Assembly: GCA_026396715.1 (NCBI GenBank)
Contig: JAPLWH010000004.1
Location: 1 to 41,121, forward strand
Direction of reading: 5' to 3'
DNA: 41,121 nucleotides
DNA from: Candidatus Kaiserbacteria bacterium
GTDB taxonomy: Bacteria > Patescibacteriota > Minisyncoccia > Phycocordibacterales > Phycocordibacteraceae
Shown here: positions 1 to 41,121 of the stretch, one piece after another
Position numbering within the stretch: position 1 is the first letter of the stretch
How the letters are laid out: every line of letters begins with the position of its first letter
Translations under genes and position numbers: made by a program
Notes under the pieces: model-generated
Seen by the model: the letters and a program-made list of their open reading frames with translations, nothing else
What the model was told of the DNA's origin: nothing
The model's database searches: none

Positions 1-171
1 GCTTTTTGCATGGCTCTTCTGGTACAACAGCGAGCGGGTACACTTCGCCTTCCAGAACAAGCTTTCTCCGCTTCAGTTCATGATATCGTTAGACCCGAAG
101 ACATTACCCGCGGAGTGCAAAAGTGGGTGGCCTCATACAGTAACATCAAAAAAATCGCGTATAGTAGTCCC

Positions 172-1764
172 ATGACGCCCGTTAAGAAAATTATCGGCGA
201 AATGACGAATGCCTCGCCCGAGGATATCGCTTTTGTCGAGAAGGCGTACGAGTGCTCCAAGAAAGCGCATGCGACGCAGACTCGCTACTCGGGCGAACCG
301 TACTTCATCCATCCCGCAGCGACCGCGAAGATACTCGCCGAATACGGCATGGACGCGACCACTATCGCCGCTGGACTCCTCCACGACGCGATCGAGGATG
401 GCTGCATCTCACGTGAAGAGGTCGAGAAGGAATTCGGGAAGGAACTGCTTTTCATCGTCGACGGCGTAACGAAGCTCGGCACTCACAAATACCGCGGCGC
501 AGAGCGCCACGCAGAATCTCTACGACGTCTTCTGGTCGCGACCGCAAGCGACATCCGCGTCCTCATCGTGAAGCTTGCCGACCGTTTTCATAACATGCAA
601 ACCCTTGAGCATGTGCCCGAACATAAGCGACGGCGCATCGCGCTCGAAACACTCGAGATCTACGCACCTATCGCCGACCGACTCGGTATGGGGAAACTGA
701 AGAGCGCGCTTGAAGACCTCGCCTTCCCGTTCGTTGATCCCGACGCGGCAACGCACGCTGCTGAAGTGCGCAAACTGAAGACTCAGGAAACCGAAGAAGG
801 GCTAACGAAAGTGCAAAAAGAGATCGGCGGCGAGCTCACAAAAAAAGGACTGACGACGTTCCGCACCGATATCCGCATGAAAGGGCTCTGGAGCCTGCAC
901 CAGAAGCTCAAAAGGAAGCGTGACGATATCACGCTCATCCACGACATCGCCGCACTGCGCATCATCGTCTCGACCGTCGAGGACTGCTATGTGACGCTCG
1001 GCGCCGTACACGCGCTCTACAAGCCACTGCCGGGCGAATTCAAGGACTACATCGCATTCCCGAAACCGAACGGCTACCAGTCGCTCCACACGACCGTCGT
1101 GACGCCCGAGGCAGGTATCGTCGAGATCCAGATCCGCACCGAAGACATGCATCGCGCCGCACAGTTCGGTATCGCATCGCACATGTCGTACAAGCAATTG
1201 GGGAAAGGCGTCGAGAAGCTGGGAAAAGAAACACAGAAAAGCCGATTCTCCTCACTCTCTTTCTCCTGGGTCCGCTGGCTCATCCCGTCACTCATGAAAG
1301 TCGCGACGAAAGAAGGCGAAGCGAAAGGTGTCACGAAAGTACCGCCCTGGCTCGCCGAGCTTGCCGAGGCGCATACGGACGTCGCCGGATCTAAAGAGTT
1401 CGTCGAAGGGCTCCGCGAGGATTTCTTTTCGCATCGCGTATTCGTCTTCACACCGAAAGGCGACGTCATCGACCTGCCGGCGGCATCGACACCGATTGAT
1501 TTCGCCTACGCGATACACAGCGACCTTGGTGACCATCTCCAGGGCGCGAAAGTGAATGGTAAGCTCGTTTCTTTCGATACGGTGCTCGGCAATGGCGAGG
1601 TCGTCGAGATACTGCGACGCGATTCCGCGCACCCCTCGACGAAGTGGCTCGATATCGTACGCACCTCACTCGCCCGGAGACATATTCGCGCCACACTCGG
1701 CTTAACCGAATCAGAAAAAACGACGCCGAAGCGACACCGCTCAAGCCACCAAAACAAAAAATAA
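172..1764 (+). CDS. rel: RelA/SpoT-family (p)ppGpp synthetase/hydrolase (HD + synthetase + TGS; no C-terminal ZFD/ACT)
   Basis: Motifs RYSGEPYFIHP, LLHDAIED, KLADRFHNM, KPNGYQSLHT, EIQIRT and TGS TPIDFAYAIHS. Start moved to ATG 172, which has TATAGT at 160-165. Confidence 0.93.
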   Translation: MTPVKKIIGEMTNASPEDIAFVEKAYECSKKAHATQTRYSGEPYFIHPAATAKILAEYGMDATTIAAGLLHDAIEDGCISREEVEKEFGKELLFIVDGVTKLGTHKYRGAERHAESLRRLLVATASDIRVLIVKLADRFHNMQTLEHVPEHKRRRIALETLEIYAPIADRLGMGKLKSALEDLAFPFVDPDAATHAAEVRKLKTQETEEGLTKVQKEIGGELTKKGLTTFRTDIRMKGLWSLHQKLKRKRDDITLIHDIAALRIIVSTVEDCYVTLGAVHALYKPLPGEFKDYIAFPKPNGYQSLHTTVVTPEAGIVEIQIRTEDMHRAAQFGIASHMSYKQLGKGVEKLGKETQKSRFSSLSFSWVRWLIPSLMKVATKEGEAKGVTKVPPWLAELAEAHTDVAGSKEFVEGLREDFFSHRVFVFTPKGDVIDLPAASTPIDFAYAIHSDLGDHLQGAKVNGKLVSFDTVLGNGEVVEILRRDSAHPSTKWLDIVRTSLARRHIRATLGLTESEKTTPKRHRSSHQNKK

Positions 1765-1812
1765 CCGAAGAAAAAGCCGGACATATGATGTCCGGCTTTT
1801 TCTTCGGTTATT
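1760..1812. terminator. Bidirectional terminator, 25-bp perfect inverted repeat between convergent rel and parB
   Basis: AATAACCGAAGAAAAAGCCGGACAT-atg-ATGTCCGGCTTTTTCTTCGGTTATT. Confidence 0.85.
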
Positions 1813-2806
1813 AAACTGAAAAACTACTTACTGAATACAACTCGTCCTCAGAAGGTTCTTCGGGTGCCGCAGCTGCGACCGGATCGTACTCGAGCTGGGT
1901 AGTATTCGGGAATATAGGTAACGCCTCCTGCTCGCCAAAGGCGTCCGCTGAAACGTCCTTTTGCGCCGAACGCACTGCGAGCGACGCAGCAAGCACGGAA
2001 AGATCTTCGGGTGAGAAGAAGTCGATAAGGAGGCGGCCACCCTCGGCATTGGTCTCGATGATGACGCGCGTGCCGAGCGTCTCTGTCAGGGACTTTTCGA
2101 GCTCGACCATTTCGAGTGACTTCCGATGATGGGGACGCACCCGCTCCTGCGCGATGGATCGCGCGATGCGTTCGGCGGCACGGACAGAAAGTCGTTTTAA
2201 CGTGATTTCTTTAAAAAGCGTCTCGCGCTCTTCGGGACGGCTATTGAGTGTAAGGAGCGGACGCGCATGACCCTCGCTGATTTCTTTTTCCACAATCGCA
2301 TTCTGCATATGCTCGGGCAAGGAAAGCAGGCGGATACTGTTGGAGACGTACTCGCGACTCTTGCCAATCTTTGCCGCAGTCTCGACGTGCGAGATGCCGA
2401 ATTCATTGATGAGCTGCTGAAGCGCCTTCGCGCGGTCAATTGCATTTAGGTCTTCCCGTTGCAGGTTCTCGATGATCGCGAGTTCGAGTTTCGTAAGATT
2501 GCTTTCGCCCTGGCGGATGACAACTGGTATCTGCTTCAAGCCAGCGAGCTTGCTCGCGCGTAGGCGCCGCTCGCCCGCGATGAGTTCGTACACGCTCTCG
2601 AGGCCGCCCTCGGGCTTCTCGACGTCCATGCGGCTGACCACGAGCGGCTGCAAGACGCCGTACTGGCGGATACTCTCCGCAAGCGAGATGAGGCCTGCCT
2701 CGCTGAATTCTTTTCGCGGCTGGTACGGATTCGGTATGATACGCTCGACCTCGATCCAGAAGACCGAGTCGTATTTCGTCGGCACGTAACGTGCATCATC
2801 GTTCAT
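1811..2806 (-). CDS. parB: ParB/Spo0J chromosome partitioning protein
   Basis: PNPYQPRK, GVLQPLVV, IAGERRLRA, ENLQREDLN and HTH. Start set at ATG 2806 because the ORF-track extension runs antisense through tRNA-Leu. Confidence 0.93.
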   Translation of the reverse strand: MNDDARYVPTKYDSVFWIEVERIIPNPYQPRKEFSEAGLISLAESIRQYGVLQPLVVSRMDVEKPEGGLESVYELIAGERRLRASKLAGLKQIPVVIRQGESNLTKLELAIIENLQREDLNAIDRAKALQQLINEFGISHVETAAKIGKSREYVSNSIRLLSLPEHMQNAIVEKEISEGHARPLLTLNSRPEERETLFKEITLKRLSVRAAERIARSIAQERVRPHHRKSLEMVELEKSLTETLGTRVIIETNAEGGRLLIDFFSPEDLSVLAASLAVRSAQKDVSADAFGEQEALPIFPNTTQLEYDPVAAAAPEEPSEDELYSVSSFSV

Positions 2807-2813
2807 GTAAAAT

Positions 2814-2833
2814 ATTTTAGCATATGCTAATCT
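2814..2833. promoter_or_regulatory. Divergent extended -10 promoters (parB and tRNA-Leu) built on a 14-bp palindrome
   Basis: TTAGCATATGCTAA (2817-2830) gives TGcTAAAAT on the minus strand and TGcTAATCT on the plus strand. Confidence 0.6.
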
Positions 2834-2843
2834 GCAATCTACT

Positions 2844-2928
2844 GCCGGGGTGGCGGAATTGGTAGACGCAACGGATTCAAGACCCGTCGTCGCAAGACAT
2901 GAGAGTTCGAGTCTCTCCCCCGGCACCA
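2844..2928 (+). tRNA. tRNA-Leu(CAA)
   Basis: GCCGGGG/CCCCGGC acceptor stem, TT-CAA-GA anticodon loop, long variable arm, TTCGAGT T-loop, encoded CCA. Confidence 0.95.
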
Positions 2929-2963
2929 GCAGGAACATTGCGGCATAAAGAGCATTAACACAA

Positions 2964-2996
2964 AAGGCCGGCCTTCCATTCTGGAAGGCCGGCCTT
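2964..2996. terminator. Hairpin terminator between tRNA-Leu and ahpC
   Basis: AAGGCCGGCCTTCCA-ttc-TGGAAGGCCGGCCTT. Confidence 0.75.
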
Positions 2997-3013
2997 AAAC
3001 TTTAAAGTAGTAG

Positions 3014-3676
3014 TTATAATTTCCCTACCGAACCAAGATCCCTATCGAGAAGAGTGTCGTCCCCCGGTTCCCACGAAGCAGGACAGACCTGACCCTTATG
3101 CGTTTCCACATATTGCGCCGCCTGGAGCTTACGGAGCGTTTCTGAGCCTTTGCGGCCGATGGAATTGTCATTGACTTCCATCGAACGCAGCGTCCCGGAC
3201 GGATCGATGATAAACGTACCGCGAAGCGCGAGACCTTCATCCGGCGTAAGGGCTGCTTCGCCACCCTCGATGAGAACACCGAAGGCAGAAGCAAGCTTGC
3301 CGGAAGGGTCAGCCGCCATCGGATACGCAATCTCTTTGATGCCCGGAGACGTGTCGTGCCATGCTTTGTGTGTGAAGACTGTGTCGGAAGAGACCGAGAT
3401 GATTTCGGCACCAAGTTCCAGGAATTTCGGATACAGATTTGCGAGCTCCTCGAGCTCGGTCGGGCAGACAAAAGTAAAGTCCGCTGGATAAAAGACGAGT
3501 ACCACCCACTTCCCGCGCAACTGCGAGAGACTCATGGTCTTGATCGCTCCCTGGCAGTAGGTTTCGAATTCGAAATCAGGCACTGTCGCGCCCACTTTTA
3601 CCTGCGAGACGTAGTCACGCACCATGTCGTGGAACTCGCCGCAATTTTCGCAATAGTTACTTTTGGTATCTTTCAT
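3014..3676 (-). CDS. ahpC: 2-Cys peroxiredoxin (AhpC) with N-terminal CxxC extension
   Basis: FYPADFTFVCPTE, LRGTFIIDP, QVCPASW. Confidence 0.92.
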   Translation of the reverse strand: MKDTKSNYCENCGEFHDMVRDYVSQVKVGATVPDFEFETYCQGAIKTMSLSQLRGKWVVLVFYPADFTFVCPTELEELANLYPKFLELGAEIISVSSDTVFTHKAWHDTSPGIKEIAYPMAADPSGKLASAFGVLIEGGEAALTPDEGLALRGTFIIDPSGTLRSMEVNDNSIGRKGSETLRKLQAAQYVETHKGQVCPASWEPGDDTLLDRDLGSVGKL

Positions 3677-3714
3677 ATTTTTTTATTACGTTCCCTTCAT
3701 GATACCATCGCGTC

Positions 3715-4584
3715 GTGGAGACACAAATACTACTTATCATGGGCCCTACCGCCTCGGGCAAATCCTCCCACGCGGTCGAAGAGGCGCTCAAGCGAAATGG
3801 CGAAATAATCTCGGTCGACTCGCGACAGGTGTATCGCGGGCTCGATATCGGCACGGAAAAAATAACGGTCGAGGAAATGCGGGGCGTACCGCACCACCTC
3901 ATTGATATTCGCGACGCAAAAGAGAGCTACTCCGCGGGAGAGTTCGTCGCGGATGCGACACGATTAATCGCCGATATTGCAGGACGCGGGAAATTCCCGA
4001 TTCTCGCTGGCGGCACGCATTTTTATTTTAATGCGCTCTTGCACGGACTCCCGACCGGCGTGGATGCGAATCCTGCGCTGCGCGAAGAACTCGAGAAGCT
4101 TTCGACTGAAGAACTCGCGGCGAGGGTCGCGCAGCGCGATCCTCGCCGCGCTGCTGAACTCGACCCGCAAAACCGCCGTCGTTTGATCCGCGCACTGGAA
4201 ATAATCGCTTCTCTTGGGCATGTCCCGCCACGCGATCTTCTAAAAAGACGAACTTCCCAGCACCCCGGAAGGTCAGACCTTCCGGGAATTGTGTGGATAA
4301 CCATCGATCCGTCAAAAGAAGAATTGCAGACGCGCATCGACACGCGCCTTGCAAGCGCTCTTGCGCACGGACTCGTCGACGAAGTACGTCGCGTGCGCGA
4401 AGCAGTCGGCGACACGCGCCTGAACGAGCTCGGTCTTGAATACAAAATCGTGGGCGAATTTTTACGAAACGAACGCACGGAAGAATCCCTTCTTCCTACC
4501 CTTTCAGCGAAACTCTGGCAATATGCGCGCCGCCAGAAAGCCTGGCTCCGCAAATTAAAAAAAGAGAGTACTCTTCAGAACTAG
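3715..4584 (+). CDS. miaA: tRNA dimethylallyltransferase
   Basis: GPTASGKS, SVDSRQVYRGLDIGT, PHHLID, GGTHFY, YARRQ. Confidence 0.95.
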   Translation: METQILLIMGPTASGKSSHAVEEALKRNGEIISVDSRQVYRGLDIGTEKITVEEMRGVPHHLIDIRDAKESYSAGEFVADATRLIADIAGRGKFPILAGGTHFYFNALLHGLPTGVDANPALREELEKLSTEELAARVAQRDPRRAAELDPQNRRRLIRALEIIASLGHVPPRDLLKRRTSQHPGRSDLPGIVWITIDPSKEELQTRIDTRLASALAHGLVDEVRRVREAVGDTRLNELGLEYKIVGEFLRNERTEESLLPTLSAKLWQYARRQKAWLRKLKKESTLQN

Positions 4585-5486
4585 ATACTACACGTCTGAA
4601 AAATGGTGATGTCCCAGTGATTCGACTCTTGTACATATTGATTTTGACAGGAATCCGAACGAATCGGACCACCCGAATCACCTCCTCGTTGACCCGTAAG
4701 GGGAAGCTTTTGAAGAAAAGCGTTGAGGGTAGAATTCGTCGAGTCAATATCGACTTTATAACCATTTTCATGACTATATTGACCGGAAGCATGTCCGGGC
4801 TCAGTACCCCCGGTAACTATAACTGGACAGCCACCACATGAGTTTTTAATATTAATTATCTGATCCACAGTTGCTTGCTGCATGCCGGCCACATTGGTAC
4901 AGCCACTCCCGCTACTGTCAGGAGAACACGGACCATTATTAATCATGACGCCAGATTGCTGTAATGAGTCCCGTATTGCCCGCTCAGCTGCCGATCCCTG
5001 AACTACAGAGAGACCTTCTGTTTTTGCCGGATTAAGACTTGCTTTAAGCGGGATACAAACAGGGAGACCCTTCGAGCCGATGATGTCTGACCACGTCGAG
5101 CCAACAGCTTTTGGGTTGTAGAGCACTGCCATAAGTGCCGCGACAATCATCCACCCTGCAAGCGCGATGACGATGCCAACGACAGTATTAGTAAGGATTT
5201 TCTTAGCCTCTTCCTTACCGCTCGCATTTACCGGATTGACGACGAAGAGAAAACCTGAATATGCGACCATGAGCGGCGCGACAAAGACAATTACGAGCGT
5301 GATGAGGAGCTCGATGATGTTATTGATGACTGTCAGGAGCATTCCCCAGCTCGCCGCACATACGGCCTGATCCCCCGATTGCGGAATGATGGGACCAAAG
5401 AACGGTATGGACGCATGCGCGGCAAGCGGGAGCGCGAACGAACACACCGTAAACAAGAGCATGAGTGCAGGGACGCGGAAACGCAT
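4581..5486 (-). CDS. TrbC/VirB2-like pilin domain fused to a Cys-rich, M15-like Zn peptidase domain
   Basis: Signal peptide, two TM helices around EEAKKILTNTVVGIVI, then VTGGTEPGH...SHENGYKVDID...HWD. Confidence 0.6.
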   Translation of the reverse strand: MRFRVPALMLLFTVCSFALPLAAHASIPFFGPIIPQSGDQAVCAASWGMLLTVINNIIELLITLVIVFVAPLMVAYSGFLFVVNPVNASGKEEAKKILTNTVVGIVIALAGWMIVAALMAVLYNPKAVGSTWSDIIGSKGLPVCIPLKASLNPAKTEGLSVVQGSAAERAIRDSLQQSGVMINNGPCSPDSSGSGCTNVAGMQQATVDQIINIKNSCGGCPVIVTGGTEPGHASGQYSHENGYKVDIDSTNSTLNAFLQKLPLTGQRGGDSGGPIRSDSCQNQYVQESNHWDITIFQTCSI

Positions 5487-5668
5487 AACTACATCATACC
5501 GCGCACCAGCAGCTGGTGCGCGGCTTTTCCCCCACCCCTCTATCTGCTATCTTTCATCTGTGAGGTATCGTTTCTACCTCTCTTCGGGTCCATATCGAAA
5601 TGCCGATATGAACCCTCGTTCGGCGAAAGAGAATGAACGGAGACGCTCATTACTCTTTGCCTCTCTTC

Positions 5669-5739
5669 GGGTCCATCGTATAATGGTAGTACATCGCTCT
5701 CCAAAAGCGACAGCCCAGGTCCGATTCCTGGTGGGCCCG
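5669..5739 (+). tRNA. tRNA-Trp(CCA)
   Basis: GGGTCCA/TGGGCCC acceptor stem, TCGCT-CT-CCA-AA-AGCGA anticodon arm, CCAGG-TCCGATT-CCTGG T arm. Confidence 0.92.
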
Positions 5740-5785
5740 CAAAAGCACAACACCTGCCCTGCGGCAGGTGTTGTGCTTTTGCGGG
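5736..5785. repeat. 23-bp perfect inverted repeat overlapping the tRNA-Trp 3' end
   Basis: CCCGCAAAAGCACAACACCTGCC-ctgc-GGCAGGTGTTGTGCTTTTGCGGG. Confidence 0.85.
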
Positions 5786-5786
5786 G

Positions 5787-5872
5787 GCCGAAGCGATGTT
5801 TCGCTAGCAAGCGAAACCGCGAGGCGGGGTAACGGAAAATCCTTTGCGACGGCAAAGGATTTATCCGTGACC
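5787..5872 (+). ncRNA. tRNA-associated structured motif, copy A
   Basis: GCC-GAA-GC[hairpin]GC-GA-GGC-GGGGT[hairpin]GTGACC; same architecture as 14490-14589. Confidence 0.55.
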
Positions 5873-6013
5873 GCAAAGAAACATCCACCAGGTGTACTGA
5901 AGCTTTAAGCTTCGATACATGTAATCATGGCCCTGGTGGCAATTTTGCGAGCGACGGCGAGTGTTCGAGTCGAGGGAGATAAGGTGTAATCGATGGTCCT
6001 AGTGAGCCCGTCC

Positions 6014-6049
6014 AAACGAAAACCGTCCCTCAAGGGACGGTTTTCGTTT
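6014..6049. terminator. Bidirectional terminator at the rpmG 3' end
   Basis: AAACGAAAACCGTCCCT-ca-AGGGACGGTTTTCGTTT. Confidence 0.8.
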
Positions 6050-6052
6050 TAA

Positions 6053-6208
6053 CTAACGCTTTGCCTCCTTAAAGGTAACGCGCTTCCTGAGCGTTGGGTC
6101 GAACTTCTGGAGTTCGATCTTGCGCTCGGTGGTCTTCCTATTCTTACGAGTCCAAATGACGTGATTGGACTTCGTGGATTTGAGCCTAAGTAGGCGGTCT
6201 TGTGACAT
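6053..6208 (-). CDS. rpmG: 50S ribosomal protein L33, Cys-free form (absent from the ORF track)
   Basis: Hand translation MSQDRLLRLKSTKSNHVIWTRKNRKTTERKIELQKFDPTLRKRVTFKEAKR; promoter TTGCGG-17-TACATT. Confidence 0.92.
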   Translation of the reverse strand: MSQDRLLRLKSTKSNHVIWTRKNRKTTERKIELQKFDPTLRKRVTFKEAKR

Positions 6209-6252
6209 ACGGAAAATGTAACAGATTCATCGGTATGCCGCAAGCAAAGTGC

Positions 6253-6343
6253 GGGGGCAATTTTTGAGACTCCCGCAGGGCGACGGCCCGAGGGCGAGGC
6301 GATTTTTCAGCAGAAAAATACGCCGTGCTCAAAAATTGCCACC
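6253..6343. repeat. Small palindromic (MITE/REP-like) element between clpB and rpmG
   Basis: GGCAATTTTTGAG (6256-6268) and CTCAAAAATTGCC (6328-6340) enclose GC-rich hairpins. Confidence 0.6.
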
Positions 6344-6353
6344 GTGCGGAGCG

Positions 6354-9035
6354 CTATGCTGCGGAGATTACAGCACTTGCGCGCGCCGTCTTCGGCGCGC
6401 GTTTCTTTACCTCGAAGTGCGGCTCGCCATTTTTGATGGAGACGAGCACGGTACCCCCTTCCATAACCCCCTGATCGACCATAAGTGACGCGAGCGGGGT
6501 CAGTATCTTGTCCTGGATCGTACGGCGCAGCGGGCGGGCGCCATACTGCGGATTGTAGCCCTTCTCCGCGAGCCACTGCCGCACTTCGGGCGTAAAGGAA
6601 AGCGCGATACGCTTCTGCGCGAGACGCTTCATGACTTCCTCGACCTGCGTATCGACAATCTTGGCGAGCGCCTCCTTCGCGAGCACATCGAAGATGATGA
6701 TATCGTCGAGCCGGTTCAAGAACTCGGGACGGAAGTGCTCTTTGAGCGCGCCCATGACCCGCTCTTTCGTCTCCTCGTAGCGACTTGCATCGGTCGCGCC
6801 CGCGACGCCGAAACCGATGTGCGCGAGACGATCGATGAATTCCCCGCCAATGTTCGAAGTCAGTACGATAATCGTATTCTTGAAATTGACCTTGCGTCCT
6901 TTGCCGTCGGTCAAATGTCCAGAATCAAGAACTTGCAGCAGAATATTGAATACTTCCGGATGCGCTTTTTCGATCTCATCGAACAGCACCACCGCGTACG
7001 GGCGATGCCGGATGCGCTCGGTCAACGAGCCGGACTCTTCATAACCGACATAGCCCGGCGGCGCGCCAATGAGCTTCGCGACCGAGTGCTTCTCCATGAA
7101 TTCGCTCATGTCCACGCGCACCAGAGAGTCTGTATCGTTGAACATGAATTCAGCGATTTTCTTTGAGAGCTCCGTCTTGCCAACACCGGTCGGCCCGAGG
7201 AAGAGGAACGAGCCAATCGGGCGATTCGGATCAGAGATGCCCACCCGCGAGCGCTTTACCGCATCCGTGACTTTCTTCACTGCATTGTCCTGGCCGATGA
7301 TACTGCTCTTGAGCGTCTCTTCCATGCGCGAAAGTTTCGCCGCCTCTTCTTCAAGCATGCGTGAGACCGGGATGCCCGTCCAGCGCGAGACGACACCAGC
7401 AATGTCTTGCTCAGCCACTTCTTCATTCAAAACACGACGCGACTTCTGCAGCGCCTTCAAGCGCTTCAACTTCGTCTCCAAGTCTTTCTGAATGTGCGGA
7501 ATCTTTCCATAACGAATCTCCGCAACCGTACCGAGATCGGCAGCGGCTTCGGCATTGTCCGCCTGCACTTTAAGCGCTTCAAGCTCGGTCTTAGCGACGC
7601 GGATGCCGGTCAAAATCTCCTTCTCATTCTTCCACTTGAGTTCAAGCTCGCTCGTCTTTTCTTTCAGGTCAGCGACTTCTACGTCGATGGCCTTAATGCG
7701 CTCTTTAATCTCTTTCGAGTGCTCGCCTTCCAGGTCTTTCTGGAGCGCCTGTCGCTCGATCTCGAGGCGGCGAATCTTCCGGTCGGTCTCTTCAAGGAGC
7801 GGCGGCTTGTTCTCAAGCGCGATGCGCAGCCCCGACGCCGCTTCGTCGATGAGGTCGATGGCCTTGTCCGGCAGGAAACGGTCAGTAATGTAGCGCGCGG
7901 AGAGCTCGACGGCAGCGACGATGGCGCCGTCGGTAATGCGCACGCCATGAAAAAGCTCGTACTTGTCGCGGAGCCCGCGCAGGATGGCGATGCCGTCTTC
8001 GATCGACGGCTCGCTCACGAAAACCGACTGGAAACGGCGCGTGAGCGCGGCGTCTTTCTCGATGTATTTCTGATATTCCTTGAGCGTGGTCGCGCCGATG
8101 ACGCGGATCTCGCCGCGGCTGAGCGCGGGCTTCAGCATGTTCGATGCATCGAGCGAGCCCTCCGCGCCGCCGGCGCCGACCAGCGTGTGAAGCTCGTCGA
8201 CGAAGAGGATGACCTTCCCTTCCGCGCGCTCCACTTCTTTCATGACGTTCTTCATCCGCTCTTCGAACTCGCCGCGGTACTTGGTGCCAGCGATCATGAG
8301 CCCGAGATCGAGCGAAAGGAGCTCCTTGCCTTTGAGCGACTCAGGAACGTCATTGCTTGCCATGCGTGCCGCGAGCCCTTCCGCGATTGCCGTCTTGCCG
8401 ACGCCCGCCTCGCCGATGAGGACCGGATTATTCTTCGTGCGGCGCGCGAGGATCTGAATGACGCGATTGATCTCCTGGTCGCGGCCGATGACCGGATCGA
8501 GCTTGTTCTCAGCGGCCATCTTGGTAAGGTTGCGCGCATACTTCGCGAGCGCGCGGAAACGCTTCGGCTCGACGACCTGACCGTCCTTCGAATTCTTGAG
8601 CTCTTTGAGCACGGCGAGCGCGGCGTTCTGCGTGATCGCAAAACGCGTAAAGAGATCGGCCGCCGGACCCGGATGCTCGATGACCGAAAGGAACAGGTGC
8701 TCCGTACCGACAAAAGTATCGTTCAATCGTGCCGCTATCTTTCCTGACGATTCGAGCGCCTGCGCGAGATCCGGCGTGAGATAAATCTGGTAGGAAGGCG
8801 AGAGTACCGACGCGTTTTCTGGCGTCTCCAGGTGTTCGAGCACCGTGTCGGCGAGCAAGTTCGTATCGACTTCCATCCGATCGAGCATCGAGTACACGAG
8901 TGATTCTTCCTGCAGCACAAGTGCGGCGAGCAGGTGGAGCGGCGAGACATGGTTCTGCCCGCGTTCTATCGCGAGCTCATGCGCGCGACGCACGGCTTCT
9001 TTAGCTTTGGTCGTAAAATTGTTAAAAGGAGGCAT
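6354..9035 (-). CDS. clpB: Chaperone ClpB
   Basis: Clp N-domain, two AAA+ modules ([16 protein letters not shown]), long coiled-coil M-domain with AEIRYG. Confidence 0.95.
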
Positions 9036-9048
9036 AGATATAAAAGTA

Positions 9049-9819
9049 TTACTTCACGACCGGCGTCGAGGTTGCCGTCGTCGGAACCGCTGTCAAAAGC
9101 ATCGTTATCTTATCCGCCGAAATCAAAAGTCCGGTCGACTCTCCGCCACTGATACCGATGAGATTTCCTGAGAGATCAACAACCGCAGCACCAACACCAA
9201 TGTCCGGCAAGGTGGTATACACGCCCTTGGCAGTCACGCGCGCGACGATGCCAGTCGAAGCGTAACCATCAGAACCGAGCGCGAGCACAGTCTGGCCGAG
9301 TTTCAAATCAGCAGCAGCAAGGAGGACCGGCGAAACCATCTTCGGAAGTACGGCGCCATCGGCGAAACCGTAGACGGCAATACCCTTACCTTCATGCGAG
9401 AGCGATGCGAAAATAAATGCGCCGTTCGTAAACTCTATGAGCGCTTCTTTCGGCAAGACTTCAAGCGCTGCTGTCGCAACGGCGCGCGCCTTCGGAATAT
9501 ACGTGCCGACCGCAATGGCTGGCGTCGAAGTGCCGGTCTCTGCCGCATAAATAGCGACGGCGCGCGACGCATTCGCCCCAATCGCTGCCGTTACGAGATC
9601 CTGATTCGAAGGTGCAGATGCTTGAATGATCGCCGCAGGCGCAGCAGCAGTAACCGTTTCGATAGTGTGTTCGACCACGCGATTGACTGTCTGAGTAACA
9701 AAAGGCGGAGCTTTGTCGAGCAGCGAGACCGTCAAAATACCCGTCGCAACGGAAGTCACGAAGTTCACCAAGATCGTGAGGAGGATGAGTTGAGATTTTG
9801 AAAGTTCCTCAATGTTCAT
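9049..9819 (-). CDS. Membrane-anchored degenerate trypsin/HtrA-like protein
   Basis: N-terminal TM, LKLGQTVLALG, STGIVA, AVVDLSGNLIGI; catalytic GNSGG absent. Confidence 0.6.
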   Translation of the reverse strand: MNIEELSKSQLILLTILVNFVTSVATGILTVSLLDKAPPFVTQTVNRVVEHTIETVTAAAPAAIIQASAPSNQDLVTAAIGANASRAVAIYAAETGTSTPAIAVGTYIPKARAVATAALEVLPKEALIEFTNGAFIFASLSHEGKGIAVYGFADGAVLPKMVSPVLLAAADLKLGQTVLALGSDGYASTGIVARVTAKGVYTTLPDIGVGAAVVDLSGNLIGISGGESTGLLISADKITMLLTAVPTTATSTPVVK

Positions 9820-9831
9820 GCAACCATAATG

Positions 9832-10980
9832 CTACCCTTGATTGCTGTTGTCAATAAATGCGACTGCCCGAATAAGTGCCTTCGCGAAACGAGCCAATTC
9901 GCGCGGATATGTATCCGGTCCCCAGGAAATGCGAAGTGTCGCGCGAGCACGTTCGGGGTCTCCCGTAAGCGCGAGGACCGCCCGAGAACCTTCTTCGGAA
10001 TCCGTCTCGCAGGCGCTGCGTGAGGAAATGGCGAAACCGGCTTCATCGAGGAGCGCGACGATATAGTCCGTATCGCGGCCGGGAAGCGAAAGATTGAGGA
10101 TATGCGGCGCCTGTGAACGGCCTTCTTGTATATGTATGTTCAAAATAGCCGTAAGGGCCGCCTTGAGAAGCGTTCTGTTCTTTTCTGCGGAGACGCGAAA
10201 AGATTCGCGGCCAAGCACGGCGGCGGCGAGCGCGGCCGCGAAACTCTGTGCGAGCTCCGGCGCTTCGCTTCCGGAGCGTAGTCCGCGCTCCTGCCCGCCG
10301 CCAGCATACAGCGGCACGAGCGGAATCGTGCGATGCGCGATGAGCATTCCGATACCGCGCGCCGCACTGACCTTCGACGCATCGAAGGTCAGCATGTCCG
10401 CACCGAAATGCGCGCGCGAAATCTTTTCAGTGAGCGGCGCCTGACTTGCGTCGACATGCAGCATGATGCGCGCGGCGACTCCGTCGCCGCGCGCCTTTCG
10501 GAGCGTTTCAGCGACCTCGCGCGTATTCCACACCACGCCCGTCTCGCCACACACAGCGTCCATCGAGACAAGCACCGTCTCCTTTCGGATCATCGCCGCA
10601 AGCCTTTCACTATCGATGCGATAGTCTTTGACCGGAAGCGCCTCGATAGTGATGCCCTCCCTCGCCAATACGTTCATATTTTCGACGATTGAGGCGTGCG
10701 AGCTCGACAGATACAAAACGTGCATGTTATTTCTGCCCGGCACATCCGGACCAGCGAGCAAACGTAAGGCGCGCACATGCCCGAGGATGGCGAGCGCATT
10801 GCTCTCTGTCGCGCCGCTCGTGAAGAGGACGTCGTCCGGCTGTACCTCCGTGAGCCGCGCAATGGCTGTCCGCGCGTCTTCAAGCATCTTCTTCGCAAGC
10901 CGCCCTTCCTCGTGCGGCGACGACGGATTGCCACGTACCCCTGCGGCATAGTCGAGATAGGTTCTCCGCTTCCAAAACAT
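9832..10980 (-). CDS. Cysteine desulfurase (IscS/NifS family, PLP-dependent)
   Basis: YLDYAA, GNPSS, FTSGATESN, HVDASQA, GGGQERGLRSG, SSRSAC. Confidence 0.9.
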   Translation of the reverse strand: MFWKRRTYLDYAAGVRGNPSSPHEEGRLAKKMLEDARTAIARLTEVQPDDVLFTSGATESNALAILGHVRALRLLAGPDVPGRNNMHVLYLSSSHASIVENMNVLAREGITIEALPVKDYRIDSERLAAMIRKETVLVSMDAVCGETGVVWNTREVAETLRKARGDGVAARIMLHVDASQAPLTEKISRAHFGADMLTFDASKVSAARGIGMLIAHRTIPLVPLYAGGGQERGLRSGSEAPELAQSFAAALAAAVLGRESFRVSAEKNRTLLKAALTAILNIHIQEGRSQAPHILNLSLPGRDTDYIVALLDEAGFAISSRSACETDSEEGSRAVLALTGDPERARATLRISWGPDTYPRELARFAKALIRAVAFIDNSNQG

Positions 10981-11090
10981 AGGTTGATTCTACCGCACCC
11001 GCCGCTATTTCCTAACCGTTTCTCGCTATGCTAGATTTCGCCCAGAAGACAATTCGACTGATCTTTCCAATTCGCCACAAAGGAGAAAAA

Positions 11091-11633
11091 ATGAACACGT
11101 ACCTTATCTTGTTTCTCATTCCTAATCCGTTCTGTATACGGCTCTGCCGACTGATGGATGGCATCACGTCTATAACCGGCCTCACGCCGCCGTATCGGAA
11201 TCTCCCGCCACACGTTACCTTTCATAGACCTCTAACAGGCATTGTTGATGAGACCGTTTTGAAAGAGCTCTTGAGAGACACTGTCGCACGAATGAGGCAG
11301 ACGCGGATTACGCTCCACGGATTGTCTACGTTCGAAAAACAGTTTGTCATTCTTCCGGTCCAGGCGACTCGCGGTGCAGCGACGCTATGGGTGGAGATAG
11401 CAAAAGTCCTATCGCAACTACCGGAATATAAGCCGGGCGAATACGACAATGACAACACGTTACACGTTACCGTTGCTGAAAAAACCTCGCGCATTTTTGA
11501 TCAAGTATGGCCGAAAATCAGAAATATCGAGACCGAGATCATGCACATTCCCCTGCAAAGAATCGCGCTATATCGAAAACCGTTTGAGGGAGGCGTATGG
11601 AAGCAAATCGCCACCTTCCCTATTCCCGTATAA
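11091..11633 (+). CDS. 2H phosphoesterase (2'-5' RNA ligase-like family)
   Basis: Two HxT motifs (PHVTF, LHVTV); AAGGAG precedes ATG 11091. Confidence 0.8.
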   Translation: MNTYLILFLIPNPFCIRLCRLMDGITSITGLTPPYRNLPPHVTFHRPLTGIVDETVLKELLRDTVARMRQTRITLHGLSTFEKQFVILPVQATRGAATLWVEIAKVLSQLPEYKPGEYDNDNTLHVTVAEKTSRIFDQVWPKIRNIETEIMHIPLQRIALYRKPFEGGVWKQIATFPIPV

Positions 11634-11646
11634 AGACCCTTTTGAA

Positions 11647-11680
11647 CGCCTCGCCGCTTACCGGCGAGGCGGTTTTTATT
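11647..11680 (+). terminator. Intrinsic terminator
   Basis: CGCCTCGCCG-cttac-CGGCGAGGCG followed by GTTTTTATT. Confidence 0.75.
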
Positions 11681-11736
11681 GGTGCTGTCTCGAAAACATT
11701 GCAATTGAGTCATTTTTGTGATGAAATAGAGCCATT

Positions 11737-13206
11737 ATGGCGCGGACTCAAAGACCGCCCGTCATCGCGGTGATGGGCCATATAGACCACGGCAAGTCTT
11801 CGCTTCTGGATTACATCCGGAAGGCGACTGTCGTCGCGGGCGAAGCGGGCGGCATCACGCAGCACGTCGCTGCGTATATCGCGCTCCACAATGAGCGTCC
11901 GATCACTTTCCTCGATACGCCCGGGCACGAAGCCTTCAAAGCGCTCCGCACGCGCGGCGCGGCCGCGGCCGACATCAGTATCCTCGTTGTCGCCGCAGAC
12001 GAAGGCGTGATGCCGCAGACACTCGATGCGCTCGCCGCCATCACTGAAGCGGGAATCCCCTACATCGTCGCAATCACGAAGATCGACAAAAATAATGCCG
12101 ACGTCGGACACGCGAAGAACTCGCTTACTGAACACGGCATCTATATAGAAGGTATGGGCGGCGATATTGCCTTCGCGCTTGTCTCGTCGAAAACCGGCGA
12201 GGGCGTCCCGGAACTCCTCGACCTCGTCCTCCTCTCGGCAGATCTCGCCGACATTACCGCCGACCCAGAGGCAAGCGCGACGGGCTTCATCCTCGAAGCG
12301 ACACAAGACGCAAAGCGCGGCGCCTCGGCGACCCTCATCATAAAAGACGGCACGCTCACGCTCGACGGCTTCGTCGTTGCAGGTGATGCGTTCGCACCGA
12401 TCCGCTTCATCGAGAATTTCCTCGGCAAGCGCGCCCCAAGCGCGGGACCCTCAGAGCCGGTGCGCATTTCCGGATTCTCCAAGCTGCCGTCCGCCGGTTC
12501 CCTGTTCAGTGTTGTGAAGAGCAAGAAGGAAGCAGAGGCGCTCGCCAAAGAGAATGCAAAGTCGTTTTCGGCGGTGCCCGAGCGCGCGGCGGCGGTTGCA
12601 GGCATTACCGAGCTCCCGCTCATCATCAAAGCGGACGTCGCTGGTTCAGTTGATGCGATTGTGCATGAACTGAAAAAGATTACCCACGAACGCGCTTCGA
12701 TCCGCATCGTCTCATCGGGCGTCGGCAGCATTTCAGAGACCGACGTAAAGACCGCGCGCGGTGCAGGCGGGACGATCATAGCTTTCAACGTCTCGACTGA
12801 CGCGATCGCAAGCGACCTCGCACAGCGCGAGAGTATTTCAATCTTCTCATTCTCAATAATTTATGAACTGTCGGCGAAGATCAAAGAATTGCTCGCCGCC
12901 TGCGTCCCAGTCATCTCCGCCGAGAAAGAACTCGGACGTGCCCTCGTCTTGAAAACCTTTTCCTCGGGTACAAAGAAGCAAGTCCTCGGCGCGCGCCACA
13001 TCAAAGGCATCCTGACGGTCGGCGACCGCGTGAAGATTATGCGGAAAGATGTCGAGATTGCGCGCGGCAGCATCGGCAATCTCCAGCAGGCGCGCGCCGA
13101 CGTCAAAGAGATCAAGACCGAAGGCGACTTCGGCACCGAGATCGAAGCACGCGAAAATGCCGTCTACGGCGACGAGCTTATCGCTTTCGTCGTTACTGAA
13201 CTATGA
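11737..13206 (+). CDS. infB: Translation initiation factor IF-2, short form lacking the N-terminal domains
   Basis: [44 protein letters not shown]. Confidence 0.95.
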
Positions 13207-13207
13207 A

Positions 13208-13326
13208 TGCCGTTAGAAATCGCGGACGCATCGGTCGATACCAAAAAACAGGTTCGATTATTAACTCTAACCGAATAGGGTTCGGCTGCGCCACAAGTGG
13301 TGCGTTCGCGTCCTATTTCTAACGGT
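13208..13326 (+). mobile_element. Start-codon-inserted hairpin element, copy 1 (rbfA)
   Basis: ATGAA|TGCCGTTAGAAAT...TCCTATTTCTAACGGT|ATGAA. Confidence 0.7.
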
Positions 13327-13659
13327 ATGAACCCTGACGCTCGCATACGCACCCCTCGCAAGCAGTCGAATCGCGCGACTGAGATCGTCGCACGCGAAGC
13401 TGCGCAATTCATCGCGCGTGAAGCCGGGCGAGAATCCCTCATTACCGTCATTCAGGCGCGCAGCGTCGCGCACGGTGATCGCATTCTCGTTTTCGTGAGC
13501 GTCTTCCCTGTCGAAAAAGCTCACGCGGCAATGGCTTTCCTTGAGCGTCAGCGCGAAGCATTTTCCGACCACTTAAAGACGCATGCGCGCATGCGCCTCC
13601 CGCGCGTCGATTTCCTACTTGATAACGGCGAACCGTTAGCGGAACCTGCAAAAAGTTAG
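13327..13659 (+). CDS. rbfA: Ribosome-binding factor A
   Basis: Directly after infB; LITVIQARS..DRILVFVSVFP and LPRVDFLLD match the RbfA pattern. Confidence 0.8.
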   Translation: MNPDARIRTPRKQSNRATEIVAREAAQFIAREAGRESLITVIQARSVAHGDRILVFVSVFPVEKAHAAMAFLERQREAFSDHLKTHARMRLPRVDFLLDNGEPLAEPAKS

Positions 13660-13673
13660 TATCATCAAGAAAC

Positions 13674-13745
13674 GGCCCGGTGGTGAAGCGGTAACACAGC
13701 GCTCTGCAAAAGCGCGATGCGCGGGTTCGATTCCCGCCCGGGCCT
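13674..13745 (+). tRNA. tRNA-Cys(GCA)
   Basis: GGCCCGG/CCGGGCC acceptor stem, GCGCT-CT-GCA-AA-AGCGC anticodon arm, U discriminator. Confidence 0.95.
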
Positions 13746-13809
13746 CAAAGAGGTATACGTATGTGGATATAAGATTACCTGACTGTACCCAATGGGATAC
13801 AATTAGCCT

Positions 13810-14328
13810 GTGAACCGACGACGAACCTGGACACTTCTACAATTGCAAGAAGCCGTAAAAACTTCTACAAGCTTGCGGCAGGTTATTGCGAAACTGGATC
13901 TTGTTCCTGCTGGTGGTAACTATGTACAAGTTTCCAAAGCCATCAACGATCAGAAATTGAGCACGTCGCATTTCAAAGGACAAGGATGGAATAAGGGGAT
14001 GCGAATTCCCAAAGAGCCGATATATGAACTAAAAGATATCTTGGTTCTAAATAGCCACTATGGCTTGTATCATCTAAAACAACGCCTTTTTAAAATAGGC
14101 TTGAAAGAAGCGAAATGCGAAGAGTGTGGTTGGGCTCAAGTGAGTCCTGACGGACGAATACCAATTGAACTTGACCACATAAACGGAAATCGATACGACA
14201 ACCGACTTGAGAATCTGCGTATCCTTTGTCCCAATTGCCATAGCTTGAAACCCACTCATCGTGGTAAAAATAAGAAAGCACGCCGAGGTGGTGAAACTGG
14301 TAGACACGCGACGCTTAAAACGTTGTGA
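13810..14328 (+). CDS. HNH endonuclease
   Basis: CEECG...IELDHINGNRYDNRLENLRILCPNCHS; AT-rich; 3' end overlaps tRNA-Leu. Confidence 0.9.
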   Translation: MNRRRTWTLLQLQEAVKTSTSLRQVIAKLDLVPAGGNYVQVSKAINDQKLSTSHFKGQGWNKGMRIPKEPIYELKDILVLNSHYGLYHLKQRLFKIGLKEAKCEECGWAQVSPDGRIPIELDHINGNRYDNRLENLRILCPNCHSLKPTHRGKNKKARRGGETGRHATLKTL

Positions 14329-14372
14329 GCTTTAATCGGCTCTTGTGGGTTCGATTCCCACCCTCGGCACCA
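14282..14372 (+). tRNA. tRNA-Leu(TAA)
   Basis: GCCGAGG/CCTCGGC acceptor stem, CT-TAA-AA anticodon loop, long variable arm, encoded CCA. Confidence 0.93.
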
Positions 14373-14489
14373 CAAGAGTACTTCAGAAAACATAGTCGTG
14401 AGTACACTTCTTGTTTTCTTGGTCGCACAGCAGAAGCGCAGCGAATGTTGTGTGGGGAGCATGCGATAGCGTGCGAGTGGGAATCGAAT

Positions 14490-14589
14490 GGCGGAGCCAT
14501 ATGCGAGTCTCCGAGCATATGGCGAGCCGGGGTCGAGAGTGCGAGACGGATTGCGAATACTTGGAGCAATCCGTCCGTAACTCGTGACC
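14490..14589 (+). ncRNA. tRNA-associated structured motif, copy B
   Basis: GGC-GGA-GC[hairpin]GC-GA-GCC-GGGGT[hairpin]GTGACC. Confidence 0.55.
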
Positions 14590-14592
14590 GAT

Positions 14593-14607
14593 CCACCCTC
14601 GGCACCA
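14593..14607 (+). repeat. Direct repeat of the tRNA-Leu(TAA) 3' end (att-like)
   Basis: CCACCCTCGGCACCA is identical to 14358-14372. Confidence 0.85.
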
Positions 14608-14626
14608 TGTTACGATACGCGAACCT

Positions 14627-15484
14627 ATGGAGCCTGTTTGTTATCTAAATGGAGCGATCACTCCTCTTAAAGACGCGCGGGTCGGTATACTCGACCTCGG
14701 CGTGCTTCGCGGCTTCGGCATCTACGACGGACTCACTTCCTTTGCCGGAGAGCCGTTCCGTTTCAAGGATCACTGGGAACGATTCCAAGTTGCTGCGAAC
14801 ACACTCGGCCTGACCATACCGCATACGAAAGAGGAGGTGCAGAACGTGATGCGCGCAGTCATCGCTCACAACGCGCCCGGAGTGCGAGCAAATCTCCGCA
14901 TGGTGCTGACTGGCGGCGAAGCAAAAGGAGGCCTTGAGCCGGTGCCGTGGCGCGAGACTCTTTTCATTACTGCAGAGGCAGCTGTACCCTTGCCCGCCGC
15001 GCTCTACGAGCGCGGCGGGAGTCTCCTGTCATACGAGCATCAACGTCTCATGCCGGAGATCAAGACGACCAATTACATTACGGCCGTGCTACTCCAAAAA
15101 AAGCGCGCGGCTGCGGGTGCAGTCGAGATTCTCTACACAACTGGCGGCCGCGTACTCGAATGCGCGACGAGCAATGTATGCATCGTAAAAAATGGTGTCG
15201 TCGCGACCCCCGATACCGGAGTGCTCAAAGGCGTTACTCGCAAAATAGTCCTCGAGCTTGCGCAGGGCGCGTACCCGACCGAGGAACGCGCAATCTCGAC
15301 CGATGAGGTCTTTGCTGCTGATGAGGTGTTCATCACGGGATCTTTCAAAGACCTCATGCCCATCGTCTCGATAGACGGGCACGCCATCGGCTCTGGAACT
15401 CCCGGCCCCATTACGCGCGACCTCATGCAACGCTTCGCCGAGTACACAAAGCGCAATATTGAAGAGAACGCCTCCATCGTGTAG
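14627..15484 (+). CDS. Class IV PLP aminotransferase (IlvE/D-amino-acid transaminase-like)
   Basis: RGFGIYDGL, HWERF, IKTTNY, ECATSNV, VLKGVTR, ADEVFITGS. Confidence 0.9.
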   Translation: MEPVCYLNGAITPLKDARVGILDLGVLRGFGIYDGLTSFAGEPFRFKDHWERFQVAANTLGLTIPHTKEEVQNVMRAVIAHNAPGVRANLRMVLTGGEAKGGLEPVPWRETLFITAEAAVPLPAALYERGGSLLSYEHQRLMPEIKTTNYITAVLLQKKRAAAGAVEILYTTGGRVLECATSNVCIVKNGVVATPDTGVLKGVTRKIVLELAQGAYPTEERAISTDEVFAADEVFITGSFKDLMPIVSIDGHAIGSGTPGPITRDLMQRFAEYTKRNIEENASIV

Positions 15485-15559
15485 AGTGCAACATAACGCG
15501 CCCATATCTTCTCGGATATGATATTGACGCTCGTTCGGTGCAAAACTCGATCTCAGTAT

Positions 15560-15632
15560 GCGCCTATAGCTCAGTTGGTAGAGCAGCTCCCTCTTAAGGA
15601 GACGGTCCCTGGTTCGAATCCAGGTAGGCGCA
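15560..15632 (+). tRNA. tRNA-Lys(CTT)
   Basis: GCGCCTA/TAGGCGC acceptor stem, CT-CTT-AA anticodon loop, TTCGAAT T-loop. Confidence 0.95.
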
Positions 15633-15671
15633 CAAAACAGTTTGACTTGCTATAGTTCCATAGAAGAGATT

Positions 15672-15754
15672 GCTGGGGTGGCGAAATTGGTAGACGCATC
15701 AGCCTTAGGAGCTGACGGGGTAACCCATTGGAGGTTCGAGTCCTCTCCCCAGCA
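15672..15754 (+). tRNA. tRNA-Leu(TAG)
   Basis: GCTGGGG/CCCCAGC acceptor stem, TCAGC-CT-TAG-GA-GCTGA anticodon arm, long variable arm. Confidence 0.95.
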
Positions 15755-15892
15755 CTGACATGAGCGTAGCGAGTATAGTCGCTACGCTCCGTACCTTCTT
15801 GGTCGCACTTGACTTTCTCATAGTTTTCTGTATTATTTCCACCAGAAAACAAGTTCTCTGTTACCTAAACAAACTCACAAAGGAGTGTTGAA

Positions 15893-16936
15893 ATGGCTCA
15901 GGATGCAAAACATACCGGCTACCGTATTGATCTGCGACCGCCCCACGACGGACAGATTAAGACCAGGAATCGTTTCTTCCGATTAATGTGGTTCCTTATT
16001 TCTACAGGATTCATCATTGGGGCACCAACAGCATTAGTAGGTTATTGGGGTTTGCTGATTGGACACGAGACTATCGGGTACCTACTAGGATTCTGCGGTG
16101 GTGGCACACTCGCGCGATGGATAATCCCCGACCGTATGCTCATCTACAATCCAGAATGGACCGGGTATGTTACTCAGAACATGTTCACAGGAACGATGAT
16201 TCCGTACGGTCCAGGACTTCACCTATCGCACTGGTGGGAAGAACGTAACAAGAATGGTAATTATTCACTGAAAGTAATTACACGACCTTTCAGTGTAGGC
16301 ATTTCAACGCAAAGCGCGAAAGTAATTGTCGGTGGAAAGTTCGAATATGCTATTGACCTTGCTCTGATTGAACGGGCTATCGGTGTTGACGCATCAACGA
16401 TAGAAAGCGGCATTACTGCTTTTATCGATAGTTTCCTCACGAGCCAGTGTGCCCAAATGGATGCAGGTGAGGTACGGAAGCAAATTACTGAACTCAATGA
16501 AAAACTTTCCTTGGAATTCATGAGTAGAAAAGAGGGTGGCAAGGACCCGATAAGTTTCGGCAGCAAGTACGGTTTCATTACCGTAAGCGTTGTCATCGAC
16601 AGCATCGCATTCCCCAGTGCGGTTCAAAAGACCAGAGACGCCATCGATGAGGCTGAAGTGCTTCATGAGGTGGTGGCTCGACTCTATGGGTATGAACCGG
16701 CAATGCTGAAAACGAAGATTGCATCAGGAGAAATCTCGACAGATGCATACAATAAAATGCTCAACAGGGCACTGACAGTATCGGGTAACGACACTAAGAT
16801 GGATATCACAGTCGTCGAAGGTGATATCCCAATTCTAGCGGTCAAACTGGCCGAAAAATTCCTGAATGAGAAAAAAGTGGGTTCTCCCAAACAAGGAAAT
16901 AAAGCGTCACGTCCCACACAAGGAGGAAGACGATGA
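15893..16936 (+). CDS. Membrane protein, probable SPFH/band-7 domain
   Basis: Two N-terminal TMs, YGPGLHL..WWE, KYGFITVSVVIDSIAFP..VQK; SD AAGGAG; lower GC. Confidence 0.55.
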   Translation: MAQDAKHTGYRIDLRPPHDGQIKTRNRFFRLMWFLISTGFIIGAPTALVGYWGLLIGHETIGYLLGFCGGGTLARWIIPDRMLIYNPEWTGYVTQNMFTGTMIPYGPGLHLSHWWEERNKNGNYSLKVITRPFSVGISTQSAKVIVGGKFEYAIDLALIERAIGVDASTIESGITAFIDSFLTSQCAQMDAGEVRKQITELNEKLSLEFMSRKEGGKDPISFGSKYGFITVSVVIDSIAFPSAVQKTRDAIDEAEVLHEVVARLYGYEPAMLKTKIASGEISTDAYNKMLNRALTVSGNDTKMDITVVEGDIPILAVKLAEKFLNEKKVGSPKQGNKASRPTQGGRR

Positions 16937-17394
16937 ATCTATCTGAGGCGAAAAACAGCGCTGAGGCTGAGGGTACCGAGAAGTCCGTAAAATTTCGAAA
17001 GACGGCTCGAAACTCAATCATTACCTTGGTTTCCATCGTCGTACTAATCGTCTCGACGAAAGAGGTGTCAGATTACATGCTGATCCACCAAATGGAGAGC
17101 GATCAATCGGATCAGACATCTGGAATTCCTCTCATAAGCGATTCTGAGGAATCTTGGCCGAGATTTATCCTAAAGGAACGCGGAAAATCGAAACTTATTC
17201 CGGTGGATACTGACAAAACCATTAAGATCATCGGATCGGCCGAGTTTCGCATTCACTGTGTGTATCAGAATAAAAGTGAAATATCCTATGGTGCAGGAGA
17301 AGCTCCCTGCCCCAAAGGCAACATGCCGTGGGTGTATGTAACAAATCAGGCGAGAGGGAAAAATATCATTCATTACGCCTACGTTCCTCTGTAA
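16933..17394 (+). CDS. Hypothetical single-TM protein coupled to the upstream gene
   Basis: ATGA overlap, SD AGGAGG, one TM helix, two Cys in the C-terminal domain. Confidence 0.65.
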   Translation: MNLSEAKNSAEAEGTEKSVKFRKTARNSIITLVSIVVLIVSTKEVSDYMLIHQMESDQSDQTSGIPLISDSEESWPRFILKERGKSKLIPVDTDKTIKIIGSAEFRIHCVYQNKSEISYGAGEAPCPKGNMPWVYVTNQARGKNIIHYAYVPL

Positions 17395-17414
17395 GTTCTT
17401 TGTTCTTTCCAAAA

Positions 17415-17448
17415 AAGGCCGTACCGGTTCAAACCCGGTACGGCCTTT
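17415..17448. terminator. Bidirectional terminator
   Basis: AAAGGCCGTACCGG-ttcaaac-CCGGTACGGCCTTT between convergent genes. Confidence 0.8.
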
Positions 17449-17465
17449 CTCTTTTTATACTCCGC

Positions 17466-17744
17466 TTATAAACCGCCGAACTTCCCTGGAGTTAATTTGT
17501 CGATGCCGAACGTACCGAGCGCGATATTGATGATGCCGTACGCGCCGAAGATGATTACAAATCCAAGGATACCCCAAAAAATAGCTTGCTTCCCTTCCTC
17601 GCGCTTCCCTTCGTCTCCAGCTCCTTTGACGAACTCAAACACGCCCCAGAGAAACACGATGAAAGCACTCGCCGAAAGAAGCAGAATGATCGGATTGATG
17701 ATCTGCACGACGACCTTCCCGAGGAATTGGTAGAGCGCAGACAT
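17466..17744 (-). CDS. TrbC/VirB2-like pilin
   Basis: IINPII..FLWGVFEFV..KREEGKQAIFWGILG. Confidence 0.75.
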   Translation of the reverse strand: MSALYQFLGKVVVQIINPIILLLSASAFIVFLWGVFEFVKGAGDEGKREEGKQAIFWGILGFVIIFGAYGIINIALGTFGIDKLTPGKFGGL

Positions 17745-17751
17745 TTACTGA

Positions 17752-18120
17752 CTACTGGCCGACGGTCTTCGCTGCTGGAAGACCAGACTGTGACGCATTG
17801 CCGAAGCTGACCGTGCCCGTGAGGATGTTCACCAAGCCCCATACGGAGACCATCACGAAGAAACCGATGAGTCCCCAAAGCATGAGATTCTTGCCGTGTT
17901 CTTTTACCTCTTCGGAGTTTGCTCCCAAGATAAAGGTGTCGAATGCACCCCAAATGAAGACGATGAATGCGATGGCAAACAAGACCGGCACGAAGACATT
18001 ATTGATTGTATTAATGATGAATGAACCGACGTCCGAAAGATTATTTATGGCAGCAGAAGAGATGAGCGGTACGGCAAATGCGGCGAGAGTTACTGAAGTG
18101 AGGGCGAGAGCTTTTTTCAT
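17752..18120 (-). CDS. TrbC/VirB2-like pilin with signal peptide (candidate major pilin)
   Basis: FVPVLFAIAFIVFIWG..GKNLMLWGLIGFFVMVSVWGLVN; own promoter TTGACG-16-TACAAT at 18174-18147. Confidence 0.78.
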   Translation of the reverse strand: MKKALALTSVTLAAFAVPLISSAAINNLSDVGSFIINTINNVFVPVLFAIAFIVFIWGAFDTFILGANSEEVKEHGKNLMLWGLIGFFVMVSVWGLVNILTGTVSFGNASQSGLPAAKTVGQ

Positions 18121-18207
18121 AATATAGGTAAATGGTTAACGAGGTAATTGTAACGTTCCTGTAAGCAGCGTCAATCGGATGTTTTCATCCTGTGTGGATA
18201 GACCCGA

Positions 18208-18507
18208 TTAGATCTTCGGTGGTGGTGGTGCGAAATTGATTGCATTGCCGGAAAAGAACCCGAACGTAGCACCGACAATATATACCAGACCCCAGACAGA
18301 AGCGATGACCGCAAAACCGATAACGCCCCAGAGAACAAACTGGCGCCCTTCGGAACGCTTGTCTTCGCTTTCTGCTCCGAGAATGAAATAATTGTAGACC
18401 CCCCAAAGAAACGTAAGGAGTGCGATGGCCATTACTGCCGGAATGAAAAGAAAATTGATGATGATGAGGATATTCTCCTTATACCCCTGCAAATAGCTTA
18501 TATCCAT
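18208..18507 (-). CDS. TrbC/VirB2-like pilin
   Basis: FLWGVYNYF..KRSEGRQFVLWGVIG..SVWGLV. Confidence 0.75.
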   Translation of the reverse strand: MDISYLQGYKENILIIINFLFIPAVMAIALLTFLWGVYNYFILGAESEDKRSEGRQFVLWGVIGFAVIASVWGLVYIVGATFGFFSGNAINFAPPPPKI

Positions 18508-18516
18508 AGTTCGGAA

Positions 18517-19026
18517 TTATCTCGATGGAGACATGAGCGGCGAATATGAGGTCGGCTGCATCGGTGCAAAATACCCAGCGAGACCGAAGGTGTTCGCGAC
18601 GACATTTACCAATCCCCAGACTGACACCATGACCGCGAAAGCGATGAGGCCCCAGAGGATGATCTGGTGGCCGCTTTTAACCGCCTCTTCATCGCCAGTG
18701 GAGAAAATGTAGGCTTTCGCGACACCGTAGAGGAATACGATGAAAGAGATCGCAAAAAGGAGCGGCACTAGCACACTGTTGATGAGGTAGATGATGTTGG
18801 ACGCTACGCCGCCGACACCGTATCCCCCGCCGGGAAATATACCGCCGAAACCGCCACTGAAGGGTCCGAACATGGCACTGCCGCCTGAATACGTCTGACT
18901 ACCTTGATATGTATACGGCCCGCCACCAATGAGAACTCCGCCGCCTGGCGGCAACATTTGTGCAAATGCGAGAGCCGGAGCGAGAAAAAGAATACCGAGA
19001 AGAGCAGTGCGGGCGGTTGATTTCAT
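18517..19026 (-). CDS. TrbC/VirB2-like pilin with Gly-rich N-terminus
   Basis: Signal peptide MKSTART..AFA, Gly-rich linker, GHQIILWGLIAFAVMVSVWGLVN. Confidence 0.72.
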   Translation of the reverse strand: MKSTARTALLGILFLAPALAFAQMLPPGGGVLIGGGPYTYQGSQTYSGGSAMFGPFSGGFGGIFPGGGYGVGGVASNIIYLINSVLVPLLFAISFIVFLYGVAKAYIFSTGDEEAVKSGHQIILWGLIAFAVMVSVWGLVNVVANTFGLAGYFAPMQPTSYSPLMSPSR

Positions 19027-19045
19027 ATGCGACAAGTATCGCATA

Positions 19046-19333
19046 TTATTTGGCGGGCGCGATGCCGAGCGTGGATAACACGACATTCACAAATCCCCAG
19101 ACCGAGACGAGCACAACCATGCCGAGAATACCCCAGAGGATGAACTCGCGACCTTCGGTGCGCTTCGTGTCATCACTGCCATGGAGGAAGAAATAACTCA
19201 CGACGCCCCAGACGAAGCTCGCGAGCGCGAGCGCGAAAATAACCGGTACGATGATGGTATTGATGATGCCCACGATGCCGCCGGTGCCATTACCGATGAA
19301 ATCCTTAAGACTGGTTCCGCCGGACAAATTCAT
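19046..19333 (-). CDS. TrbC/VirB2-like pilin
   Basis: IVPVIFALA..FVWGVVSYF..KRTEGREFILWGILG..SVWG. Confidence 0.75.
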   Translation of the reverse strand: MNLSGGTSLKDFIGNGTGGIVGIINTIIVPVIFALALASFVWGVVSYFFLHGSDDTKRTEGREFILWGILGMVVLVSVWGFVNVVLSTLGIAPAK

Positions 19334-19334
19334 A

Positions 19335-19799
19335 TCAGTTACCTGAGGAGAGCGCCTGCACCGTCGCCTGGATACCGAGAGCTATCGCTTTTGACCCGAG
19401 AAGGACGAGTGCGCCGACGACCGTCCAGAGGAGCATTTCTTTGGCAGCCGTTATCTCTGACTCGCTCCCTTGAGCAGTCACGAATTTAAAGCCGACATAC
19501 ACGAGCATCAAAACGACGACAATGGAACCGATATCTATGATAAAATTTAGGATATTGAGGAGAAATGACTGGAGATTATCCCCCCCTTGAAGCGGATTGG
19601 TAAGAGTGACGTTTGAGCCATTGGAACCGGTATTTCCTTCTGGCGACGGCAAAGTAAAGCCCGTATTCCCACCCGGTCCAGGCAAGGTAAAGCCGCCCGG
19701 AGTGCTCCCTGCGGGTGGATTTTTAAGTTGTGCATGCGCAACACTCGTAGCACCTACGATAAACAAAACGACAATGAATGCTGTAGAAAAGAAGCGCAT
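19335..19799 (-). CDS. TrbC/VirB2-like pilin with an N-terminal 11-aa tandem repeat
   Basis: LTNPL..GFKFVTAQG..AKEMLLWTVVG; GFTLPxPxGNT twice (19627-19692). Confidence 0.75.
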   Translation of the reverse strand: MRFFSTAFIVVLFIVGATSVAHAQLKNPPAGSTPGGFTLPGPGGNTGFTLPSPEGNTGSNGSNVTLTNPLQGGDNLQSFLLNILNFIIDIGSIVVVLMLVYVGFKFVTAQGSESEITAAKEMLLWTVVGALVLLGSKAIALGIQATVQALSSGN

Positions 19800-19801
19800 A
19801 T

Positions 19802-21109
19802 TTATTGTTGCAGTAGCGAACTCAGAGAGCGCGCGGCATCGCCGATGGCTGTATCGAGAGTAGAGTGGCCACTTATCACATTCCCAATCATACCTGAAAA
19901 GACGCGGTCAGCGTCAGCGGGAGCTGGGGACAGCCACCCCTCGGCATAGAGCGCTTCAGGGTATGCAACTGCGGCGACCGGATCAGAAGGAGCGGCCTTC
20001 GCAAGCTCGTTCACACTCGCGGGCGCGAGCCCAGTCGCTGTGGCTGCTGCAGCCTGCTCTGCCGAGCCAGTAAGGAGCACGGCAACCTGATACGCGCCCG
20101 CAGCATTCTTCGCTCCACGCGGCAACATAAAGGCGTAGAGGAGGCCGTAAGCGCGCTTCGTCCTCGCTGTCGCGCTCTGCGGCAGTGGCGTCACGATGAA
20201 ATCGAGATTTGGATTCGCTGAACTGAGAAAACGCGCGCGCGACGCATACCCGAGATAGAGCGCGAGGTCGCCTGTAAGGAACATCTGCTCGGAATCCGGT
20301 AACGAGGTATTCCATGTGTACGAGACTTTCGAAGGGTCAGCGAATTGTGTATAGAAACCGAGCACCGACGAACCTTTCGAGGCATCACTTGAAGCATTTT
20401 GCCCGAGATCAGCGACAGGAACGCCACTCGACGAATACGAAGATATCGGAATCCCCTGCTGCAAGAAGAGTGCTGAAAGTATGCCGCGAGCATTGCGGAC
20501 ATTGTCATAAGTGCCGAGCGCGATGAGGCCGCGAGTAATCTGCCGTGACGGCGTCAAAATTGCGATGTTCGGCACAAGGCCGACAAGAGCTTCCCAGGTT
20601 GCAGGCGGCTTCGCAATACCGCTGCTTGAAAGGATGGAACGATTTGAGAAAAGAACGAGCGGATCGACGAGAAACGGCACGCCGTAGTAGCCAGAGCCGC
20701 CCGGTGCCGTGAAAATACCTCCCTCTCTAATGAATGTTCTTGTGAAGTCGCTCGCTGGAAGCGTCGAAAGCGGCACCGGCTCGATAAACCTCGTGAGCCC
20801 TCGCAAACTCTCCTGTGACGCGAGGACGAGGTCAGGCGAGCTACCAGTCGCTATCGCGGTAGCAATGTCGGCTGGAAGCGTCGCAGCATCTTTCTGCACA
20901 TAGGTAACATCTTTGAGCGTCGCATCAATCTTCGCAGCGGCAGTAAGCGCAGCCTGCATACCCTCGGAAGGCAAAGTGCCCCAGATGACGACACTACCGA
21001 TTGCATTTGATCCGCTCGTGCCCGTGAATGTCGCGAAGACGAACAGACCTATGAGCGCGCCGACGGAGAATACGCCGAGAAGGATGGTTTGAAAGAGAGA
21101 TAATTTCAT
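19802..21109 (-). CDS. Extracellular solute-binding protein (sugar-binding family), N-terminally anchored
   Basis: TM anchor, VVIWGTLP, PDLV, GVPFLVDPLVLFSN, PPATW, FLTGDLALYLG. Confidence 0.8.
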   Translation of the reverse strand: MKLSLFQTILLGVFSVGALIGLFVFATFTGTSGSNAIGSVVIWGTLPSEGMQAALTAAAKIDATLKDVTYVQKDAATLPADIATAIATGSSPDLVLASQESLRGLTRFIEPVPLSTLPASDFTRTFIREGGIFTAPGGSGYYGVPFLVDPLVLFSNRSILSSSGIAKPPATWEALVGLVPNIAILTPSRQITRGLIALGTYDNVRNARGILSALFLQQGIPISSYSSSGVPVADLGQNASSDASKGSSVLGFYTQFADPSKVSYTWNTSLPDSEQMFLTGDLALYLGYASRARFLSSANPNLDFIVTPLPQSATARTKRAYGLLYAFMLPRGAKNAAGAYQVAVLLTGSAEQAAAATATGLAPASVNELAKAAPSDPVAAVAYPEALYAEGWLSPAPADADRVFSGMIGNVISGHSTLDTAIGDAARSLSSLLQQ

Positions 21110-21227
21110 CCCGTTAGAGGTAGGAAATCGGAGATTTCCGTACGATTATTGATGATAATTCTTTCGATACTTTCATCTCGTTCAGCATAGCATTAAAATT
21201 ATCGTCCAGACCTAACCTCTAACGGGA
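21110..21227 (-). mobile_element. Start-codon-inserted hairpin element, copy 2 (solute-binding protein gene)
   Basis: Minus strand: ATGAA|TCCCGTTAGAGGT...TCCTACCTCTAACGGG|ATGAA. Confidence 0.7.
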
Positions 21228-21228
21228 T

Positions 21229-21765
21229 TCATGGTGAGGTAAAGACGATTCCGTAATGGTGCGGCCCGGCGCGAAACGACTTTACCTTATGAAAACCGCC
21301 ACTAATGAAGAAGTCTTCCGCGGCGTGCTCAGTGACGACTTTCTCGGGTACTGGACCCAACCCACCGTAACTGCCCGCCCAGTCGACAACCATAAGCTTC
21401 CCTCCCGACTTAAGTACGCGCTTCATCTCCTTTAAGAGTCCAAAACGATTCTCGATCTGAAAGAGCGTGTTTGCGAGAATGATTGCGTCGAGCGACGCAT
21501 CGCGCAAATGCGATCCACCCGGTTTTTCGATATCGCCCCAGATCGTTTCGATAGTGCTCTGATGATGCGCGTGCGTATTGAGCTTGAGATGCTTGAGGAT
21601 TTCCTCCTGCACGTCGATCGCGTAGACCCTACCGCTGTGCCCGACGATAGCTGCCGCCGCGCGCGAATAGTGGCCGGTGCCCGCGCCGAAGTCGCCGACC
21701 TTCATGCCTTCGCGCAAACCAAGCTGCAACACGTTCTCGTGCGGGACGCTAAATGAGACACTCAT
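21229..21765 (-). CDS. Class I SAM-dependent methyltransferase
   Basis: VGDFGAGTG, VYAIDVQ, RVLKSGGKLMVVDW; start ATG 21765 follows TGgTATTTT. Confidence 0.88.
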   Translation of the reverse strand: MSVSFSVPHENVLQLGLREGMKVGDFGAGTGHYSRAAAAIVGHSGRVYAIDVQEEILKHLKLNTHAHHQSTIETIWGDIEKPGGSHLRDASLDAIILANTLFQIENRFGLLKEMKRVLKSGGKLMVVDWAGSYGGLGPVPEKVVTEHAAEDFFISGGFHKVKSFRAGPHHYGIVFTSP

Positions 21766-21910
21766 GCCTATAAAATACCATGCCCAGCCCCACTTTCTTC
21801 GTGCATTTTGAATACCTGTGATAATTGGAAGTGTAACGAGGAACTGGAGTGGAAAGTGGAGCTGGACAATCAACAAGCCGGACCATTCTCCATAGAATGA
21901 TCCGGCCAAC

Positions 21911-22105
21911 TTAAATGATTTCCCATTTGCTTTCTTCAGCCTCGCCGCCCAGATGCCTTATGTTTGGGACACTGAAGAGCGTTCGCGGAAGACTATGCAC
22001 ATTCATTCTTGTTATGTCTGCAATCTGCCGAGCCGATGCTTTCCCGCCCCAAAATATCAGAGCTTCGAAAATTCTCTCATCCCGATGACTTCTCCACCCT
22101 TTCAT
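21911..22105 (-). CDS. Small hypothetical protein, possible HTH
   Basis: AGGAGG 5 nt before ATG 22105; ASARQIADITRMN is HTH-like. Confidence 0.45.
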   Translation of the reverse strand: MKGWRSHRDERIFEALIFWGGKASARQIADITRMNVHSLPRTLFSVPNIRHLGGEAEESKWEII

Positions 22106-22217
22106 TCCCACCTCCTTTCAAACAAAAAATAAGAACTTCCTCCCGCAACTATAAAGGGAATAGCATCAAATCGCCACCCATGGCCACCACGCAGGAGGAG
22201 AATTTGAATGCGCTCGT

Positions 22218-24695
<2,478 letters not shown>

Positions 24696-24711
24696 ATGAT
24701 TCAGTTACGTA

Positions 24712-25068
24712 TTAAAAAGGCACGGTCGTCTGCTCGACTGGCTTTACTTTTACCGGCGCCGGAGTCGTATCGATAATCTCGATATGCGCTGGCGCAGACT
24801 CGTTAGTAAGTGCGGCAGCGGCACCGGCGAGATTCTGACTTCCACCCCCCATGCCCGCCACGAACATTGACCCGTCTCCTGAGCCATCCTCGGGCGTCGG
24901 ATTCTTGAGAGCAAACGTGCCCGACTCCACGGAAGACACGAGCCACACAATCGCAATGAGCGCAGCGATGCCGGACGATACGCCAAAAGCGATCTGCTTG
25001 CGGATATGATGCGGCTGTCCTTTCGCATGCTCGAAACGATTAATGAGGTAGTCGAGAATAGGCTTCAT
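24712..25068 (-). CDS. Hypothetical single-TM protein
   Basis: Packed between the MBL gene and gyrA on the same strand; one hydrophobic helix. Confidence 0.65.
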   Translation of the reverse strand: MKPILDYLINRFEHAKGQPHHIRKQIAFGVSSGIAALIAIVWLVSSVESGTFALKNPTPEDGSGDGSMFVAGMGGGSQNLAGAAAALTNESAPAHIEIIDTTPAPVKVKPVEQTTVPF

Positions 25069-25069
25069 A

Positions 25070-25711
25070 TTATGGTGTTACGACTAGTATACGCCCATCA
25101 AGCCCGACAAGGTCCTTTTTCTTCAGGGTAAGTTTGTCGACCTTTTCGCCCGTGCTCCCTGCGGCCTTCAAAAACGCTTCGAGCGATTTCGGTTCACCGA
25201 TGCCGTTCCAATGCATCGGGATAATGATCTTTGGCTCAAGCGACACTGCGAGTTTGTGTGCAGCCTCAGGCGAGAGAACACCGTCGCCGCCGACCGGGAC
25301 GAAAAGAACGTCAATTTCATCAATGCTCTCGCGCGCTTCTTTTGAAAGCTCCGCATCGGCGAGCGCGCCGAGGTGCACGAGGGTCATGTCTTCAAGATCA
25401 ACCGTGTAGATCGTATTCAACGCTTCGGTCTGACCCTTCGCGAGGCCGTACGCACTCTTCGAAAGGAAGCCTTGGATGACCACGCCCTGACGCTCGTATT
25501 CGCCGGGACCCGTGATCGCAAACGGCACCTTCTCGCCGTAGGTCACTTCACTGACGCCATTCATGTCCGGATGGTCGCGCGAGACGAGCGCGATGTCGGC
25601 ACCGAAACGCAAGGACGGTAGTGTCGCGCCTTTATTGATGGGATCGAAGACGATCGTGAGGTCGCCGAGCGTCACCTTGAAACACTGCCCGCCGTGATGC
25701 GTGATAACCAT
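25070..25711 (-). CDS. Metallo-beta-lactamase-fold hydrolase
   Basis: GGQCFK, FDP, DIALVSRDHPD, GPGEYE, HLG, IDVLFVPVGG, IIPMH. Confidence 0.85.
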   Translation of the reverse strand: MVITHHGGQCFKVTLGDLTIVFDPINKGATLPSLRFGADIALVSRDHPDMNGVSEVTYGEKVPFAITGPGEYERQGVVIQGFLSKSAYGLAKGQTEALNTIYTVDLEDMTLVHLGALADAELSKEARESIDEIDVLFVPVGGDGVLSPEAAHKLAVSLEPKIIIPMHWNGIGEPKSLEAFLKAAGSTGEKVDKLTLKKKDLVGLDGRILVVTP

Positions 25712-25847
25712 ATAATACCCCCATTCTAGCATTTTCTTACTCCCTTTGCTATAGTCCATCTGTTGCGTGTTGGAGAAGTAGCGAGGCGTTAACCCTGGAT
25801 TTCGCAAGGAACCAGTACCCTCAGCGAAAACCCACACTGCTATATAT

Positions 25848-26966
25848 ATGTCTGAAGAAAAGAAGGCCGTTGTGCCTGTCGCGACGATTCATCTGCCGGA
25901 GGGACACCCGATGGCGGCTCTTGTCGATACCATCCCGATGCCGCCGGCAGCGGGCGACCTCGTCGAAGGCGCGATCATCGCGATCAATCGCGGTCGCGTC
26001 TATATCGACCTCTCCCCGTTCGGCACCGGCCTCATCTACGGCCGCGAATACTTGAACGCTGCCGACGTGCTACGCAAAGCGAATCAGGGCGATATCATCA
26101 GTGCGAAGATCGTCGATCCGGCCGGTCGCGAAGGCTACATCGAGCTCTCCCTCAAGGAAGCCCGCCAGGCAGCTATCTGGGGCGAAGCGGAGACGGCGAT
26201 CCTCTCGCAGACCCCATACTCGCTCGTCGTCGAAGAGGCGAATAAGGGCGGCCTCATCCTCTCGTGGCAGGGCATTCCGGGATTCCTTCCCGCATCCCAG
26301 CTCTCGAAGGAGCACTATCCGCGCGTACCGGAAGGCGATAAGGAGAAAATCCTCGGCGAACTCATGCGCCTCATCGGGCATCCGATTTCCGTGCGCATCA
26401 TCACTGCCGACGCGAAAGAGGGTAAACTCATCTTCTCTGAGCGCACGACGAACGAGGCTGAGGAGAAGGCATCGCTCATCGACAAGTACCAGGTCGGCGA
26501 TACAGCGACCGGCGAAGTAACGGGCGTCGTCGACTTCGGCGTCTTTGTGAAGATCGAACCGGGACTCGAAGGTCTCGTGCACATCAGCGAGCTTGACTGG
26601 GGTCTCGTCGAGAATCCACACACGCTCTTCAATGTCGGCGACAGTGTAAAGGTCAAGATCATCGAGATCAAAGACGGCAAAGTCTCGCTCTCCATCAAGG
26701 CGCTTAAAGAGAACCCGTGGCACACTGCCGCCGAGCGTTACTCGAAGGGCATGGAGGTGCCGGGCGTCGTCATCAAATACAACAAGCACGGCGCGCTCGC
26801 GTCGATTGAAGAAGGTGTTGCAGGACTCGTGCACGTGGGCGAATTCAAAACGCCGGCAGAACTGCGTGAGACACTGGAGCTCGGCAAGACGTATCCGTTT
26901 ACGATCGCGCTCTTCGAACCGAAGGACCAGCGCATGACGCTGACGTACGCGGGAAAGAAGAAGTAG
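25848..26966 (+). CDS. rpsA: 30S ribosomal protein S1 (four S1 domains)
   Basis: NKGGL..GFLPASQL, DFGVFV..EGLVHISEL, SLSIKAL. Confidence 0.9.
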   Translation: MSEEKKAVVPVATIHLPEGHPMAALVDTIPMPPAAGDLVEGAIIAINRGRVYIDLSPFGTGLIYGREYLNAADVLRKANQGDIISAKIVDPAGREGYIELSLKEARQAAIWGEAETAILSQTPYSLVVEEANKGGLILSWQGIPGFLPASQLSKEHYPRVPEGDKEKILGELMRLIGHPISVRIITADAKEGKLIFSERTTNEAEEKASLIDKYQVGDTATGEVTGVVDFGVFVKIEPGLEGLVHISELDWGLVENPHTLFNVGDSVKVKIIEIKDGKVSLSIKALKENPWHTAAERYSKGMEVPGVVIKYNKHGALASIEEGVAGLVHVGEFKTPAELRETLELGKTYPFTIALFEPKDQRMTLTYAGKKK

Positions 26967-26970
26967 GCGT

Positions 26971-27089
26971 AAGGCACTAAAAAGTCAGCCTGCGGCGTTG
27001 CGAACTCCGAGTCTCGCTTCGCCGTACGCCCCAGTACGGCTCGCTGCGATTCTCATTCGCGCCTTGCATTCAGACTTTTTCGAAGCCTT
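26971..27089. repeat. MITE-like nested hairpin element
   Basis: AAGGC..AAAAAGTC and GACTTTTT..GCCTT ends; interior TGCGGCGTTGCG..GCCGTAC/GTACGGC..CGCCTTGCA. Confidence 0.5.
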
Positions 27090-27104
27090 CCGAATTCATA
27101 AATC

Positions 27105-27141
27105 AAACATCACGCGGCGCCTCTGGCGCCGCGTGATGTTT
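27105..27141. terminator. Bidirectional terminator after rpsA
   Basis: AAACATCACGCGGCGCC-tct-GGCGCCGCGTGATGTTT. Confidence 0.8.
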
Positions 27142-27151
27142 CTTATCATCC

Positions 27152-27553
27152 CTAACCCCTCCCGAGCGAAATCAATTCCTTGAGCTTCTCGTTCATCCCT
27201 TCGCTGATTTGCAGGTGCCTGGGGAAAAGACTGTCATTTTCGATGTCATCGCTCTGCAACGGCAAGATGAAGACATTGCCGCTCTCAGGATTTTTCCCCA
27301 AGACGACTTTCATCCCTTCATCTTCAAATCTCTTCACTAACTCATCTATGGGAGTCGCGGAGCCCGAGGACTCTTCTTCGTCAGCTTTTATTTTTGCATA
27401 CGCGCCGGAATCGAGACCGCGAAAAGGAAACACTTCATGACTTTCGATAATCTCCACGGCCAAAGCGACAATCCATCCTTCTCTCAGCTCCTTTTCTATC
27501 TTAGTTGTCGGCAACTCATTTTTTATTTTTGGCCATTCATTCATAAAAAGCAA
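27152..27553 (-). CDS. Hypothetical acidic protein (AT-rich)
   Basis: ORF directly downstream of pth; no recognisable motif; start may be 27544. Confidence 0.6.
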   Translation of the reverse strand: MLFMNEWPKIKNELPTTKIEKELREGWIVALAVEIIESHEVFPFRGLDSGAYAKIKADEEESSGSATPIDELVKRFEDEGMKVVLGKNPESGNVFILPLQSDDIENDSLFPRHLQISEGMNEKLKELISLGRG

Positions 27554-27565
27554 AAGGTTTTGAAT

Positions 27566-28162
27566 TTAGCGCGTATTCGCGAACATGGTCGCGGATTCGA
27601 TGCCTTCGGTTGCGAAGAGATATACCGCTTCGGCGACTTTCTTCAAAATCTTTTTCACGACAGCTTCTTCACCTGGCTTCCACTTCCCGATGACGAGCTT
27701 GATGACTTTCTCTTCGCCCGAAACTTTCTTCGCCTGATTCTTCTTCCCTACGCCCGAGATGCCGATGCGGATGCGCGCGAAATCTTTCGTTTTAATTGAA
27801 CGCATGATGCTCTCGACGCCTTTGTGCCCGCCACTGCCACGCCCGAACGCCATCTTGATCGTGCCGAGCGGCAAATCGAGATCGTCATGAATGACTACGA
27901 GACTCTTCGCCGCTTTCGGACTCTTCACGAAAGCACTGACCGCCTTCCCCGAGAGATTCATCATCGTCTCCGGCAGGACGAGCGTCGCATTCTCACCACC
28001 AATTGCGCCTTTGCTCACGAGCGCATTCGTCGTCTTATTAAAAACGAACTCCGCGAAGCCTTCCTGCTGCGCCACGAGCTCGACCGCATTCCGTCCGGCA
28101 TTGTGCCGCGTCTTTTCGTATTCTTTCCCCGGATTCCCGAGGCCCACGATGACGATTGTCAT
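27566..28162 (-). CDS. pth: Peptidyl-tRNA hydrolase
   Basis: VGLGNPG..Y..TRHNAG, MNLSG, HDDLDLP, GGHKG, RIRIGI. Confidence 0.96.
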   Translation of the reverse strand: MTIVIVGLGNPGKEYEKTRHNAGRNAVELVAQQEGFAEFVFNKTTNALVSKGAIGGENATLVLPETMMNLSGKAVSAFVKSPKAAKSLVVIHDDLDLPLGTIKMAFGRGSGGHKGVESIMRSIKTKDFARIRIGISGVGKKNQAKKVSGEEKVIKLVIGKWKPGEEAVVKKILKKVAEAVYLFATEGIESATMFANTR

Positions 28163-28187
28163 GCGCGGATAGTAGCACAGGGCACGG

Positions 28188-28371
28188 GCGTGATGGTATT
28201 AAATTTCGGACTCGCACAGTGAGCATGTCCGCGAGTCCCCGAGCGGATGCCGCCGAGCTTTGGCGGCGGATAAGCATGGTCCGACGCGTCTGCGCGTCGG
28301 TTATGCGAACGAGCGTGAGCGCGTCGACCCGCTGGGACGACGACGCGTGCCGAAATTTAATACCATCACGC
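28188..28371. mobile_element. MITE-like element with 22-bp perfect terminal inverted repeats
   Basis: GCGTGATGGTATTAAATTTCGG (28188-28209) and CCGAAATTTAATACCATCACGC (28350-28371). Confidence 0.7.
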
Positions 28372-28415
28372 TCGCAAAAACTTGCGCGCAAAAAAGCGAA
28401 GCGTACAATACGCAC

Positions 28416-28991
28416 ATGCCTGACACTGGAAAAGGTCTTCTGAAGGATCTTTTCACGCTTGTACTCCTCATCGTCATTGTCGTCGTTCCGATTCGCATCT
28501 TCATCGTCTCACCATTCGTCGTTGACGGCGCATCGATGCATCCGACATTTGAAAATCTCGATTATCTCATCGTCGACGAGTTTCTGTACTACTTTAAAGC
28601 GCCCGCGCGCGGCGATGTCATCGTCTTCCGCTACCCAGGCAACCCATCCGTCTTTTATATCAAGCGCATCGTCGGTCTTCCGGGAGAAACCGTTACCATA
28701 AATCACGGCAGTATCGCCATCACGACCGGTGCCGGCGAGAAATTCACGCTTGCTGAGCCGTATATCGTAAACGAGGACGCGACCTACACGAAAAATATGT
28801 CACTAAATCCGGACGAGTTCTTCGTCATGGGCGATAATCGCCCAAACAGCTCAGACTCAAGAGTTTGGGGACCATTACCAAAGAAAGACATCATCGGCCG
28901 CGTTGACTTACGACTCCTACCCATCACAAAGAGCGGTTTCTTCCCTGGCAAAGCGACGTATGCAAGCACGACCACTCCAGCAGCACTATGA
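28416..28991 (+). CDS. lepB: Signal peptidase I
   Basis: VDGASMHPT, RGDVIVF, YIKRIVGLPGE, MGDNRPNSSDSR; start ATG 28416 follows TACAAT. Confidence 0.95.
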   Translation: MPDTGKGLLKDLFTLVLLIVIVVVPIRIFIVSPFVVDGASMHPTFENLDYLIVDEFLYYFKAPARGDVIVFRYPGNPSVFYIKRIVGLPGETVTINHGSIAITTGAGEKFTLAEPYIVNEDATYTKNMSLNPDEFFVMGDNRPNSSDSRVWGPLPKKDIIGRVDLRLLPITKSGFFPGKATYASTTTPAAL

Positions 28992-30130
28992 TGCGCGATA
29001 CCATACCGGCGGACGAACTTTTAAGCAAAGCGCACGCGTTTGGACAGTATTATGGCTTCACGCCGCTCTCGACGCTAACTGCGGCCTCACGCGGTGCCGC
29101 ACGCAAAGCTACTGAGTATCCGGACGTACTCAATCATCTTGGCAATGACGCGACGGCCGAGACGCTTACTAGCTTTTTGAAACAGTGTCAGCGCATCTCG
29201 TTCACACCATCGCCGCGCCAGCCGCTCTTTGTCTGGCACACGAACATTGCACCGGGCCGCCCCGCACCGAAAAAAGCAATCATACAGCTGCACGCGCTCG
29301 GCGCCGACCATGCGCTCGCCGACGCCGTCATCATCCGTGCACTGAGCGCACTTGTCCGCGACCTGTTCCATGAAGAACCCGTCGTGCGTGTCAATTCCAT
29401 GGGCGACAAGGAAACCCGCGCGCGCTACGCACGCGAACTCGGAAACTTCTTCAAGAAGCGTGCGAATTCACTTCCCGAAGAATGCGTAAGCTGCGCGAAG
29501 CAGGATACGTTTCTCGCCGCGGAGCTTCTTATCGCGCGCGAATGCGCTGAGGACTTGCCGGCGCCGACCGAGCACCTCTCCGACGCGAGCCGCAAACGCT
29601 TCGAAGATTTGCTTGAATACCTCGAGATGACCGAAACACCCTATGAGCTCGCTCGCAATCTCATCAGCCGCGGCAATGTCTGGAACGATACCTGTTTCGA
29701 AATTACCGCAGGAGGACGTCGCGTCGCATGGGGCTCGCACTATGGCGATTTTACTCGTCACTTCTTCCCCACCCCTTTTAGTGCGACTGGCGCAGTACTT
29801 CAGATAGCGAGCACGGGCGCGGTCGTGAAGCGCGCAGTGCCGACGCAGATGCGCTTCTCCTTCGTCCACATCGGCGACGAAGCGAAACGACTCTCGATCC
29901 GGCTCGCCGAAGACTTCCGCAAAGCGCGTATCTCTTTGACGCAAAACATCGGCGTCGAGTCCCTGACCGAACAGCTCACGCTCGCCGAGAAGCGCGAAAG
30001 CCCGTACCTCCTCATCATGGGCCGCAAAGAAGCGCTCGAAGGCTCTGCCATCCTGCGCAACCGGCAGACCCAGGAAGAAACCGTCCTCCCCCTCTCCGGC
30101 CTCATCGAGCGTCTGAAGACGGTTGCGTAA
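28988..30130 (+). CDS. Degenerate histidyl-tRNA-synthetase-like protein with HGTP anticodon-binding domain
   Basis: YYGF, VRVNSMGD, HisRS-like insertion, NLISRG, C-terminal LIMGRKEA..LRN..Q; motifs 2 and 3 degenerate. Confidence 0.7.
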   Translation: MMRDTIPADELLSKAHAFGQYYGFTPLSTLTAASRGAARKATEYPDVLNHLGNDATAETLTSFLKQCQRISFTPSPRQPLFVWHTNIAPGRPAPKKAIIQLHALGADHALADAVIIRALSALVRDLFHEEPVVRVNSMGDKETRARYARELGNFFKKRANSLPEECVSCAKQDTFLAAELLIARECAEDLPAPTEHLSDASRKRFEDLLEYLEMTETPYELARNLISRGNVWNDTCFEITAGGRRVAWGSHYGDFTRHFFPTPFSATGAVLQIASTGAVVKRAVPTQMRFSFVHIGDEAKRLSIRLAEDFRKARISLTQNIGVESLTEQLTLAEKRESPYLLIMGRKEALEGSAILRNRQTQEETVLPLSGLIERLKTVA

Positions 30131-30179
30131 GCTCACAGAGTAGACAATTGCAGTCTCGGTGTGCTAAAGTCTCCTTCAT

Positions 30180-30446
30180 ATGACAGCAGGCACACGAGTT
30201 GAGGTCCGACGCGGAAAGAACGAGAGTTCAACCGCGCTTATTCGCCGTTTTACCCGCCGCGCGCAGGGTCTCGGCCTCGTGCGCGAAGTGCGCAACGGCC
30301 GCTACTTCGAGCGCACCAAATCGAAGAATGTCGGCCACAAGCGCGCTCTCATTTCCAAAGTACGCCGCGAGACATACAACGAGCTCGTAAAGCTCGGCAA
30401 GATTGATCCGGCAGCGAAGAAGGTGCGCAAGGGCGGCAAGCGTTAG
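30180..30446 (+). CDS. rpsU: 30S ribosomal protein S21-like
   Basis: VEVRRGKNES..LIRRFTRR..GLVREVR..YFER; basic; promoter TAGACA-18-TAAAGT. Confidence 0.72.
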   Translation: MTAGTRVEVRRGKNESSTALIRRFTRRAQGLGLVREVRNGRYFERTKSKNVGHKRALISKVRRETYNELVKLGKIDPAAKKVRKGGKR

Positions 30447-30450
30447 GCGA

Positions 30451-30927
30451 ATGTCGGGCGTTTCAATTAAGAATCTGACGCGGCGCAACAGTGTGCCGCG
30501 TTTTGCGTATGCGGCCATCGTGACGAACGTACTTCCCGGCTGGGACCTCTCGCTCGTCTTCGTCGGCCCCGCGCAAGCACGTAAGTTGAACGAGCAGATG
30601 CGCGGCAAGACCTACGTGCCGAATGTTCTTTCCTATACTCTCGGCGAAAAGAGTGGCGAAATCATCATCTGCCTGAGCGAAGCCGACAAGCAAGCCGTTT
30701 CGTACGACATGGATCGGCAGACCTTCGTCCTCTATCTGTTTATCCACGGCGTACTGCATATAAAAGGATGGGCGCACAGTGCTAAGATGGAGACATGCGA
30801 ACAAACTCTCTTGGCAAAATTCGCCAAGGGTAGCGGGCGCACAAATTTACATGAAACGACGCATAGCAACCGGCATCGACATCGGCACCTACCAAGTAAA
30901 GGTGGTCGTCATCGAGGAGATCACTGA
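30451..30927 (+). CDS. ybeY: rRNA maturation endoribonuclease YbeY
   Basis: LNEQMRGK..PNVLSY, GEIIIC, IHGVLHIKGWAH. Confidence 0.9.
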   Translation: MSGVSIKNLTRRNSVPRFAYAAIVTNVLPGWDLSLVFVGPAQARKLNEQMRGKTYVPNVLSYTLGEKSGEIIICLSEADKQAVSYDMDRQTFVLYLFIHGVLHIKGWAHSAKMETCEQTLLAKFAKGSGRTNLHETTHSNRHRHRHLPSKGGRHRGDH

Positions 30928-32011
30928 CAAGCGCACTGGCGTGCGGCAGGTGCGCATCCTCGGCACGGGCCTTGCCGAGTCGAAAGGGTTGCGGCACGGC
31001 TACATCGTCAATACGGAGGAAGTCTCCGTAAGTATCCGCGAAGCGAAGCGACAAGCAGAGGCTGCGGCGCACGTCCCGCTGCATGCCGGATTCCTCGCGG
31101 TCGGCGGCATCTCGCTCGACGAAGCGCGGGCAACCGGCTTCGCCATCATCTCGCGCGCTGATCAGGAGATCACCGCGCTCGATCTCGAAAAAGCGGCGCA
31201 TGCGGCACGCGAAGCGGCCGCGCCAGGATTCCTGAACCGGCACGTACTCCATAGCATTCCAGTCGAATACCGTATCGACGGAACTAAAGTGCTCGGCGAC
31301 CCGCTCGGCATGAAGGGTGTCCGACTCGAAGCTGATTACCTTTTCATAACGTGTCTCGCGCAGCACCAGGAAGCGCTCGCGAAAGCGGTCGAGGCTGCAG
31401 ACATCGAAGTCATCGACCAAATGGCTTCCCCGCTCGCGGGCTCCTACGTGCTCCTTGAAGGCGACCAGAAGATGAAAGGCTGTGTCCTCGCAAATATCGG
31501 CGCCGAGACGGTCTCGATCGTTGTCTACGATGAAGGTATTCCTGTTTCCGTAAAAGTATTCCCAATCGGTTCGAGCCATATTACCGACGACATCGCGCTT
31601 GGATTCCGCATCTCGCTCGAAGAGGCTGAGCGCGTGAAGCTTGGCCGACTCTCGGGACAGATGTACTCGCGCAAGAAAGTCGACGACCTCGTTGCGAGCC
31701 GCCTCAGCATGATGTTCGCGCTCATCGACAAGCATCTCAAGTCGCTCGGCCGTCGCGGACCACTGCCCGCAGGCATCATAATTTCCGGCGGCGGCGCGGG
31801 CGCGGGTTCCATCAGCGACATCGCGAAAGGATCGCTGAAGCTCCCGGCGCGCCTCGCAGAGTTCCGCCTCTCGTCCGACACGAAGATCCGCGACGCGACC
31901 TGGGCGGTCGCGTACGGCCTCGCGCTCTGGGGGCTTACCGGCGACACGAATGCGCCGAAGAAAAATCTTCGCGCATCGCTCGGCAAATTTTTACAACAAT
32001 TCTTGCCGTAA
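30851..32011 (+). CDS. ftsA: Cell division protein FtsA
   Basis: GIDIGTYQVK, SKGLRHG, NIGAETV, IGSSHITDDIA, AERVK, ISGGGA. Confidence 0.94.
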   Translation: MKRRIATGIDIGTYQVKVVVIEEITDKRTGVRQVRILGTGLAESKGLRHGYIVNTEEVSVSIREAKRQAEAAAHVPLHAGFLAVGGISLDEARATGFAIISRADQEITALDLEKAAHAAREAAAPGFLNRHVLHSIPVEYRIDGTKVLGDPLGMKGVRLEADYLFITCLAQHQEALAKAVEAADIEVIDQMASPLAGSYVLLEGDQKMKGCVLANIGAETVSIVVYDEGIPVSVKVFPIGSSHITDDIALGFRISLEEAERVKLGRLSGQMYSRKKVDDLVASRLSMMFALIDKHLKSLGRRGPLPAGIIISGGGAGAGSISDIAKGSLKLPARLAEFRLSSDTKIRDATWAVAYGLALWGLTGDTNAPKKNLRASLGKFLQQFLP

Positions 32012-32109
32012 CTCGATATTGCGCGTATCTCCAGTGCAAAATGGCGATTCTCATTCGTCAATTGTCAATATTTGCATACCGTCCGATTCTGCTATGATAG
32101 CGACTAAGT

Positions 32110-33363
32110 ATGTCCAAGCGCATTGAGCCTGAAATCGAAACATTTGCACGAATCCGTGTGGTCGGTGTGGGAGGGTCCGGCAACAATGCTGTGAACCACA
32201 TGATCAACTCGAAGGTTCGCGGTGTCGAATTCATCGCCGTCAATACTGACGCCCAGGACCTCCATCGTTCGCTCGCAAAGCGCAAGATCCACATCGGCAA
32301 GAACCTCACGCGCGGACTCGGCGCGGGCATGAATCCAGAGCTCGGCAAGCGCGCGGGCGAAGAGACGCGTCAGGAGATTCAGGAAGCGCTCCAGGGTTCC
32401 GACATGGTATTCATCACGTGCGGCATGGGCGGCGGCACAGGCTCAGGCGCCGCTCCGGTCGTCGCGAAAATCGCGAAAGAGATCGGCGCACTCACGGTTG
32501 CGATCGTGACGAAGCCTTTCAGTTTTGAAGGCGCACAGCGCAAAGAGATCGCGGAGCGCGGCCTGGCCGAACTCAAGAAAGAAGTTGACGCTTTCATCGT
32601 GATTCCGAACGACAAGCTGCTCGCCGTCGTCGAAGCGCAGACCTCGGCGAAGTCTGCATTTGCTATGTGCGACGAAATCCTCCGCCAAGCAGTCGAGGGC
32701 GTCTCCGACATCATCACGACACCGGGAGACATCAACACCGACTTCAATGACATCAAAGCCATCATGGAAGGCGCAGGTCCGGCACTCATGGGCATCGGCG
32801 TCGCTGAAGGTGACGACCGCGCAAAAGAGGCGGCGAAGCGCGCCGTCAATTCCCCACTCCTCGATGTCTCGATTTCAGGCGCGAAAGGCATTCTCTTCGT
32901 CGTCGCTGGTGCAGACGACCTCGGCATCATGGAAGTACAGGAGGCGGCGAAAGTCATCAACGAGTCCATCGACAAAAATGCGAAGGTCATCTTCGGCATG
33001 ATGAAGGACGACAAGTTGAAGAAGGGTCAAATCCGTATCATCGTCATCGCAACCGGCTTCCCCGAGAGCGCCGCACACGCTGTACTACCGAGCATCGAGC
33101 GTTCCCTTTTTGCTGTACCTACCGAACGACGCGAGGAAGAACGCGGTCGCATCTACCATGAGATATTGAAACGCGACGAGACAGAAACGAAGACAGAGAA
33201 AACGGAAAAGATAGATTTTGTAAAAAGCGAACCGATCAAAGAAGTGAAGGAGGAACCTATCGTGACCGCGACGCCGCAGAAACGCGAAGCTGTAGCACCG
33301 GCTCCGGAAGATGAAGAAGCTTGGGGCGCGATTCCAGCATTCTTGCGCAGGCACAAGAAATAA
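32110..33363 (+). CDS. ftsZ: Cell division protein FtsZ
   Basis: VGVGGSGNNA, GMGGGTGSG, NTDFND, C-terminal IPAFLRR. Confidence 0.98.
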   Translation: MSKRIEPEIETFARIRVVGVGGSGNNAVNHMINSKVRGVEFIAVNTDAQDLHRSLAKRKIHIGKNLTRGLGAGMNPELGKRAGEETRQEIQEALQGSDMVFITCGMGGGTGSGAAPVVAKIAKEIGALTVAIVTKPFSFEGAQRKEIAERGLAELKKEVDAFIVIPNDKLLAVVEAQTSAKSAFAMCDEILRQAVEGVSDIITTPGDINTDFNDIKAIMEGAGPALMGIGVAEGDDRAKEAAKRAVNSPLLDVSISGAKGILFVVAGADDLGIMEVQEAAKVINESIDKNAKVIFGMMKDDKLKKGQIRIIVIATGFPESAAHAVLPSIERSLFAVPTERREEERGRIYHEILKRDETETKTEKTEKIDFVKSEPIKEVKEEPIVTATPQKREAVAPAPEDEEAWGAIPAFLRRHKK

Positions 33364-33372
33364 GTCATGCGG

Positions 33373-33413
33373 AGCAAAACAACGCGGCGCCTTTGGCGCC
33401 GCGTTGTTTTGCT
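33373..33413. terminator. Terminator after ftsZ
   Basis: AGCAAAACAACGCGGCGCC-ttt-GGCGCCGCGTTGTTTTGCT. Confidence 0.82.
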
Positions 33414-33451
33414 TCTCTCGGCTATGAACGGTACACTACGAGCTATATGTA

Positions 33452-33529
33452 CCCCGTTAGAAATGACGGACTTATATGCTTACCTTATTCACACTTATGA
33501 ACGAGACGAACCGTCCTATTTCTAACGAG
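33452..33529 (+). mobile_element. Start-codon-inserted hairpin element, copy 3 (trxB)
   Basis: ATGTA|CCCCGTTAGAAAT...TCCTATTTCTAACGAG|GTGCA. Confidence 0.65.
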
Positions 33530-34453
33530 GTGCACGACCTCATCATCATCGGCGGCGGACCGGCGGGCGTCGCCGCGGGCGTCTACGCGGCTCGCAAACA
33601 CTTGAAGACCGCCCTCATTACGGAAGAGATCGGCGGACAATCGGTCGTCTCCGATGGCATAGAGAACTGGATCGGCACGCCGAAGATCAGCGGCGCCGAT
33701 CTCGCGAAATCATTCAAAGCGCATCTCGACGCCGTGAAAGGCGACGTGGTAACGCTGGTACTCGGCGAACGGGTCGTGTCGCTCACAAAAGCCCCAGAAG
33801 GATTCCTCGCGAAGACGAAGACCGGAAAAGAGTTTACGGCGAAAGCGGTGCTCATCGCCACCGGCGCGGGCCGCCGCAAGCTCGACGTCCCTGGCGCACA
33901 CCTCTTTGAGAACAAAGGCGTTACCTACTGCGCCTCTTGCGACGGACCGCTCTTCGGCGGCATGGACGTCGCGGTCATCGGCGGCGGCAATGCAGGCTTC
34001 GAGACGGCGCTCCAGCTCCTCGCGTATGCAAAGTCGGTCACGCTCATCCATCGCCATAAAGAGTTCAAGGCCGATGCGGTCACGGTCGAGAAAGCGAGCG
34101 CGCACCCGAACATGCGTATCATCCGGCACGCTGAACCGACTGAGGTCATGGGCACGCAGTTCGTAACCGGTTTGAAATACAAAGACAAAGACTCGGGCGA
34201 GGTACAAGAGCTCGCCGTCTCCGGCGTCTTCGTCGAAGCGGGCGTCATCCCGAATACCGACTTCACTGAGGGGCTCGTGGAACTCGACGCAGTCAAACGC
34301 GTGAAGACCGATCCGCGCAATCAGCACACGAGCGTCGAAGGCGTCTGGGCGGCGGGAGACTGCACCGACGAGCTCTATCATCAGAACAACATCGCCACCG
34401 GCGACGGCGTGAAGGCGCTCGAAGACATCTACCTCTGGATCAAGAAGCAGTAG
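33530..34453 (+). CDS. trxB: Thioredoxin reductase / AhpF C-terminal-like FAD disulfide reductase
   Basis: DLIIIGGGPAG, CASCDG, IGGGNAG, WAAGD; start is GTG 33530 or in-frame ATG 33497. Confidence 0.9.
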   Translation: MHDLIIIGGGPAGVAAGVYAARKHLKTALITEEIGGQSVVSDGIENWIGTPKISGADLAKSFKAHLDAVKGDVVTLVLGERVVSLTKAPEGFLAKTKTGKEFTAKAVLIATGAGRRKLDVPGAHLFENKGVTYCASCDGPLFGGMDVAVIGGGNAGFETALQLLAYAKSVTLIHRHKEFKADAVTVEKASAHPNMRIIRHAEPTEVMGTQFVTGLKYKDKDSGEVQELAVSGVFVEAGVIPNTDFTEGLVELDAVKRVKTDPRNQHTSVEGVWAAGDCTDELYHQNNIATGDGVKALEDIYLWIKKQ

Positions 34454-34493
34454 TGCATATCCCGAAATACTGCGTCATACTGTAGTCCTTACG

Positions 34494-35204
34494 ATGCCTA
34501 CGAAAGATTCTTTTACCCTCAAAGATGTGTTCCGTCGTGAGCGGCTGACGTCGCTCCTCACAGCGCTCACACTGCTCGCTGCTGCGTACGTGGTTGAACA
34601 CTTCGCCAATACGTACGCATTTGAATATTCCCTGCGTTCGACTTCGAATCATGTTGGGGATCTCATTCTGGATAATCTCCCCGTCGTCAATTTGAATTTC
34701 ATCATTATCGAGGGTGCGCTTACCGCTATCATCTTCGGAACGCTGTTCGTCGTATTCCTCAGGCCGCGCTATCTCCTCTTCACGCTCAAGGCTATCGCGC
34801 TCTTTATCATGGTACGCGCGCTATTCATCTCCCTCACCCATGTGGGCATCTATCCGGATCATATCGTTCCGGGGTACGGACTCTTCGACGGCATCTACCA
34901 ATATCTCAACTTCGAGACGGGGCTCTTCTTCTCCGGCCACACCGGCCTCCCATTCCTCATGGCGCTCATCTTCTGGCAGACGCCGCTGGCACGATACTTT
35001 TTCTTAGCCCTGTCATGTATCGGCGGCGTTGCCGTGCTCCTTGCACACATTCACTATTCCATCGACGTCTTCGCCGCGCCGTTTATGACCTATAGCATAT
35101 TCAGGATCGCCTTGTACCTCTTCCCGCATGATCATGCGCTCATTGAGCCAGTAGCGGATACGGCACTTACCGCACTAGAGGAAAAACAAAAGAGGTTAGA
35201 TTAG
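34494..35204 (+). CDS. PAP2-superfamily membrane protein (sphingomyelin-synthase-like subgroup)
   Basis: About six TMs, FFSGHT and HYSIDV motifs. Confidence 0.75.
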   Translation: MPTKDSFTLKDVFRRERLTSLLTALTLLAAAYVVEHFANTYAFEYSLRSTSNHVGDLILDNLPVVNLNFIIIEGALTAIIFGTLFVVFLRPRYLLFTLKAIALFIMVRALFISLTHVGIYPDHIVPGYGLFDGIYQYLNFETGLFFSGHTGLPFLMALIFWQTPLARYFFLALSCIGGVAVLLAHIHYSIDVFAAPFMTYSIFRIALYLFPHDHALIEPVADTALTALEEKQKRLD

Positions 35205-35210
35205 AACATC

Positions 35211-36311
35211 GTGAGGATTAACTTTGACTATCTCAATATCTTCAAAGAGCCAGTACTCTTTGGTGCGCTCATGGTGCGCCGTGCACTCAGGCGGAAAATG
35301 ACGACGACATCTGATGCCATCCTTATCGTCAATACCTGCCTTATCGGGGAATTTGCGGCCTCAGCGCAAGCGCTCCATGAATTCATCCGCGCCCATGAAG
35401 GCGCGACGTCGATAGATCTACTCGTATCTCCTCCCCTCAAATCGCTAGCGCAACACGTACAGGGCGTGCGCACGGTTTATATCGCTAAGTCGGTCTTCGC
35501 GCGTACTGCTGAGCACTCGCACGATACCAAACAACAGTTCGGCTCGTATAAAAAGATAATCGTCATGCGTATAAGCCCCGACGCCTACCGGATGCTTGGC
35601 GCCATTGAGACCGTGGAGATGCGGACCAGTCTTCCGCATCTCGTGACATACGGCATCCATCTCGCGTGGAATCTTCTACTCGGAGAAACGCCGAGATCAT
35701 GGAGAGAGGTTAGTTTTGACATGCTTAATAAAGCGCCGCGAAACATACCGTTCGATGAACTATTCAGCATCCCCAGCACAGAATACGCGCGAATCAGGGC
35801 GTTGCCAGCACTGCAGACCGTGCAGAAAAAAGTGATTGTTCATACCGGCTCCAGCTGGTCCATGAACCACTGGGATGCCGACAATTGGGTCGAGCTCATC
35901 AAAAAATTGCACGCGCTCGGCGATTTCAGATTTATTTTCGTTGGTGCGCAGAAGGACAAAGCAGACTATCGATACATATCCTCCCGACTATCATTGCAAA
36001 CCTATTCGCTGATTGGTCAGATCGACCTCCTCGATCTGACTCTCGTTCTGCGCACGAGCGATTACTTCATCGGGGTGGATAGCGGGCCGCGTAATCTCGC
36101 ACACCTTGTCGGTCTCCCGAGCATCACGCTACTTGGGCCCGGACCTCATATGTTCACACCGCATAATCCACATGACATCGTGCTTGATCGATCAGAGGGC
36201 CGGGGCCTGTACCAGCGGTTTTTTTATCAGAGGGAGCAAAACCGTTTTATCGAACGCATCACGCCACAGAATGTGTACGGAGCTTTCAAAGATCGTTTAT
36301 ACCGCGCTTGA
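35211..36311 (+). CDS. Glycosyltransferase family 9 (heptosyltransferase-like)
   Basis: LIGEF, HTGSS..HW, FIGVDSGPRNLAHLVGLPSITLLGP. Confidence 0.82.
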   Translation: MRINFDYLNIFKEPVLFGALMVRRALRRKMTTTSDAILIVNTCLIGEFAASAQALHEFIRAHEGATSIDLLVSPPLKSLAQHVQGVRTVYIAKSVFARTAEHSHDTKQQFGSYKKIIVMRISPDAYRMLGAIETVEMRTSLPHLVTYGIHLAWNLLLGETPRSWREVSFDMLNKAPRNIPFDELFSIPSTEYARIRALPALQTVQKKVIVHTGSSWSMNHWDADNWVELIKKLHALGDFRFIFVGAQKDKADYRYISSRLSLQTYSLIGQIDLLDLTLVLRTSDYFIGVDSGPRNLAHLVGLPSITLLGPGPHMFTPHNPHDIVLDRSEGRGLYQRFFYQREQNRFIERITPQNVYGAFKDRLYRA

Positions 36312-36317
36312 GGCTGC

Positions 36318-37043
36318 TTATCGTATCACTTTCCATTCCTTACTGACCGAACGTCTGAAAAACTTTACCATTATGCCGTTCACGGTCCAAAGAGCCCAGA
36401 GACACAGCCATCCGACCTTGTGCGCCCGCCGCCCAGTATGGAACACGACAAGCTTCGGATCGAGACGCGTCGTGCCGATACGTGCAAGGCGCATAAACAT
36501 ATCCATATCCTCGAGCGCCACAATGCTTTCATCGTAACCGCCCGCCTTACTGAAGGCTGAAGCAGGTATAATCTGGAGTTCTCCTGGTGCGGCAGGGCTG
36601 TGCAGAACATTGTTCATTACACGATTAAAGAGATTGAAGTACGCCGCAAACATGGCATCGGCTATCGTGCGTTCAGAGGCAAGCACTTTGAGTCGAGGAA
36701 TGAGACCGGAGAGCTGCGGGTCACGCTCAAACCGCCGGAGCACATGAGAAAAGAAAGAATCCATATCCGATATAAAAACGTCGGCGTCGATAAAAACGAG
36801 GAAGTCCCCGCGTGCTTTCCGAGCGCCGGCATTTTTCCCCATGGCGATATTCTGGCGTGTCGGCTCTCGCCATTCAATCACTTTGTCGGCGAGATGACGC
36901 GCAATGGCGAGCGTCCCGTCGGTCGAGCCGCCATCGGAAACGATGATTTCAAAGGGTATCGTTTTGAGTTTGTGCAATGATGTCAACATGCGCTCGAGTA
37001 TCTTCTCTTCGTTGAGTGTTGGGATGATGAAAGAGAACTTCAT
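36318..37043 (-). CDS. Glycosyltransferase family 2
   Basis: SFIIPTLNEE, SDGGSTDGT, FIDADV, GGYDE..LEDMD. Confidence 0.9.
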   Translation of the reverse strand: MKFSFIIPTLNEEKILERMLTSLHKLKTIPFEIIVSDGGSTDGTLAIARHLADKVIEWREPTRQNIAMGKNAGARKARGDFLVFIDADVFISDMDSFFSHVLRRFERDPQLSGLIPRLKVLASERTIADAMFAAYFNLFNRVMNNVLHSPAAPGELQIIPASAFSKAGGYDESIVALEDMDMFMRLARIGTTRLDPKLVVFHTGRRAHKVGWLCLWALWTVNGIMVKFFRRSVSKEWKVIR

Positions 37044-37047
37044 GACA

Positions 37048-37653
37048 TCAATCTACCATCCGCGCGACGTAGCGCGAGAACGCCCGCAGACCGAAGAAAA
37101 ATAGCACCAGCGTCATGAACATGACGGCAACTCGGTAGGACCATGGGATGAGCGCGTAGAGATTGCCGAAGAAATAGCCGAGTGTCATAAGAAAGAGTGT
37201 CCAGGCAAACCCTGCGAGCAGATTTACCGTCGCATAACGCGCGAAGGGTATGCGGAGCATTCCCGCAGCCAGAAGGGTTGCCGTGCCCGTGCCAAATCCC
37301 ATCGTGAGCTTCGATATCGTAAGGATCTTCGTATCATACTTCTTGAAAAGAAGTTCCATATGCTCGATACTGCGAGGAGTCACACCTACCCAGTGCCCGA
37401 AACGTTCTATCGCGCTGCGCGCCGCAAAGTAACCGATCCAATACCATGCCAAATCGGCAACAAAATCGCCCGCAACCATTGCCAGATACGCAGGCCAAAA
37501 CTCCACTTGTCCGAGATGTAGTAGAAACCCCGAACCCATCATGACAAGCGGTCCCTCGGTAAAAGTCCCGATAAATAAGAGAATATATTTCGATGCGGCA
37601 AGCGCCACGATGATCGAACTGAAAAGTGGGAGCTGAAAAAAAGTATCGAACAT
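37048..37653 (-). CDS. DedA-family membrane protein
   Basis: EGP, GDFVADLAWYWIG, AGMLRIPFARY..N..W..LGYFFG. Confidence 0.85.
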   Translation of the reverse strand: MFDTFFQLPLFSSIIVALAASKYILLFIGTFTEGPLVMMGSGFLLHLGQVEFWPAYLAMVAGDFVADLAWYWIGYFAARSAIERFGHWVGVTPRSIEHMELLFKKYDTKILTISKLTMGFGTGTATLLAAGMLRIPFARYATVNLLAGFAWTLFLMTLGYFFGNLYALIPWSYRVAVMFMTLVLFFFGLRAFSRYVARMVD

Positions 37654-37669
37654 TGTTTCCGCAAGTATA

Positions 37670-38293
37670 CTACGTCGACCGGAGAGTGTTCTTTATCGCC
37701 GCGATCCCATTCTGAATCTGCTCGGGAAGGTCGTTTCTTGAAGGATCAAAAGTATAGACAAAAGGAACATCGGGAATCGAAAAGTTTTTCTTGTGCACAT
37801 TAAAGCGCTCGACGGCATGCTCGCCATCTTTAAAAAGCCAAGTGTGGCGATAGTGTCTGAGCTTGTCGATGATGAACGCCTCGGGAGGATTGGTATGAAT
37901 GAATATCTGCCGCACATGTGGGAATGCATCTTTGGTCTTTTTATTGTACTCGAGTCCGAATGGACTCCCCGTATTGGCGTCGATTGCGATGCTGTAGCCG
38001 AGACTGAGGTACTTCTTGCTAAGTTCGTGTGTAATCTCTCGGCAACCCTCGTACGCGTAGCCGCGACTCTTTAATCGCCTGCGCACCTCGTCGGTAGAGA
38101 TGCGGATGAGTCCGAAATGTTCCGCAAGCAGCTTCACGACCGTCGTTTTCCCCGCGCCGACGAGCCCGACCGGCATGAGCATCCATTGCGGAGATGGTCG
38201 GCGGTCTGGAATGACGAGCGTCCGCTCGTATTCTCTTGCCACCTCTTCCAGCACTTCTTTCGGCGCATACAGGGGCAAAAATGGATCGGACAT
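37670..38293 (-). CDS. P-loop nucleotide kinase-like protein
   Basis: GLVGAGKTT, ISTDEVR, IAIDAN. Confidence 0.8.
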   Translation of the reverse strand: MSDPFLPLYAPKEVLEEVAREYERTLVIPDRRPSPQWMLMPVGLVGAGKTTVVKLLAEHFGLIRISTDEVRRRLKSRGYAYEGCREITHELSKKYLSLGYSIAIDANTGSPFGLEYNKKTKDAFPHVRQIFIHTNPPEAFIIDKLRHYRHTWLFKDGEHAVERFNVHKKNFSIPDVPFVYTFDPSRNDLPEQIQNGIAAIKNTLRST

Positions 38294-38308
38294 ATCGATG
38301 CGAGCCGC

Positions 38309-39292
38309 CTATTCTTGTTTCGCTTCGAATATTGCCCGGATGATGTCATCGATGGGCATTTCGTCTATCACAATGTCATCAATCGGTAGCGGAGAGGCGA
38401 TAAGCGCGGCAGCGACCTCTTTTACCTGTGCGCGCGGCACACGAATCGACGCTTTGACGCCCTGATACTCCTCGACCGTCCCGAAGTTCTCAAATACTTC
38501 TGTCGGCATGATCTCATCGGTCGTGACCGTAATTATTTTTTCCTTTGCATACATGGAAATAAGCGTGGAAAGTTGTCCGTCATAGATGATCTTTCCAAAA
38601 TTGATGATGATGACGCGCTCGCAGAGCTCTTTGATGTCATCCATATTGTGCGACGTCAGGAGTATGGTGGTCTTTTTTTGCCGATTGTACTTTTTTATGA
38701 AATCTCTGATGTTCTTCTGCGCCACGACATCCAAGCCAATGGTCGGCTCATCGAGAAACAGCACTTTCGGACTGTGGAGCAGTGCCGCCACAAGCTCGCA
38801 TTTCATGCGCTGCCCCAAGGACAGTCGCCGCACCGGAATATCCAAAAAGTCTCGTATGCCGAGAAGCTCCACGAGCTCCTCGGTAATGCGGGCGAAATCA
38901 GCGTCGGATACCCCGTAAAATTCCTTAAGGAGCAGGAAGCTGTCCATTGCAGGGAGCATCTTCTCCAACTGGTCCTTCTGCCCCATGACAATGCCGAACT
39001 GCTTCTTAAATTCATTCGCTCTCTCTTGCGGAATACACCCCAACACCCGCACCTCGCCTGAGGTTGGATACAAAATGCCTGAAAGCATCTTGAGCGTCGT
39101 TGTCTTCCCTGCACCGTTCGGACCGAGGAAACCGACAATCTCCCCTTCCTTGATATCGAATGAAATGCCTTGCACCGCCTGAGCGTATTGTTTTTTACGA
39201 TACACGAGGGCCGTAAGCGTACCCCACAAGCCCGCATGCTTGCGGTAAAACTCATACTGCTTTGTTAGATTTTTTACGCTGATGACATTCAT
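38309..39292 (-). CDS. ABC-2 type transporter ATP-binding protein
   Basis: GPNGAGKTT, LSLGQRM, FLDEPTIGLD, LTSH. Confidence 0.93.
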   Translation of the reverse strand: MNVISVKNLTKQYEFYRKHAGLWGTLTALVYRKKQYAQAVQGISFDIKEGEIVGFLGPNGAGKTTTLKMLSGILYPTSGEVRVLGCIPQERANEFKKQFGIVMGQKDQLEKMLPAMDSFLLLKEFYGVSDADFARITEELVELLGIRDFLDIPVRRLSLGQRMKCELVAALLHSPKVLFLDEPTIGLDVVAQKNIRDFIKKYNRQKKTTILLTSHNMDDIKELCERVIIINFGKIIYDGQLSTLISMYAKEKIITVTTDEIMPTEVFENFGTVEEYQGVKASIRVPRAQVKEVAAALIASPLPIDDIVIDEMPIDDIIRAIFEAKQE

Positions 39293-39295
39293 ACG

Positions 39296-40114
39296 TTATG
39301 AGCCGGTGGCCTCGTATCGACGCAGGCCGCGCTGCCATACGATATACAGGATGCCAGACAGGAGCGCGATCCAAACGATCTGGATCAGCACTCAGTGAAG
39401 CCCTTGCCGGAGATCCATCTTTTTCAAGTAGAGCGCGGCCGGAGCGAAGAACGAGTACTGAAATGGAAGATAGGAACTCGCGGTCGCGAGCGTCACAGGG
39501 AGGAGTGTTAGGGGGAAATACCCGCCGGAGAAAAATCTTTTTACCCGATCAAGGGTCGCATAAATCCCCTCCACATCCTCCGTCCAAAAGGCTATGGTGC
39601 CTATAAGGAAACCCAGCAACAGCTCGATGACGAAAGCACAAGACACCATGAGGACGATGAGCACGAGGTATCTGGGATCTGTGTTGATAATGATCTTGTC
39701 CAAAAAGAAGAATAAGATGAGCACTTGCGATACAAGCGATACAACCGTCGAGAGAAACGCCCTCCCCAACTCATGTAAAAATATGAACCGCACATACGAG
39801 ATCGGTTTGACCAAAAACATAGACAATTTCCCGTCGTTTATATCCGTGGCAATGAATCCAGGAAGAAAATTTCGTACTGCCACTGCGCAGAGGTTGCCGA
39901 TGAGCACGTACGTGATCATCTCGTTGAGTGTGAATCCACGTATCGTGCCACCGCCACCCGAGTAGATGGCCGTCCACATTAAAATCAACGCCAGCACTTC
40001 AGCCATCTCGCCTATGCGGTACATCACGACCGTAAAACGATAGTTGAGACCTCTTTGCCAAGCCGTACTGATAATAATGCGTGCTTGTTTTATTTGTTGT
40101 CGTAAATTCGTCAT
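39296..40114 (-). pseudogene. ABC-2 family permease interrupted by one in-frame TGA (39392-39394)
   Basis: The frame continues after TGA as VLIQIVWIALLSGILYIVWQRGLRRYEATGS*, ending 3 nt before the ATPase ATG. Confidence 0.75.
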
Positions 40115-40332
40115 GGGTATACTTCGCGAGAGTCGGTACCATCCTCGAAACGCTCATCTCTCGAAAAGATTTCCATTCGTGCGGTGTTTGTTGGACAAAG
40201 TTCGAAACTATTTCGAGCAAAATCCAAACGATTAAAATGGACTCGGCAGGGCGAAACAATTTGTCTGGGGGAAAGGATTCGCCCTGCCTCGGCTGATTTC
40301 CCGCCCGCAGGAGGGGTCTGGAAATTCGGCGG

Positions 40333-41121
40333 CTAAACAATATGCTTTTCTGGGTAAATATTTGTGCCATCATTTGTTCCATAAAATGCTTCTTTTTTGC
40401 TCAAAAGATTTTTAGCGGCGACAAATCTCTTTTGACCTTTTGCCATTTCCTCATCGAAATTCGCTTCAGTAGTATAAATACTTGGGAATTTTCCCGAAGT
40501 AGCATTCACTGGGTTCGTGGGGTCGTAAATGTAAGTTTTATCACCTTGTCTGATAATTATAAAACTATGTTCTTCGGAAAATTCCTCATCTCTGGTCCAA
40601 AGCACATCGCCGCTAAAATAAGTTGAGGGAACACCTTCTTGTTGTAAATATCCTTGAGCAAGCGCGGCGATTTCCGCACATTCCGCAGTGTTAGCGTTAA
40701 ATAAGTCGCTTAATTTAATTTCTTTCCCCTTTTCGTTATAAATTTTTCGTCGCGCCTCTGCTCTCTCTGGATTATCTGGATATTTCTCTTCAAATTTTTT
40801 AGTGAAAGCAAATAAAGTGGCAAACAATTTCTCATCAATTTCAATTCCTTGTGAACTTAGCCACTCTTTCAATTTAGGTAAATCATACTTACTAGCAAGC
40901 TCGTGAGTTTCTGTGAGAAATTGTTTGAAATTTTCGAAATCGCCAGTAATTTTAATATTTGCTTCGGTAGAAAAAATACTTTCCCCACCAACAGGAATAC
41001 GGTCGCCCTCGTCAAATTTTGAGATTTCAAAACAATGTCCGAAAAGTTGTTTTATTTTTTCTACCTTTTCAACTTCTACTTCCGGTGTAGGAACTTGTTG
41101 CTCTGGATTAGATTGTGGTGC
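40333..41121 (-). CDS. Transglutaminase-like (Cys-His-Asp) protein; start lies beyond the window edge
   Basis: Frame is open from 41121; AECAEIAALAQ..HSFII..YIYDPTNP; strongly AT-rich. Confidence 0.6.
   Translation of the reverse strand, partial: APQSNPEQQVPTPEVEVEKVEKIKQLFGHCFEISKFDEGDRIPVGGESIFSTEANIKITGDFENFKQFLTETHELASKYDLPKLKEWLSSQGIEIDEKLFATLFAFTKKFEEKYPDNPERAEARRKIYNEKGKEIKLSDLFNANTAECAEIAALAQGYLQQEGVPSTYFSGDVLWTRDEEFSEEHSFIIIRQGDKTYIYDPTNPVNATSGKFPSIYTTEANFDEEMAKGQKRFVAAKNLLSKKEAFYGTNDGTNIYPEKHIV

Follow-up and report, generated by a model that had tools for sequence, protein, structure and literature searches.

A structured trailer module with flanks fitted to its host tRNA in Candidatus Kaiserbacteria and related Patescibacteria

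Introduction

What occupies the 270 nucleotides that follow the tRNA-Trp gene of a Candidatus Kaiserbacteria bacterium, and how did pieces of the 3' end of that tRNA come to lie there in both orientations? The locus belongs to the window analysed here, a stretch of 41,121 nucleotides (positions 1 to 41,121 of contig JAPLWH010000004.1, assembly GCA_026396715.1). A preliminary description of the window had pointed to a two-hairpin motif behind tRNA-Trp, to a motif of the same frame behind a tRNA-Leu gene, and to sense and antisense copies of the tRNA-Trp 3' end around the former, and had offered two interpretations: a family of mobile mini-elements targeting tRNA genes, or one of co-transcribed RNAs, in either case with flanks tailored to each host tRNA.

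Segments of tRNA genes recur in more than one known genetic setting. Islands and prophages integrated at tRNA genes are bracketed by direct repeats of a tRNA 3' segment (attL and attR) and leave the tRNA intact, and tRNA-like 3' structures are found in the tRNA-like domain of tmRNA and at viral tRNA-like ends.

A further setting is provided by the tRNA-linked repeats of Escherichia coli, of which the excerpted text of one study counts 22 in ten loci, the last 18-19 bp of each repeat corresponding to the 3' end of the upstream tRNA or rRNA (PMC8144298). According to the same excerpts these repeats have been known since 1978 and have no known function, an early claim having been withdrawn, and the older work cited there comprises that of Egan and Landy (1978), Rudd (1999) and Bosl and Kersten (1991/1994) (PMC8144298). 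Three of the units, located 3' of 5S rRNA, are there reported to lie between two terminators, to be transcribed by read-through and processed, and to bind Hfq and CsrA in vitro (PMC8144298).

Composition of the tRNA-Trp trailer and its sister copy

The tRNA-Trp trailer is a composite of units (Table 1), and its fold is much more stable than that of shuffled sequences (z = -10.4). The plus strand holds no open reading frame above 46 amino acids lying wholly inside 5741-6010, and the neighbours of the locus are an ORF of 301 amino acids and a ClpB-like ORF of 893. The named records closest in ClpB come from Candidatus Kaiserbacteria (89%) and from Paceibacterota MAGs, which places the genome in the Patescibacteria (CPR). 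The leading hairpin (5741-5780) is lengthened by pairing of the last bases of the tRNA (CCCGC, 5736-5740) with GCGGG at 5781-5785; it has the look of a terminator, but its T-run lies within the stem and a consensus terminator scan made no call there. Counterparts of this hairpin were found 3' of tRNAs in relatives. GCGGG, one of the antisense pieces named in the preliminary description, also pairs with the CCCG of the 3' copy when the isolated trailer is folded. Positions 5781-5872 correspond to a unit of short type, made up of hairpin, 5-nt antisense arm and core.

The module that follows is of another subtype. The other antisense piece, CCACCAGG at 5885-5892, exists as described, and in the fold it closes this module by pairing with CCTGGTGG at 5934-5941, a second and partial sense copy of the tRNA-Trp tail that had escaped the preliminary description. 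The stretch 5863-5938 resembles units 3' of tRNA-Gln and tRNA-Arg(tcg) (nhmmer), and a regular expression for the subtype gave three matches, all in this genome. The remainder, 5946-6010, is the tail of an older unit. Its decayed 12/14 copy of the tRNA-Trp 3' end scores 12/16, which is borderline by itself, as other tRNAs reach 9-11/16; the copy is nevertheless taken as real because 5948-6008 shares 89% identity with the last part of the unit 3' of tRNA-Trp in relative G006, a unit that terminates in an intact tRNA-Trp tail.

Table 1. Features of the tRNA-Trp trailer and of the tRNA-Leu(taa) sister copy in the window
Feature	Position	Strand	Basis
tRNA-Trp(cca), host gene	5669-5740	+	ARAGORN; Rfam tRNA, 59 bits
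18-bp hairpin, CTGC loop	5741-5780	+	RNA fold
GCGGG, short antisense copy of tRNA-Trp 3' terminal bases	5781-5785	+	Sequence
Core hairpin 1: closing helix, G-N-A/G-A internal loop, covarying inner stem	5787-5825	+	Alignment and RNAalifold
Core hairpin 2: GGT...ACC closing, one bulged A, GCGACGGC tip	5828-5872	+	RNAalifold and R1
Second module, other subtype: GTGTACTGA-hairpin-TCGA...GTAATC	5873-5943	+	nhmmer and fold
Older unit's remainder: GAGCGACGGCGA-tip hairpin (5949-5960), then GTCGAGGGAGA...GTAATCG	5946-5996	+	Identity to G006 unit; motif position
Decayed sense copy (12/14) of tRNA-Trp 3' end	5997-6010	+	Sequence comparison
16-bp hairpin closing the Trp locus	6014-6049	+	Fold; terminator-like, consensus scan negative
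tRNA-Leu(taa), host gene of sister copy	14282-14372	+	ARAGORN; Rfam tRNA
Antisense copy of tRNA-Leu T-stem 3' strand and T-loop, ending AATCGAA	14475-14488	+	Sequence
Core motif, sister copy with longer hairpin 2	14490-14589	+	R1, 57 bits
Exact 15-nt sense copy of tRNA-Leu 3' end including CCA	14593-14607	+	Identity ends exactly at CCA

The sister copy behind tRNA-Leu(taa) is a plain full unit, with an orthologous core 3' of tRNA-Leu(taa) in G009 and a trailer fold that is less stable relative to shuffles than that of tRNA-Trp (z = -4.0). On the other side of the same tRNA, an HNH endonuclease ORF (Pfam HNH_3 and HNH; 13810-14328) fills the spacer between tRNA-Cys and tRNA-Leu(taa), and with no stop ahead of the latter it enters the tRNA by 47 nt; in G009, G013 and G016 this spacer holds a trailer unit in place of the HNH ORF.

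A conserved two-hairpin core

The core of the unit extends over 86 positions and forms two hairpins with 25 pairs (RNAalifold). A covariance model, R1, was built from 18 aligned 86-nt copies drawn from this genome and its relatives (alignment A2). It matches the window at 5787-5872 (101 bits), where hairpins 1 and 2 are taken in jointly, and at 14490-14589 (57 bits), in each case over model positions 1-86, such that the common frame originally perceived in the two copies is borne out. The closing helix covaries as proposed, its second pair being C-G in 40 distinct rows, G-C in 17, U-A in 6 and A-U in 3, and the internal loop is kept, with G-N-A on the 5' strand and G-A on the 3' strand (G4, A6, G35 and A36 are invariant in alignment A2). 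The description of the loops as unrelated holds for the Trp and Leu(taa) copies but not for the family, most members of which have common loop types: an AGCA-type loop in hairpin 1 and a GAGCG-NNN-GCGA tip in hairpin 2 (alignment A2).

Covariation was assessed over 58 sources, consisting of the window, five other loci of the same genome and 52 loci of relatives, with E. coli loci, ClpB loci and duplicate own loci set aside; these sources gave 73 R1 matches and 70 distinct rows. Paired cells made up 95.0% of 1574, as against 66.6% in 500 shuffles (of which none equalled the observed value) and 29-49% when partners were slid, and changes on both sides were seen in 24 of the 25 pairs. The alignment of 70 rows was fitted to R1 itself; an independent check, in which MAFFT and RNAalifold were applied to 18 sequences, found compensation in 22 of 25 pairs. 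The core is thus a conserved structure of RNA type. G-U and U-G together account for 39 cells, compared with 14 for A-C and C-A, and this excess therefore favours folding as RNA of the tRNA-sense strand, with folding as single-stranded DNA also possible.

Linkage to tRNA genes and the fitting of the arms

A tRNA or tmRNA gene lies on the same strand within 400 nt upstream of 56 of the 72 distinct copies, both window copies included, where random placement would give about 1% by our arithmetic from 40 tRNAs in 705 kb; of the 16 copies lacking such a gene, 6 had less than 450 nt of upstream sequence. In the complete genome G016, from the same genus, 21 of 28 copies occur in arrays 3' of 13 tRNA genes and the tmRNA gene, and the other 7 follow decayed units, the 16S rRNA 3' end, or conserved RNA-like sequence.

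The flanks of the core match the cognate tRNA. When the 30 nt on either side of the core were compared with the tRNA (its last 28 nt in the antisense case), exact antisense runs of at least 9 nt were found before the core in 31 of 57 cognate pairings versus 6.9% of 3174 non-cognate ones, and exact sense runs of at least 9 nt after the core in 36 of 57 versus 1.8%. Two other measures discriminated less well: the longest contiguous helix separates the arms weakly (26/70 cognate, 17% non-cognate), and a fixed 7-nt window worked poorly (17/37 versus 10%). The antisense arm takes in the T-loop and is genuinely its reverse complement, as T-loops that are not palindromes make plain (ACTCGAA for TTCGAGT, GGTCGAA for TTCGACC). 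Many copies are without one of the two arms. Taken together, covariation, tRNA adjacency and fitted arms rule out chance as the origin of the pattern.

The sense copy begins in the T-loop, at about position 57 of the tRNA. An exact sense run of at least 10 nt, commonly 15-21, was present in 38 of 58 element-tRNA pairs and missing from the remaining 20. Of those 38 runs, 20 end within -2 to +4 nt of the tRNA 3' end, 3 end early, and 15 extend at least 10 nt into non-tRNA flank, the last group therefore representing duplication at the DNA level and no mimic of the mature end. The copies behind tRNA-Leu(gag) and tRNA-Gln read CCA, where the genes themselves read CAA. For the whole units of these two tRNAs, the minimum free energy fold has an acceptor-like helix of 8 bp, then one hairpin, then a T-like helix and, innermost, the two hairpins of the core (z = -6.8 and -3.2, respectively).

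Distribution and turnover of the family

The further copies anticipated in the preliminary description were found by R1: seven in the 705-kb assembly of this genome and, among relatives, 28 in G016, 3 in G023, 6 in G183, 6 in G120 and 4 in G166. With stricter filters, R1 found the module in 6 of 151 genomes across the phylum, this one counted. A BLAST query with the Trp trailer returned 22 of 41 genomes, namely this genome, 15 of 24 from the same genus and 6 of 16 from other genera of the order, and unit counts across the genus range from 0 to 28 per genome. Related stretches elsewhere in the genome (BLAST and nhmmer) lie 3' of tRNA-Leu(gag), Gln(ctg), Ser(gct), Arg(tcg), Ile(gat) and Pro(cgg), at the start of contig C5, and on contig C8 behind a tRNA-like 3' end that was not called as a gene; 8 of the 40 tRNA genes bear a unit. 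Rfam (release 15), at gathering thresholds, recognised six tRNAs and nothing else in the whole window, and the best non-tRNA match of a permissive scan of 5400-6300 reached 23 bits against a threshold of 55; no described Rfam family matches the module. Literature searches returned no paper on such modules in Patescibacteria. The module is a real, widespread and uncatalogued structured family with an apparently self-fitting design.

The occupancy of a given tRNA differs between close relatives. An empty site of the kind looked for in relatives exists at tRNA-Leu(taa), which carries a unit in G009 and here and none in G013, the downstream gene being the same one; across species of one genus, a single tRNA bears different unit types or none. 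Contigs of four DNA runs over the same stretch contained no joint across either element, and no presence/absence variation was thus caught; among the listed sequencing runs that contain window positions 5400-15000, none is recorded as an RNA run. Tandem arrays of two or three identical units occur. In G016, cores that are 86-91% identical stand 3' of different RNAs, each with arms of its own, a pattern which suggests that a unit has its arms formed from the target at the moment of its origin, and not by slow compensatory change.

Comparison with the tRNA-linked repeats of E. coli

The layout of these modules is that of the E. coli tRNA-linked repeats (TLR, including the RtT/rttR repeats of tyrT-tyrV, RF00391). 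Both lie directly 3' of a tRNA (or rRNA) gene on the same strand, both form tandem arrays, and in both a unit can sit between two hairpins. At their 3' terminus, E. coli units repeat the final 18-20 nt of the upstream RNA, and the exact 15-nt Leu(taa) copy and the 12/14 Trp copy correspond to this. In the E. coli units retrieved for comparison, an antisense arm to the T-stem 3' strand is followed by a GAGAA junction, which also appears in relatives G111, G120 and G183, and the flanks are repeated after the copy. A GAGCG-NN(N)-GCGA hairpin tip is likewise common to both; in the GC-rich genome studied here a loose pattern for this tip has 95 matches, 6 of them near tRNAs, and the exact tip 12-mer has 5 occurrences, 4 of them in units.

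The two groups differ in the core, whose pair of hairpins (the G-N-A/G-A loop in one, GGGGT...GTGACC forming the other) was not found in E. coli units, and in the acceptor-antisense arm and long hairpin that some units here have in addition; the phylum differs as well. The RtT model RF00391 gave no match at E<=1 in the whole genome, where a control search of E. coli K-12 gave 18, nor did it match any of the seven own loci or, at E<=10, positions 5400-6300. Membership in the Rfam RtT family was considered and is ruled out by this search. In the reverse direction, R1 recovers from E. coli units (tyrT locus) only an 18-nt hairpin tip, at E of about 1-4. Because the RtT model is negative here and R1 finds the tip only, homology is no more than a possibility: the modules resemble a tRNA-linked repeat in layout and apparent manner of working.

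Other elements in the vicinity of the units

A second tRNA-linked family is located on the 5' side of tRNA genes, at 5578-5668 of the window and on contigs C1, C5, C8, C13, C24 and C31 of the same assembly. Its order is a hairpin, the 5' strand of which copies the leader and the first tRNA bases, then TCGTTCGG(C/A)G, a second hairpin, CCTCACTTC-like bases and the start of the tRNA. At tRNA-Trp a 17-nt direct repeat is found at 5578 and 5661. A 10-nt pattern of this family occurs at 18 places in the genome, 8 of them 38-63 nt before a same-strand tRNA, and of 40 relatives just 2 were found by BLAST to have the family. With the units on the 3' side it forms a mirror-image layout around the tRNA.

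Loci resembling diversity-generating retroelements were encountered at C8:4700-6500 of this genome (L097) and at G016:115043-116284 (L096). Their make-up is that of a reverse transcriptase, a protein resembling bAvd (39.6 bits, the cut-off being 40) and a target gene whose C-terminal repeat is rich in Asn. The first lies a few hundred nucleotides from a trailer unit, and the second 565 nt upstream of a three-unit array. Their reverse transcriptases were considered as a partner enzyme of the units and set aside, as they belong to the retroelements and do not track the element; the nearness is taken as coincidence.

At C8:3990-4080 and at G016:103330-103430 (L083), about 100 nt of conserved sequence, closing with ...GGGGCACC(A), lie ahead of a trailer unit. 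ARAGORN and Rfam made no call on it, and it may be an unrecognised small stable RNA. At G016:501829-503300 (L089), three trailer units stand behind the tmRNA gene; next come an ORF of about 230 amino acids with a signal-peptide-like start (by our own reading) and a fourth unit that ends in a copy of the tmRNA tail; the gene appears to have been caught between units. At C13:16535-17895 (L007) of this genome, tRNA-Ile(gat) and a trailer unit come directly after the 3' end of the 16S rRNA gene, and what follows the unit reads as a protein-like ORF and not as 23S rRNA.

Discussion

The account that we favour, and consider reasonably probable, is that the segment behind tRNA-Trp is assembled from units of a trailer module linked to tRNAs, which would be to Patescibacteria what the repeats are to E. 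coli, and that this module is a candidate co-transcribed RNA which imitates the acceptor/T-arm half of a tRNA and is re-fitted at the DNA level. On the tRNA strand, a full unit would run from the tRNA through a spacer, often a long hairpin, to the antisense arm, the two-hairpin core and the sense copy, with the antisense arm copying the acceptor 3' strand, the T-stem 3' strand and T-loop, or both, and the sense copy spanning tRNA positions from about 57 to the 3' end. The unit would be transcribed together with its tRNA; against this, the hairpin between the two may stop transcription. A consensus scan called neither a promoter between tRNA and unit nor terminators at the hairpins. (A simple script for hairpins followed by T-runs gave hits before the core in 12 of 50 loci and after it in 10 of 50; it missed obvious hairpins and its result was not used.) In the transcript, pairing of the antisense arm with the sense copy would yield an acceptor/T-arm-like helix with a tRNA-like single-stranded 3' tail, the core taking the place of the T-loop. 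A helix and tail of that kind would be expected to let the enzymes that cut and finish tRNA 3' ends free and mature the unit, leaving a stable by-product RNA that might conceivably serve as a decoy or sponge for factors binding the top half of tRNA. At the DNA level, units would be duplicated, lost, and re-fitted to other stable-RNA genes by copying that makes both arms from the target, perhaps through template switching or gene conversion for which the conserved T-loop serves as anchor. Both interpretations in the preliminary description, mobile mini-element and co-transcribed RNA, may be true. Points against this account are that 7 of the 28 copies in G016, and some others, have no upstream tRNA, that many copies are without one arm, and that 15 of the 38 exact sense runs continue well into the flank.

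The predicted product invites comparison with the tRNA-like domain of tmRNA and the viral tRNA-like ends, with which it would share an acceptor/T-arm-like helix, a free 3' tail and sometimes an encoded CCA. It differs from them in copying whichever tRNA is upstream and in that ARAGORN and Rfam call nothing tRNA-like, the unit being without a T-loop because the core replaces it.

Three other readings of the module have to be weighed against the evidence above. A direct repeat of the 3' part of the tRNA is found at both ends of the insert here, as it is in tRNA-integrated islands, and the units might accordingly be scars or miniature derivatives of integrative elements, formed by a tyrosine integrase acting at the tRNA T-loop, with the sense copy being the displaced old tRNA end (attL/attR). 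That the repeats begin in the T-loop, that 15 of the 38 exact runs of 10 nt or more continue into the flank, that filled and empty sites are known for one tRNA, and that an ORF in G016 sits between units derived from the tmRNA end all agree with such an origin, which we nonetheless regard as quite unlikely. Units of 150-270 nt contain neither integrase nor cargo (no integrase gene was found within the 270-nt Trp insert, nor were the longer copies carrying a recombinase that the preliminary description had led one to look for); the core shows the covariation and G-U bias of an RNA fold; integration yields no antisense arm fitted to each tRNA; the repeat ends at the mature 3' end in 20 of 38 cases; and arrays of two or three identical units also speak against it. 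Alternatively, the module could supply the guide in an RNA-guided mobile system, comparable to bridge/seek RNAs or omega-RNAs, with its arms steering to tRNA genes a recombinase or nuclease whose own gene lies elsewhere. Arms that complement both strands of a target and are fitted to each one, and the near-identical cores found at different targets, are what such a system would display, yet no recombinase or nuclease gene is regularly adjacent, no Rfam match was obtained, and known guides, to our knowledge, do not pair two arms over one target stretch as these arms do. No recombinase or TnpB/IscB appears among the ORFs around either window copy, and the genome's single Y1_Tnp match is on another contig. 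Among five genomes tested, RVT_1 matches occurred in all five, including the element-free G003 and G011, and Y1_Tnp matches in three, without correlation and with none in the element-bearing G120, so that neither domain tracks the element. This reading appears very improbable.

It is also conceivable that the module acts only in cis within the tRNA transcription unit, as a signal for termination or 3' processing, and never exists as a separate RNA or mobile unit. Its constant presence on the strand of the tRNA and near its 3' end, and the long hairpins that take in the last bases of the tRNA, would fit a signal of this kind, as would its placement between two hairpins, which recalls the E. coli rrnB unit as presented in the excerpted text (PMC8144298). 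However, only 8 of 40 tRNA genes in this genome have the module, the same tRNA may be filled or empty among close relatives, tandem arrays and copies without an upstream tRNA exist, and a simple signal needs neither an 86-nt conserved core nor a second copy of the tRNA end; we therefore think a purely cis-acting role unlikely.

If the favoured account of a re-fitted trailer module is extended beyond this phylum, the Patescibacteria modules and the E. coli repeats might together represent one ancient, bacteria-wide class of self-fitting, protein-less mobile RNA/DNA modules that imitate the top half of stable RNAs and ride on tRNA promoters and processing enzymes, a proposal that we put forward tentatively and with considerable doubt. 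Were it true, a module landing behind a new tRNA, tmRNA or rRNA gene would have both of its arms made from that target. What the present analysis supplies is a sequence-unrelated and identically laid-out family in distant, tiny genomes, with up to dozens of copies per genome and clean covariation, and with it material for comparison of a kind that was lacking in E. coli: a core of defined structure, defined boundaries (from about position 57 to the mature 3' end), filled and empty sites, and recently diverged cores. The questions of what a mimic of the tRNA top half does, and of how both arms come to fit a new host RNA, are thereby opened to testing, and the family deserves a covariance model of its own, with which such repeats would no longer be misread as integration scars or pseudo-tRNAs.

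Follow-up and report, generated by a model that had tools for sequence, protein, structure and literature searches.

The 120-nt hairpin element that lies between infB and the following open reading frame (ORF), at positions 13208-13327 on the forward strand, is best explained as a non-autonomous miniature copy belonging to a family of hairpin-ended mobile DNA elements found in ultra-small bacteria. For the full explanation, with all its parts taken jointly, we put the probability at about two in three (0.68). The window, by which we mean the whole stretch of 41,121 nucleotides that was analysed, holds three copies of the element. The full-length form of the family is about 285 bp long and consists of the two ends and a single ORF, which encodes a single-domain GIY-YIG protein of 94-95 aa. 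It is true, as the first-pass annotation stated, that no mobiliser is present in the window.

The infB gene (11737-13206, forward strand) matches the Pfam IF-2 and GTP_EFTU domains, so its earlier identification holds, and its TGA stop overlaps the original ATG of the downstream ORF as ATGA. This original ATG is made up of A13203 and the left copy of a 4-nt target duplication, TGAA (13204-13207, forward strand). The element follows, and its final base, A13327, is the first base of a regenerated ATG, completed by the right TGAA (13328-13331, forward strand). Written out, the layout is ATGAA at 13203-13207, T-G-CCGTTAGAAAT...ATTTCTAACGG-T, and ATGAA at 13327-13331, with a terminal stem of 13 bp (T-G-CCGTTAGAAAT / ATTTCTAACGG-T-A). 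The RNAfold structure (-54.2 kcal/mol) combines a long terminal stem with an inner one that has a 4-nt bulge on its 3' side, in agreement with the TCCT bulge previously read from the letters; the interior also carries a motif, CTAAcCgAATAGGGTTCGGC. The captured original ATG opens a 39-codon frame (13203-13322, forward strand) that ends at a TAA in the right end (13320-13322), 4 nt ahead of the regenerated ATG at 13327. All of this was re-read directly, and the sequence, the coordinates and the upstream frame are as first described. The regenerated ATG is the working start codon of a 110-aa ORF (13327-13659, forward strand) in the usual position of rbfA. It had been given that name, but it has no RbfA match in Pfam, and for this ORF rbfA is a positional label only.

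Copy 2 (21109-21227, minus strand) is 119 nt long and belongs to a different subfamily, with a GAGGT/ACCTC stem. It sits at the ATG of a minus-strand gene for a 435-aa solute-binding protein and has ATGAA on both sides, the TGAA duplications being at 21105-21108 and 21228-21231 (TTCA on the forward strand). Copy 3 (33452-33530, forward strand) is 79 nt long and has a C...G terminal pair. Its flanks are ATGTA upstream and GTGCA downstream; the upstream start is an ATG (33447), the thioredoxin-reductase-like gene now starts at a rebuilt GTG (33530), and the flanking 4-mers differ (TGTA at 33448-33451, TGCA at 33531-33534). The duplication that had been described for all three copies is therefore found at copies 1 and 2 and only partly at copy 3.

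The duplication is best read as 4 nt, usually TGAA preceded by an A, that is, an ATGAA start codon. The last base of the element (A or G) and the duplicated TG together rebuild the start, as ATG for T...A elements and as GTG for C...G elements. The first-pass annotation had proposed a 5-nt RTGNA or ATGAA duplication. A duplication does exist, but it is one of 4 nt plus the terminal base pair of the element, and a version with 5 nt and an extra base complementary to the first of them was dropped for the same reading. This choice was made because the combination of an upstream ATG and a downstream GTG seen in copy 3 recurs in loci L124, L160 and L190, and because, of 8 C...G copies whose 4-mers are identical, only 3 have G as the base before. 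One subfamily shows a preference of its own, for TGCG as the target word.

What had been called a family of three has at least 27 members in the 705-kb genome (G000), where a strict regular expression finds 23 CGTTAGA...TCTAACG pairs and curation brings the count to 27 or more. Nineteen of the 27 are at start codons, with ATG or GTG exactly 2 nt past TCTAACG and opening an ORF of 97-603 aa, and to this extent the placement claimed earlier is confirmed. The other eight are off-start, some of them in-frame inside long ORFs (C18:1391, C8:39754). Given that the genome has about 757 ORFs and 23,416 ATG trinucleotides on its two strands, at least 1,517 of these outside ORFs, a preference for ATG combined with loss of intragenic insertions is insufficient to account for the placement. 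The family signal is in the inverted pairs and their position, rather than in the bare 8-mer, which with 1 mismatch allowed is not enriched (13 found, 26.7 expected). The 12-mer TCTAACGGGATG occurs 16 times in this genome, compared with 0 here and one occurrence in 41 genomes for its backwards control. In the class of about 110 nt, 20 of 20 copies are co-oriented with the gene, a uniformity that could come from selection rather than mechanism. By eye, and without a control set, -10-like hexamers are seen 5-9 nt upstream of several targeted ATGs. The window also holds an unoccupied target, the ATGAA start of a 256-aa ORF (9815-9819, minus strand), where a genome of the same genus (G013) has a 72-nt element.

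The consensus of the element is (T/C)CCCGTTAGA...TCTAACGGG(A/G). The ends pair into a stem of at least 13 bp that takes in the first base of the start codon, and the interiors are largely unrelated between subfamilies. The 13-bp terminal helix was scored on 19 copies of the class of about 110 nt: its positions are 100% paired, both partners have changed at 4 of the pairs, and the covariation score of 0.168 (0.100 in shuffles) was reached by 0 of 500 shuffles. The pairing of the stem is under selection, and the compensatory changes first noticed by inspection are real. The G-U pairs on the sense strand are a different matter: the sense fold is more stable in just 14 of 32 copies (Wilcoxon p=0.39), which is no bias at all, and the idea was dropped as a family property. 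A DNA hairpin is favoured over an RNA hairpin, because there is no sense-strand bias despite the compensatory changes in the terminal stem. The suggestion that the element is recognised as folded ssDNA or RNA is accordingly narrowed, with RNA disfavoured and ssDNA favoured by analogy with the Ssn nucleases described below.

The right end, TCTAACGGGATGA, offers a different outcome in each reading frame: in one, a TAA ends the frame 4 nt ahead of the ATG; in the second, the stop is a TGA that shares bases with the ATG; the third runs on in-frame into the host gene. The upstream frame is open to the end of the element in 16 of 32 copies as found and in 5 of 32 with the interior reversed; the other 16 of the 32 start-codon miniatures have early stops. 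Translational coupling via the upstream frame, proposed in the first-pass annotation, is plausible where the frame is open, but it is not universal, and because of the early stops it cannot be the sole route by which the host gene is translated.

Other classes of structured sequence were considered and rejected. For an intrinsic terminator, the stem is followed by ATGAACCCTGAC, without a T run. Integron attC sites have the end motif RYYYAAC...GTTRRRY and stand in cassette arrays; the ends here are GTTAGAA and GTTAGAG, with a seventh base that is not a pyrimidine, and the copies are scattered singly at start codons. Rfam 15 at gathering score matched tRNAs alone in the whole window, and at E<=10 there was no match in 13150-13380.

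In G013 the infB/downstream ORF junction is a precise empty site, which reads ...GAGCTATGAACCCTGAC, or CTATGAACCC where it is compared with the TGAA flanks of copy 1. Across the genus, 26 of 27 orthologous infB junctions are without copy 1. The empty alleles that had been suggested as a check were found in G013 for six elements of G000, these being copy 1 and five others, the 274-nt GIY-YIG copy included. Conversely, nine G013 elements, including its 271-nt GIY-YIG copy, are absent from G000. Between the two genomes, whose flanks are about 80-97% identical, there are 15 presence/absence differences, and both full-length copies are among them. The two genomes have six elements in common at orthologous sites, and two common start codons carry elements of different subfamilies; the start codon equivalent to that of copy 2 is occupied in G013 by an element of another subfamily. 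Tandem insertions at one start codon are found in L002 and L004. The 12-mer TCTAACGGGATG is present in 12 of 41 relatives and, within the genus, in 6 of 24 genomes, and paired ends, at up to 47 copies per genome, in 62 of the 401 genomes sampled from the phylum. The exact empty sites, the flanking duplications and the placement of 19 of 27 copies all support the original description of a non-autonomous mobile element at start codons.

Contigs of four DNA sequencing runs covering 9500-21500 of the window have no joint from 13207 to 13327, and no empty allele or excision product for copies 1 and 2; contigs drop rare variants, and this result is therefore uninformative on excision. Contig joints from 13229 to 13302-13307 in these runs are other family copies matching the conserved ends.

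Long copies encoding a candidate mobiliser, which the first-pass annotation recommended seeking, do exist. In G000 a 274-nt copy on contig C20 has the same ends and encodes a GIY-YIG nuclease of 95 aa. The Pfam GIY-YIG domain covers residues 11-77 (E=1.6e-13, above the cut-off), there is no other domain, and an alignment of 7 sequences shows no variation in the GIY, YIG, Arg, His and Glu columns. Among solved structures, UPF0213 proteins (E=3e-12) and SLX1 come nearest. At least 561 relatives of the nuclease were found, and the design was scored on the best 80 loci. The same ends occur in 75 of these 80, with lengths of 268-295 nt (all but one 268-278), and in 71 of the 75 the terminal bases pair. 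Among the loci of the phylum, 43 of 53 T...A copies are at the start of an ORF of at least 100 aa. With the captured original ATG as the start of the ORF, the left end encodes M-N-P-V-R-D; the nuclease ORF runs from this ATG to a TGA that overlaps the rebuilt host ATG (ATGA) in 36 of the 45 copies at start codons. Of the ten genomes with most copies in the phylum sample, five show a cognate long copy whose ends are exact; G092, G064 and G217 lack one, and in G145 and G365 the matches look like spans between miniatures. G009, with 30 miniatures, has no long copy with these ends. Other small GIY-YIG ORFs lie inside other inverted-repeat pairs (L003, L006, L011 and G000:C29), and in L007 one lies in an insertion within a 16S gene.

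We propose that mobilisation is the work of the GIY-YIG protein, a nuclease that would recognise the folded ends as ssDNA and nick a few nucleotides upstream of the foot of the hairpin, in the manner of Ssn, and host repair would complete the move. GIY-YIG enzymes hydrolyse DNA and form no covalent intermediates that would explain strand transfer, and for this reason the joining is left to host functions. To our knowledge, no transposition activity is known for any GIY-YIG protein of this kind. The element would borrow the initiation signals of the host gene and pass ribosomes on to it, the host gene probably being translated by termination-reinitiation. A bolder form of the proposal is that these elements form a novel class of transposon in prokaryotes, encoding nothing but an Ssn-like, hairpin-recognising GIY-YIG nuclease of about 90 aa. 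Such an element would actively seek out start codons (A|TGAA), perhaps while these are ssDNA at transcription initiation of leaderless genes, use the host initiation signals, rebuild the start with its last base, and leave miniatures at up to dozens of start codons per CPR genome of 0.6-1.3 Mb. This is offered tentatively, at somewhat short of an even chance, and the targeting of leaderless promoters within it is speculation.

All of the copies might instead be passive, moved by an unrelated recombinase encoded by the host or by an IS, with the GIY-YIG ORF as a selfish passenger fitted between the ends. There is indeed a multi-copy IS in the genome, with an end at window positions 1-170 and at several contig ends, half of the ten highest-copy genomes have no visible cognate long copy, and no established GIY-YIG transposase is known. 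We nevertheless regard this as rather unlikely. The long form has no space for anything beyond the ORF, and the ORF is built from the inverted repeats themselves (MNPVRD, RFLSLTG) in 75 of the best 80 loci and in many lineages; the small GIY-YIG ORFs within other inverted-repeat pairs point the same way. No larger element with these ends, within 3.5 kb, is present in the 705-kb genome. The IS end has no similar terminus, having only a chance CGTTAGA in common with the element, and the contig-end IS was rejected as the mobiliser. A further reading, which we judge to be improbable, is that of a domesticated Ssn/NTS-like system that controls incoming ssDNA and is no longer a transposon, its copies being old and fixed. 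In Neisseria, Ssn/NTS modulates transformation and the authors of the report on it suggest a domesticated IS-like unit (PMC11893778), and the six elements common to G000 and G013 would suit this. Fixed copies are, however, difficult to reconcile with the 15 differences between these genomes, full-length copies included, with the patchy distribution in the genus, or with the tandem insertions at a single start codon, and the published SRM motif is unmatched here.

Two readings place the function at the level of RNA. The hairpin could chiefly be an RNA device near the 5' end of the host mRNA, for instance a leader peptide, RNase III site or translational operator, its spread being secondary. The uniform orientation of the ~110-nt class, the excess of open upstream frames over those with reversed interiors, and the location of the first base of the start codon inside the stem are as such a device would have them. 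The lack of a sense-strand folding bias, the absence of Rfam matches even at E<=10 and the largely unrelated interiors of the subfamilies are not; moreover, the element is found with unrelated host genes (the neighbour of a translation factor, a solute-binding protein, a thioredoxin reductase-like protein), and in 26 of 27 genomes the orthologues do without it, so that we think this reading very unlikely. The other is that the element is removed from the transcript in the manner of an intron, or that ribosomes skip it, leaving the first ATGAA and resuming at the second. The take-off and landing sequences around the compact hairpin are the same, and CPR rRNA insertions encoding GIY-YIG proteins are reported to be removed from transcripts (PMC11270868). 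Even so, this is scarcely credible, in that no intron or ribozyme model in Rfam matches, the first ATG has no stop following it, and the full-length form, to judge from its reading frames, would be translated from the first ATG as the nuclease ORF in 36 of 45 copies.

Returning to the family as mobile DNA, its members have the marks of MITEs: terminal inverted repeats, a duplication confirmed by empty sites, and a longer relative with a candidate mobilising protein. The autonomous partners of bacterial MITEs, where known, encode DDE transposases and not a 95-aa nuclease. Correia elements of Neisseria and Rickettsia palindromic elements are likewise short, with terminal inverted repeats, target duplications and many copies, and are co-transcribed with genes; those of Rickettsia can lie in-frame inside genes, as two copies do here (C18:1391, C8:39754). 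We know of no bacterial MITE or palindromic repeat that sits systematically on start codons or rebuilds them. IS200/IS605 elements with PATE, and REP/RAYT, are similar in being very small, in ssDNA hairpin recognition, in strand-specific insertion by a short target word and in their abundant miniatures. They differ in having an HUH tyrosine (Y1) transposase, subterminal hairpins and no target duplication, and membership was rejected on the grounds that the long copies have a GIY-YIG ORF and no other, that the duplication measures 4 nt and that the two ends pair together. The GIY-YIG homing endonucleases, both free-standing and intron-borne (I-TevI, Seg), resemble the element as selfish nuclease genes between host genes, often with start and stop signals that overlap, but their DNA-binding domain is a separate one, they have neither inverted ends nor duplications, and as single-copy genes they spread by break repair to the same site in other genomes. 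An I-TevI-type enzyme was rejected; the protein here is 95 aa in all, and against TIGR01453 (the NCBIfam group I intron endonuclease model) it scores 17.9 bits, below the cut-off of 56.05. The CPR rRNA insertions come from the same phylum and also have a small GIY-YIG ORF in a stem-bounded insertion, but their place is in rRNA helices, they were judged to be sparse and unconnected with homing, and start-codon elements and miniatures are unmentioned in the available part of the article (Tsurumaki et al. 2024, PMC11270868).

The closest known system is the Ssn/NTS hairpin-nuclease system, as described in the accessible part of its report (Chenal et al. 2025, PMC11893778). There, Ssn nucleases bind the hairpin repeat only as ssDNA and on one strand, and cut a few nucleotides upstream, in a variable flank; the gene layout is called 'identical to' an insertion sequence by the authors. 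In both systems the GIY-YIG protein has one domain and about 94 aa, and its gene is bracketed by hairpin-forming repeats that are also multi-copy in the genome; furthermore, the Ssn cut position upstream of the hairpin is the place of the duplicated TGAA here (PMC11893778). They differ in that the gene here is inside one hairpin formed by two ends, whereas the Ssn gene lies between separate hairpins of 20-50 nt, and in the exact empty sites, the 4-nt duplication, the start-codon placement and the capture of the host ATG, all of which go unmentioned for Ssn in that part of the report (PMC11893778). A text search of the report returned no 'start codon', 'target site' or 'Patescibacteria'. Its published SRM motif has 3 hits in the 705-kb genome, compared with 3-9 in ten shuffles, and 0 of the 3 overlap elements. 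The statement that the element belongs to no described family thus needs qualification: hairpin repeats tied to 94-aa GIY-YIG genes in an 'IS-like' layout were published in 2025, but the published motif is unmatched and the available text mentions neither start codons nor target duplications (PMC11893778). In the main texts of the open literature that was searched, no start-codon-targeting hairpin element or bacterial GIY-YIG transposon is described; the supplementary tables of Ssn homologues and SRM counts in PMC11893778 may include CPR genomes.

For annotation, about one in six of the sampled genomes of the phylum (62/401) is affected. The starts of the affected genes will be mis-placed by gene callers, which may also call the 39-41-codon frames as genes and miss in-frame insertions. 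The presence or absence of copies provides markers of strain history on a fine scale, and the hairpin and nuclease pair may serve as a compact ssDNA-cutting tool. If the proposal is correct, then at about 285 bp this would be the smallest autonomous mobile element known to us, and the 'IS-like' layout of Ssn/NTS would become a testable, still-active case. If the 95-aa GIY-YIG protein does move the elements, a class of nuclease would be added to the enzymes of prokaryotic transposition. For the organisms themselves, which are unculturable, the copies amount to a natural experiment in translational coupling.

Copy 1 of the element lies on the plus strand between two ATGAA words, at 13203-13207 and 13327-13331, with the ends T-G-CCGTTAGAAAT...ATTTCTAACGG-T between them. 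The gene upstream is infB, as the first-pass annotation had it and as Pfam confirms, and its stop overlaps the ATG at 13203 as ATGA. The gene downstream had been called rbfA; it is a 110-aa ORF with no RbfA match in Pfam, so that this name is positional only. The 39-codon frame described from the ATG at 13203 does end at a TAA within the right end, 4 nt ahead of the second ATG. RNAfold gives copy 1 a long stem formed by the paired ends and an inner stem from which 4 nt bulge (-54.2 kcal/mol). Copy 2 (21109-21227) is at the start of a minus-strand solute-binding protein gene, and copy 3 (33452-33530) at the GTG that opens a thioredoxin-reductase-like gene. No Rfam model matches the element. Four tRNA genes (Cys, Leu, Lys, Leu) are clustered at 13674-15755, directly 3' of the ORF hosting copy 1. 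The start of a RelA/SpoT-like ORF at 172-191, ATGACGCCCGTTAAGAAAAT, resembles the left end of the element, ATGAATCCCGTTAGAAAT, and may represent a fused relic.

The conclusion from what follows is that these are real, mobile hairpin elements resident at start codons, with a full-length form that encodes a GIY-YIG protein. The infB junction is a plain ATGA overlap in 26 of the 27 same-genus genomes that have both flanks. The exception (L037, in genome G006) carries a 36-nt in-frame hairpin remnant, CCCATTAGAAATCGGATTTCAAACGGGG, in the N-terminus of the downstream ORF; the element's TAA has become CAA, so that the remnant is apparently translated. The whole genome of a close relative, G013, was compared with the source genome, G000, and empty sites in both directions bear out the proposed insertion. 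Leaving aside eight further G000 rows, G013 has exact empty sites for six G000 elements (copy 1, those at contig:position C5:15693, C7:75409, C13:27158 and C28:9980, and a 274-nt copy on C20), one site is reduced to a 10-nt remnant, and six sites are held in common. Two common start codons, including that of copy 2, carry different subfamilies in the two genomes. In reverse, nine G013 elements are missing from G000, including the 271-nt copy of G013; one of the sites occupied in G013 is empty in the window, where a 256-aa ORF begins with ATGAA at 9819. Tandem insertions at one start codon were seen at L002 (G037:C15) and L004 (G027:C6), in the order mini-element, one shared TGAA, full-length GIY-YIG element.

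The three copies described as a family are indeed present in the window, which is contig C3 of G000, but the genome (705 kb, 32 contigs) holds at least 27. A strict regular expression found 23 end pairs, and curation with relaxed ends gave 27 copies of 27-274 nt. When the share on start codons was scored, 19 of the 27 had an ATG or GTG exactly 2 nt past TCTAACG, opening an ORF of 97-603 aa. Counting both strands, ATG occurs 23,416 times in G000. The genome has about 757 ORFs, and at least 1,517 ATGs lie outside them; a preference for ATG combined with loss of intragenic insertions would leave start codons as at most about a third of the survivors. The remaining eight copies have mainly C...G terminal pairs and different flanking words, and some are in-frame within long ORFs. 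Short C...G copies inside long stop-to-stop ORFs, with the frame intact, are found at C18:1391-1446, C8:39754-39809, C28:9980-10032 and C32:2585-2658. Rickettsia palindromic elements can also sit in-frame inside genes, and these copies resemble them in that respect. A subfamily with the inner stem CACGAAC/GTGTTC is on ATGCG starts in four of its six members (copies at C5:13709, C12:10024, C27:7187 and C8:42047); the target may be chosen by the element or inherited from the donor flank.

A search for long protein-coding copies found the 274-nt copy on C20, which encodes a 95-aa protein matching Pfam GIY-YIG above the cut-off (E=1.6e-13). This ORF opens at the upstream duplicated ATG and closes with a TGA that overlaps the ATG of the host gene. 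A profile built from three ORFs of this kind and searched against species genomes found at least 561 relatives; the best 80 of these loci are in MAGs that carry the labels of many CPR lineages, with a few labelled otherwise. Among these best 80, the ends are shared by 75, whose cores measure 268-295 nt (268-278 in all but one), and the terminal bases are paired in 71 of the 75. The T...A type accounts for 53 loci, of which 43 lie where an ORF of at least 100 aa begins; the C...G type accounts for 17, of which 2 are so placed. In 36 of the 45 start-codon copies the nuclease ORF begins with the captured ATG and stops at the overlapping TGA. The catalytic columns of the nuclease are invariant in seven sequences, and among solved structures the closest chains are those of UPF0213 proteins and SLX1. 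Cognate long copies are visible in five of the ten highest-copy genomes, and the link from short to cognate long copies is partial. As to the role of the nuclease and the targeting mechanism, these are what we infer.

The duplication at the insertion site stands, although what was described as 5 nt is best taken as 4 nt and a terminal base pair of the element. Identical flanking 4-mers are found in 46 of the 75 long copies among the best 80 loci, 39 of them TGAA. C...G elements at ATG sites have ATG upstream and GTG downstream (copy 3, L124, L160, L190), and in eight C...G copies the base preceding the identical 4-mers is G in three, A in three and another base in two. The compensatory changes reported in the terminal stem were recovered in 19 copies about 110 nt long: pairing is 100% in the 13-bp terminal helix, where four pairs have changed on both sides, and 81.6% in the 8-bp inner helix, which has three such pairs. 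None of 500 shuffles reached the observed covariation score. Of 32 copies, 14 fold more stably as the sense strand (p=0.39), and since the two strands fold equally well, the pairing is not specifically a feature of the sense-strand RNA.

The right end, TCTAACGGGATGA, offers a TAA 4 nt ahead of the ATG in one frame, a TGA overlapping the ATG in the second, and an in-frame fusion with the host gene in the third. The upstream frame is open through the element end in 16 of 32 short start-codon copies, vs 5 of 32 with the interior reversed, and orientation relative to the gene is the same in all 20 rows of the ~110-nt class (about 14 distinct sites). Open frames and uniform orientation fit either selection for translational coupling or a strand-specific mechanism; they do not fit a strict need for coupling. 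By eye, hexamers resembling a -10 box (TAGAAT, TATAGT, TATAAT, TATACT) lie 6-8 nt before targeted ATGs, for example at C13:27158, C21:40542, C7:75409, C8:52899 and C5:13709, with no obvious Shine-Dalgarno sequence there, and many targeted genes may be leaderless.

G000 has four other small GIY-YIG ORFs, one enclosed by a perfect inverted repeat of 19 nt whose sequence is different. Such ORFs within other inverted repeats were seen at L195:1469-1774 (G000:C29), L003, L006 and L011, the last on a start codon and flanked by ATGAG on each side; because the repeats differ, several end dialects coexist. At L007 (G033:C2) a small GIY-YIG ORF lies in a 16S rRNA gene, bounded by the 11-nt inverted repeat TGCCACACCTC / GAGGTGTGGCA. 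At L005, L014 and L015 such ORFs lie just upstream of tRNA genes, with a 12-15-nt copy of the tRNA 5' part duplicated on the far side, which looks like a parallel design for regenerating the 5' end. Separately, positions 1-170 of the window share about 100 nt or more with the starts of C1, C12, C13 and C25 and the ends of C8 and C28. This reads like the C-terminal end of a putative transposase ORF, and probably belongs to a multi-copy IS at which the assembly breaks; the CGTTAGA within it is a chance match to the element.

The 12-mer TCTAACGGGATG was found in 12 of 41 relatives, with 6 of 24 genomes in the genus, and its backwards control occurred once. There are 21 end pairs in G013 and 30 in another genome, G009; of 401 genomes sampled across the phylum, 62 carry these paired ends, in up to 47 copies, with control counts mostly of 0-2.

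The closest known system is Ssn/NTS (PMC11893778), in which a 94-aa single-domain GIY-YIG nuclease binds hairpin repeats as ssDNA only and cleaves a few nt upstream of them; its gene has repeats on both sides, an arrangement that the authors compare with an IS. The Ssn repeat motif presented there does not match these elements, and the terms 'start codon', 'target site' and 'Patescibacteria' are absent from the searched text of that paper. Non-intron rRNA insertions with GIY-YIG ORFs have already been described in CPR (PMC11270868). The present family is a probable, apparently undescribed variant of the Ssn-like combination of hairpin and nuclease.

Follow-up and report, generated by a model that had tools for sequence, protein, structure and literature searches.

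The question raised by this locus is why two neighbouring genes on the minus strand of the window, i.e. of the whole analysed stretch of 41,121 nucleotides, are separated by a short hairpin whose end coincides with the start codon of the downstream gene. The protein encoded upstream was assigned by Pfam to methyltransferase families (PF13847, E 7.8e-16) and the protein encoded downstream to the solute-binding proteins (SBP_bac_8, E 2.3e-21). The junction between them (21105-21232) reads ccATGAA-T-CCCGTTAGAGGT...93 nt...ACCTCTAACGGG-ATGAAA and comprises an element of 119 nt (21109-21227), in the following referred to as copy 2. The initial annotation had proposed that this copy splits an ATGA overlap of the two genes, and all parts that it had described were found where it had placed them. 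The stop codon TGA of the methyltransferase gene (21231-21229) falls within the left ATGAA, which now opens only a 6-codon ORF (MNPVRG*, 21232-21212). The left arm consists of CCCGTTAGAGGT (21226-21215) preceded by an extra T at 21227, the right arm of ACCTCTAACGGG (21121-21110), which includes a conserved TAA (21116-21114) 4 nt upstream of the host ATG, and of a final A (21109), which doubles as the A of the SBP start codon. The interior of copy 2 contains a 7-bp mini-hairpin (21139-21123), two ATGs at 21188 and 21176 in frame with the arm TAA, and a 3' part conserved in its subfamily (ATAATCGTACGGAAATC-nnn-GATTTCCT). The coordinates of the features are given in Table 1.

Table 1. Features of the copy 2 locus and further element copies, with the basis of each assignment.
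Feature	Position	Strand	Basis
SAM-dependent methyltransferase gene, 226 aa from TTG	21229..21909	-	ORF list + Pfam
Left direct-repeat copy ATGAA, original ATGA stop/start overlap inside	21228..21232	-	sequence
Left arm T-CCCGTTAGAGGT, 13 nt, partner of the right arm	21215..21227	-	repeat search, folding, covariation
Interior, 93 nt, non-coding in copy 2	21122..21214	-	subfamily comparison
Right arm ACCTCTAACGGG-A	21109..21121	-	repeat search, folding, covariation
Right direct-repeat copy ATGAA, present working start of the SBP gene	21105..21109	-	sequence + orthologues
Extracellular solute-binding protein (SBP) gene, 435 aa	19802..21109	-	ORF list + Pfam
Copy 1, subfamily with AGAAAT-CGCGGACGC arms, flanks ATGAA/ATGAA	13203..13331	+	sequence
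Copy 3, C...G termini, flanks ATGTA/GTGCA	33447..33534	+	sequence + Pfam
Base-1-mismatch copies C7:56027, C13:314, C3:33454, L033			flank comparison

A repeat search returned a perfect 14-nt inverted repeat at copy 2 with 93 nt between its arms. With its 119 nt, perfect terminal arms of 13-14 nt and no gene of its own, copy 2 has the features of a MITE. The predicted folds of the region reached -41.2 kcal/mol for RNA (z -3.34) and -21.9 kcal/mol for DNA (z -3.37), each more stable than 200 of 200 shuffles, and the closing stem of the predicted RNA fold takes in the A and the U of the SBP AUG. An Rfam scan of the whole window at gathering score yielded six tRNAs only, none of them at 21105-21232.

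The history of the junction could be followed in 11 genomes of the same genus, in which the orthologous pair of methyltransferase and SBP genes was located. Six of them (G005, G009, G016, G006, G008 and G007) show exactly ccATGAAA and no element, three more show near-variants (ccCACGGTATGAAA, ccTGAACCATGAAG and ccATAGTATGAAA), likewise with neither an element nor a long spacer, and in the last two, G012 and G013, the junction is occupied. The prediction that an ATGA-coupled gene pair results when the element is taken out together with one ATGAA, for which a search for an empty overlap in relatives had been suggested, was thus borne out, and the opposite outcome, a long ancestral spacer lacking the overlap, was seen in none of the 11. 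The N-terminus of the SBP, MK(L/I)SLFQ, aligns with orthologues starting at the empty ATGAAA. Altogether, these comparisons show that copy 2 is an insertion into a former ATGA stop/start overlap, flanked by a duplicated TGAA, and that the terminal T...A pair of the element itself rebuilds the host ATG. A duplication of 4 nt (TGAA), with the terminal base pair contributed by the element, fits the junction best.

In a tree of the flanking proteins, G013 is the sister of the genome studied here (100/100). At the copy 2 site this sister holds a different element subfamily with another interior. The interior of copy 2 showed an identity of 0.79 to the copy in G012 and of 0.61-0.76 to the other members of its subfamily, values that lie too close together to separate shared descent from independent insertion. 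Presence and absence vary at other sites as well: the site of copy 1 is empty in G013 and holds an arm-only remnant of 29 nt in G006, the site C5:15692 is empty in G013 and G005, and G009 and G005 lack both C21 copies at the respective sites, as do G012 and G022 for C21:40541. Three orthologous sites with larger gaps (G013:C32, G012:C25 and G022:C3) turned out to contain other genes or another conserved structured region and not elements. Among sequencing runs, 20 contain at least part of the window and 6 of these at least half of the sampled words, all as contigs and none listed as RNA. In four metagenome runs, one contig spans the copy 2 element unchanged; an empty allele or joint was not found in the contigs of these four runs, although contigs drop rare variants.

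The pairing of the arms was compared in 46 copies, in which the stem comprises 13 bp. The initial annotation had contrasted AGAGGT/ACCTCT in copy 2 with AGAAAT/ATTTCT in copies 1 and 3 as a double compensatory change. The sequences read as described, and the change is real and family-wide, since the two variable positions are Watson-Crick pairs in 46 of 46 copies each: position 10 is A-T in 22, G-C in 19 and T-A in 5 copies, position 11 is A-T in 35 and G-C in 11. The outermost pair, position 0, is T-A in 34 and C-G in 11 copies and mispaired in one. This pattern shows that the arms of the predicted stem must pair across copies, yet that the distal 3 bp are free to change; the conservation of the arms is partly an ascertainment effect, because the copies were found by their arms. 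Four copies carry flanking 5-mers that differ at base 1 (Table 1). There, the base on the right is complementary to the terminal nucleotide on the left, which indicates that the terminal base belongs to the element. An internal TGAACGAGAYGAA, also reported earlier as common to copies 2 and 3, is present in both.

Copy 2 is part of a larger family. The genome of this ultra-small bacterium, which has 705 kb and is CPR-like, contains 27 elements, and 22 exact matches to the arm pair CGTTAGA...TCTAACG, lying within 40-250 nt, were counted in it. In a survey of 121 genomes of the same genus, the arm pattern was found in 31, with 0-29 copies each, compared to 0-1 per genome for a reversed-pattern control in the same 121 genomes. 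Across the phylum the distribution is patchy, with the pattern present in 55 of 401 genomes and 41 of 320 genera. The interiors of the copies in the studied genome are at most 76% identical, while their arms stay intact, and the same arms precede unrelated genes. The subfamily of copy 2 comprises nine copies with the same non-nuclease interior at no fewer than seven sites in six genomes, all of them flanked by ATGAA/ATGAA.

At G000:C20:1524-1811, the same 13-bp arms enclose an ORF of 95 aa, which matches the GIY-YIG family PF01541 (E 1.6e-13, residues 11-77) as its sole Pfam family. Nine such full-length copies were found, one in the studied genome and eight in others, with 62-83% amino acid identity. 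In all nine the ORF begins with the left host ATG and the arm encodes MN(P/T)VR; in eight of them the TGA within the right ATGA serves as stop codon. In the studied genome no other arm-bounded ORF was found besides this gene; apart from C20, candidates for further large arm-bounded elements were rejected, as the arm pairs belonged to adjacent separate copies. The best relative of known structure in a PDB search was UPF0213 protein BH0048 (1zg2, E 2.7e-9). NCBIfam gave nothing above cut-off (a group I intron endonuclease model remained sub-threshold with 17.9 bits versus 56), and a Protein Atlas search returned only generic small GIY-YIG clusters; none of these searches placed the protein in the Ssn family (cd10448). 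Based on these findings, we consider it probable, and hold this with good confidence, that copy 2 belongs, as a non-autonomous and MITE-like member, to a mobile family of small elements with hairpin ends, the full-length form of which carries as its single gene a single-domain GIY-YIG nuclease of about 95 aa.

The positions of the copies are not random with respect to genes. Of the 27 copies in the studied genome, 20 end on an ATG or GTG that opens an ORF of 97-603 aa, and 20 of 27 are bordered by identical 5-nt flanks, corresponding to a duplication of 4-5 nt. At copy 3, for example, the right end rebuilds the GTG start of a gene for a 307-aa pyridine-nucleotide disulphide oxidoreductase. Information at the insertion sites is confined to RTG[ACG][AG]. 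Based on crude longest-ORF gene calls, ATGAA occurs 217 times at intergenic non-start positions versus 88 times at called starts, so that tolerance of non-coding sites alone does not account for the start-codon bias. Six copies lie away from start codons (C13:314, C18:1390, C28:9979, C30:1911, C32:2584 and C8:39753); all of these have C...G termini except C8:39753 with T...A ends. The target also differs between subfamilies: all nine copies of the copy 2 subfamily lie at ATGAA, whereas ATGCG is the site of 4 of 5 members of a second one. A search by eye over the copies of the genome and the subfamily for an internal 'guide' that could base-pair with the target tetranucleotide gave no consistent candidate.

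The open reading frames within the elements suggest how the downstream genes could be expressed. In seven of the nine copies of the copy 2 subfamily, a leader ORF of 38-40 codons is closed by a TAA located 4 nt upstream of the host ATG, and the copies that keep it are 121, 124 or 127 nt long, all 1 mod 3. In copy 2 the leader is broken by a stop at codon 7 (CAG>TAG) and by a +2 frameshift; judged by its sequence, copy 2 is a decayed member of its subfamily. Stops are absent from sense frame 0 in 16 of the 26 long copies, compared to 3 copies for each of the two remaining sense frames, although this evidence is weakened by the antisense frames -1 and -2, which are stop-free in 13 each, and by the relatedness of the copies. 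We infer that translation of the elements begins at the start codon of the host gene. The reading would be the nuclease ORF in full-length copies, with its stop in the rebuilt ATGA, and in most gene-less copies it would be a leader of 37-40 codons stopping at the arm TAA, 4 nt upstream of the rebuilt ATG. A leader stop so near to the ATG could pass ribosomes on to the host gene. For copy 2, ribosomes that reach the end of the methyltransferase gene or of the 6-codon remnant would move on into the left arm of 13 nt and open the stem, making the sequestered start codon of the SBP gene accessible, i.e. coupling by unwinding. We propose that expression of the SBP behind the leader-less copy 2 would rest on such unwinding or on re-initiation. 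Shine-Dalgarno signals do not seem to be used at starts in this genome, as judged from crude longest-ORF calls with SD-like 4-mers upstream of 93 of 725 called starts and at 99 of 725 in-gene control positions.

Since two bases of the SBP start codon, A and U, are paired in the closing stem, since the fold is more stable than all shuffles and its stem covaries, and since the missing Shine-Dalgarno enrichment implies that accessibility of the start codon should matter, the hairpin could also be a cis-regulatory RNA of the host for SBP translation, acting e.g. as a thermometer or by hiding the AUG in response to a protein or ligand, with the mobility-like features being secondary. Such a function would hardly be expected to be missing from the same gene pair in 9 of 11 relatives or to be served by a different interior at the same site in the sister genome. 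Moreover, the same arms stand before unrelated genes and around a nuclease gene, the distribution is patchy within the genus, and Rfam gave no match at gathering score. We therefore regard this explanation as improbable; a regulatory side effect of the element may nevertheless exist. Still less probable is an excision at the RNA level, which would join the ATGAA repeats at the hairpin, rejoin the transcript and restore the ATGA overlap. What speaks for it is the geometry only, with two identical 5-nt repeats flanking the base of a stem of 13-14 bp, and we consider it hardly credible in view of the leader frame kept in relatives and the nuclease ORF running from left ATG to right ATGA, both of which fit only unspliced translation. 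Ribozyme or intron families were not matched in Rfam either.

Two further explanations accept a mobile origin. Copy 2 may be an in-situ relic of a full-length nuclease element that lost its gene by internal deletion, in which case copy 2 itself never moved gene-less. Arms and target are common to full-length and short copies, and the 29-nt remnant in G006 shows that collapse in place happens. However, the nine subfamily copies share the same non-nuclease interior (ATAATCGTACGGAAATC...GATTTCCT) at seven or more sites in six genomes, which would be expected only if the short form itself spreads, and by eye no likeness of the interior to the nuclease ORF is evident; a relic is thus quite unlikely. 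We judge it slightly less likely again that the mobilising enzyme is not the GIY-YIG nuclease but one of the Y1 (HUH) REP-associated or IS200-like transposases of the genome, as in REPIN-RAYT systems. Three Y1_Tnp-like ORFs of 222-241 aa are present, one of them above the Pfam cut-off (31.3 bits), and the hairpin geometry resembles that of REPINs. Each of the three, however, lies between its own, different palindromes and none is bounded by CCGTTAGA arms, for which reason these transposases were rejected as mobilising enzymes; the only arm-bounded ORF is the GIY-YIG gene. The reading as a gene-less member of a nuclease-carrying family is preferred.

For this nuclease, the Ssn system provides the closest comparison. 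In the main text of Chenal et al., Nat Commun 2025 (PMC11893778), Ssn is described as a 94-aa protein that binds its hairpin exclusively in single-stranded DNA and cleaves the variable flank a few nt upstream of it, and that also works on a hairpin made from two strands; the authors liken the arrangement NTS-ssnA-NTS to an insertion sequence and propose a role in transformation. As far as that text describes Ssn with its NTS/SRM, the two systems each encode nothing but a single-domain GIY-YIG protein of ~94-95 aa, whose gene is bracketed by hairpin-forming inverted sequence with many gene-less copies genome-wide, and in both systems the sequence of the stem matters as well as its pairing (PMC11893778). 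They differ in that each Ssn flank holds a self-contained hairpin of ~30 nt, whereas here the two ends pair across the whole element, and the arm (T/C)CCCGTTAGA is, by eye, unlike the NTS consensus printed in the article, the degenerate SRM search motif being placed in its supplements (PMC11893778). Target duplication, empty-site evidence and an association with start codons ('start codon' has 0 occurrences) are present here but not in the main text of PMC11893778. By analogy with Ssn nucleases, the nuclease would bind the arm hairpin in single-stranded DNA and cut beside it, and this cutting may mobilise both the full-length and the gene-less copies. A hydrolytic 95-aa nuclease alone cannot, however, account for integration or for the 4-nt duplication.

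Bacterial MITEs are likewise short and gene-less; they end in terminal inverted repeats, duplicate a short target, occur in many copies that vary in presence and absence between relatives, and have a longer, gene-carrying relative that shares their ends. Correia/NEMIS of Neisseria are bacterial MITEs paired with an autonomous element. In contrast to these, the gene-carrying relative here encodes a 95-aa GIY-YIG nuclease instead of a DDE, serine or tyrosine transposase, and the insertions lie on start codons in fixed orientation with predicted ribosome read-through. With IS200/IS605 PATEs and REPIN-RAYT, the elements share small size, single-stranded DNA hairpins, short specific targets and abundant gene-less derivatives. 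IS200/IS605 and REPIN-RAYT depend on a Y1 HUH transposase that works through a covalent intermediate, and they are not known to produce a target duplication, whereas 20 of 27 copies here show a duplication of 4-5 nt and the Y1 genes are not arm-bounded. The host junction, finally, is an ATGA overlap as in translational coupling by termination-reinitiation (Huber et al. 2019, PMC6728339; review, PMC12548453). The full-length element forms a new ATGA where its ORF meets the host gene, and the leaders of the gene-less copies end 4 nt upstream of the host ATG. The difference from this coupling (PMC6728339, PMC12548453) is that the device here is imported by a mobile element and places a 13-bp stem over the start codon.

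A more far-reaching reading would be that these elements form a distinct transposon class, a 'translational hitch-hiker', whose sole protein is the GIY-YIG nuclease of about 95 aa and which, lacking promoter, ribosome-binding site and start codon of its own, lands on and borrows a host start codon and hands the ribosome back via a rebuilt ATGA or a TAA-N4-ATG. We put this forward tentatively, as a possibility about which we remain somewhat doubtful. In its boldest version, the insertion mechanism and not selection after insertion would pick the start codons, and the target tetranucleotide would be set by the element DNA (donor flank or internal guide), which would account for the difference between the ATGAA and ATGCG subfamilies. 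No description of start-codon insertion by GIY-YIG hairpin elements was found in the literature, where the supplements of PMC11893778 (SRM motif, homologue lists) may bear on membership; the family is apparently undescribed in print.

If true, insertion at the first codon would allow selfish DNA to persist in genomes with ~90% coding sequence while leaving genes intact, and would give it expression without signals of its own. It would also place tiny hairpin-specific GIY-YIG nucleases of the Ssn type inside moving elements, a possible origin of scattered hairpin repeats. Close relatives that share the gene pair but differ in whether a 13-bp stem covers the start codon provide a natural experiment on translational coupling in organisms that apparently make no use of Shine-Dalgarno sequences. 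For annotation in Patescibacteria, the insertions make false upstream starts, short leader ORFs and occasional N-terminal extensions of 22-28 codons.

Palindromic mobile elements that are tolerated in expressed reading frames are also represented by the Rickettsia palindromic elements (RPEs), which insert within coding regions; to our knowledge, these have neither a start-codon preference nor an associated nuclease gene. A comparable situation was observed for three copies of the studied genome with a repeat-to-repeat period of 84 nt (C8:29017, C13:27157 and C32:2584), which are open and in frame and add 28 codons.

On the minus strand, copy 2 reads ...ttacctcacc ATGAA T CCCGTTAGAGGT (93 nt) ACCTCTAACGGG ATGAA attatctc..., and as the initial annotation had proposed, it splits an ATGA overlap, with the TGA of the methyltransferase gene inside the left ATGAA and the right ATGAA as the start of the solute-binding protein gene. 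The repeat search gave a perfect inverted repeat of 14 nt with arms 93 nt apart. In the fold of the 151-nt copy 2 region, the 14-bp closing stem takes in the first two bases (A and U) of the second AUG, and the energies of -41.2 kcal/mol for RNA (z -3.34) and -21.9 kcal/mol for DNA (z -3.37) were each matched by 0 of 200 shuffles. An Rfam scan found no family at copy 2. The element is classed as a miniature transposon with hairpin ends and a small nuclease as its partner, and copy 2 is one decayed member.

The 1.4-kb copy 2 region served as query against 40 relatives, and with BLAST and inspection as later steps this yielded the orthologous junction in 11 genomes of the same genus. The empty overlap anticipated by the annotation was observed in six of them (...cc ATGAAA... 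without the element in G005, G009, G016, G006, G008 and G007), three showed the near variants ccCACGGTATGAAA, ccTGAACCATGAAG and ccATAGTATGAAA, and two, G012 and G013, were occupied. G012 carries the AGAGGT subfamily, as does the own genome, and G013 carries a different subfamily, AGAAAT-CGCGGACGC..., at exactly the copy 2 position. Since the tree of the flanking proteins places the own genome and G013 as sisters (100/100; remaining genomes unresolved), two unrelated interiors on the same five bases require a second insertion or a replacement. The interior identity of copy 2 is slightly higher to the G012 copy (0.79) than to other subfamily members (0.61-0.76), which does not settle the orthology of this pair. 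Further sites were found empty: that of copy 1 in the sister G013 (gagct ATGAACCCTGAC), that of C5:15692 in G013 and G005, and those of both C21 copies in G009 and G005, the copy at C21:40541 being absent also in G012 and G022. Among 121 same-genus genomes (0-29 copies each; 0-1 for the reversed-pattern control), the arm pattern is present in 31, and phylum-wide it is found in 55 of 401 genomes and 41 of 320 genera. At the ortholog of window position 13203 in G006 (contig C8, locus L061), a 29-nt arm-only remnant, CCCCATTAGAAATCGGATTTCAAACGGGG, forms an in-frame part of the host gene's 5' end, an apparent in-place collapse of the element that would now be translated.

The own genome (G000; 705 kb, 32 contigs, 53% G+C), of which the window is contig C3, contains 22 exact arm-core pairs 40-250 nt apart. 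Allowing one mismatch per arm gave 31 matches, of which 27 with arms pairing further were retained (left out: three weak C13 pairs and the left arm of the C20 element; C3:13210 was re-paired). The five-base flanks are identical on both sides in 20 of these 27 copies, and the tally of identical flanks comprises ATGAA (10), ATGCG (5), ATGGA (2) and, once each, GTGAA, GCGAG, GTATA, GTACA and GCTAG. In 20/27 copies an ORF of 97-603 aa begins at the ATG or GTG of the right-hand repeat; the upstream ORF stops within the left (A/G)TGA at four copies and 2-14 nt ahead of it at many others. An asymmetric YCTA bulge beside one arm, read by eye, lies on the gene-proximal side in 14 of the 15 start-codon copies having it. 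At the rebuilt insertion sites information is confined to R-T-G-[ACG]-[AG], and none was found upstream or downstream of this motif. The genome contains ATGAA 2004 times; by a crude gene call (731 ORFs, 89% coding), 217 of these are non-coding away from called starts and 88 lie at called starts; tolerance of non-coding insertion alone would therefore not give the near-exclusive start-codon siting of ATG-type copies. Because the flanks are subfamily-specific, with ATGAA on both sides in 9/9 copy-2 subfamily members and ATGCG in 4/5 of the CACGAACAC subfamily, there is a hint that the target may be set partly by the element's own DNA and not by protein alone. A convincing internal guide for target choice was not found in the elements. 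A 57-61-nt class shares the arms, has mostly C...G ends and contains two internal G+C-rich hairpins covarying between copies; it lies away from start codons in the own genome (C18:1390-1447, C8:39753-39810) and is found many times in G009, G049 and G131.

The initial annotation had also described covarying ends, AGAGGT/ACCTCT in copy 2 against AGAAAT/ATTTCT in copies 1 (13203-13331) and 3 (33447-33534), and an internal sequence common to copies 2 and 3, TGAACGAGAYGAA. Both observations were reproduced, and the compensatory change holds for the whole family. In a pool of 46 copies (22 from the own genome and 24 from retrieved loci, with pairing at 12 or more of the first 14 positions as the requirement), positions 10 (A-T 22, G-C 19, T-A 5) and 11 (A-T 35, G-C 11) are Watson-Crick pairs in 46/46. 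Positions 1-9 are near-invariant (CCCGTTAGA), position 0 is T-A in 34, C-G in 11 and mispaired in one, and position 12 is paired in 43/46, with no pairing beyond it. Even the rare core exceptions are compensated (GTGAGA/TCTCAC at C28:9979, GTTACA/TGTAAC at C32:2584). The arms are intact although interior identity between own-genome copies is at most 76% (56% for the best partner of copy 2); arm conservation is partly ascertainment, since the copies were found by an arm search.

What follows the left repeat is an extra T where the right repeat begins with A and an extra C where it begins with G, and the right-hand first base pairs with this extra base in all four copies whose 5-mers differ at base 1 (see table). 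The simplest reading is a duplication of 4 nt (TGAA at copy 2) together with a terminal pair that the element brings along and whose 3' base restores the start codon. This reading leaves unexplained that G precedes the left TGNN-equivalent in 5 of 6 C...G-ended copies away from start codons.

Features of copy 2 and of related or accompanying elements
Feature	Position	Strand	Description
Left ATGAA of copy 2	21232-21228	minus	contains the TGA that ends ORF 21229..21909
ORF upstream of copy 2	21229..21909	minus	methyltransferase (Pfam)
Right ATGAA of copy 2	21109-21105	minus	start of ORF 19802..21109
ORF of 435 aa	19802..21109	minus	bacterial extracellular solute-binding protein (Pfam)
Flanks GTGAA/ATGAA	C7:56027		extra base T
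Flanks ACGAA/GCGAA	C13:314		extra base C
Flanks ATGTA/GTGCA	C3:33454		extra base C
Flanks ATGAA/GTGAA	L033 of G015		extra base C
GIY-YIG ORF, 95 aa	C20:1524-1811		between pheS-like and pheT-like genes
Y1 (HUH) REP-associated/IS200-like transposase-type ORFs, 222-241 aa	G000:C25:11774-12499; C20:27098-27766; C20:19797-20486		
CCGTTAGA/TCTAACGG arm pair around whole tRNA gene	L057 301-405 (G131:C18:16944-17048)		tRNA-Val (ARAGORN)
CCGTTAGA/TCTAACGG arm pair around whole tRNA gene	L058 301-410 (G078:C2:235594-235703)		tRNA-Gly (ARAGORN)

A Pfam GIY-YIG search of the own genome returned five small ORFs, and the one on C20 lies in a full-length element reading ...cgat ATGAA T ACCGTTAGAGATA ... TATCTCTAACGGT ATGAA aatc. 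Its ORF runs from the left ATG through the arm (MNTVRDNKGFAYVYVL...) to the TGA of the right ATGA, and the protein matches PF01541 (E 1.6e-13) and the UPF0213 protein 1zg2 (E 2.7e-9). No other arm-bounded ORF was found in the own genome. Of the 121 same-genus genomes, 43 have homologues at E<=1e-8. In nine full-length copies with the same arms (own and 8 genomes, 62-83% aa identity) the nuclease start is the left host ATG throughout, and in eight of them the right ATGA provides the nuclease stop; in the ninth, which has C...G ends, the ORF terminates at the arm TAA and the host start is GTG. Remoter homologues have other inverted ends, likewise between duplicated ATGs (L032/L034, L037, L045). 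PMC11893778 describes Ssn nucleases as 94-aa, single-domain GIY-YIG proteins that also accept two-strand hairpins, and their genes as flanked by such hairpins, an arrangement the authors liken to an insertion sequence. As to how the element may move, several of its features fit the Ssn recognition mode: the conserved stem core, a distal stem needing only pairing and a variable adjoining 4-5-nt flank. A term search of that paper returned no mention of start codons, MITEs or Patescibacteria, and full-text literature searches found nothing on such start-codon GIY-YIG hairpin elements.

Two further small GIY-YIG ORFs were noted in the own genome. The one at C4:143-367 has two TCTCACGGGGTA copies downstream, which match the variant arms of the C28:9979 element (CCCGTGAGA/TCTCACGGG). 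The other (C29:12080-12286, L014; 88-aa open frame) is bracketed by CCAGCCCCAGTTTTAGG / CCTAAAACTGGGGCTGG and lies within what reads like the RNase P RNA gene (GGAAAGTCCG...). Each Y1/RAYT-like ORF has a distinct palindrome of its own on either side, e.g. ggaaggtctgaccttcc, and these ORFs with their palindromes are taken as a separate hairpin-repeat system in the same genome.

Regarding expression of the host genes, SD-like 4-mers were not enriched ahead of called starts (93/725 compared to 99/725 in the in-gene control; own genome, crude calls), which suggests little use of Shine-Dalgarno pairing. In the same calls, 47 of 449 co-directional neighbour pairs have ATGA overlaps, and initiation probably relies on coupling and accessibility. 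Seven of the nine copy-2 subfamily copies retain an ORF of 38-40 codons (MNPVRGQ...IIVRKSxISYL) that opens at the left ATG and closes with the arm TAA, 4 nt ahead of the right ATG; their repeat-to-repeat lengths of 121, 124 or 127 are all 1 mod 3, with a poorly conserved middle. The element that occupies the copy 2 site in G013 also has a 38-codon ORF, eight long own-genome copies have a leader of 37-39 codons, and three own-genome copies with an 84-nt period are open in frame with the host gene. Interior stops are absent from sense frame 0 in 16 of 26 long copies, compared to 3 and 3 for the other sense frames. Since two antisense frames are stop-free in 13/26 each, this openness is only suggestive of a kept leader.

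In copy 2 itself, the leader is broken by a codon 7 change, CAG>TAG, and by two inserted nucleotides (period 123), leaving MNPVRG and a stop over the left arm; the interior has stayed open in the frame of the TAA, where ATGs lie at 21188 and 21176. As copy 2 has no intact leader, coupling by unwinding is proposed: ribosomes finishing the methyltransferase gene or the 6-codon ORF would sit over the 13-nt left arm and thereby release the right arm together with the AUG of the solute-binding protein gene. In a second subfamily member, on G012:C19 (L053), codon 7 is likewise a stop. The two C>T changes (window 21214; L053) are independent and affect the first unpaired base after the stem, which may be chance or a mutational hot spot.

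Elsewhere in the window, 28185-28374 comprises a 25-nt inverted repeat (96% complementary) around 140 nt of G+C-rich sequence, and G022, a relative, has a similar sequence (L089). The region has the look of a structured RNA gene that is conserved; Rfam gave no family at gathering score. The two tRNA genes bracketed by element arms could be copies with the tRNA as cargo, or else two insertions, one to each side of the tRNA.

Follow-up and report, generated by a model that had tools for sequence, protein, structure and literature searches.

The stretch of DNA analyzed here (hereafter, the window) comprises 41,121 nt of contig JAPLWH010000004.1 from a Candidatus Kaiserbacteria bacterium, and the feature of interest lies inside the start codon of a trxB-like gene. 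After ftsZ and upstream of the trxB promoter, a GC-rich hairpin followed by a T-rich run (33382..33404, +), detected both as an inverted repeat and as a direct repeat, forms the probable ftsZ terminator; this hairpin is kept in the nearest relative (genome G013), with some changes in loop and stem, and is not called by a consensus terminator scan of positions 33300-33620 (0 sites). The -10-like hexamer TACACT at 33432..33437 (+), already picked out in the first-pass annotation, ends 9 nt before the original ATG of the gene (33447-33449) and predicts a leaderless or near-leaderless trxB mRNA. The promoter assignment relies on ortholog comparison and not on a consensus scan (a sigma-70 scan of 33300-33620 returned 0 sites and did not call TACACT): 23 of the 25 readable trxB orthologs have a TAnnnT hexamer whose last base lies 5-10 nt ahead of the ATG, and 2 of the 25 carry an SD-like motif.

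The trxB-like gene (33530..34453, +) starts at a GTG and, read from this codon, encodes a protein of 307 aa that matches the Pfam Pyr_redox_2 domain (E 2.7e-45). Its scores against the NCBIfam models TIGR01292 (TRX_reduct; 279.7 bits vs a cut-off of 343.45) and TIGR03140 (AhpF; 300.7 vs 502.9) both fall below the curated thresholds, and the gene is therefore referred to as trxB-like. The product is 94% identical to its ortholog in G013, and the 72 nucleotide differences between the two genes are distributed 9/10/53 over the three codon positions; of the codons that changed, 45 did so synonymously and 18 non-synonymously. Judged by this comparison, the ORF is intact and constrained. A TrxB query matched once in the 705-kb genome to which the window belongs (G000), and a second copy was not seen with that query.

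Between the original ATG (33447) and the GTG at 33530 lies a 79-bp element (33452..33530, +), almost certainly an inserted copy of a family of hairpin-ended mobile elements. Its 13-nt terminal inverted repeats (33452-33464 and 33518-33530) pair at 12 of 13 positions, with a mismatch at C33454/A33528, and enclose an inner stem, GACGG/CCGTC (33465-33469 and 33511-33515), a subterminal TCCT on the right side (33514-33517), and a unique 41-nt loop. On the left, the ATG and TAC (33450-33452) are followed by the arm CCCGTTAGAAAT (33453-33464) and GACGG; on the right, CCGTC, CT and the arm ATTTCTAACGAG (33518-33529) lead into GTGCAC (33530-33535) and then GACCTCATC, such that the right end reads CCGTCCT-ATTTCTAACGAG, with the subterminal TCCT in the sense orientation of the gene. 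The arms, the GACGG...CCGTC stem and the GTGCAC thus lie where the first-pass annotation had placed them. The 10-nt arms CGTTAGAAAT are fully complementary, and the identical pair occurs again at 13211/13315. The predicted RNA fold of 33447-33545 reaches -27.5 kcal/mol vs -14.0 +/- 2.7 for 200 shuffled sequences (z -5.0, none as good), and DNA folds of the element region give z -3.5 and -3.1, one per strand. An Rfam scan of the window at the gathering thresholds identified 6 tRNAs only and left the element unmatched, and a relaxed scan (E<=1) of 33380-33600 produced two weak matches on the terminator hairpin and none on the element. In blastn searches with the element, matches elsewhere were confined to the termini, and no source copy of the loop was found.

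The corresponding locus of G013 (L014) is an empty site, ATGCAC-GAC, with identical flanks, and the 147 nt upstream of trxB are identical at 132 positions; paired element termini were found in 0 of 29 trxB ortholog loci, in line with the expectation of the first-pass annotation that orthologs would be free of the element. Its further claim that removal of 83 bp restores a normal start held for either of two cuts: excision of 33448-33530 yields ATGCAC-GAC, which agrees at every base with the empty site in G013, and excision of 33453-33535 yields ATGTAC-GAC, encoding the MYD start that is found in 8 of the 25 readable orthologs. However, ATGTAC and GTGCAC are not, as had been suggested, the two copies of a decayed 6-bp duplication. 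The target duplication is 4 bp long (TGNN), with a left copy TGTA (33448..33451, +) and a right copy TGCA (33531-33534, +) that agree at 3 of 4 bases, set against the empty site A-TGCA-C of L014, and C33452 and G33530 are the outermost pair of the element. A contig from sequencing run X7 carries the element at the same place in trxB while differing at 17 of 306 positions, which indicates that the element persisted through strain divergence. In the same run, a joint of 33471 to 33512 that skips 40 nt, seen in one contig (depth 2.4, side 25) when four DNA runs were aligned, was set aside as likely derived from another copy or organism. The 18 sequencing runs found for this DNA include no recorded RNA library.

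As the first-pass annotation had proposed, the trxB element is one of three copies in the window. A 120-bp sister copy (13208..13327, +) with T·A ends and a TGAA duplication lies in the ATGA stop/start overlap of infB and a 110-aa ORF, and the TAA that closes its 39-codon upstream ORF (uORF) lies 4 nt ahead of the rebuilt ATG (13327). The other sister copy (119 bp, 21109..21227, -), of the AGAGGT/ACCTCT subfamily, occupies the start codon of a gene for a solute-binding protein (19802..21109, minus) and has a uORF that terminates after 6 codons. G000 contains 30 copies of the family, 19 of them at the start codons of long ORFs. The pattern CCGTTAGA-N(40-130)-TCTAACGG has 21 matches in G000 (reversed control, 0) and recurs in 13 of 41 relatives (reversed control, 0-1), and the exact 12-nt ends are present in at least 120 stretches, which come from numerous CPR lineages and a handful of other phyla. 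The terminal inverted repeats of the family take the form [T/C]CCCGTTAG-NNNN ... NNNN-CTAACGGG[A/G], which the trxB copy fits; the loop sequences are unrelated between copies, and the subterminal TCCT right end is present in most copies and in the full-length ORFs.

Boundary analysis of 91 elements, 61 of them start-codon copies, exposed how a start codon is retained at the insertion site. The outermost base pair is complementary in 61/61 start-codon copies, and its identity matches the rebuilt codon without exception, a T·A pair giving ATG (51/51) and a C·G pair giving GTG (10/10); among the latter, the ATG is kept upstream in 8/10. A cross-phylum sample behaves likewise, with a complementary outer pair in 76/76 and an upstream ATG plus a downstream GTG in all 11 C·G copies. 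Because the outer pair C33452·G33530 belongs to the element, the G of the trxB GTG was donated by the element; the duplicate does still supply a start codon, as had been claimed, in the form of GTG 33530. The two 4-bp repeats match exactly in 58 of the 61 start-codon copies, and the duplicated sequences are TGAA (29), TGCG (13), TGGA (11), TGAT (3), TGTA (2) and TGCA, TGGG and TGAG (1 each). The previously proposed target, RTG-N-A, is thus too narrow, given these duplications and the C·G-ended relatives at non-start sites, which duplicate TATA, TACA, CTAG, CGAG and CGAA. A 5-mer preference combined with loss of intragenic insertions does not alone fit the location of the copies: ATG(AA|CG|GA) occurs in G000 at 139 crudely predicted starts, 482 intergenic non-start positions and 5411 positions inside ORFs (counts that use crude longest-ORF gene calls), and 19/19 start-type copies are at starts. 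The same start-codon sites hold different subfamilies in G000, G013 and G009.

Full-length members of the family (275-278 bp) have as their sole gene a GIY-YIG nuclease of 94-95 residues. The G000 representative (C20:1527-1811) encodes the 95-aa protein P0002, with PF01541 (GIY-YIG) matched over residues 11-77 (E 1.6e-13); the best solved relative by sequence is the UPF0213 protein 1zg2 (2.7e-9), and in 12/12 homologues the Y, Y, R, H and E columns of catalytic type do not vary. In all six full-length elements, from six genomes, the gene sits exactly between the family ends: the ORF begins on the ATG of the host, reading ATGAAT and then the left end, and its TGA overlaps the rebuilt ATG, forming an ATGA at which the host gene takes over. 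The trxB copy is a non-autonomous, gene-less member; it ends in AGAAAT/ATTTCT, the full-length G000 copy (C20:1528-1805) ends in AGAGAT/ATCTCT, and none of the genomes examined yielded a full-length copy with AGAAAT ends. At E<=1e-20, a threshold picked after the data were seen, the nuclease is matched in 11/13 hairpin-positive vs 1/28 hairpin-negative genomes. On the basis of this co-occurrence we suggest, with low confidence, that the nuclease may move the elements.

Y1 (HUH) transposases act on hairpin-ended repeats, and mobilization by such an enzyme instead of the GIY-YIG protein, as RAYTs mobilize REP/REPIN and IS200/IS605 TnpA mobilizes PATEs, would be compatible with the single Y1_Tnp match above the Pfam cut-off in G000 (C25:12005-12223, 31.3 bits). 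Those systems resemble the present family in their hairpin-dependent small elements, strong orientation bias, many gene-less derivatives and tiny catalytic protein. However, IS200/IS605-PATE and REP/REPIN-RAYT combine the Y1 HUH transposase with subterminal hairpins and are not known to make target duplications, whereas the hairpins described here are terminal and the elements make a 4-bp duplication. Moreover, the Y1 gene of G000 is unlinked to the family ends, being flanked by a different repeat with no paired family termini within 1.5 kb, and Y1 matches are found in 11/13 hairpin-positive but also in 16/28 hairpin-negative genomes. Together with the position of the nuclease gene between the ends of every full-length element, this makes a Y1 agent very improbable.

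Short, non-coding and multi-copy, with terminal inverted repeats, a target duplication and an empty site, the trxB copy is a MITE in the generic sense of the term. Bacterial MITEs, such as the Correia/NEMIS elements of Neisseria and MITEAba12, share with the family a size of about 50-280 bp, a hairpin formed by the inverted repeats, a short target duplication, co-transcription with neighboring genes, and descent from a longer, protein-coding element that shares their ends. Unlike those elements, the family inserts at start codons, which its own terminal base then restores, its duplication is 4 bp (TGNN), and the only protein of its full-length partner is not a DDE or serine transposase but the GIY-YIG nuclease, whose ORF borrows the host start codon and ends in the ATGA hand-over. 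Among systems with a nuclease of this type, Ssn are ssDNA nucleases that consist of a single GIY-YIG domain and are flanked by NTS/SRM hairpin repeats, and the main text of the report describing them notes an IS-like architecture, offers mobility as a hypothesis and cites IS200/IS605-PATE and REP/REPIN-RAYT in its discussion (Chenal et al. 2025, PMC11893778). Common to Ssn and the family is a stand-alone GIY-YIG protein of about 100 aa between hairpin-forming repeats that are scattered genome-wide in many copies; unlike the SRMs, each of which forms its own hairpin of about 30 nt (PMC11893778), the two ends of the family pair with each other. The published SRM motif matches 0/30 elements and occurs 3 times in G000, vs 5-11 times in shuffled genomes, and the main text of that paper mentions neither target duplications nor start-codon targeting ("start codon", 0 occurrences; PMC11893778). 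The GIY-YIG-encoding insertions of PMC11270868 share the host group, CPR bacteria, in a paper that deals with rRNA genes alone; in the passages of that paper, "inverted repeat", "palindrom" and "start codon" each occur 0 times. Start-codon GIY-YIG elements are likewise not described in the passages of PMC11270868 and PMC12455944, and no published description of them was found in a literature search whose scope left aside supplements and most subscription journals, so this large start-codon-dwelling family is apparently undescribed.

How trxB would be expressed from this arrangement can be approached through its reading frames. The original ATG heads a 17-codon uORF, MYPVRNDGLICLPYSHL (33447..33500, +), whose TGA (33498-33500) overlaps, as ATGA, an ATG at 33497..33499 (+) that is in frame with trxB, exactly the geometry that the first-pass annotation had described. 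Because the trxB mRNA is probably leaderless, to judge from the promoter comparison above, this 17-codon frame would be read first. A restart at 33497 would add an 11-residue extension, MNETNRPISNE-VHDL, to the protein. Another in-frame ATG in the loop (33476..33478, +) would add an 18-residue extension; as read from the frames of the X7 variant, a T>G change at 33486 converts the codon 33485-33487 from TTA to TGA and closes the 33476 frame, and the uORF and ATG 33497 both stay open.

The right end of the family, ATTTCTAACGGG-ATGA, appears to be built for translational hand-over; depending on which of its three frames is entered, the outcome is fusion in frame with the host gene, a TAA that falls 4 nt short of the ATG, or a TGA that overlaps it. 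Across four genomes of the genus, 43/58 copies that lack the nuclease gene pass translation on to the host frame, through a TAA at -7 (21), an in-frame fusion (12) or an internal relay (10), vs 20.1 +/- 3.4 in loop shuffles and 22/58 in antisense (discordant, 25 vs 4), although the copies are related by descent and these statistics overstate their independence. In the 110-120-nt class, length mod 3 equals 1 in 21/31 copies, and these 21 phased copies are open to the TAA in 19/21 cases in sense vs 4/21 in antisense. By these counts, the gap frame is under selection in this genus. The cross-phylum signal is weak (sense 28/60 vs antisense 21/60) and is absent in the 94-109-nt class (7/23 vs 8/23 in antisense). 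Within the genus, 15/58 copies stop early without a relay, and for some of these (C12_10022 and L052) the uORF is the same in G000 as in G013, so that uORF hand-over is not obligatory. The trxB copy itself is classed as an internal relay, a criterion that 20% of loop shuffles also satisfy, which makes its ATGA relay unremarkable when taken alone.

Translational coupling in bacterial operons employs overlapping stop/start codons (ATGA) with termination-reinitiation or 70S scanning. The proposed hand-over is similar to this coupling in that a short upstream frame has a stop that overlaps the next start or precedes it by 4 nt, and it differs in that the unit is imported by a mobile element and serves all three entry frames. 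At trxB, the insertion lies behind the A of the start codon, the four bases that followed, TGCA, are duplicated, and the last base of the element, G, restores a start codon, GTG 33530, at its downstream border. In the expression route that we propose, the gene would be transcribed from the TACACT box as a leaderless or near-leaderless mRNA, on which ribosomes would initiate at the old ATG 33447, read 17 codons into the element, melting the hairpin, terminate at TGA 33498 and resume at the in-frame ATG 33497 that this stop overlaps, with GTG 33530 as the fallback. The TrxB product would accordingly carry the 11-residue N-terminal extension, with an N-terminal peptide beginning MNETNRPISNEVHDLIIIGGGPAGVAAGVYAAR upon restart at 33497, or would have native length and start V/M-H-D-L. 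For this expression route as a whole, with a leaderless start, the uORF and a restart at either codon, the considerations for and against appear evenly balanced. Rescue of trxB expression by re-initiation, as envisaged in the first-pass annotation, is plausible and is backed by family-level statistics in this genus, though weakly in the cross-phylum sample, and a putative restart at ATG 33497 is the best reading of the trxB geometry. In the predicted RNA fold, the UG of the old AUG and the GUG at 33530 are both paired in the stem, so leaderless initiation could be hindered.

Several other accounts of the same arrangement were weighed. RNA-level removal or skipping of the 79 to 83 nt, by intron-like excision or by bypassing of the T4 gene 60 type, would read ATG-(T/C)AC-GAC, and the matched flanks and stable hairpin superficially resemble take-off and landing sites with a bypass hairpin. 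Yet T4 gene 60 has a stop codon beside the take-off codon and the content of the gap is irrelevant in programmed bypass, whereas the trxB copy has no stop after its first two codons, and length phase and open frames, which excision or bypass would render irrelevant, are enriched in sense across the family, with in-frame fusions in 12/58 copies. With neither Rfam scan matching the element and the loops unrelated between copies, removal at the RNA level is highly improbable. The insertion might instead have silenced or crippled trxB, with the gene being lost and the geometry coincidental. Such a reading would draw on the chance expectation for the trxB relay, on a hairpin of -27.5 kcal/mol spanning both start codons, and on the nearest sampled species lacking the insertion, which could thus be recent. 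It is at odds, however, with the intact 307-codon ORF and the third-position bias of its differences from G013, with the retention of the element in the divergent X7 contig, with the failure to see a second TrxB copy in G000 with the one query, and with the 19/30 G000 copies that occupy start codons of long open frames; we regard silencing as improbable.

The most likely of the alternatives is independent initiation directly at GTG 33530 or at the loop ATG 33497, with the uORF uninvolved, a possible though not the favored explanation. Such initiation might follow RNase III cleavage of the stem of about 21 bp, leaving a short-leader or leaderless 3' fragment, or reflect an SD-independent start tolerated at the foot or in the loop of the hairpin. 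G000 encodes an RNase III-domain protein (137.5 bits), and the in-frame ATGs at 33476 and 33497 are both in the predicted loop. SD-like motifs precede 5/61 target genes of the family and, as noted, are also rare among trxB orthologs, so that initiation in this lineage is unconventional in any case. Uninvolved uORFs would also agree with the early-stop copies without a relay on intact genes, which amount to 32/60 in the cross-phylum sample in addition to the 15/58 in the genus, and with the missing frame signal of the 94-109-nt class. Direct initiation leaves unexplained, however, both the sense excess of open or in-phase uORFs (43 vs 22 of 58; 19/21 vs 4/21) and the three-frame design of the right end, and GUG 33530 is paired in the predicted fold. 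A leaderless mRNA beginning at the rebuilt codon was also considered and discarded: across subfamilies, the candidate -10-like hexamers in the right end (TATTTC, TATCTC, TACCTC and GGTCTC) lack the final T.

Returning to the hand-over reading and to the family at large, we tentatively consider that these elements could represent a distinct class of transposon, with a nuclease of about 95 residues, encoded between 13-nt inverted ends, as its sole machinery, enzymatic aiming at start codons in place of mere filtering by selection, a borrowed host start and a three-frame return of translation. Such aiming might take advantage of DNA that becomes single-stranded at leaderless-gene promoters, where the -10 box and the ATG would fall within one transcription bubble; on this view both kinds of site would be struck, TATA or TACA in -10 boxes and TGNN in start codons. 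Should the transposase prove to be the GIY-YIG protein, the mobility hypothesis put forward for Ssn would be extended to clear pairs of insertion and empty site, and, if the hand-over is real, the right end would constitute a natural, frame-independent translational coupler. The family shows how a selfish element can persist where a genome has hardly any DNA to spare, the insertion spot being the one gene position where four duplicated bases and one donated base keep the gene startable. It also gives a handle on the choice of start codons in SD-poor, leaderless-prone CPR bacteria. For annotation, start codons are systematically ambiguous in CPR genomes that contain such elements: open-reading-frame calling reports 33476..34453 as the longest trxB ORF, extending the gene to ATG 33476.

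The start of a trxB-like gene in the window reads ATG at 33447 and TAC at 33450, followed on the forward strand by a 12-nt left arm (CCCGTTAGAAAT), GACGG, a 41-nt loop, CCGTC-CT, the right arm ATTTCTAACGAG and a rebuilt start, GTGCAC at 33530, that continues into GACCTCATC. The frame opened by the old ATG (the uORF) spans 17 codons and ends at a TGA (33498-33500) that overlaps an ATG at 33497 in the trxB frame; on all these points the first-pass annotation had described the sequence correctly. Another trxB-frame ATG within the element lies at 33476. The predicted RNA fold of the element region (-27.5 kcal/mol, z -5.0; 0/200 shuffles as good) leaves the old ATG and the rebuilt GTG both partly paired, the DNA fold gives z of -3.5 and -3.1, and the loop had no blastn match elsewhere. 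The gene product, a 307-residue pyridine-nucleotide-disulfide oxidoreductase, is closest to thioredoxin reductase and the C-terminal half of AhpF, and is called trxB-like because it scores under both NCBIfam equivalog cut-offs. Upstream lie ftsA, ftsZ and then a terminator-like hairpin; the window holds two such GC-rich hairpins, 83% identical and each followed by T-rich runs (27112-27147 and 33382-33417), one of which follows ftsZ.

A protein query against 61 genomes of the genus matched in 58, and 29 loci beyond the window's own were fetched. The closest ortholog (94% identity), in the relative G013, reads GGTACACTACGAGCTAT-ATGCAC-GACCTCATC without an element, with 132 of the 147 nt upstream of the gene identical to the window; paired family termini were found at 0 of the 29 loci. 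Between the window's gene and that of G013 there are 72 nucleotide differences, of which 53 fall on third-codon positions; 45 of the codon changes are synonymous and 18 non-synonymous. Among 25 readable ortholog starts, 8 are MYD, 7 MND, 4 MKD, 3 MHD, 2 MFD and 1 MLD; of the remaining four loci, two lack a start codon within 12 nt, one was not caught by the motif and one is truncated at a contig end. Set against the empty site, the window has gained 83 bases, a 79-bp element (33452-33530) and a 4-bp duplication, and reads A-TGTA-(C...79 bp...G)-TGCA-C. By this alignment, the sequence at the trxB start is an insertion whose boundaries can be fixed. DNA contigs of two runs from the same habitat span the element unchanged. 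A contig from X7, a sequencing run holding a strain variant, also carries it, with 17 differences over 306 nt (13 itemised); one of these, 33486 T>G, creates a stop in the trxB frame (codon 33485-33487) that shuts the 33476 start, and in the uORF only replaces Tyr with Asp, leaving ATG 33497 open.

The insertion belongs to a family with the ends CCCGTTAG-NNNN...NNNN-CTAACGGG, of which a whole-genome scan found 30 elements in the 705-kb genome of the window. This pattern is present in 13 of 41 relatives (the genome itself, 7/24 other genomes of the genus and 5/16 from other families of the order); as a control, its reversal gave 0-1 matches. Exact AAAT-type ends separated by 70-100 nt were located in at least 120 stretches, whose sources are many CPR lineages along with a few MAGs of Planctomycetota, Deltaproteobacteria, Nitrospirae, Omnitrophota and Gammaproteobacteria. 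Besides the trxB copy, the window holds two others. That at 13208-13327 sits where the stop of infB (IF-2) and the start of a 110-aa ORF overlap as ATGA; the ORF matches neither Pfam nor NCBIfam. The 39-codon uORF of this copy ends in a TAA that leaves 4 nt to the rebuilt ATG; copies of this class (~115 nt; 112-118 nt) share, across subfamilies and species, an internal box of about TAATCG-R-ATAGGGT-W-CGG two thirds along the element (13270-13290 in the window). The copy at 21109-21227, with a uORF that stops after 6 codons, has AGAGGT ends and lies on a solute-binding-protein gene (minus strand, 19802..21109), the orthologous start codon of which in G013 (locus L045, with matching flanks) carries a different subfamily, with AGAAAT ends; the flanks of contig position C22:8942 likewise match two loci of other species (L048 and L090) with different subfamilies. 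Such differences at one start codon suggest that single sites were hit repeatedly. Elsewhere in the genome, C8:42045-42190 is a tandem pair on a single start codon (right end, ACGCAT, second left end), comparable to a tandem upstream of a full-length element at locus L108, and C18:2482-2512 is a minimal 31-bp hairpin, its two 12-nt ends joined by a 7-nt loop, without a matching duplication.

When all copies from three further genomes of the genus were added, 61 of 91 elements adjoined an ATG or GTG that opens a frame 40 or more codons long, with a start codon and matching duplication upstream. In all 61, the base just outside CCC...GGG is complementary between the two sides: the 51 T·A copies all rebuild ATG, and the 10 C·G copies all rebuild GTG, with ATG still upstream in 8. 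The next four bases are the same on both sides in 58/61, and stem positions 10-12 covary (AT/GC, TA/CG), being paired in 60-61 of 61. Across phyla (121 elements, 76 at starts, from 120 loci among the matches listed), the outermost pair is complementary in 76/76, and 11/11 C·G copies combine an upstream ATG with a downstream GTG. The first-pass annotation had seen a duplicate, ATGTAC/GTGCAC; duplication stands at 4 bp (TGTA/TGCA) rather than 6, because under this rule both the C of TAC and the G of GTG belong to the element and are not mutations. Only the T/C mismatch within the duplication calls for a later substitution. In the window's genome, all 19 start-type copies are on gene starts, although its commonest target 5-mers occur at 482 intergenic non-start places versus 139 crudely predicted starts; the enzyme would therefore sense more than five bases, or selection would be very strict. 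At non-start sites, C·G-ended relatives occupy TATA or TACA of -10-like boxes, and also CTAG, CGAG and CGAA.

Of 25 trxB orthologs, 23 have a TAnnnT hexamer whose end lies 5-10 nt upstream of the ATG (mostly 6-7 nt), and 2 have an SD-like motif; for the 61 targeted genes the counts are 25 and 5. This combination points to leaderless or coupled initiation. The old ATG would then be the first codon translated after insertion, and the ribosome would continue into the element, the right end of which reaches the host start in all three frames (an ATT-TCT-AAC-GGG-ATG fusion; TTC-TAA, 4 nt, ATG; GGA-TGA overlapping ATG). Among 58 gene-less copies from genomes of the genus, 21 end at TAA before ATG, 12 stay open as in-frame fusions and 10, trxB among them, stop beside an internal in-frame start, for a total of 43 versus 20.1 +/- 3.4 with loops shuffled and 22 in antisense (discordant 25 versus 4; 41 versus 19 of 54 with likely orthologous copies collapsed); the other 15 stop early without such a relay. 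In the 110-120-nt class, 21/31 are in phase (length mod 3 = 1), and of these 19/21 are open to TAA in sense versus 4/21 in antisense. Across phyla the signal is weak: 28/60 versus 21/60, or, by length, 21/37 versus 13/37 (110-124 nt) and 7/23 versus 8/23 (94-109 nt). For the rescue of trxB by re-initiation, as first proposed, the frame test has a mixed outcome. Translation may instead begin directly at the rebuilt start, perhaps following processing by RNase III, the gene for which is present in the genome; this is a serious rival, given the weak cross-phylum signal, the retention of early-stop copies between species, the 20% chance expectation for the trxB relay alone and the partial pairing of both starts.

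The full-length copy in this genome (278 bp, C20:1528-1805) holds a single 95-codon ORF on the strand of the host gene, which starts on the host ATG, continues across the left end (MNTVRD...) and finishes in ...SLTV, its TGA overlapping the rebuilt ATG; the architecture recurs in 6/6 full-length elements from six genomes. Its product matches Pfam GIY-YIG (1.6e-13), with UPF0213 protein 1zg2 as nearest solved relative (2.7e-9), and 12/12 homologues are identical at the Y, Y, R, H and E columns. Nuclease matches at E<=1e-20, a cut-off picked after the data were seen and applied to related, non-independent genomes, occur in 11/13 hairpin-positive versus 1/28 hairpin-negative genomes. A Y1 (HUH) transposase-like gene (C25:11756-12499; 247 codons, Y1_Tnp, 31.3 bits) is the other candidate partner of the hairpins, but Y1 matches are rated as equally common in hairpin-negative (16/28) and hairpin-positive (11/13) genomes, and the repeats around this gene are of another kind, GGAAGGTCTGACCTTCC-type hairpins, with which it may form a separate REP/RAYT-like system. 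The start-codon element has the anatomy of a MITE, for which the full-length copy would be the putative autonomous form. Among published systems, Ssn with NTS/SRM hairpins comes closest: hairpin repeats likewise flank a stand-alone GIY-YIG protein, and its authors put forward mobility as a hypothesis (PMC11893778). Unlike it, the present family has no match to the SRM motif, and the main text of that study makes no mention of start codons. GIY-YIG ORFs are also mentioned in non-intron insertions of CPR rRNA in another study (PMC11270868). No published description of start-codon targeting was found in the literature searched.

Two more small GIY-YIG genes occur in the genome: one (C29:12083-12331) lies between different 17-nt inverted ends and has a TATACT box of its own 8 nt upstream of the ATG, and the other (C4:143-367) has right ends of the CCCGTGAGAT subfamily, no left end, and an adjoining transposase fragment. 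Hairpins like the GGAAGGTCTGACCTTCC type also lie upstream of trxB at one ortholog locus (L042). The window further contains a different element (28185-28374), lying between a pair of divergently oriented genes and not at a start codon, with 25-nt inverted ends that are 96% complementary and separated by 140 nt, and six tRNA genes by Rfam scan (2844-2925, 5669-5739, 13674-13745, 14282-14369, 15560-15632 and 15672-15754).
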